A DNA stretch of 4,861 nucleotides from a virus. Its lineage: Duplodnaviria; Heunggongvirae; Uroviricota; Caudoviricetes. How positions within the stretch are numbered: the stretch's first letter is position 1; the number at the start of each line of letters is the position of its first letter. The stretch lies in IMG/VR virus record IMGVR_UViG_2711768012_000016. One strand, given 5' to 3'. Under the pieces are notes generated by a model. It worked only from the letters and a program-made list of their open reading frames with translations. It had not been told where the DNA came from and did not search any database. Both the position numbers and the translations under genes were made by a program. Below are positions 1-4,861 of this stretch, piece after piece.

Positions 1-79
1 GCTTTGAACTCTTTAGAGTAACGTTGGGTTTTTCTGCTCATTATTAGCTCCTTCTGATGCCATTCTATTTCAGGAAGGA

Positions 80-782
80 GTGTCCGTTAAACTCAGGCTA
101 CCTCAGGTTATTCGCTTCTGGGCATGGGCGGATCAACAAATGATAGACGGTAATGCAGATTGTAACGCTCGCGGCGTTACAAAAAGTGCAATAGATCGCA
201 TCACTTTTATGTCTGGTTTTGCTGATGCGTTAATTCAGGTTGGATGGCTGGTCGAAAATGACGGAGGGCTTTCTCTACCTAACTTTGAACGTCATAACGG
301 AAAAAGCTCTAAAAAAAACGGGCGGTTACAAACGAGCGAGTAACAAAAATACGCGAACTGAAACGAAAAGGTAACGCTGCCAGCGTTACACAAACGGATC
401 AAAAAGCGTTACCAGAGGAAGAGGAAGAGGAAGATCTAAATACTGATCTCCCCCTCGCCAAAAACGAGCGTCTAAAAAATTCGAGCCGGAGGCTATTGAG
501 CTGCCCGATTGGTTGCCGGAAACACTCTGGCATGAGTGGGTCCGGTTCAGACAGGCATTGCGAAAACCGATTCGAACGGAGCAGGGCGCTAACGGGGCGA
601 TACGGGAACTGGAAAAATTCCGTCAGCAGGGTTTTACACCTGAGCAGGTGATTCGACACAGCATCGCCAATGAATACCAGGGCCTGTTCGCGCCGAAAGG
701 TGTTCGGCCTGAGACGTTGCTCCGACAGGTTAACACCGTCTCGTTGCCGGACAGTGCGATCCCGCCAGGCTTCAGGGGGTAA
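80..782 (+). CDS. Phage replication initiation protein with DnaT-like C-terminal domain; frame broken twice at homopolymer runs (possibly a pseudogene, more likely assembly indels)
   Basis: Three collinear open segments on the + strand. Segment 1 (80-343, GTG start after AGGA at 72-75) encodes the N-terminal domain. Segment 2 (next frame, open from 313) encodes a charged linker ...KRAVTNERVTKIRELKRKGNAASVTQTDQKALPEEEEEEDLNTDLPLAKNERLKN. Segment 3 (third frame, open from 447, ORF-track 513-782) encodes ...KKFEPEAIELPDWLPETLWHEW...NTVSLPDSAIPPGFRG. That C-terminus closely matches my recollection of the E. coli DnaT C-terminus (PDW ... NTVSEPDSQIPPGFRG). Frame switches coincide with A8 at 311-318 and one of C5 450-454, A5 460-464 or A6 474-479. 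The stop TAA at 780-782 lies 6 nt before the DnaC-like ATG at 789. Confidence 0.6.
161..181. repeat. 19-bp palindrome GTAACGC-N5-GCGTTAC, copy 1 (putative initiator-binding site or ori iteron)
   Basis: Read directly: tGTAACGCtcgcgGCGTTACa, with arms at 162-168 and 174-180. The same 7+7 arms recur at 371-389. It lies inside the initiator N-terminal coding region. Confidence 0.5.
370..413. repeat. 19-bp palindrome GTAACGC-N5-GCGTTAC, copy 2, plus a downstream half-site (putative ori/iteron cluster)
   Basis: gGTAACGCtgccaGCGTTACa at 370-390; arms 371-377 and 383-389 form a perfect 9-bp inverted repeat GTAACGCTG/CAGCGTTAC. An extra half-site AGCGTTAC sits at 405-412. It is embedded in the A-rich linker-coding part of the initiator gene, next to a (GAGGAA)x3 tandem at 415-432. 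Confidence 0.5.
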
Positions 783-788
783 CGGACC

Positions 789-1215
789 ATGAAAAATATT
801 GCGACAGGCGGCGTTCTGGAACGCATCCGCCGACTGACCCCGCCACATGTAACCGCCCCATTCAGAACGGTAGCGGAGTGGCGCGAGTGGCAACTTGCTG
901 AAGGCCAGAAACGTAGCGAGGAGATCAACCGCCTGAATCGCCAGTTGCGGGTGGAAAAAATTCTGAATCGCTCAGGCATCCAGCCGTTGCACCGTAAATG
1001 CTCGTTTGCGAATTACCAGGTGCAGAACGACGGCCAGCGATACGCGTTAAGCCAGGCGAAATCCATCGCCGATGAACTGATGACCGGGTGTACAAATTTT
1101 GCGTTCAGCGGAAAACCTGGTACCGGGAAGAATCACTTAGCGGCAGCTATCGGGAATCGCCTGCTGAAAGACGGTCAGACAGTGATTGTGGTTACCGTGG
1201 CTGATGTTATGAGCG
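789..1215 (+). CDS. dnaC: DnaC-family helicase loader (AAA+ ATPase), prophage paralog; only the 5' part is visible and the 3' end lies inside the N-masked stretch
   Basis: ATG at 789. The visible 142 aa include the Walker A block FSGKPGTGKNHLAAAIGNRLL, identical in its core to the E. coli DnaC P-loop as I recall it, plus NRSGIQPLHRKCSFANYQV versus DnaC NRSGIRPLHQNCSFENYRV. Overall identity is roughly half, so this is a phage paralog, not chromosomal dnaC. The ORF-track end at 1733 is an artefact of translating N as X; a DnaC-length protein (about 245 aa) would end near 1520-1530. Confidence 0.85.
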
Positions 1216-1693
1216 NNNNNNNNNNNNNNNNNNNNNNNNNNNNNNNNNNNNNNNNNNNNNNNNNNNNNNNNNNNNNNNNNNNNNNNNNNNNNNNNNNNNN
1301 NNNNNNNNNNNNNNNNNNNNNNNNNNNNNNNNNNNNNNNNNNNNNNNNNNNNNNNNNNNNNNNNNNNNNNNNNNNNNNNNNNNNNNNNNNNNNNNNNNNN
1401 NNNNNNNNNNNNNNNNNNNNNNNNNNNNNNNNNNNNNNNNNNNNNNNNNNNNNNNNNNNNNNNNNNNNNNNNNNNNNNNNNNNNNNNNNNNNNNNNNNNN
1501 NNNNNNNNNNNNNNNNNNNNNNNNNNNNNNNNNNNNNNNNNNNNNNNNNNNNNNNNNNNNNNNNNNNNNNNNNNNNNNNNNNNNNNNNNNNNNNNNNNNN
1601 NNNNNNNNNNNNNNNNNNNNNNNNNNNNNNNNNNNNNNNNNNNNNNNNNNNNNNNNNNNNNNNNNNNNNNNNNNNNNAGTTTCAGGAGGATTT

Positions 1694-2116
1694 ATGGCGA
1701 AACCTTTTACTCCCGAACAGCGGGAAGAACTGAAGACGCGAATTGTGGAACTCGTGCATCAGGACGGTCGGGTCACGATTCGGCAGTTGTCAGATGAAAC
1801 AGGTATCAGTCGTGCGTCTGTCGGTCGCTTATGCATAGAACTGGTCGCAAGTGGTGATGTATATAATTCTGGCTACGGCTTATTCCCGTCTGAACAGGCT
1901 CGCAAGGACTGGCAAAGCGCCCGCAAAAAACTCTCGAGAGTAAAGGTGAGGAAACCGGTTGTTGTTGATCCGGACCTTATCTGGTCATTACCTGACGGAG
2001 AAATACGCCGCTACGACAGGCGCCTGAATATAATCTGTCGCGAGTGCCGGAAGAGCGAAGCTATGCAGCGTGTACTGGCTTTCTATCAGGGTAATTTTCA
2101 GGAGGCGATACTGTGA
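1694..2116 (+). CDS. Hypothetical phage protein, 140 aa, N-terminal winged-helix/HTH-like region and C-terminal CxxC
   Basis: Strong SD AGGAGG at 1684-1689, then ATG at 1694. The N-terminal segment (RVTIRQLSDETGISRASVGRLCIELVASGDV) has the look of a helix-turn-helix recognition unit; CRECRKS lies near the C-terminus. Stop TGA at 2114-2116 abuts the next ATG. Family not recognised. Confidence 0.6.
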   Translation: MAKPFTPEQREELKTRIVELVHQDGRVTIRQLSDETGISRASVGRLCIELVASGDVYNSGYGLFPSEQARKDWQSARKKLSRVKVRKPVVVDPDLIWSLPDGEIRRYDRRLNIICRECRKSEAMQRVLAFYQGNFQEAIL

Positions 2117-2173
2117 ATGAAATTAGCTATCAGGCTTCAATTACCGCTGGCATTCGCATCAAAGGAGAGGAGC

Positions 2174-2530
2174 ATGGAAATAAAACCAGAAGATGAGTTA
2201 AGCAATATCGTTTTATTTCCGGTAAAAGAGGATGACCCTCGTAATCAGGTTAATTTTCTTTATGAGCCATCGGAAAGACCATATTGCCATCACGCCTCTG
2301 TACGGGTTGACGAAAAAGAGCGTCAGGTCCGCTGTAAAATCTGCGGTGCGGTTGTGGAGCCGTTTGACTGGATGCTCTCTGTGGCAAAAAGAGAAACCAG
2401 ACTGGCAGATGATGTAAGGCTATTGCGCCAGGAGGAACAGGAAAGGCGGAGAAATATAGAAAAGCTGATACAGATTGAGCGTAACGCGAAAGCGCGGATA
2501 CGCAGGGCGACAAAATCCAGAACTGAATAA
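2174..2530 (+). CDS. Hypothetical phage protein, 118 aa, Cys/His zinc-ribbon-like motif followed by a basic coiled-coil-like tail (alternative start 2117 gives 137 aa)
   Basis: ATG 2174 follows a strong SD AAGGAGAGG at 2162-2170. The in-frame ATG at 2117 directly abuts the upstream stop, but its SD spacing is about 12 nt. Motif YCHH-x15-CKIC, then RLADDVRLLRQEEQERRRNIEKLIQIERNAKARIRR. Stop TAA at 2528-2530. Confidence 0.55.
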   Translation: MEIKPEDELSNIVLFPVKEDDPRNQVNFLYEPSERPYCHHASVRVDEKERQVRCKICGAVVEPFDWMLSVAKRETRLADDVRLLRQEEQERRRNIEKLIQIERNAKARIRRATKSRTE

Positions 2531-2634
2531 TTAAATTTAGCACTGTTAAAAATTTAATCCTTAACCGGAGGGATTTCTGCACCCTCAAATCATCAGGAGA
2601 CCACCCGAAAGGGCGGGGAGCAGTCACACATCTG

Positions 2635-2664
2635 TTTCCGATAGCCCCGTTCTAATGCTACACT
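2635..2664 (+). promoter_or_regulatory. Candidate sigma70 promoter for the QueH-like gene (TTTCCG -35, extended -10 TGcTACACT)
   Basis: -35-like TTTCCG at 2635-2640, 18-bp spacer, TG at 2656-2657 and TACACT at 2659-2664. The predicted start site is only a few nt before ATG 2678, and no SD is present, which is consistent with a near-leaderless mRNA. Pattern match only. Confidence 0.25.
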
Positions 2665-2677
2665 CTTTGATATTTTT

Positions 2678-3364
2678 ATGACCCCAATAAACATATTTAT
2701 GACAGTTGCTGATTTCAAACGGCCCAAATTGGAGCTCCCAAACGGGGCAAACAAACTACTACTGCACTCTTGCTGTGCTCCATGTTCCGGTGAGGTGATG
2801 GAGGCGCTTCAGGCCTCGGGAATCGACTACACCATCTTTTTCTACAACCCGAACATTCATCCTCAGAAAGAGTATTTAATTCGTAAGGATGAGAATATTC
2901 GCTTTGCTGAACAACACGGCGTGCCGTTTATTGATGCTGATTACGACACAGACAACTGGTTTGAACGAGCCAAAGGAATGGAATGGGAGCCCGAACGAGG
3001 GATCCGTTGCACCATGTGTTTTGACATGCGTTTTGAGCGGACAGCGCTGTACGCCGCTGAAAATGGTTTCAGTGTGATCAGCAGTTCACTGGGCATTTCA
3101 CGCTGGAAAAATATGCAGCAGGTTAACGACTGTGGGCGGCGAGCCGTCGCGCATTATCCGGGCATGGTGTACTGGGATTATAACTGGCGCAAGCAGGGCG
3201 GCTCGTCCCGTATGATTGAAATCAGCAAGCGCGAAAAATTCTATCAGCAGGAATATTGTGGCTGTGTGTATTCTCTGCGCGATACCAATCTACACCGCAA
3301 ATCTCAGGGACGCCCTCTTATCAAAATTGGTCAACTCCACTACGGTAAAGAAGAGAAGGAGTGA
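2678..3364 (+). CDS. queH: QueH-type epoxyqueuosine reductase-like protein (DUF208 family Fe-S enzyme), 228 aa
   Basis: Intact ORF carrying the motifs I associate with DUF208/QueH: [11 protein letters not shown] near the N-terminus, [31 protein letters not shown], and EYCGCVYS near the C-terminus. Cysteines at 32, 33, 36, 111, 114, 152, 194 and 196 fit a 4Fe-4S cluster plus additional metal-site arrangement. Stop TGA at 3362-3364. No SD before ATG 2678. Confidence 0.7.
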
Positions 3365-3385
3365 TTTTATGGGGCACCTTTCTGA

Positions 3386-3415
3386 TTGATTTCATATTGG
3401 CGAGGTAAGTAGAAT
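3386..3415 (+). promoter_or_regulatory. Candidate sigma70 promoter (TTGATT-N18-TAGAAT) reading into the second masked stretch
   Basis: TTGATT at 3386-3391 and TAGAAT at 3410-3415. The same two hexamers recur at 3981-4008. An 8-bp stem (3434-3441 with 3463-3470) lies just downstream in the predicted 5' leader. Confidence 0.3.
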
Positions 3416-3893
3416 GACTGCGGGTGCTTGAGGCTATCTGCTTCAGGCATGAACACCAAAAGGCAGATAGAGAAAAGCCCCAGTTAACATTACGCGTCCG
3501 GCAAGACGCNNNNNNNNNNNNNNNNNNNNNNNNNNNNNNNNNNNNNNNNNNNNNNNNNNNNNNNNNNNNNNNNNNNNNNNNNNNNNNNNNNNNNNNNNNN
3601 NNNNNNNNNNNNNNNNNNNNNNNNNNNNNNNNNNNNNNNNNNNNNNNNNNNNNNNNNNNNNNNNNNNNNNNNNNNNNNNNNNNNNNNNNNNNNNNNNNNN
3701 NNNNNNNNNNNNNNNNNNNNNNNNNNNNNNNNNNNNNNNNNNNNNNNNNNNNNNNNNNNNNNNNNNNNNNNNNNNNNNNNNNNNNNNNNNNNNNNNNNNN
3801 NNNNNNNNNNNNNNNNNNNNNNNNNNNNNNNNNNNNNNNNNNNNNNNNNNNNNNNNNNNNNNNNNNNNNNNNNNNNNNNNNNNNNNNNNNNNN

Positions 3894-3917
3894 CATCCTC
3901 AACGCACCCGCACTTAA
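3894..3917 (+). CDS. 3' end of an unknown + strand CDS whose body lies in the N-masked stretch (...HPQRTRT*)
   Basis: On leaving the mask, one + frame is open and stops at TAA 3915-3917, immediately at the foot of the terminator hairpin. The start and the protein are not visible. Another frame stops at 3932-3934 inside the hairpin loop, which is less consistent. Confidence 0.25.
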   Translation, partial: HPQRTRT

Positions 3918-3967
3918 CCCGCCCATCGCTGTGATCTCTCAGCGTTTCGGCGGGTTTTTTGTTGTTT
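3916..3967 (+). terminator. Rho-independent terminator (GC stem with nested inner hairpin, then T-rich tract)
   Basis: Outer stem 3916-3923 AACCCGCC pairs with 3949-3956 GGCGGGTT. An inner stem, 3927-3931 CGCTG with 3940-3944 CAGCG, sits in the loop. It is followed by TTTTTGTTGTTTATTT. The T-tract is on the + strand, so it terminates rightward transcription. Confidence 0.5.
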
Positions 3968-3980
3968 ATTTCCGGTGAAT

Positions 3981-4008
3981 TTGATTCGCGCACCTTCGCA
4001 GATAGAAT
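3981..4008 (+). promoter_or_regulatory. Candidate sigma70 promoter (TTGATT-N16-TAGAAT) for the downstream operon
   Basis: TTGATT at 3981-3986, 16-bp spacer, TAGAAT at 4003-4008. It sits directly after the terminator and about 80 nt before ATG 4090. Confidence 0.35.
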
Positions 4009-4089
4009 CGACTCACTTAAGTAGCGCGCAGGGAGAAGAGGGATGGACCCCGAACAGGGGAGAGCTATTTATCTGGAAGGATTCTGAAG

Positions 4090-4377
4090 ATGAAAATCGA
4101 AGAATTGCGTGAAATTTTTAGTGAAAATGGCCTCTATGCTGTGCGCGTTGAGAATGGAGCGATTGTCAGCCATTGCCGCATTAGATGTTTGCAATCTCAA
4201 CAAAGGAAGAGCGGTGCTGTGTTATTTTATTTTTGTAATGGACTTCTGACGGACGGTTTTATTTTGCGTGAGGACGAATTTGTCACATCATTACGGGTTT
4301 TGAAAGAGATTGGTTTTAAGGCTGGTTTTCTGCTTTTGCTGAAGAATAAACTCATCTACAATCTTGAGCAGGATTGA
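4090..4377 (+). CDS. Hypothetical small protein, 95 aa, in an AT-rich segment
   Basis: ATG 4090 has SD GGAAGGA at 4075-4081 (8-nt spacer); stop TGA at 4375-4377. The product MKIEELREIFSENGLYAVRVENG... is not recognised. Local GC is visibly lower than in flanking genes, and the many T-runs make the C-terminal frame uncertain given the homopolymer problem seen elsewhere. Confidence 0.4.
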   Translation: MKIEELREIFSENGLYAVRVENGAIVSHCRIRCLQSQQRKSGAVLFYFCNGLLTDGFILREDEFVTSLRVLKEIGFKAGFLLLLKNKLIYNLEQD

Positions 4378-4415
4378 ACTCCTGCTGTGTAACACCGTGC
4401 CACCGGAGAAAGCCG

Positions 4416-4769
4416 ATGGCACATATACAACTGGTCAAACAAACCTCTTCCGGATTACTTCTCCCGGCGACGCCGGAGAGTTGCGATTTTCTGCATCAAA
4501 TCAAAATAGGTGAGTGGATACACGCAGACTTTAAGCGTGTGTGTAACTACGCATTCCACAAGCGTTTTTTCAAACTCCTGCAACTGGGTTTCGATTACTG
4601 GACTCCGGTCGGTGGGGCGATCACGCCTCGCGAACGAAAACTGGTGTCCGGTTTCGTTGATTACCTGTGTGAATCAGTAGGCCGGGAACATACGCCAGCT
4701 CTGAGCGAAGCCGCAGAGCAATTGAGGTGTACTGGCAATAGCGGACACTACCATTTGTTCTTTTTTTAA
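4416..4769 (+). CDS. Phage nin-region-type hypothetical protein (tentatively DUF1367-like), probably truncated by a frame break at a T7 run
   Basis: ATG 4416 has SD GGAG at 4405-4408 (7-nt spacer). The product MAHIQLVKQTSSGLLLPATPESCDFLHQIKIGEWIHADFKRVCNYAFHKRFFKLLQLGFDYW... resembles, from memory, a conserved lambdoid prophage family that neighbours ninG. The ORF ends ...HYHLFFF* at T7 (4761-4767). The adjacent frame is open from 4769 to the window end (SSHLMIFFPEGCRGDIPQTRVTTLTIVENLN...). The ORF-track TTG start at 4374 has no SD. Confidence 0.5.
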   Translation: MAHIQLVKQTSSGLLLPATPESCDFLHQIKIGEWIHADFKRVCNYAFHKRFFKLLQLGFDYWTPVGGAITPRERKLVSGFVDYLCESVGREHTPALSEAAEQLRCTGNSGHYHLFFF

Positions 4770-4861
4770 GCAGCCATCTGATGATATTTTTCCCTGAAGG
4801 CTGCCGGGGAGATATTCCCCAGACGAGAGTGACGACGCTGACGATTGTAGAAAATCTCAAT

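Follow-up and report, generated by a model that had tools for sequence, protein, structure and literature searches.

In phage lambda and in Stx phages, the replication origin ori-lambda is located in gene O and consists of iterons and an AT-rich tract, which are bound by the O protein. The Rac prophage of Escherichia coli K-12 has likewise been reported to hold an active origin, termed oriJ. Two further systems are of relevance for the comparison, namely the iteron theta plasmids, with their winged-helix Rep proteins (pSK41 RepA, RepE/Pi types), and the E. coli protein DnaT, which has no N-domain for origin binding and serves PriA-dependent restart instead of initiation at a sequence-specific origin.

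The focus here is a stretch of 4,861 nt from a viral record of the Caudoviricetes (IMGVR_UViG_2711768012_000016), which was analysed as a whole and is referred to as the window. An earlier note, made from the letters of this DNA alone, had pointed to two copies of a palindrome within an initiator gene and had proposed a lambda-like origin inside that gene or, alternatively, operators for autoregulation. The former proposal gains support: the conservation of the sites as DNA and their covariation with the N-terminal domain (N-domain) of the initiator fit initiator-binding sites, and an origin of this kind appears likely from the sequence comparisons described below.

Several features of the locus resemble ori-lambda. 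Within the initiator's own gene, repeated dyad-symmetric sites occupy the part coding for the linker and the end of the N-domain, and a special tract comes after them. The initiator has two domains, of which, by analogy with lambda, the N-domain would bind the origin and the C-terminal domain (C-domain) would recruit the helicase loader, and the loader gene lies just downstream. As in lambda, site specificity travels with the N-domain. Unlike in lambda, however, this N-domain is without sequence homology to lambda O and has no Pfam match, and the sites are arranged in two clusters approximately 200-300 bp apart, whereas lambda has four to six contiguous 19-bp iterons; this split, a departure from the compact arrangement of lambda, counts against the reading as an origin. 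Moreover, the adjoining tract is a purine-only penta- or hexanucleotide repeat instead of an AT-rich region, and the C-domain is DnaT-like with a DnaC/IstB-like partner in place of lambda P.

With the Rac prophage of K-12, the locus shares the gene order ydaS/T - ydaU - ydaV, the DnaT-like C-terminal domain and a C-tract. K-12 YdaU, in contrast, has a different N-domain (DUF1376), its gene is without the GTAACGC palindrome, and the linker region of ydaU holds its own repeat, TGTTCAAACA, three times. Because N-domain and repeats both differ, identity with K-12 Rac oriJ/ydaU is excluded, and the element in the window belongs to another specificity class that takes up the corresponding place. The likeness to E. 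coli DnaT concerns the protein, whose C-terminal end shares the motif ...VNTVSxPDSxIPPGFRG, and not the palindromes. No sequence homology to the Rep proteins of iteron theta plasmids was detectable and, unlike the iterons of those plasmids, the sites described here lie within the initiator coding sequence, in elements which are temperate phages. In a plasmid collection, the N-domain was found in only two phage-like circular records, which therefore lend no independent support to a use in autonomous replicons.

A decayed initiator gene between two IS600 copies

The initiator gene and its surroundings in the window comprise the following features:

1-104, minus strand: end of an IS600 element, a 100% match to annotated IS3-like IS600 transposase regions.
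105-782, plus strand: initiator pseudogene, with 98-99% identity to intact 789-nt genes (for example L002:3898-4686).
311-318, plus strand: run of eight A (A8), where relatives have A6; a +2 frameshift, upon which the N-terminal frame stops at 341-343.
445-459, plus strand: remnant of the C-tract motif, whose intact form is GATCTCCCCCTAAATCCCCCTCGCC and codes for PLNPP.
789-1215, plus strand: 5' part of a ydaV-like gene for a DnaC/IstB-type ATPase (Pfam IstB_IS21, E = 1.4e-6), followed by masked N.

The gene had been described simply as an initiator gene, but alignment to intact relatives identifies it as a pseudogene with a 5' truncation, two additional A and a 10-bp deletion. Similarity to the intact initiator genes begins at position 105 of the window, positions 1-104 being unrelated DNA, and the insertion of IS600 took away the first ~34 initiator codons together with an upstream, third palindrome. 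The 10 missing bases were lost near 447-448, between TCCCCCT direct repeats, which results in the second frameshift. As a direct consequence of the truncation by IS600, the two extra A and the 10-bp loss, the reading frame is split into 80-343 and 513-782, and the window contains no intact open reading frame of the PHROG 2509 type. The pattern CCCCCC-N3-4-CCCCCC recurs at this place, the start of the C-terminal module, in other classes of these genes and in K-12 ydaU.

A second IS600 end is located at 4725-4861. With IS600 at both 1-104 and 4725-4861, the window can therefore be described as 4.6 kb of a decayed prophage flanked by two copies of IS600. Its top genome match is Shigella flexneri, and from position 105 onwards the matching region occurs in hundreds of prophage loci of E. 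coli and Shigella at 97-99% identity. In these loci the intact 789-nt gene sits between ydaT and ydaV and is annotated either as hypothetical or as "phage replication initiator YdaU family protein", while the gene downstream of it is annotated as ydaV ATP-binding protein. The ydaV-like product is a putative helicase loader and operon partner of the initiator. Decay of the gene was independent, since another copy from S. flexneri (L003) carries different lesions.

An intact relative of 262 aa matches PHROG 2509, "replication initiation protein", over residues 1-262 (E = 1.2e-89), and the proteins of epsilon15 and TL-2011b also belong to PHROG 2509. No Pfam-A family, including Phage_rep_O of lambda O, matched this intact 262-aa protein at E <= 0.1. 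It falls outside the lambda O family, and only its C-terminal part resembles some proteins annotated as "O" (Gifsy-2, mEpX1). The C-terminal ~90 residues align to residues 92-179 of E. coli DnaT, in the ssDNA-binding domain at its C-terminus (PDB 2ru8, 9zbt; E = 1e-4 to 3e-4). Searches of phages by tblastn reveal a modular protein, of which residues 1 to ~140 occur with other C-termini and residues ~150-240 with other N-termini. In the AlphaFold model, the N-domain is confident over residues 10-95, with helices at 16-25, 29-48, 61-68 and 73-80 and a beta-hairpin at 84-91; the acidic linker (96-159) is disordered, and the C-domain is helical. By its helix-helix-hairpin layout, the predicted N-domain resembles a winged helix.

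The palindromes and their conservation as DNA

Within the pseudogene, four features are central to the argument:

160-182, no strand assigned: distal site, TTGTAACGC-TCGCG-GCGTTACAA, a palindrome with 9-nt arms.
371-389, no strand assigned: proximal palindrome, GTAACGCTG-C-CAGCGTTAC, with 9-nt arms.
405-413, no strand assigned: extra half-site, AGCGTTACC, coding for K-A-L-P; the last site of the proximal cluster, touching the purine tract.
414-434, plus strand: all-purine tract, AGAGGAAGAGGAAGAGGAAGA, that is (GAGGAA)3, which abuts the last half-site.

A pattern search of the whole window recovers GTAACGC-N5-GCGTTAC exactly at 162-180 (spacer TCGCG) and at 371-389 (spacer TGCCA), in agreement with the two copies reported earlier, and no third copy in the window even when two mismatches are tolerated. 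The assertion that a second copy is unlikely by chance holds as well: in dinucleotide-preserving shuffles 0.01 matches are expected, and none of the 200 shuffles contained at least two copies. The inverted arms had been given as 7 bp long; they are present and identical, but their true length is 9 nt in each copy (160-168/174-182 and 371-379/381-389). The half-site noticed at 405-412 is likewise real, spanning 405-413 and agreeing over all 9 nt with 370-378 in inverted orientation. Thus, the window contains a distal cluster at 160-182 and a proximal cluster at 371-413, with ~200 bp between them. The A runs (311-318, 345-349, 401-405, 460-464 and 474-479) and the threefold GAGGAA tandem (415-432) are also present as described.

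In bacterial and viral loci retrieved by means of the protein, the 14 arm bases are kept exactly at the same gene offsets, and the 5-nt spacer varies. These loci include Mixta and Erwinia (69% amino acid identity), Rahnella (60%), Pectobacterium (57%), two Planctomycetota (50-55%) and a Pseudomonadota MAG (49%), and the same conservation of the arms is observed in genomes of Klebsiella, E. coli, Pseudomonas, Xylella and Ralstonia phages retrieved by tblastn. The exact distal arms lie at +145 to +164 of the gene in 47 non-redundant homologs, and homologs retain the proximal palindrome at +335 to +404.

Both sites of the window code for N-A-x-x-V-T in the same frame, the distal one as residues 54-60 (CNARGVT) and the proximal one as GNAASVT, and this motif is present in most class-A homologs. 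The palindromes might thus be a by-product of a needed amino acid repeat, [GC]-N-A-x-x-V-T, in which case synonymous variation should destroy them in homologs, as the earlier note had pointed out. This comparison was carried out with a codon alignment of 14 homologs of 49-100% amino acid identity, from E. coli, Mixta, Rahnella, Pectobacterium and Planctomycetota and from phages of Klebsiella, Pseudomonas, Xylella and Ralstonia, and synonymous variation leaves the palindrome intact. A wobble entropy of 0 is confined to codons which overlap the sites or the beginning of the tract (G50, N55, S58, V59, N124, V128, A135, L136 (TTA) and E139), whereas values range from 0.44 to 1.96 at ~50 other columns with conserved residues. 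In the half-site at 405-413, the Ala codon is GCG in 11/11 sequences and the Leu136 codon is TTA in 14/14, despite six possible codons for leucine. Furthermore, the same DNA is not bound to one peptide: the proximal palindrome is found in a different frame in four loci (L012 and L094-L096), where it codes for VTxxAL instead of NAxxVT, and intact Rac-like genes are preceded by a third exact copy, 32-42 bp 5' of the ATG in the non-coding spacer between ydaT and ydaU. The residues encoded by the window's sites fall into a low-confidence loop of the N-domain in the AlphaFold model (distal site) and into the disordered linker (proximal palindrome). An origin of the palindromes in an amino acid repeat is contradicted by the invariant wobble positions, the alternate frame and the non-coding copy, and we regard it as extremely improbable. 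The sites are under selection at the level of the DNA, separate from the coding constraint.

The upstream third copy is present in 77 of 93 loci, mostly close Rac-like relatives; in the intact ones it ends 13 nt before the ATG, beside the Shine-Dalgarno sequence. Such a position just upstream of the gene would also be expected if the palindromes, bound by the initiator or another phage regulator, served regulation only, as autoregulatory operators or as transcription roadblocks for ydaU-ydaV expression, with the origin located elsewhere in the phage. The initiators of many iteron replicons autoregulate, and the wide separation of the two clusters would suit looping. On the other hand, no sigma-70-like promoter was found in L002:3300-4800, and therefore none overlaps the upstream copy there, which eliminates an operator overlapping a promoter. 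The upstream copy is missing from most non-Rac members, whereas the two clusters inside the gene are found throughout, and regulation leaves unexplained why, across classes, the last half-site is followed immediately by a near-invariant purine tract. We therefore consider a purely regulatory purpose of the sites unlikely, bearing in mind that regulation and origin function are compatible with each other.

Half-site classes, their geometry and the purine tract

The half-site differs between groups of related initiators. The phages epsilon15, SPN1S, BUCT711, RPZH6, phiPSA1 and Carin1 have a diverged N-domain and are without GTAACG. The first five of them carry GTCCGC-N7-GCGGAC twice, at +65 and ~+344, Carin1 has only the proximal copy of this palindrome, and Raharianne has GTAGACG-N6-CGTCTAC at +153 and +369. 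Additional half-site classes, among them GTCACG, GTCCCC/GGGGAC and a GTGACGTCAC-type, are found in contigs retrieved by their purine tract. A distal 19-bp palindrome with the same half-site as the proximal cluster is located 220-330 bp 5' of that cluster in 40/78 loci.

With the site-encoded alignment columns masked, the half-site is common to a protein and its nearest non-duplicate neighbour in the N-domain in 66 of 87 cases, a value which was reached in none of 1000 label shuffles. A natural domain swap is provided by the Klebsiella phages BUCT711 and ST11-OXA245phi3.2, which share the C-domain and differ in both N-domain and site, and loci which have the C-domain alone in common contain no site. 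In natural chimeras, the half-site follows the N-domain, not the C-domain. This covariation is partly confounded because both clusters lie in, or at the edge of, the DNA coding for the N-domain; one half-site, however, is always common to the distal and the proximal cluster of a gene, and linkage offers no explanation for that.

The DNA pattern alone, used as a query, leads to 80 viral contigs, in which 105 of the 119 sites are within 700 nt of an N-domain homolog; most of the remaining sites are singletons, a few of which stand at the ends of contigs. Specificity for this family of initiator genes is thus combined with a conserved layout. Copies of the hexamer GTAACG/CGTTAC are grouped into two clusters in 47 non-redundant class-A genes, one spanning +145 to +206 and the other +335 to +427, and neighbouring half-sites in these genes recur as pairs at the following distances:

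Direct half-site pairs, 11-12 bp spacing: n = 79.
Direct half-site pairs, 22-24 bp spacing: n = 27.
Inverted half-site pairs, 13 bp spacing: n = 97.

The spacing of neighbouring half-sites therefore corresponds to approximately one helical turn or multiples thereof, and the two palindromes and the half-site of the window are a minimal version of the two-cluster layout.

These distances also bear on the notion that the palindromes act not as duplex sites, but as hairpins in single-stranded DNA or RNA, for instance as a primosome-assembly or initiation signal, as an RNase or attenuator structure, or as an antisense terminator. The predicted folds of the single strands are stable (-9.4 and -7.6 kcal/mol, z = -4.1 and -3.2), the arms vary between classes yet remain complementary, and the C-domain resembles DnaT, which is a primosome protein. 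In addition, the proximal palindrome and a T-run on the minus strand score as terminator-like; this antisense match is the sole one, no intrinsic terminator being found on the sense strand. Hairpins would nevertheless demand pairing only, whereas within a class the sequence of the arms itself is invariant and the loop is variable. The 106 direct-repeat pairs at 11-12 or 22-24 bp cannot pair, and some classes consist mostly of direct arrays. The palindromes match no family in Rfam, so that a known RNA family is ruled out. Taken together, a function as hairpins seems very unlikely to us.

A purine-only repeat is present directly 3' of the last half-site in nearly all members. In 17 of 22 loci retrieved by means of the protein, the tract at this place exceeds every other purine run of the gene by far, measuring 17-29 nt as compared to 7-14 nt for the runner-up and starting at +372 to +422. 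In most classes it reads CAGAGAAGAGAAGAGAAGAGAAGA, that is (GAGAA)4-5, coding for EEKRREEK, and in the Rac-like group (GAGGAA)3-4; its DNA is nearly identical across classes. At least 120 viral contigs contain the exact 24-mer, which in nearly all cases lies +360 to +540 nt into an initiator open reading frame of the type "MAGDWIK...", and in those contigs the last half-site touches the tract (xxxxAC, directly followed by CAGAGAAG).

The earlier note had stressed the A-rich neighbourhood of the second palindrome. A special tract does adjoin the sites, but the conserved part is the purine stretch at 414-434 and not the A runs. This tract is purine-only and not an AT-rich block; it falls within the least stable 40-bp window of the region, which is only ~2 SD below the mean and has near ties elsewhere. 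No region is singled out convincingly as an AT-rich unwinding element by the stability profile. Arginine is encoded by AGR codons in 36/36 cases within the tract as compared to 91/404 elsewhere; since the region was itself chosen as a purine run, this test is circular and was discarded. By analogy with known origins, the tract is a candidate unwinding or helicase-loading region.

A candidate origin and its implications

We conclude that the palindromes are probably initiator-binding iterons of a candidate origin which is embedded in the initiator gene and includes the adjoining purine tract. This reading follows from the dyad-symmetric sites in the gene, which fall where the N-domain ends and within the linker, the specificity linked to the N-domain, the tract, and the loader gene downstream; from these features we infer binding by the N-domain, origin function and a role of the tract. 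Initiator molecules would occupy the GTAACG half-sites, approximately one helical turn apart, in both the distal and the proximal cluster. Opening of the strands, or loading of the helicase, may then take place at the (GAGGAA)3 tract (414-434) which adjoins the proximal cluster, and the DnaT-like C-terminal domain, together with the DnaC-like YdaV encoded downstream, would bring in DnaB. As the initiator of the window is a pseudogene, the cis element found here is a relic with no present function in cis. It could be used only with an initiator supplied in trans, from a co-resident prophage of the same class.

In the searchable literature, which includes few subscription journals, no description of the sites, the tract, binding or replication was found for any member. 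An origin inside an initiator gene is a textbook principle; the breadth of the family, the co-varying classes of sites and the near-universal purine repeat are not. A more far-reaching and tentative view, to which we give less credence than to the embedded origin itself, is that these modules constitute a large, apparently undescribed origin family, of which the window preserves one specificity class and which would extend over temperate phages of Enterobacterales, Pseudomonas, Xanthomonas/Xylella, Ralstonia, Vibrio-like hosts and even Planctomycetota. In this family, class-specific half-site arrays would be combined with a (GAGAA)n/(GAGGAA)n homopurine mirror repeat as the unwinding or loading element. 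The repeat might act, for example, via non-B DNA or strand-specific binding, and the DnaT-like C-domain might load DnaB by mimicry of the primosome rather than by an O-P contact.

If the reading as an embedded origin is correct, it would provide a sequence-level definition of the origin for phage modules which are now annotated as "hypothetical" or "replication initiation protein", including those of Rac-like prophages of E. coli and Shigella, of Salmonella phages of the epsilon15/SPN1S type, of TL-2011b, and of many phages of Pseudomonas, Xanthomonas and Ralstonia. The odd peptide motifs which recur in these initiators (GNAxSVT, SASEAD, EEKRREE) would then be explained as imposed by the DNA elements. 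The pairs of N-domain class and half-site would represent a natural table from which rules of recognition are directly testable, and the purine pentanucleotide repeat would be an unusual conserved component of an origin. Finally, decayed prophages such as the one described here could keep intact origin DNA, which may be fired by a related incoming phage or a co-resident prophage.

The upstream and proximal palindromes

In intact relatives of the initiator gene, the upstream copy of the palindrome GTAACGC-N5-GCGTTAC (within 3866-3897 of the intact locus L002) stops 13 nt short of the ATG, with the Shine-Dalgarno sequence AAGGTG directly adjoining it. Because this palindrome, as mRNA, would fold into an 8-bp hairpin beside the ribosome-binding site, a translational effect is possible. 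Separately, the proximal palindrome (371-389, minus strand), followed by CTTTTCGTTT, scored as intrinsic-terminator-like on the antisense strand.

A prophage remnant and related copies of the initiator

Both termini of the window are IS600 ends (1-104 and 4725-4861, 100% matches), and it is therefore a 4.6-kb prophage remnant lying between two IS600 copies. These appear to point the same way, judged by the reading direction of their transposase ORFs. The right-hand copy truncates a DUF1367 gene (4416-4769). The remnant also includes the following features:

1216-1677, masked N, covering most of the ydaV-like gene, the downstream partner of the initiator
1694-2116, DUF977 winged-helix protein, before QueH
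2174-2530, small zinc-ribbon-like protein, before QueH
2678-3364, prophage-borne epoxyqueuosine reductase QueH (Pfam E = 2e-65)
3510-3893, masked N, covering a stretch after QueH

S. flexneri SFBU1023 has a second Shigella copy of this initiator gene (L003:2501-3300), which retains the upstream site, lacks one GAGGAA unit and carries an 11-bp deletion which causes a frameshift in the C-domain; the decay of this copy and that of the window is independent. Initiators of the same class are furthermore found among phage genes, including cII, NinB and Rha, in two records filed as plasmids, CP088505.1 (L341; 52 kb, E. coli) and NC_015459.1 (L342; 41 kb, Pusillimonas), which probably represent phage genomes that are episomal or have been excised.

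Repeated sites, the C-tract and K-12 ydaU

In several initiator classes, the motif CCCCCC-N3-4-CCCCCC, coding PPNPP, lies about 10-30 nt 3' of the purine tract:

window 445-459, a remnant of the motif, shortened by the 10-bp deletion
L002:4338-4362, the motif itself
homologous loci L094, L097, L098, L103 and L106, the same motif

It is also present in K-12 ydaU, and its position is where the C-terminal module joins; it may be a protein motif, a signal in the DNA or a recombination junction.

The homologous locus L113 (IMGVR_UViG_3300045988_040153, around 8373-8396) has its purine tract just 95 nt into the ORF and encodes a protein that includes ...HPKVVRMASA|SEADKKRTREEKRRE, as though recombination between the distal and proximal clusters of the half-site GTCCGC had removed the N-domain. 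The repeated sites may be hot spots of recombination.

The ydaU gene of the Rac prophage in K-12 MG1655 encodes a DUF1376 N-domain, unlike that of the window's initiator. Its linker region (L110:3011-3080; gene offsets +392 to +458) contains two direct copies and one inverted copy of TGTTCAAACA, with the same C-tract after them. As iterons of the classical oriJ, these repeats are candidates.

Follow-up and report, generated by a model that had tools for sequence, protein, structure and literature searches.

A queH cassette carried by lambdoid prophages of Escherichia coli probably provides a cobalamin-independent route to queuosine

The window analyzed here, a stretch of 4,861 nucleotides from the Caudoviricetes record IMGVR_UViG_2711768012_000016, carries a gene (queH) that encodes a full-length member of the ordinary bacterial QueH family. 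QueH is an iron-sulfur enzyme that reduces epoxyqueuosine to queuosine (oQ34 to Q34) in tRNA-Asp, tRNA-Asn, tRNA-His and tRNA-Tyr and does not depend on cobalamin. We consider it probable that the prophage protein is an ordinary functional QueH and that the captured accessory cassette in which its gene lies provides the lysogen with queuosine without cobalamin, a reading that draws on sequence and genome comparison for activity, expression and benefit alike.

Identification of the gene product

The open reading frame at 2678..3364 (plus strand, 228 aa) is present, and its translation holds the two motifs that the earlier note had read from the sequence, [26 protein letters not shown] and EYCGCVYS. 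The reading frame itself was thus confirmed, but the conserved start gives 221 aa. The second ATG (2699) is conserved and is where PGAP places the start of queH, whereas strain A10 and the plasmid copies have ATT in place of the first (2678), and the product is therefore most likely 221 rather than 228 aa long. Coordinates of all features are given in Table 1.

Assignment to the QueH (DUF208) family, likewise proposed in the note, was borne out over the full length by a profile search against Pfam PF02677 (E=1.9e-65, 220.6 bits, profile positions 1-174 of 175). With a curated cutoff of 23.5 bits for this family, the score is far past chance. Thermotoga maritima QueH (PDB 7LC5) was matched over residues 27-203 by phmmer (E=5e-22). 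When the fold was compared with that of the T. maritima enzyme, as had been suggested, T. maritima QueH made up the top five PDB matches (Foldseek; E=3e-12, target-normalized TM score 0.84, rmsd 2.7 Å) of an AlphaFold2 model with a pLDDT of 76 and a pTM of 0.79. An NCBIfam scan of the protein returned no match even though PGAP names the product, and is uninformative. In PHROGs the protein is labelled 'unknown function', and it is annotated as hypothetical in the phage HannyBb.

Besides the family match and the predicted fold, the prophage protein shares the CC...CxxC...CxC arrangement and the NPNIHP motif with T. maritima QueH (PDB 7LC5/7LC7/9DEU), and it presumably carries out the same conversion of oQ-tRNA to Q-tRNA without cobalamin. 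All six family cysteines (25, 26, 104, 107, 187 and 189) align with those of T. maritima QueH and are invariant in 30 homologues, as is the CCAPC motif across 30 close homologues. The earlier note would have given up its assignment had the Cys/Asp metal ligands failed to align. The cysteines do align, but the position of T. maritima Asp13 is occupied by Cys29 in the prophage protein according to the alignment to 7LC5. Among the best 150 family representatives at 50% identity, 109 have CCAPC and 3 have CCAPD. Asp is thus not family-defining at this position, since Cys is the majority state. The PDB entries include the T. maritima QueH mutants C9S and D13N (the latter as 9DCO), and as far as we checked no solved structure of the CCAPC subtype was found. 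The prophage gene further differs from that of T. maritima in being prophage-borne and in residing in a host that already has QueG.

Table 1. Positions of the queH cassette and its elements in the window
Feature	Position	Strand	Basis and remarks
Mosaic queH cassette (promoter region, short leader, CDS, ~6 nt past stop)	2628..3370	+	blastn against five prophage contexts
Extended -10 element TGcTACACT (putative promoter)	2656..2664	+	TG 2656-2657, -10 hexamer 2659-2664 (TACACT); conserved across loci
queH coding sequence, 221 aa + stop	2699..3364	+	Pfam, PDB match, model, PGAP start, start-codon conservation, dN/dS
CCAPC motif: Cys25, Cys26, Cys29 (221-aa numbering)	2771..2785	+	aligned to T. 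maritima Cys9, Cys10, Asp13 of 7LC5
CxxC motif: Cys104, Cys107 (RCTMCF)	3008..3019	+	aligned to T. maritima CERC; invariant in alignment A1
CGC motif: Cys187, Cys189 (EYCGCVYS)	3257..3265	+	aligned to T. maritima YCGCVFS; invariant in alignment A1

Boundaries and neighborhood of the cassette

The gene sits between the replication genes and the nin/Q-type genes of a lambdoid prophage, in agreement with the placement given in the note. The five prophage contexts compared by blastn differ in their immunity and replication genes, and the neighbors of queH vary on both sides. In four of them the left edge of homology lies at 2628 and in the most divergent one at 2651, while the right edge falls at 3368-3370 in three contexts and homology continues into hok in two. 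Plasmid copies align from about 2635. The unit common to these otherwise different prophages and plasmids is hence a cassette of 0.74 kb. Its slot lies downstream of a DUF977 gene and is occupied in other prophages by hok/sok, restriction-modification or methyltransferase genes.

Two parts of the window are masked. In every matching record, hokD, a gene of a hok/sok type I toxin-antitoxin locus, lies under the mask at 3510-3893; we infer the exact content of this mask, because its run of Ns exceeds the corresponding stretch of the two nearest genomes by 93 nt. The note had suggested that this gene immediately downstream might be a partner in the queuosine pathway, which does not hold, as hokD is neither a tgt/DpdA-type gene nor any other gene of that pathway. 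The other mask (1216-1677) lies inside a DnaC-like ydaV gene. FDAARGOS_943 and FDAARGOS_944 are 99.8-100% identical to the window over the unmasked parts and show shorter spacing across both masks. An IS600 element is inserted near queH in the window; FDAARGOS_943 and FDAARGOS_944 have none at this site.

Within the 32 kb of annotated prophage in FDAARGOS_944, from integrase to baseplate, no other queuosine or 7-deazaguanine gene was found, so that queH stands alone as the note had stated. Neither a DpdA/Tgt-type transglycosylase nor folE, queD, queE or queC is annotated in this region or in the 13 kb of HannyBb that surround queH. PADLOC gave no match for QueH or its neighbors, and the idea of a defense system was dropped on this ground.

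Promoter and expression signals

The extended -10 element upstream of queH is kept in all prophage alleles and plasmid copies at a fixed distance to the start codon. At this distance it also precedes the chromosomal gene in Scandinavium, Kluyvera, Enterobacter and Symbiopectobacterium, although the remaining upstream DNA is unalignable there. Among 80 queH loci, TGnTAnnnT occurred 45-85 nt upstream of codon 8 in 20, compared to 2% expected (binomial 1e-16), and 19 of these 20 occurrences lie 52-73 nt upstream. A putative promoter of its own is thus supported for queH by comparative evidence that goes beyond a consensus match. The -35 region is weak (TTCCGA, 2636-2641), and transcription is predicted to start near 2671. 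A generic sigma-70 -35/-10 scan called no plus-strand site upstream of queH and found only a promoter-like site of hok (3386-3415).

Direct reading of the sequence revealed no Shine-Dalgarno-like sequence before either ATG (2678, 2699). The description in the note, a candidate extended -10 element rather than a Shine-Dalgarno-coupled junction, therefore stands. A scan found no intrinsic-terminator-like site on the plus strand after the queH stop; the cassette extends only about 6 nt beyond this stop, and the hok promoter comes directly after it. With neither a terminator after the gene nor a Shine-Dalgarno sequence before it, expression of queH may be low. Since it is co-oriented with the early-right operon, queH would also be transcribed in lytic growth. 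The 170 nt upstream of the start are no more stable than shuffled sequences (z=-1.15), giving no sign of a structured leader or riboswitch, and Rfam returned sok and tRNAs only.

Orthology, selection and distribution

Prophage QueH is 89-92% identical at the amino acid level to the chromosomal QueH of Scandinavium, Kluyvera and Enterobacter, whose genes lie among metabolic genes in non-phage contexts. Synteny of chromosomal queH is conserved within Erwiniaceae, Serratia and Pectobacteriaceae. Purifying selection on the gene is strong: each of the 91 copies examined is intact, and the median dN/dS among prophage alleles (0.022) equals that of chromosomal pairs (0.02-0.03). Synonymous divergence between prophage alleles reaches 0.45, at dN/dS values of 0.02-0.05.

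The cassette was detected in 995 of 5426 complete E. coli genomes (about 18%), with about 985 near-full-length copies spread over prophages that differ in their immunity and replication modules. A universal core function in the replication module, which the note had named as an outcome that would speak against it, was not what we found: a 1.8-kb stretch including the queH flanks was matched in 4433 genomes versus the 995 with queH, and the neighbors are variable, making queH an accessory gene. It was further found on 189 IMG/VR contigs, in the isolated viable phage HannyBb and on 20 plasmids, mostly conjugative IncF plasmids of Klebsiella but also IncF plasmids of Salmonella. Among laboratory strains, E. 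coli B (ATCC 11303) and E. coli C carry queH, whereas K-12 MG1655, the one K-12 genome inspected, does not; its Qin prophage lacks the gene, which E. coli B has at the syntenic place. Whether the host has queG, a question raised in the note, could be answered for the species, as matches of at least 80% coverage were obtained in 5426/5426 E. coli genomes, including every queH carrier.

No report of a phage-borne QueH was found in the literature searched, and homologues of QueA, QueG and QueH were reported to be absent from viruses in the main survey of phage 7-deazaguanine genes (PMC6884629). Within that literature, the presence of queH on phages and plasmids, in roughly every fifth E. coli, thus appears to be unreported.

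A cobalamin-independent route beside QueG

E. coli has no de novo cobalamin synthesis and needs to import the cofactor. Judging by the title of a study by Frey et al. from 1988, reduction of oQ in this species reportedly depends on cobamide. Because QueG needs cobalamin that E. coli cannot make de novo, the cassette most likely completes queuosine without it. E. coli has four cobamide-dependent enzymes, among them QueG (PMC11841063), to which QueH is the cobamide-independent alternative (PMC6461909). Insertions in queG of E. coli result in a nickel/cobalt phenotype like that of tgt (PMC9508795), which indicates that the last queuosine step matters physiologically. In published work it makes little physiological difference to E. 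coli whether its tRNA holds oQ or Q, and growth was unchanged by queG deletion in one study (PMC11841063).

On the comparative evidence, queH is most likely an accessory, host-benefiting gene for the cobalamin-independent conversion of epoxyqueuosine to queuosine. We posit that a lambdoid phage acquired queH from the chromosome of a member of the Enterobacteriaceae, along with the extended -10 promoter native to the gene, and that the two now move as an accessory cassette in a variable slot. The protein would act on oQ-tRNA and would be expressed from the repressed prophage, allowing the lysogen to complete queuosine in its tRNA when cobalamin is unavailable. Such a lysogenic-conversion trait would presumably confer a fitness benefit under cobalamin limitation. 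Overall, the interpretation in the earlier note holds in part, namely for the identity, isolation, placement and putative promoter of the gene, while the partner gene and the other substrate have to be given up. Its proposal that the prophage tunes the queuosine status of the host can be sharpened to a cobalamin-independent route beside QueG; tuning to the codons of phage genes is without support.

QueG catalyzes the same last step and co-occurs with prophage queH in every carrier genome, but it is non-homologous, requires cobalamin and is encoded by a core chromosomal gene. Two non-homologous enzymes for one reaction with differing cofactor demand are also a feature of other bacteria. Acinetobacter baylyi ADP1 is said by Zallot et al. 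(in 2017) to have both QueG and QueH. Staphylococcus aureus retains the two and expresses them differently (PMC13443448), and further pairs of cobamide-dependent and -independent isoenzymes are MetH/MetE and NrdJ/NrdAB (PMC6461909). The differing cofactor demand of such pairs suggests a buffering against cofactor shortage. In contrast to these bacteria, the second enzyme is here supplied by a mobile element, and only about 18% of strains therefore possess it.

Lambdoid phages are known to carry morons, or lysogenic-conversion genes, such as bor and lom of lambda. Like them, queH is a single accessory gene with an own (here putative) promoter within a phage operon, and it probably benefits the lysogen. 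It is dispensable, variably present and has discrete mosaic boundaries. It differs from morons in having no terminator of its own and in that its cargo is a tRNA-modification enzyme instead of a surface or virulence protein.

Alternative explanations

An unlikely alternative is that queH serves the phage itself, through lytic expression from the early-right operon and an adjustment of Q/oQ in host tRNA through which the NAU/NAC codons of phage genes would be decoded better. This would be permitted by the orientation that queH shares with the early operon and by the lack of a terminator separating it from the replication genes, and the occurrence in the viable phage HannyBb as well as the four tRNA genes of the prophage, an investment in translation, point in the same direction. 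Codon tuning was however rejected, as the NAU fraction of early (0.541) and late (0.543) prophage genes corresponds to that of the host (0.564; Fisher p=0.47). A link to the prophage tRNA genes was rejected as well, since the species that these encode, Ile2/Met(CAT), Arg(TCT), Thr(TGT) and Gly(TCC), do not include any queuosine-tRNA. The promoter and gene moreover occur together on conjugative plasmids, elements devoid of a lytic cycle, and the housekeeping-type promoter of the chromosomal orthologues is retained. tRNA turnover in a lambdoid lytic cycle is also probably too slow for much effect. The plasmid carriage of queH argues for a benefit to the cell over a phage-specific role.

Still less probable in our view is that queH arrived by illegitimate recombination as a neutral hitch-hiker, has simply escaped decay as yet and serves neither phage nor host. 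QueG is already present in the host, cryptic prophages are full of junk, an IS600 element is inserted nearby, and the absence of queH from K-12 MG1655 has no known consequence. Against neutrality stand the 91 intact copies out of 91, the low dN/dS of 0.02-0.05 maintained over a synonymous divergence of up to 0.45, the roughly 985 near-full-length copies across prophages of different immunity and replication modules, and the independent mobilization of queH onto plasmids.

Most improbable is a different substrate of QueH, such as a 7-deazaguanine derivative in phage DNA or another epoxide, with a role in DNA modification or anti-restriction: phages are known to modify DNA by way of the 7-deazaguanine pathway (PMC6884629), related prophages hold restriction-modification and methyltransferase genes in the same slot and Cys replaces the Asp13 of T. 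maritima, but CCAPC is the majority motif of the family, the 32-kb prophage and the 13 kb of HannyBb contain no DpdA/Tgt-like or folE/queC/queD/queE gene, 89-92% identity to chromosomal QueH at equal dN/dS gives no sign of neofunctionalization, QueA, QueG and QueH are absent from all known phage systems (PMC6884629), and PADLOC found no match. For lack of divergence, transglycosylase and preQ0-synthesis genes, the substrate other than tRNA epoxyqueuosine considered in the note is discounted, and a new substrate or DNA-modification role is not supported. Phage 7-deazaguanine clusters, in which DpdA is found with FolE, QueD, QueE, QueC and others and which act on DNA (Hutinet et al., 2019; PMC6884629), have in common with our finding that phages carry genes from the queuosine/archaeosine pathway. 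They comprise the early preQ0 part and a transglycosylase, however, whereas the prophage studied here lacks a transglycosylase and carries, of this pathway, the final tRNA-specific enzyme alone.

Implications

QueH is already well characterized, and its occurrence here entails no new biochemistry but a known enzyme in a new vehicle. What is new, or at least under-appreciated, is that a gene for queuosine maturation in tRNA is carried by temperate phages. We tentatively suggest, as a possibility with slightly less in its favor than against it, that mobile elements spread the cobalamin-independent enzyme, namely lambdoid prophages in E. coli and IncF plasmids in Klebsiella and Salmonella, among QueG-containing Enterobacteriaceae, and that the Q/oQ state under cobalamin scarcity may be a horizontally acquired strain trait. 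BtuB is the importer of cobalamin and also a receptor for phages and colicins. Given this double role, one could speculate, and purely so, that the cassette lowers the cost of resistance through loss of btuB. If these two readings were true, queH would be the first phage auxiliary gene at the last, tRNA-specific step of queuosine formation.

With queH present in E. coli B and C and absent from MG1655, common laboratory strains are predicted to differ in oQ versus Q when cobalamin is missing, which would be relevant to studies of tRNA modification. Phages and conjugative plasmids captured the cassette independently. Such independent capture of promoter plus gene suggests real selection for a cobalamin-independent route to queuosine in enteric bacteria that do not make B12.

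Identity of the QueH protein and its start codon

The gene that the earlier note read as a stand-alone QueH-type enzyme is an intact ORF, and all four listed motifs were recovered in its translation. Its product matches nearly the entire Pfam profile PF02677 (E=1.9e-65, 220.6 bits), and the closest solved structure is QueH of Thermotoga maritima (7LC5, E=5e-22), all six cysteines of which face cysteines in the window protein. An AlphaFold2 model (pLDDT 76, pTM 0.79) retrieved the five T. maritima QueH entries as top PDB matches (TM 0.84, target-normalised; rmsd 2.7 Å), followed, with far weaker scores, by enzymes of the PP-loop/adenine-nucleotide-hydrolase type. Based on the profile match, the similarity to 7LC5, the aligned cysteines and the predicted fold, we consider the assignment to the QueH family secure. 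Of the expected Cys/Asp ligands, the cysteines align, but the position of T. maritima Asp13 (for which a D13N mutant structure is available, 9DCO) is occupied by Cys, giving CCAPC instead of CCAPD. This is no aberration, as 109 of the 150 best QueH-family representatives at 50% identity carry CCAPC and only 3 carry CCAPD.

The product is most likely 221 aa long rather than the 228 aa proposed before. The first ATG (2678) varies, reading ATT in strain A10 and in plasmid-borne copies, whereas the second (2699) is kept in 91/91 copies and is the start chosen by PGAP; homologues measure 214-222 aa. Phage annotations apparently start QueH at an internal Met and thereby miss CCAPC. The PHROGs profile phrog_3217 covers residues 34-221 without the N-terminal 33, and its label, 'unknown function', may be due to the missing motif. 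NCBI bacterial annotations already name the protein QueH.

Features of the window and of the related FDAARGOS_944 prophage
Feature	Position	Strand	Remarks
Second mask	1216-1677		Inside DnaC-like ATPase gene ydaV (789..~1679)
Zinc-ribbon small ORF	2117/2174-2530		PGAP start 2174, 118 aa; phrog_1621, unknown function
Hairpin CCACCC-GAAA-GGGCGG	2591-2606		Just upstream of cassette left edge
Extended -10 TGcTACACT	2656-2664	+	Comparative support
queH ORF	2678..3364	+	Intact, 228 aa from first ATG
hok/sok type I toxin-antitoxin locus	3386-3597 and mask 3510-3893		Directly after queH; hokD annotated in all matching genomes
IS600 end (IS3 family)	4722-4861	-	Transposase C-terminus; breaks DUF1367 gene at ~4722
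tRNA genes of FDAARGOS_944 prophage	24276-24586 of that locus (L002)		Downstream of window region; CAT (Ile2/Met), Arg-TCT, Thr-TGT, Gly-TCC

Prophage context

The window covers the early-right region of a lambdoid prophage, whose counterpart in the near-identical genome FDAARGOS_944 is integrated next to ybhA and reads cI-like repressor, cro, ydaT, O-like gene, ydaV, DUF977, zinc-ribbon ORF and queH, followed by hok/sok, a small ORF, DUF1367, DUF1364, DUF1133, four tRNA genes, lysis and morphogenesis. The tRNA genes follow the DUF1133 gene, as is usual in Stx-like lambdoid phages. The DUF1367 gene is intact there, while only profile positions 1-102 of 198 are left in the window, which must therefore stem from another genome, rich in IS600 and perhaps Shigella-like.

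The masked gene downstream of queH had been considered a possible queuosine partner; this is not borne out, as hokD occupies the position in FDAARGOS_943, FDAARGOS_944 and thousands of other records. The Rfam sok antitoxin RNA (RF01794, 117 bits) runs from ~3422 into this mask, and a promoter-like TTGATT-18-TAGAAT (3386-3415) lies within the locus. As the N-run exceeds the equivalent stretch of the two nearest genomes by 93 nt, we infer its exact content. The mask in ydaV is 144 nt longer than its FDAARGOS_944 counterpart, which reflects either a different ydaV allele or an unfaithful mask length.

The small ORF upstream of queH combines a zinc-ribbon CxxC...CxxC core with a basic coiled C-terminus and fills the slot between DUF977 and queH in this prophage type only; other prophages hold a methyltransferase remnant there.

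A mosaic cassette with a predicted promoter of its own

Comparison with five other contexts (phage HannyBb, the Qin-like prophage of E. coli B and C, an O157:H7 prophage, an ST131 prophage and the divergent A10 prophage) placed the left edge of homology at 2628 (2651 in A10) and, for three of these contexts, the right edge at 3368-3370. Upstream lies the zinc-ribbon ORF, a methyltransferase remnant, nothing or a reverse ORF, and downstream hokD, an NgoMIV-type restriction-modification pair or a DUF1971 gene; immunity and replication modules vary as well. Given these sharp edges and changing surroundings, queH is a 0.74-kb mosaic unit that fills an accessory slot downstream of DUF977 and is not a core component of the replication module. 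In O157:H7 strain Z1768 (L005, 5872-7882) a DNA cytosine methyltransferase and an NgoMIV-family restriction endonuclease replace hokD, marking the region just 3' of queH as a hotspot for accessory and defence cargo. The hairpin near the left edge may mark a mosaic junction; it is not followed by a T-run and is therefore not a canonical terminator. Its FDAARGOS_944 version has a perfect CCGCCC/GGGCGG stem.

The extended -10 proposed upstream of queH gained comparative support. Upstream of queH on the chromosomes of Scandinavium, Kluyvera, Enterobacter and Symbiopectobacterium, where the DNA cannot otherwise be aligned, TGCTACA(A/C)T keeps its spacing to the conserved ATG, and the plasmid copies retain the element. 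TGnTAnnnT occurs 45-85 nt upstream of codon 8 in 20/80 species' loci, which are not phylogenetically independent, versus 2% expected (binomial 1e-16), with 19 of the 20 cases at 52-73 nt. Because the element is conserved across chromosomal, prophage and plasmid loci, we posit that this predicted promoter is native to queH and travelled with the cassette. A generic -35/-10 scan left it uncalled owing to its weak -35. Neither a terminator 3' nor a Shine-Dalgarno sequence 5' of queH was found, likewise for chromosomal orthologues, and no structured leader RNA was detected upstream.

Origin, constraint and distribution

QueH evolves slowly across Proteobacteria; proteins as distant as those of Sphingomonas or Pseudomonas still share 75-86% identity with it. 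The nearest relatives outside Escherichia are found in Scandinavium (92%), Kluyvera (91%) and Enterobacter (89-90%), next to metabolic and regulatory genes (short-chain dehydrogenase, DeoR regulator, family 28 glycoside hydrolase, isocitrate dehydrogenase, chorismate mutase, LysR regulator). The neighbourhood is conserved within each of Erwiniaceae, Serratia and Pectobacteriaceae, as expected of a housekeeping gene. Every one of the 91 copies, drawn from prophages, IMG/VR and related loci, is intact. The 21 distinct prophage alleles have a median dN/dS of 0.022 (dS up to 0.45), the same as between chromosomal orthologues (0.02-0.03), and neither measure gave a sign of relaxed constraint or functional change.

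The gene is present in 995/5426 complete E. coli genomes, nearly always as a single chromosomal copy, and on 189 IMG/VR contigs. Among 50,697 GenBank phage records, HannyBb is the only isolated phage with queH, there labelled 'hypothetical'; the remaining hits are to metagenomic fragments that lack annotation or to giant records of a doubtful kind. In E. coli B (ATCC 11303) and E. coli C, queH lies within a Qin-like prophage, immediately 5' of hokD-rem, where E. coli B also keeps ydaT, the O-like gene, DUF977 and a methyltransferase remnant. K-12 MG1655 lacks queH; ydfXW-flxA-ydfV-relBE takes the place of this segment in its Qin, which has thus lost or replaced the replication and queH part.

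The promoter-plus-queH unit was also found in 20 plasmid records, 16 of them from Klebsiella and 15 typed as conjugative; all three inspected are IncF. TonB-family fragments flank queH on Klebsiella plasmids, and fecCDE adjoins it on a Salmonella IncFII plasmid. In Serratia chromosomes, tonB lies directly downstream of queH. The recurrent adjacency to TonB/iron-uptake genes may reflect a gene order kept from the donor, or queH may be functionally tied to the uptake of iron or to TonB-dependent (B12) uptake.

Proposed role

All 5426 E. coli genomes encode queG, so mobile queH invariably adds to an enzyme that already serves this step. It is well established that E. coli cannot synthesize cobalamin de novo. 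QueG is one of its four cobamide-dependent enzymes (PMC11841063), and citing papers credit Frey et al. (1988) with showing that epoxyqueuosine (oQ) reduction needs cobamide in E. coli and Salmonella, while QueH is a cobamide-independent alternative (PMC6461909). Staphylococcus aureus retains both enzymes and expresses them differently (PMC13443448). The last queuosine step is not physiologically silent, since queG insertions in K-12 give a nickel/cobalt phenotype resembling that of tgt (PMC9508795). Through the cassette QueH, a carrier cell would complete queuosine independently of its cobalamin supply, and a benefit of this kind to the host is the best-supported reading; it agrees with the cassette having spread on both plasmids and prophages. 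We infer all three of its elements, namely QueH activity, expression in the lysogen and a fitness effect.

Phage-centred codon tuning, suggested in the earlier note, is not supported: NAU/NAC usage does not differ between prophage and host (p=0.47), and the four prophage tRNAs, which decode no NAY codons, are not queuosine-tRNAs. Nor is a role in DNA modification or on a substrate other than tRNA epoxyqueuosine. The gene does stand alone, with no tgt/dpdA, folE, queC, queD, queE or queA among the genes of the 32-kb annotated stretch of the FDAARGOS_944 prophage; transglycosylase and preQ0-synthesis genes are absent from the inspected annotated prophage and phage regions, and we found neither a sign of neofunctionalisation nor a PADLOC match. 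Neutral hitch-hiking is contradicted by strong purifying selection and repeated mobilisation.

Hutinet et al. (2019; PMC6884629) reported no homologue of QueA, QueG or QueH among the viruses that they analysed, and our search of the accessible literature returned no reports of QueH on phages or prophages, a passing mention in Zallot et al. (2017) being possible. We regard prophage QueH as a familiar enzyme carried by a new vehicle. Release of queuosine completion from the cobalamin supply makes a simple, testable prediction, namely that the oQ/Q status of E. coli would be strain-dependent without B12.

Follow-up and report, generated by a model that had tools for sequence, protein, structure and literature searches.

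A probable hokW/hokD-type hok/mok/sok toxin-antitoxin cassette spanning a masked stretch of a Rac-like prophage fragment

The region at positions 3386–3960 of the analysed DNA very probably forms one type I toxin-antitoxin cassette, a hok/mok/sok locus of hokW/hokD type. The DNA (hereafter the window) is a stretch of 4,861 nucleotides from the IMG/VR virus record IMGVR_UViG_2711768012_000016 and represents a piece of a Rac-like lambdoid prophage. Judged by its sequence, the cassette would count as an already known element, because it is a close relative of the characterised hokW-sokW, being near-identical to the hokW-sokW studied in Shiga-toxin phages. An earlier note on the same letters had proposed that a run of masked bases hides a transcription unit complete in itself, encoding either a protein or an RNA. 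Such a unit is indeed delimited by the promoter and the terminator listed in Table 1, and the sequence of an unmasked relative suggests that both kinds of product, a small toxin and an antisense RNA, are encoded there. The visible edges of the mask sufficed to identify its contents, through the elements tac, ucb and fbi together with a partial Rfam match.

Table 1 Features of the putative hok/mok/sok cassette in the window (positions are those of the window).
Feature	Position	Strand	Description and basis
hok/mok mRNA promoter	3386–3415	+	-35 TTGATT at 3386–3391, 18-nt spacer, -10 TAGAAT at 3410–3415
tac (mRNA 5′ end)	3422–3433	+	GGGUGCUUGAGG; alternative partners are fbi, ucb and the stretch directly downstream
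5′ hairpin of the hok mRNA leader	3434–3470	+	8-bp stem CTATCTGC/GCAGATAG (3434–3441 and 3463–3470), core of 10 predicted bp
sok, 3′ part (37 nt visible)	3473–3509	-	Predicted by projection of sokW; 5′ part and promoter would lie inside the mask
ucb (anti-Shine-Dalgarno box)	3475–3481	+	AAGCCCC; from the folds, the RF01794 consensus structure and the definitions in PMC9841398
Mask (384 N)	3510–3893		Contents inferred from L007 2514–2804 (291 bp)
Predicted contents of the mask			5′ half and promoter of sok (- strand), mok Shine-Dalgarno sequence, mok ORF, hok ORF, GC-rich 3′-UTR hairpin
fbi (fold-back inhibitory element)	3897–3909	+	CCUCAAcGCACCC; complement of tac, one base being bulged
Intrinsic terminator of the hok mRNA	3916–3960	+	8-bp outer stem, inner 5-bp stem, T6

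The sigma70-like promoter described in the earlier note was recovered by our scan, with nine of 12 positions matching the consensus (TTGATT-N18-TAGAAT). The scan of positions 3300–4100 returned two sites, compared with 0.5 ± 0.8 in shuffled sequences. In an alignment of homologues (A1), five of six diverse sequences carried the -10 sequence GTAGAAT and the sixth GTAAAAT, and the -35 region was not conserved. Transcription probably starts near G3422; this position, 7 nt after the -10 element, is also where the Rfam model RF01794 begins.

The predicted 5′ end of the mRNA, the translational activator element tac, was invariant in all 48 distinct homologues, and its partner depended on the molecule folded. 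It paired with fbi in the minimum free energy (MFE) fold of the full mRNA, with ucb in the fold of a 62-nt leader segment (3422–3483) and in the Rfam consensus, and with the stretch directly downstream in the truncated mRNA. A 5′ end able to pair with a box close by or, alternatively, with the distant 3′ end is the hallmark of hok mRNAs. The fold of the 62-nt segment showed a 10-bp hairpin inside a stem of seven pairs (3422–3429/3475–3481; GGG.UGCUU with AAGCCCC), with a free energy of -25.8 kcal/mol and a z-score of -4.1, and none of 200 shuffled sequences was as stable. The 8-bp stem-loop reported previously is therefore real, as the core of this hairpin, for which one compensatory pair was found among homologues (A-U in 34 and G-C in 11; alignment A2, columns 15/47). 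Instead of being a plain leader hairpin, it appears to be part of the tac/ucb conformational switch of the hok mRNA. In the open form, ucb pairs with tac; in the closed form, the partner of the mok Shine-Dalgarno sequence CUGAGGC is the overlapping GCC.CAG (3477–3483).

Beyond the mask, the bases preceding the terminator, previously read as coding, correspond to the conserved fbi element. The pairing of tac with fbi can be assessed entirely on visible bases, and comprises 12 pairs and one bulge (RNAduplex, -21.5 kcal/mol). An fbi partner was found in 53 of 54 distinct homologues, and the bulged base was the only position that varied within it. All 12 pairs were retained in 48 of 48 homologues, a conservation that offers no covariation proof because no pair varies. 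Downstream of fbi, folding upheld the strong intrinsic terminator proposed from position 3916 onward: AACCCGCC (3916–3923) pairs with GGCGGGUU (3949–3956), followed by T6 (3955–3960), with a free energy of -25.1 and a z-score of -4.7. A simple terminator scan missed this structure only because its loop is longer than 8 nt. In the Rac homologue, an identical outer stem closes a loop of 4 nt (alignment A1).

An Rfam search of the whole window matched positions 3422–3481 to positions 1–58 of RF01794, the hok/sok leader (named “sok antitoxin, CssrC”), with 53.9 bits and an E-value of 2.4e-10. This was the sole Rfam match in the window at E ≤ 1, with no riboswitch or other RNA family elsewhere. The score lies under the gathering score of 59 bits solely because the mask cuts the match; an unmasked relative (L001) matched the whole model with 117 bits. 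This match lies on the + strand, where it extends from the 5′ end of the hok mRNA to the hok AUG. Therefore, RF01794 as built describes the sense leader targeted by Sok, rather than the antisense strand.

The window contains two runs of N, at 1216–1677 (462 N) and, as already described, at 3510–3893 (384 N). The unmasked relative L007 (GCA_026020055.1) was retrieved via contigs encoding the downstream 95-aa Rem-like protein. It was 100% identical to the window at every visible base, in three segments, and the identity extended across the private junction at which the DUF1367 gene meets IS600. A pattern for this junction had no match in the GTDB genome contigs. We examined 28 loci with flanks exactly matching those of the second mask (20 IMG/VR contigs from a pattern search with 291-nt spacing, and eight NCBI loci). 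The hidden stretch measured 291 bp in all of them, L007 included; 22 were identical and six had one SNP. The second mask is thus 93 positions longer than its counterpart (384 versus 291), and the first is 144 positions longer (462 versus 318); both differences are multiples of three. Since the toxin, mok and most of sok are masked, and the mask exceeds the stretch of every relative by 93 positions, the bases of 3510–3893 are not read from the window and are presumed to be those of L007. Lengths of N-runs in such windows are untrustworthy as gene sizes, and the gene size previously derived from the mask length is superseded by the 291 bp of the relatives. The long ORFs listed across the N-runs (184, 201 and 167 aa) arise from the translation of N and were disregarded.

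In L007, the sole + strand ORF of at least 20 aa in the hidden stretch was the 70-codon mok/hok frame. The mok ORF (L007 2539–2751) has GAGG 11 nt 5′ of its ATG and is in frame with the hok ORF of 51 codons (L007 2596–2751), which was present in all 28 loci with exact flanks. Hok, as encoded by this surrogate sequence, matched PF01848 with 81.1 bits (cut-off 22). It also matched phrog_251 (“MokW-like host killing”) with 112.5 bits, a family in the PHROGs category “moron, auxiliary metabolic gene and host takeover”. Mok shared 67 of 70 residues with the annotated MokW, and Hok shared 50 of 51 residues with HokW. NCBIfam models gave sub-threshold matches only (Hok subfamily, 55 bits with a cut-off of 73; HokA, 39 bits with a cut-off of 89). 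Therefore, the name “HokD” assigned by PGAP was not reproduced by a model cut-off. The hok stop codon (L007 2749–2751) is followed by another 53 nt of hidden sequence and lies 75 nt 5′ of the TAA found at 3915–3917 of the window (L007 2826–2828). This TAA, taken in the earlier note for the stop of the hidden gene, is located between fbi and the terminator and is incidental, because hok ends upstream in another frame.

The antisense gene was located by comparison with the annotated sokW of phage 933W (L013 1574–1644, - strand). Its projection through alignment A1 gave a 71-nt stretch on the - strand of L007 (2477–2547). The predicted Sok has a single-stranded 5′ tail of 15 nt over the mok AUG, a long hairpin over the mok Shine-Dalgarno sequence, and a U tail, with a folding free energy of -28.6 and a z-score of -4.7. 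A candidate sok promoter was found on the - strand of L007, consisting of -35 TTGCCT, a 17-nt spacer and -10 TAACCT. The TAACCT stretch is identical in L007 and 933W, and it coincides with the bases replaced by the primer used to make a promoter-less sokW (PMC8621323). The predicted Sok would thus have a promoter of its own and be complementary to the mok initiation region. A patch of 19 nt at the start of mok, the pairing partner of the free 5′ tail of Sok, was hypervariable, with 10 variants among 48 cassettes in nearly invariant surroundings.

These results bear on other readings of the masked bases. The earlier note favoured an ordinary moron gene of up to about 150 aa, with an ORF running through the mask and ending at the TAA. 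The promoter, the terminator and the TAA are all present where it placed them. However, no ORF reaches the TAA in the identical relative L007, the predicted products (a 51-aa toxin and the 70-codon mok) end inside the mask, and the bases between mask and TAA include the conserved non-coding fbi. On this surrogate sequence the detail fails the refuting condition that the note itself had set, and such a gene therefore deserves next to no credence. A second possibility is that the source cassette is a variant or disrupted copy, in which the 93 surplus positions are a real insertion, a duplication or a small extra element. The excess length of both masks and its divisibility by three would suit this explanation, as would the visible decay of the prophage, which has IS600 at both ends of the window and a frameshift in its O-like gene. 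Insertion-type disruption has inactivated many of the hok loci found in chromosomes. Nevertheless, the same flanks at a 384-nt spacing gave no match in IMG/VR, GTDB genomes or JGI metagenomes, whereas all 20 IMG/VR contigs and eight NCBI loci showed the 291-bp spacing. L007 moreover matches all visible bases, and two private insertions placed exactly under the masks would be a coincidence. It is far more likely that the N-runs were padded or are of arbitrary length, and we regard a variant or disrupted copy as improbable. Two more speculative ideas are likewise unlikely. In the first, the 93 positions would be a real insertion that gives a structurally new hok variant. In the second, the variants of the 19-nt patch would be specificity groups that do not neutralise one another, and this copy might then fix the IS600-bracketed, QueH-carrying fragment in the chromosome. 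If true, such groups would let several hok/sok copies coexist in one genome.

Returning to the reading of the masked region as an ordinary hok/mok/sok cassette, the mRNA was reconstructed from L007 (2426–2873, 448 nt) and folded with an MFE of -191 kcal/mol and a z-score of -8.0. In this full-length fold, the 5′ end was closed onto fbi, the mok Shine-Dalgarno sequence was paired with ucb, and the terminator formed at the end. For a consensus fold, 80 related loci were taken from viral contigs and reduced to 48 distinct cassettes. The consensus retained the closure between the 5′ and 3′ ends, and the 3′-UTR hairpin showed three compensatory pairs. The MFE fold of the 3′-truncated mRNA did not adopt the open tac/ucb form, and its mok Shine-Dalgarno sequence was still paired. 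Therefore, thermodynamic prediction alone does not demonstrate a switch between open and closed forms. The truncated mRNA instead formed a metastable 5′ hairpin between tac and the stretch directly downstream, resembling the metastable co-transcriptional structure described for plasmid R1 (PMC9841398).

The mechanism proposed here is taken from the R1 model (PMC9841398) and from experiments on hokW (PMC8621323). The R1 hok mRNA is known to be activated by 3′ processing, and fbi closes and silences the full-length mRNA (PMC9841398). By analogy, the + strand promoter would produce an mRNA, about 448 nt long should the masked sequence equal that of L007, and its 5′ end, tac, would be locked to fbi near the 3′ end. 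In this closed form, ucb would sequester the mok ribosome-binding site, and the mRNA would be stable and silent. Slow trimming from the 3′ end would strip the terminator and fbi, tac would re-pair with ucb, and the mok ribosome-binding site would be freed. Translation of the 70-codon mok would then permit translation of the in-frame 51-aa Hok, which would insert in the inner membrane, so that the cell would be killed or lysed. The short-lived 71-nt Sok, transcribed from its own - strand promoter, would pair with the mok start region, block translation and mark the duplex for RNase III. Hok would thus be made only once sok transcription stops.

The closest characterised system is hokW-mokW-sokW of 933W and of Sakai prophage Sp5 (VT2-Sakai), whose cassette DNA is 91.1% identical to that studied here. 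The 933W locus has the same layout, with sok antisense over the mok start and with mok and hok in one frame. Its tac, fbi and sok -10 sequences are identical to ours, and both cassettes reside in lambdoid prophages. Their places differ. The present cassette is flanked by queH and rem, in the early-right part of a Rac-like prophage, whereas that of 933W is near the genome end, beside a ygiW-like gene. In addition, seven of the 19 positions of the mok-start patch differ from 933W, the loop of the 3′-UTR hairpin is longer in this copy, and a clear intrinsic terminator is present, while none was seen by eye in the aligned 933W stretch past fbi. Hok differs from HokW by one residue (R50 instead of E50), and Mok differs by three residues in all. 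HokW is toxic and membrane-localised, and sokW neutralises it, partly via RNase III and Hfq (PMC8621323). Mitomycin C eliminates sokW and induces HokW by a route that depends on RecA (PMC8621323). Given this homology to a tested system, the Hok encoded here would be expected to be toxic as well. The archetype of the family is hok/sok (parB) of R1, a plasmid-borne system for post-segregational killing. Its parts, namely the Hok/Gef peptide, the mok frame, the cis-antisense Sok, tac/fbi and ucb (PMC9841398), have counterparts here, with tac, fbi, ucb, Sok and mok of the R1 type all found, partly on the surrogate sequence. The proteins themselves resemble each other only remotely, HokW being 44% identical to R1 Hok (PMC8621323).

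The gene order of the window is an O-like remnant, a partly masked DnaC/YdaV-like gene, DUF977, an ORF of 118 aa, queH, hok/sok, rem and DUF1367. IS600 ends are found at positions 1–104 and 4724–4861 in the same orientation. Two relatives, L006 and L007, have the right-hand IS600 insertion in common with the window, and what comes after this IS600 in them is a fragment of an integrase gene together with an ABC-transporter gene of the host. Neither showed the Q, tRNA, holin and lysozyme genes of the intact relative L001. The cassette itself occurs in unrelated neighbourhoods, including 933W, Rac, plasmids of 90–130 kb and a phage P1 record, and homology between these contexts begins at the -10 element and ends just past fbi. 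Both flanking genes were present in two of 1,833 matching records, with hok between them both times, and queH joined directly to rem was found in none of the 1,833. The description of the unit as insulated and moron-like was broadly right, considering its own promoter and terminator, its PHROGs category, its location in a lambdoid prophage remnant and the diversity of its neighbourhoods.

The likeliest role of this copy is the selfish stabilisation of its DNA segment, or killing triggered by stress or phage, rather than help in phage release. An apparently intact killer cassette in a dead fragment bracketed by IS600 fits the persistence of the module by addiction after phage decay. The same system may instead have another main role, either in lysis and phage release at induction or in abortive-infection defence against lytic phages, which we consider possible and clearly the less probable view. 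Deletion of hokW-sokW halved the release of Sp5 after mitomycin C (PMC8621323), and the cassette of that prophage is the 91% identical one compared above. However, L006 and L007, with the IS600 insertion of the window, have lost the lysis genes. Without Q, holin and lysozyme genes, these relatives would have no phage left to release, so that a lysis-assisting role is hardly applicable here. Such a role is still conceivable in intact relatives such as L001. As for defence, the exclusion of T4 by R1 hok/sok is cited in PMC8621323. On the other hand, a PADLOC scan of Hok, Mok and Rem matched no model, and consequently the locus does not count among the catalogued defence systems. The earlier suggestion of a defence or anti-defence gene thus corresponds to one among several documented roles of hok/sok. 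We prefer segment stabilisation or triggered killing as the function of this cassette.

At least 594 viral contigs of IMG/VR encode a relative of the cassette, and 4,264 of 5,426 complete E. coli genomes contain hok-type matches. The importance of this copy beyond its correct annotation is therefore slight, as it is a copy of a very common element. E. coli genomes with the flanks of the window annotate the gene between queH and the next ORF as HokD, and RefSeq names the gene at the identical locus “type I toxin-antitoxin system toxin HokD”. The hokD (relF) gene of K-12, located in the Qin prophage, is not known to carry the regulatory elements upstream, mok and sok among them. This copy has all of them. 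In a DNA search of plasmids, at least 80% of the cassette was covered in 254 records, and among those listed all were hokD-type copies. The many further plasmid records with a Hok-family or DUF5431 annotation shared only about 47 nt with it, around the Shine-Dalgarno sequence and the start codon of hok.

In an alignment of 48 distinct hok cassettes (A2), variability along the entire mRNA peaked in a 19-nt patch around the start of mok, the leader frame overlapping hok. This patch (alignment columns 107-125, corresponding to positions 2532-2550 of the public relative L007 and lying under the mask in the window) occurred in 10 variants and reached 0.63 bit per column, compared with 0.04-0.09 to each side. 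It pairs with the free 5′ tail of the antisense RNA Sok, and its variability may be a mark of allele-specific Sok recognition. The Rfam model RF01794, although named “sok antitoxin”, was aligned to the plus strand, from the 5′ end of the hok mRNA to the hok AUG in the unmasked relative L001, and over 3422-3481 of the same strand in the window, where the mask cuts the match short. Therefore, RF01794 models the sense leader and not the antisense RNA strand.

Features located in the window and in the unmasked relative L001
Feature	Sequence	Coordinates	Strand or orientation	Family and score
RF01794 match	L001	3823-3998	+	
RF01794 match	window	3422-3481	+	
Epoxyqueuosine reductase QueH gene, prophage-borne	window	2699-3364		PF02677, 220 bits
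IS600 terminus	window	1-104	same as copy at 4724-4861	IS3 family
IS600 terminus	window	4724-4861	same as copy at 1-104	IS3 family

Both masked stretches were longer than the sequence found at the same place in L007, which agrees with the window at every visible base. The run at 1216-1677 comprises 462 N against 318 bp, and the run at 3510-3893, within the cassette, comprises 384 N against 291 bp; the respective surpluses of 144 and 93 are each divisible by 3. No contig with a 384-nt spacing between the exact flanks was found in three public collections.

On its upstream side the cassette adjoins the queH gene. Many hundreds of E. coli genomes contain matches to the end of queH, and where this region is matched best, the gene is followed by a hok gene. 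At the other end, the cassette terminator (3916-3960) has the same outer stem as that of the phage Rac homologue (L002; CCCGC-TTCG-GCGGG), but contains about 24 additional loop nucleotides, which fold into an inner 5-bp stem. Shortly past this terminator, and 82 nt upstream of a rem-like ORF (4090-4377), lies a second promoter-like site (TTGATT-N16-TAGAAT, 3981-4008) with the same hexamers as the hok promoter.

Since each end of the window is an IS600 terminus, two IS600 copies bracket a 4.6-kb piece of prophage. The right copy interrupts a DUF1367 (irsA-like) gene, and the left copy truncates an O-like replication gene. The remnant of the latter (80-782) is split into two separate ORFs (80-343 and 513-782), and its alignment to L001 contains two gaps, suggesting that the O-like gene is probably a frameshifted pseudogene.
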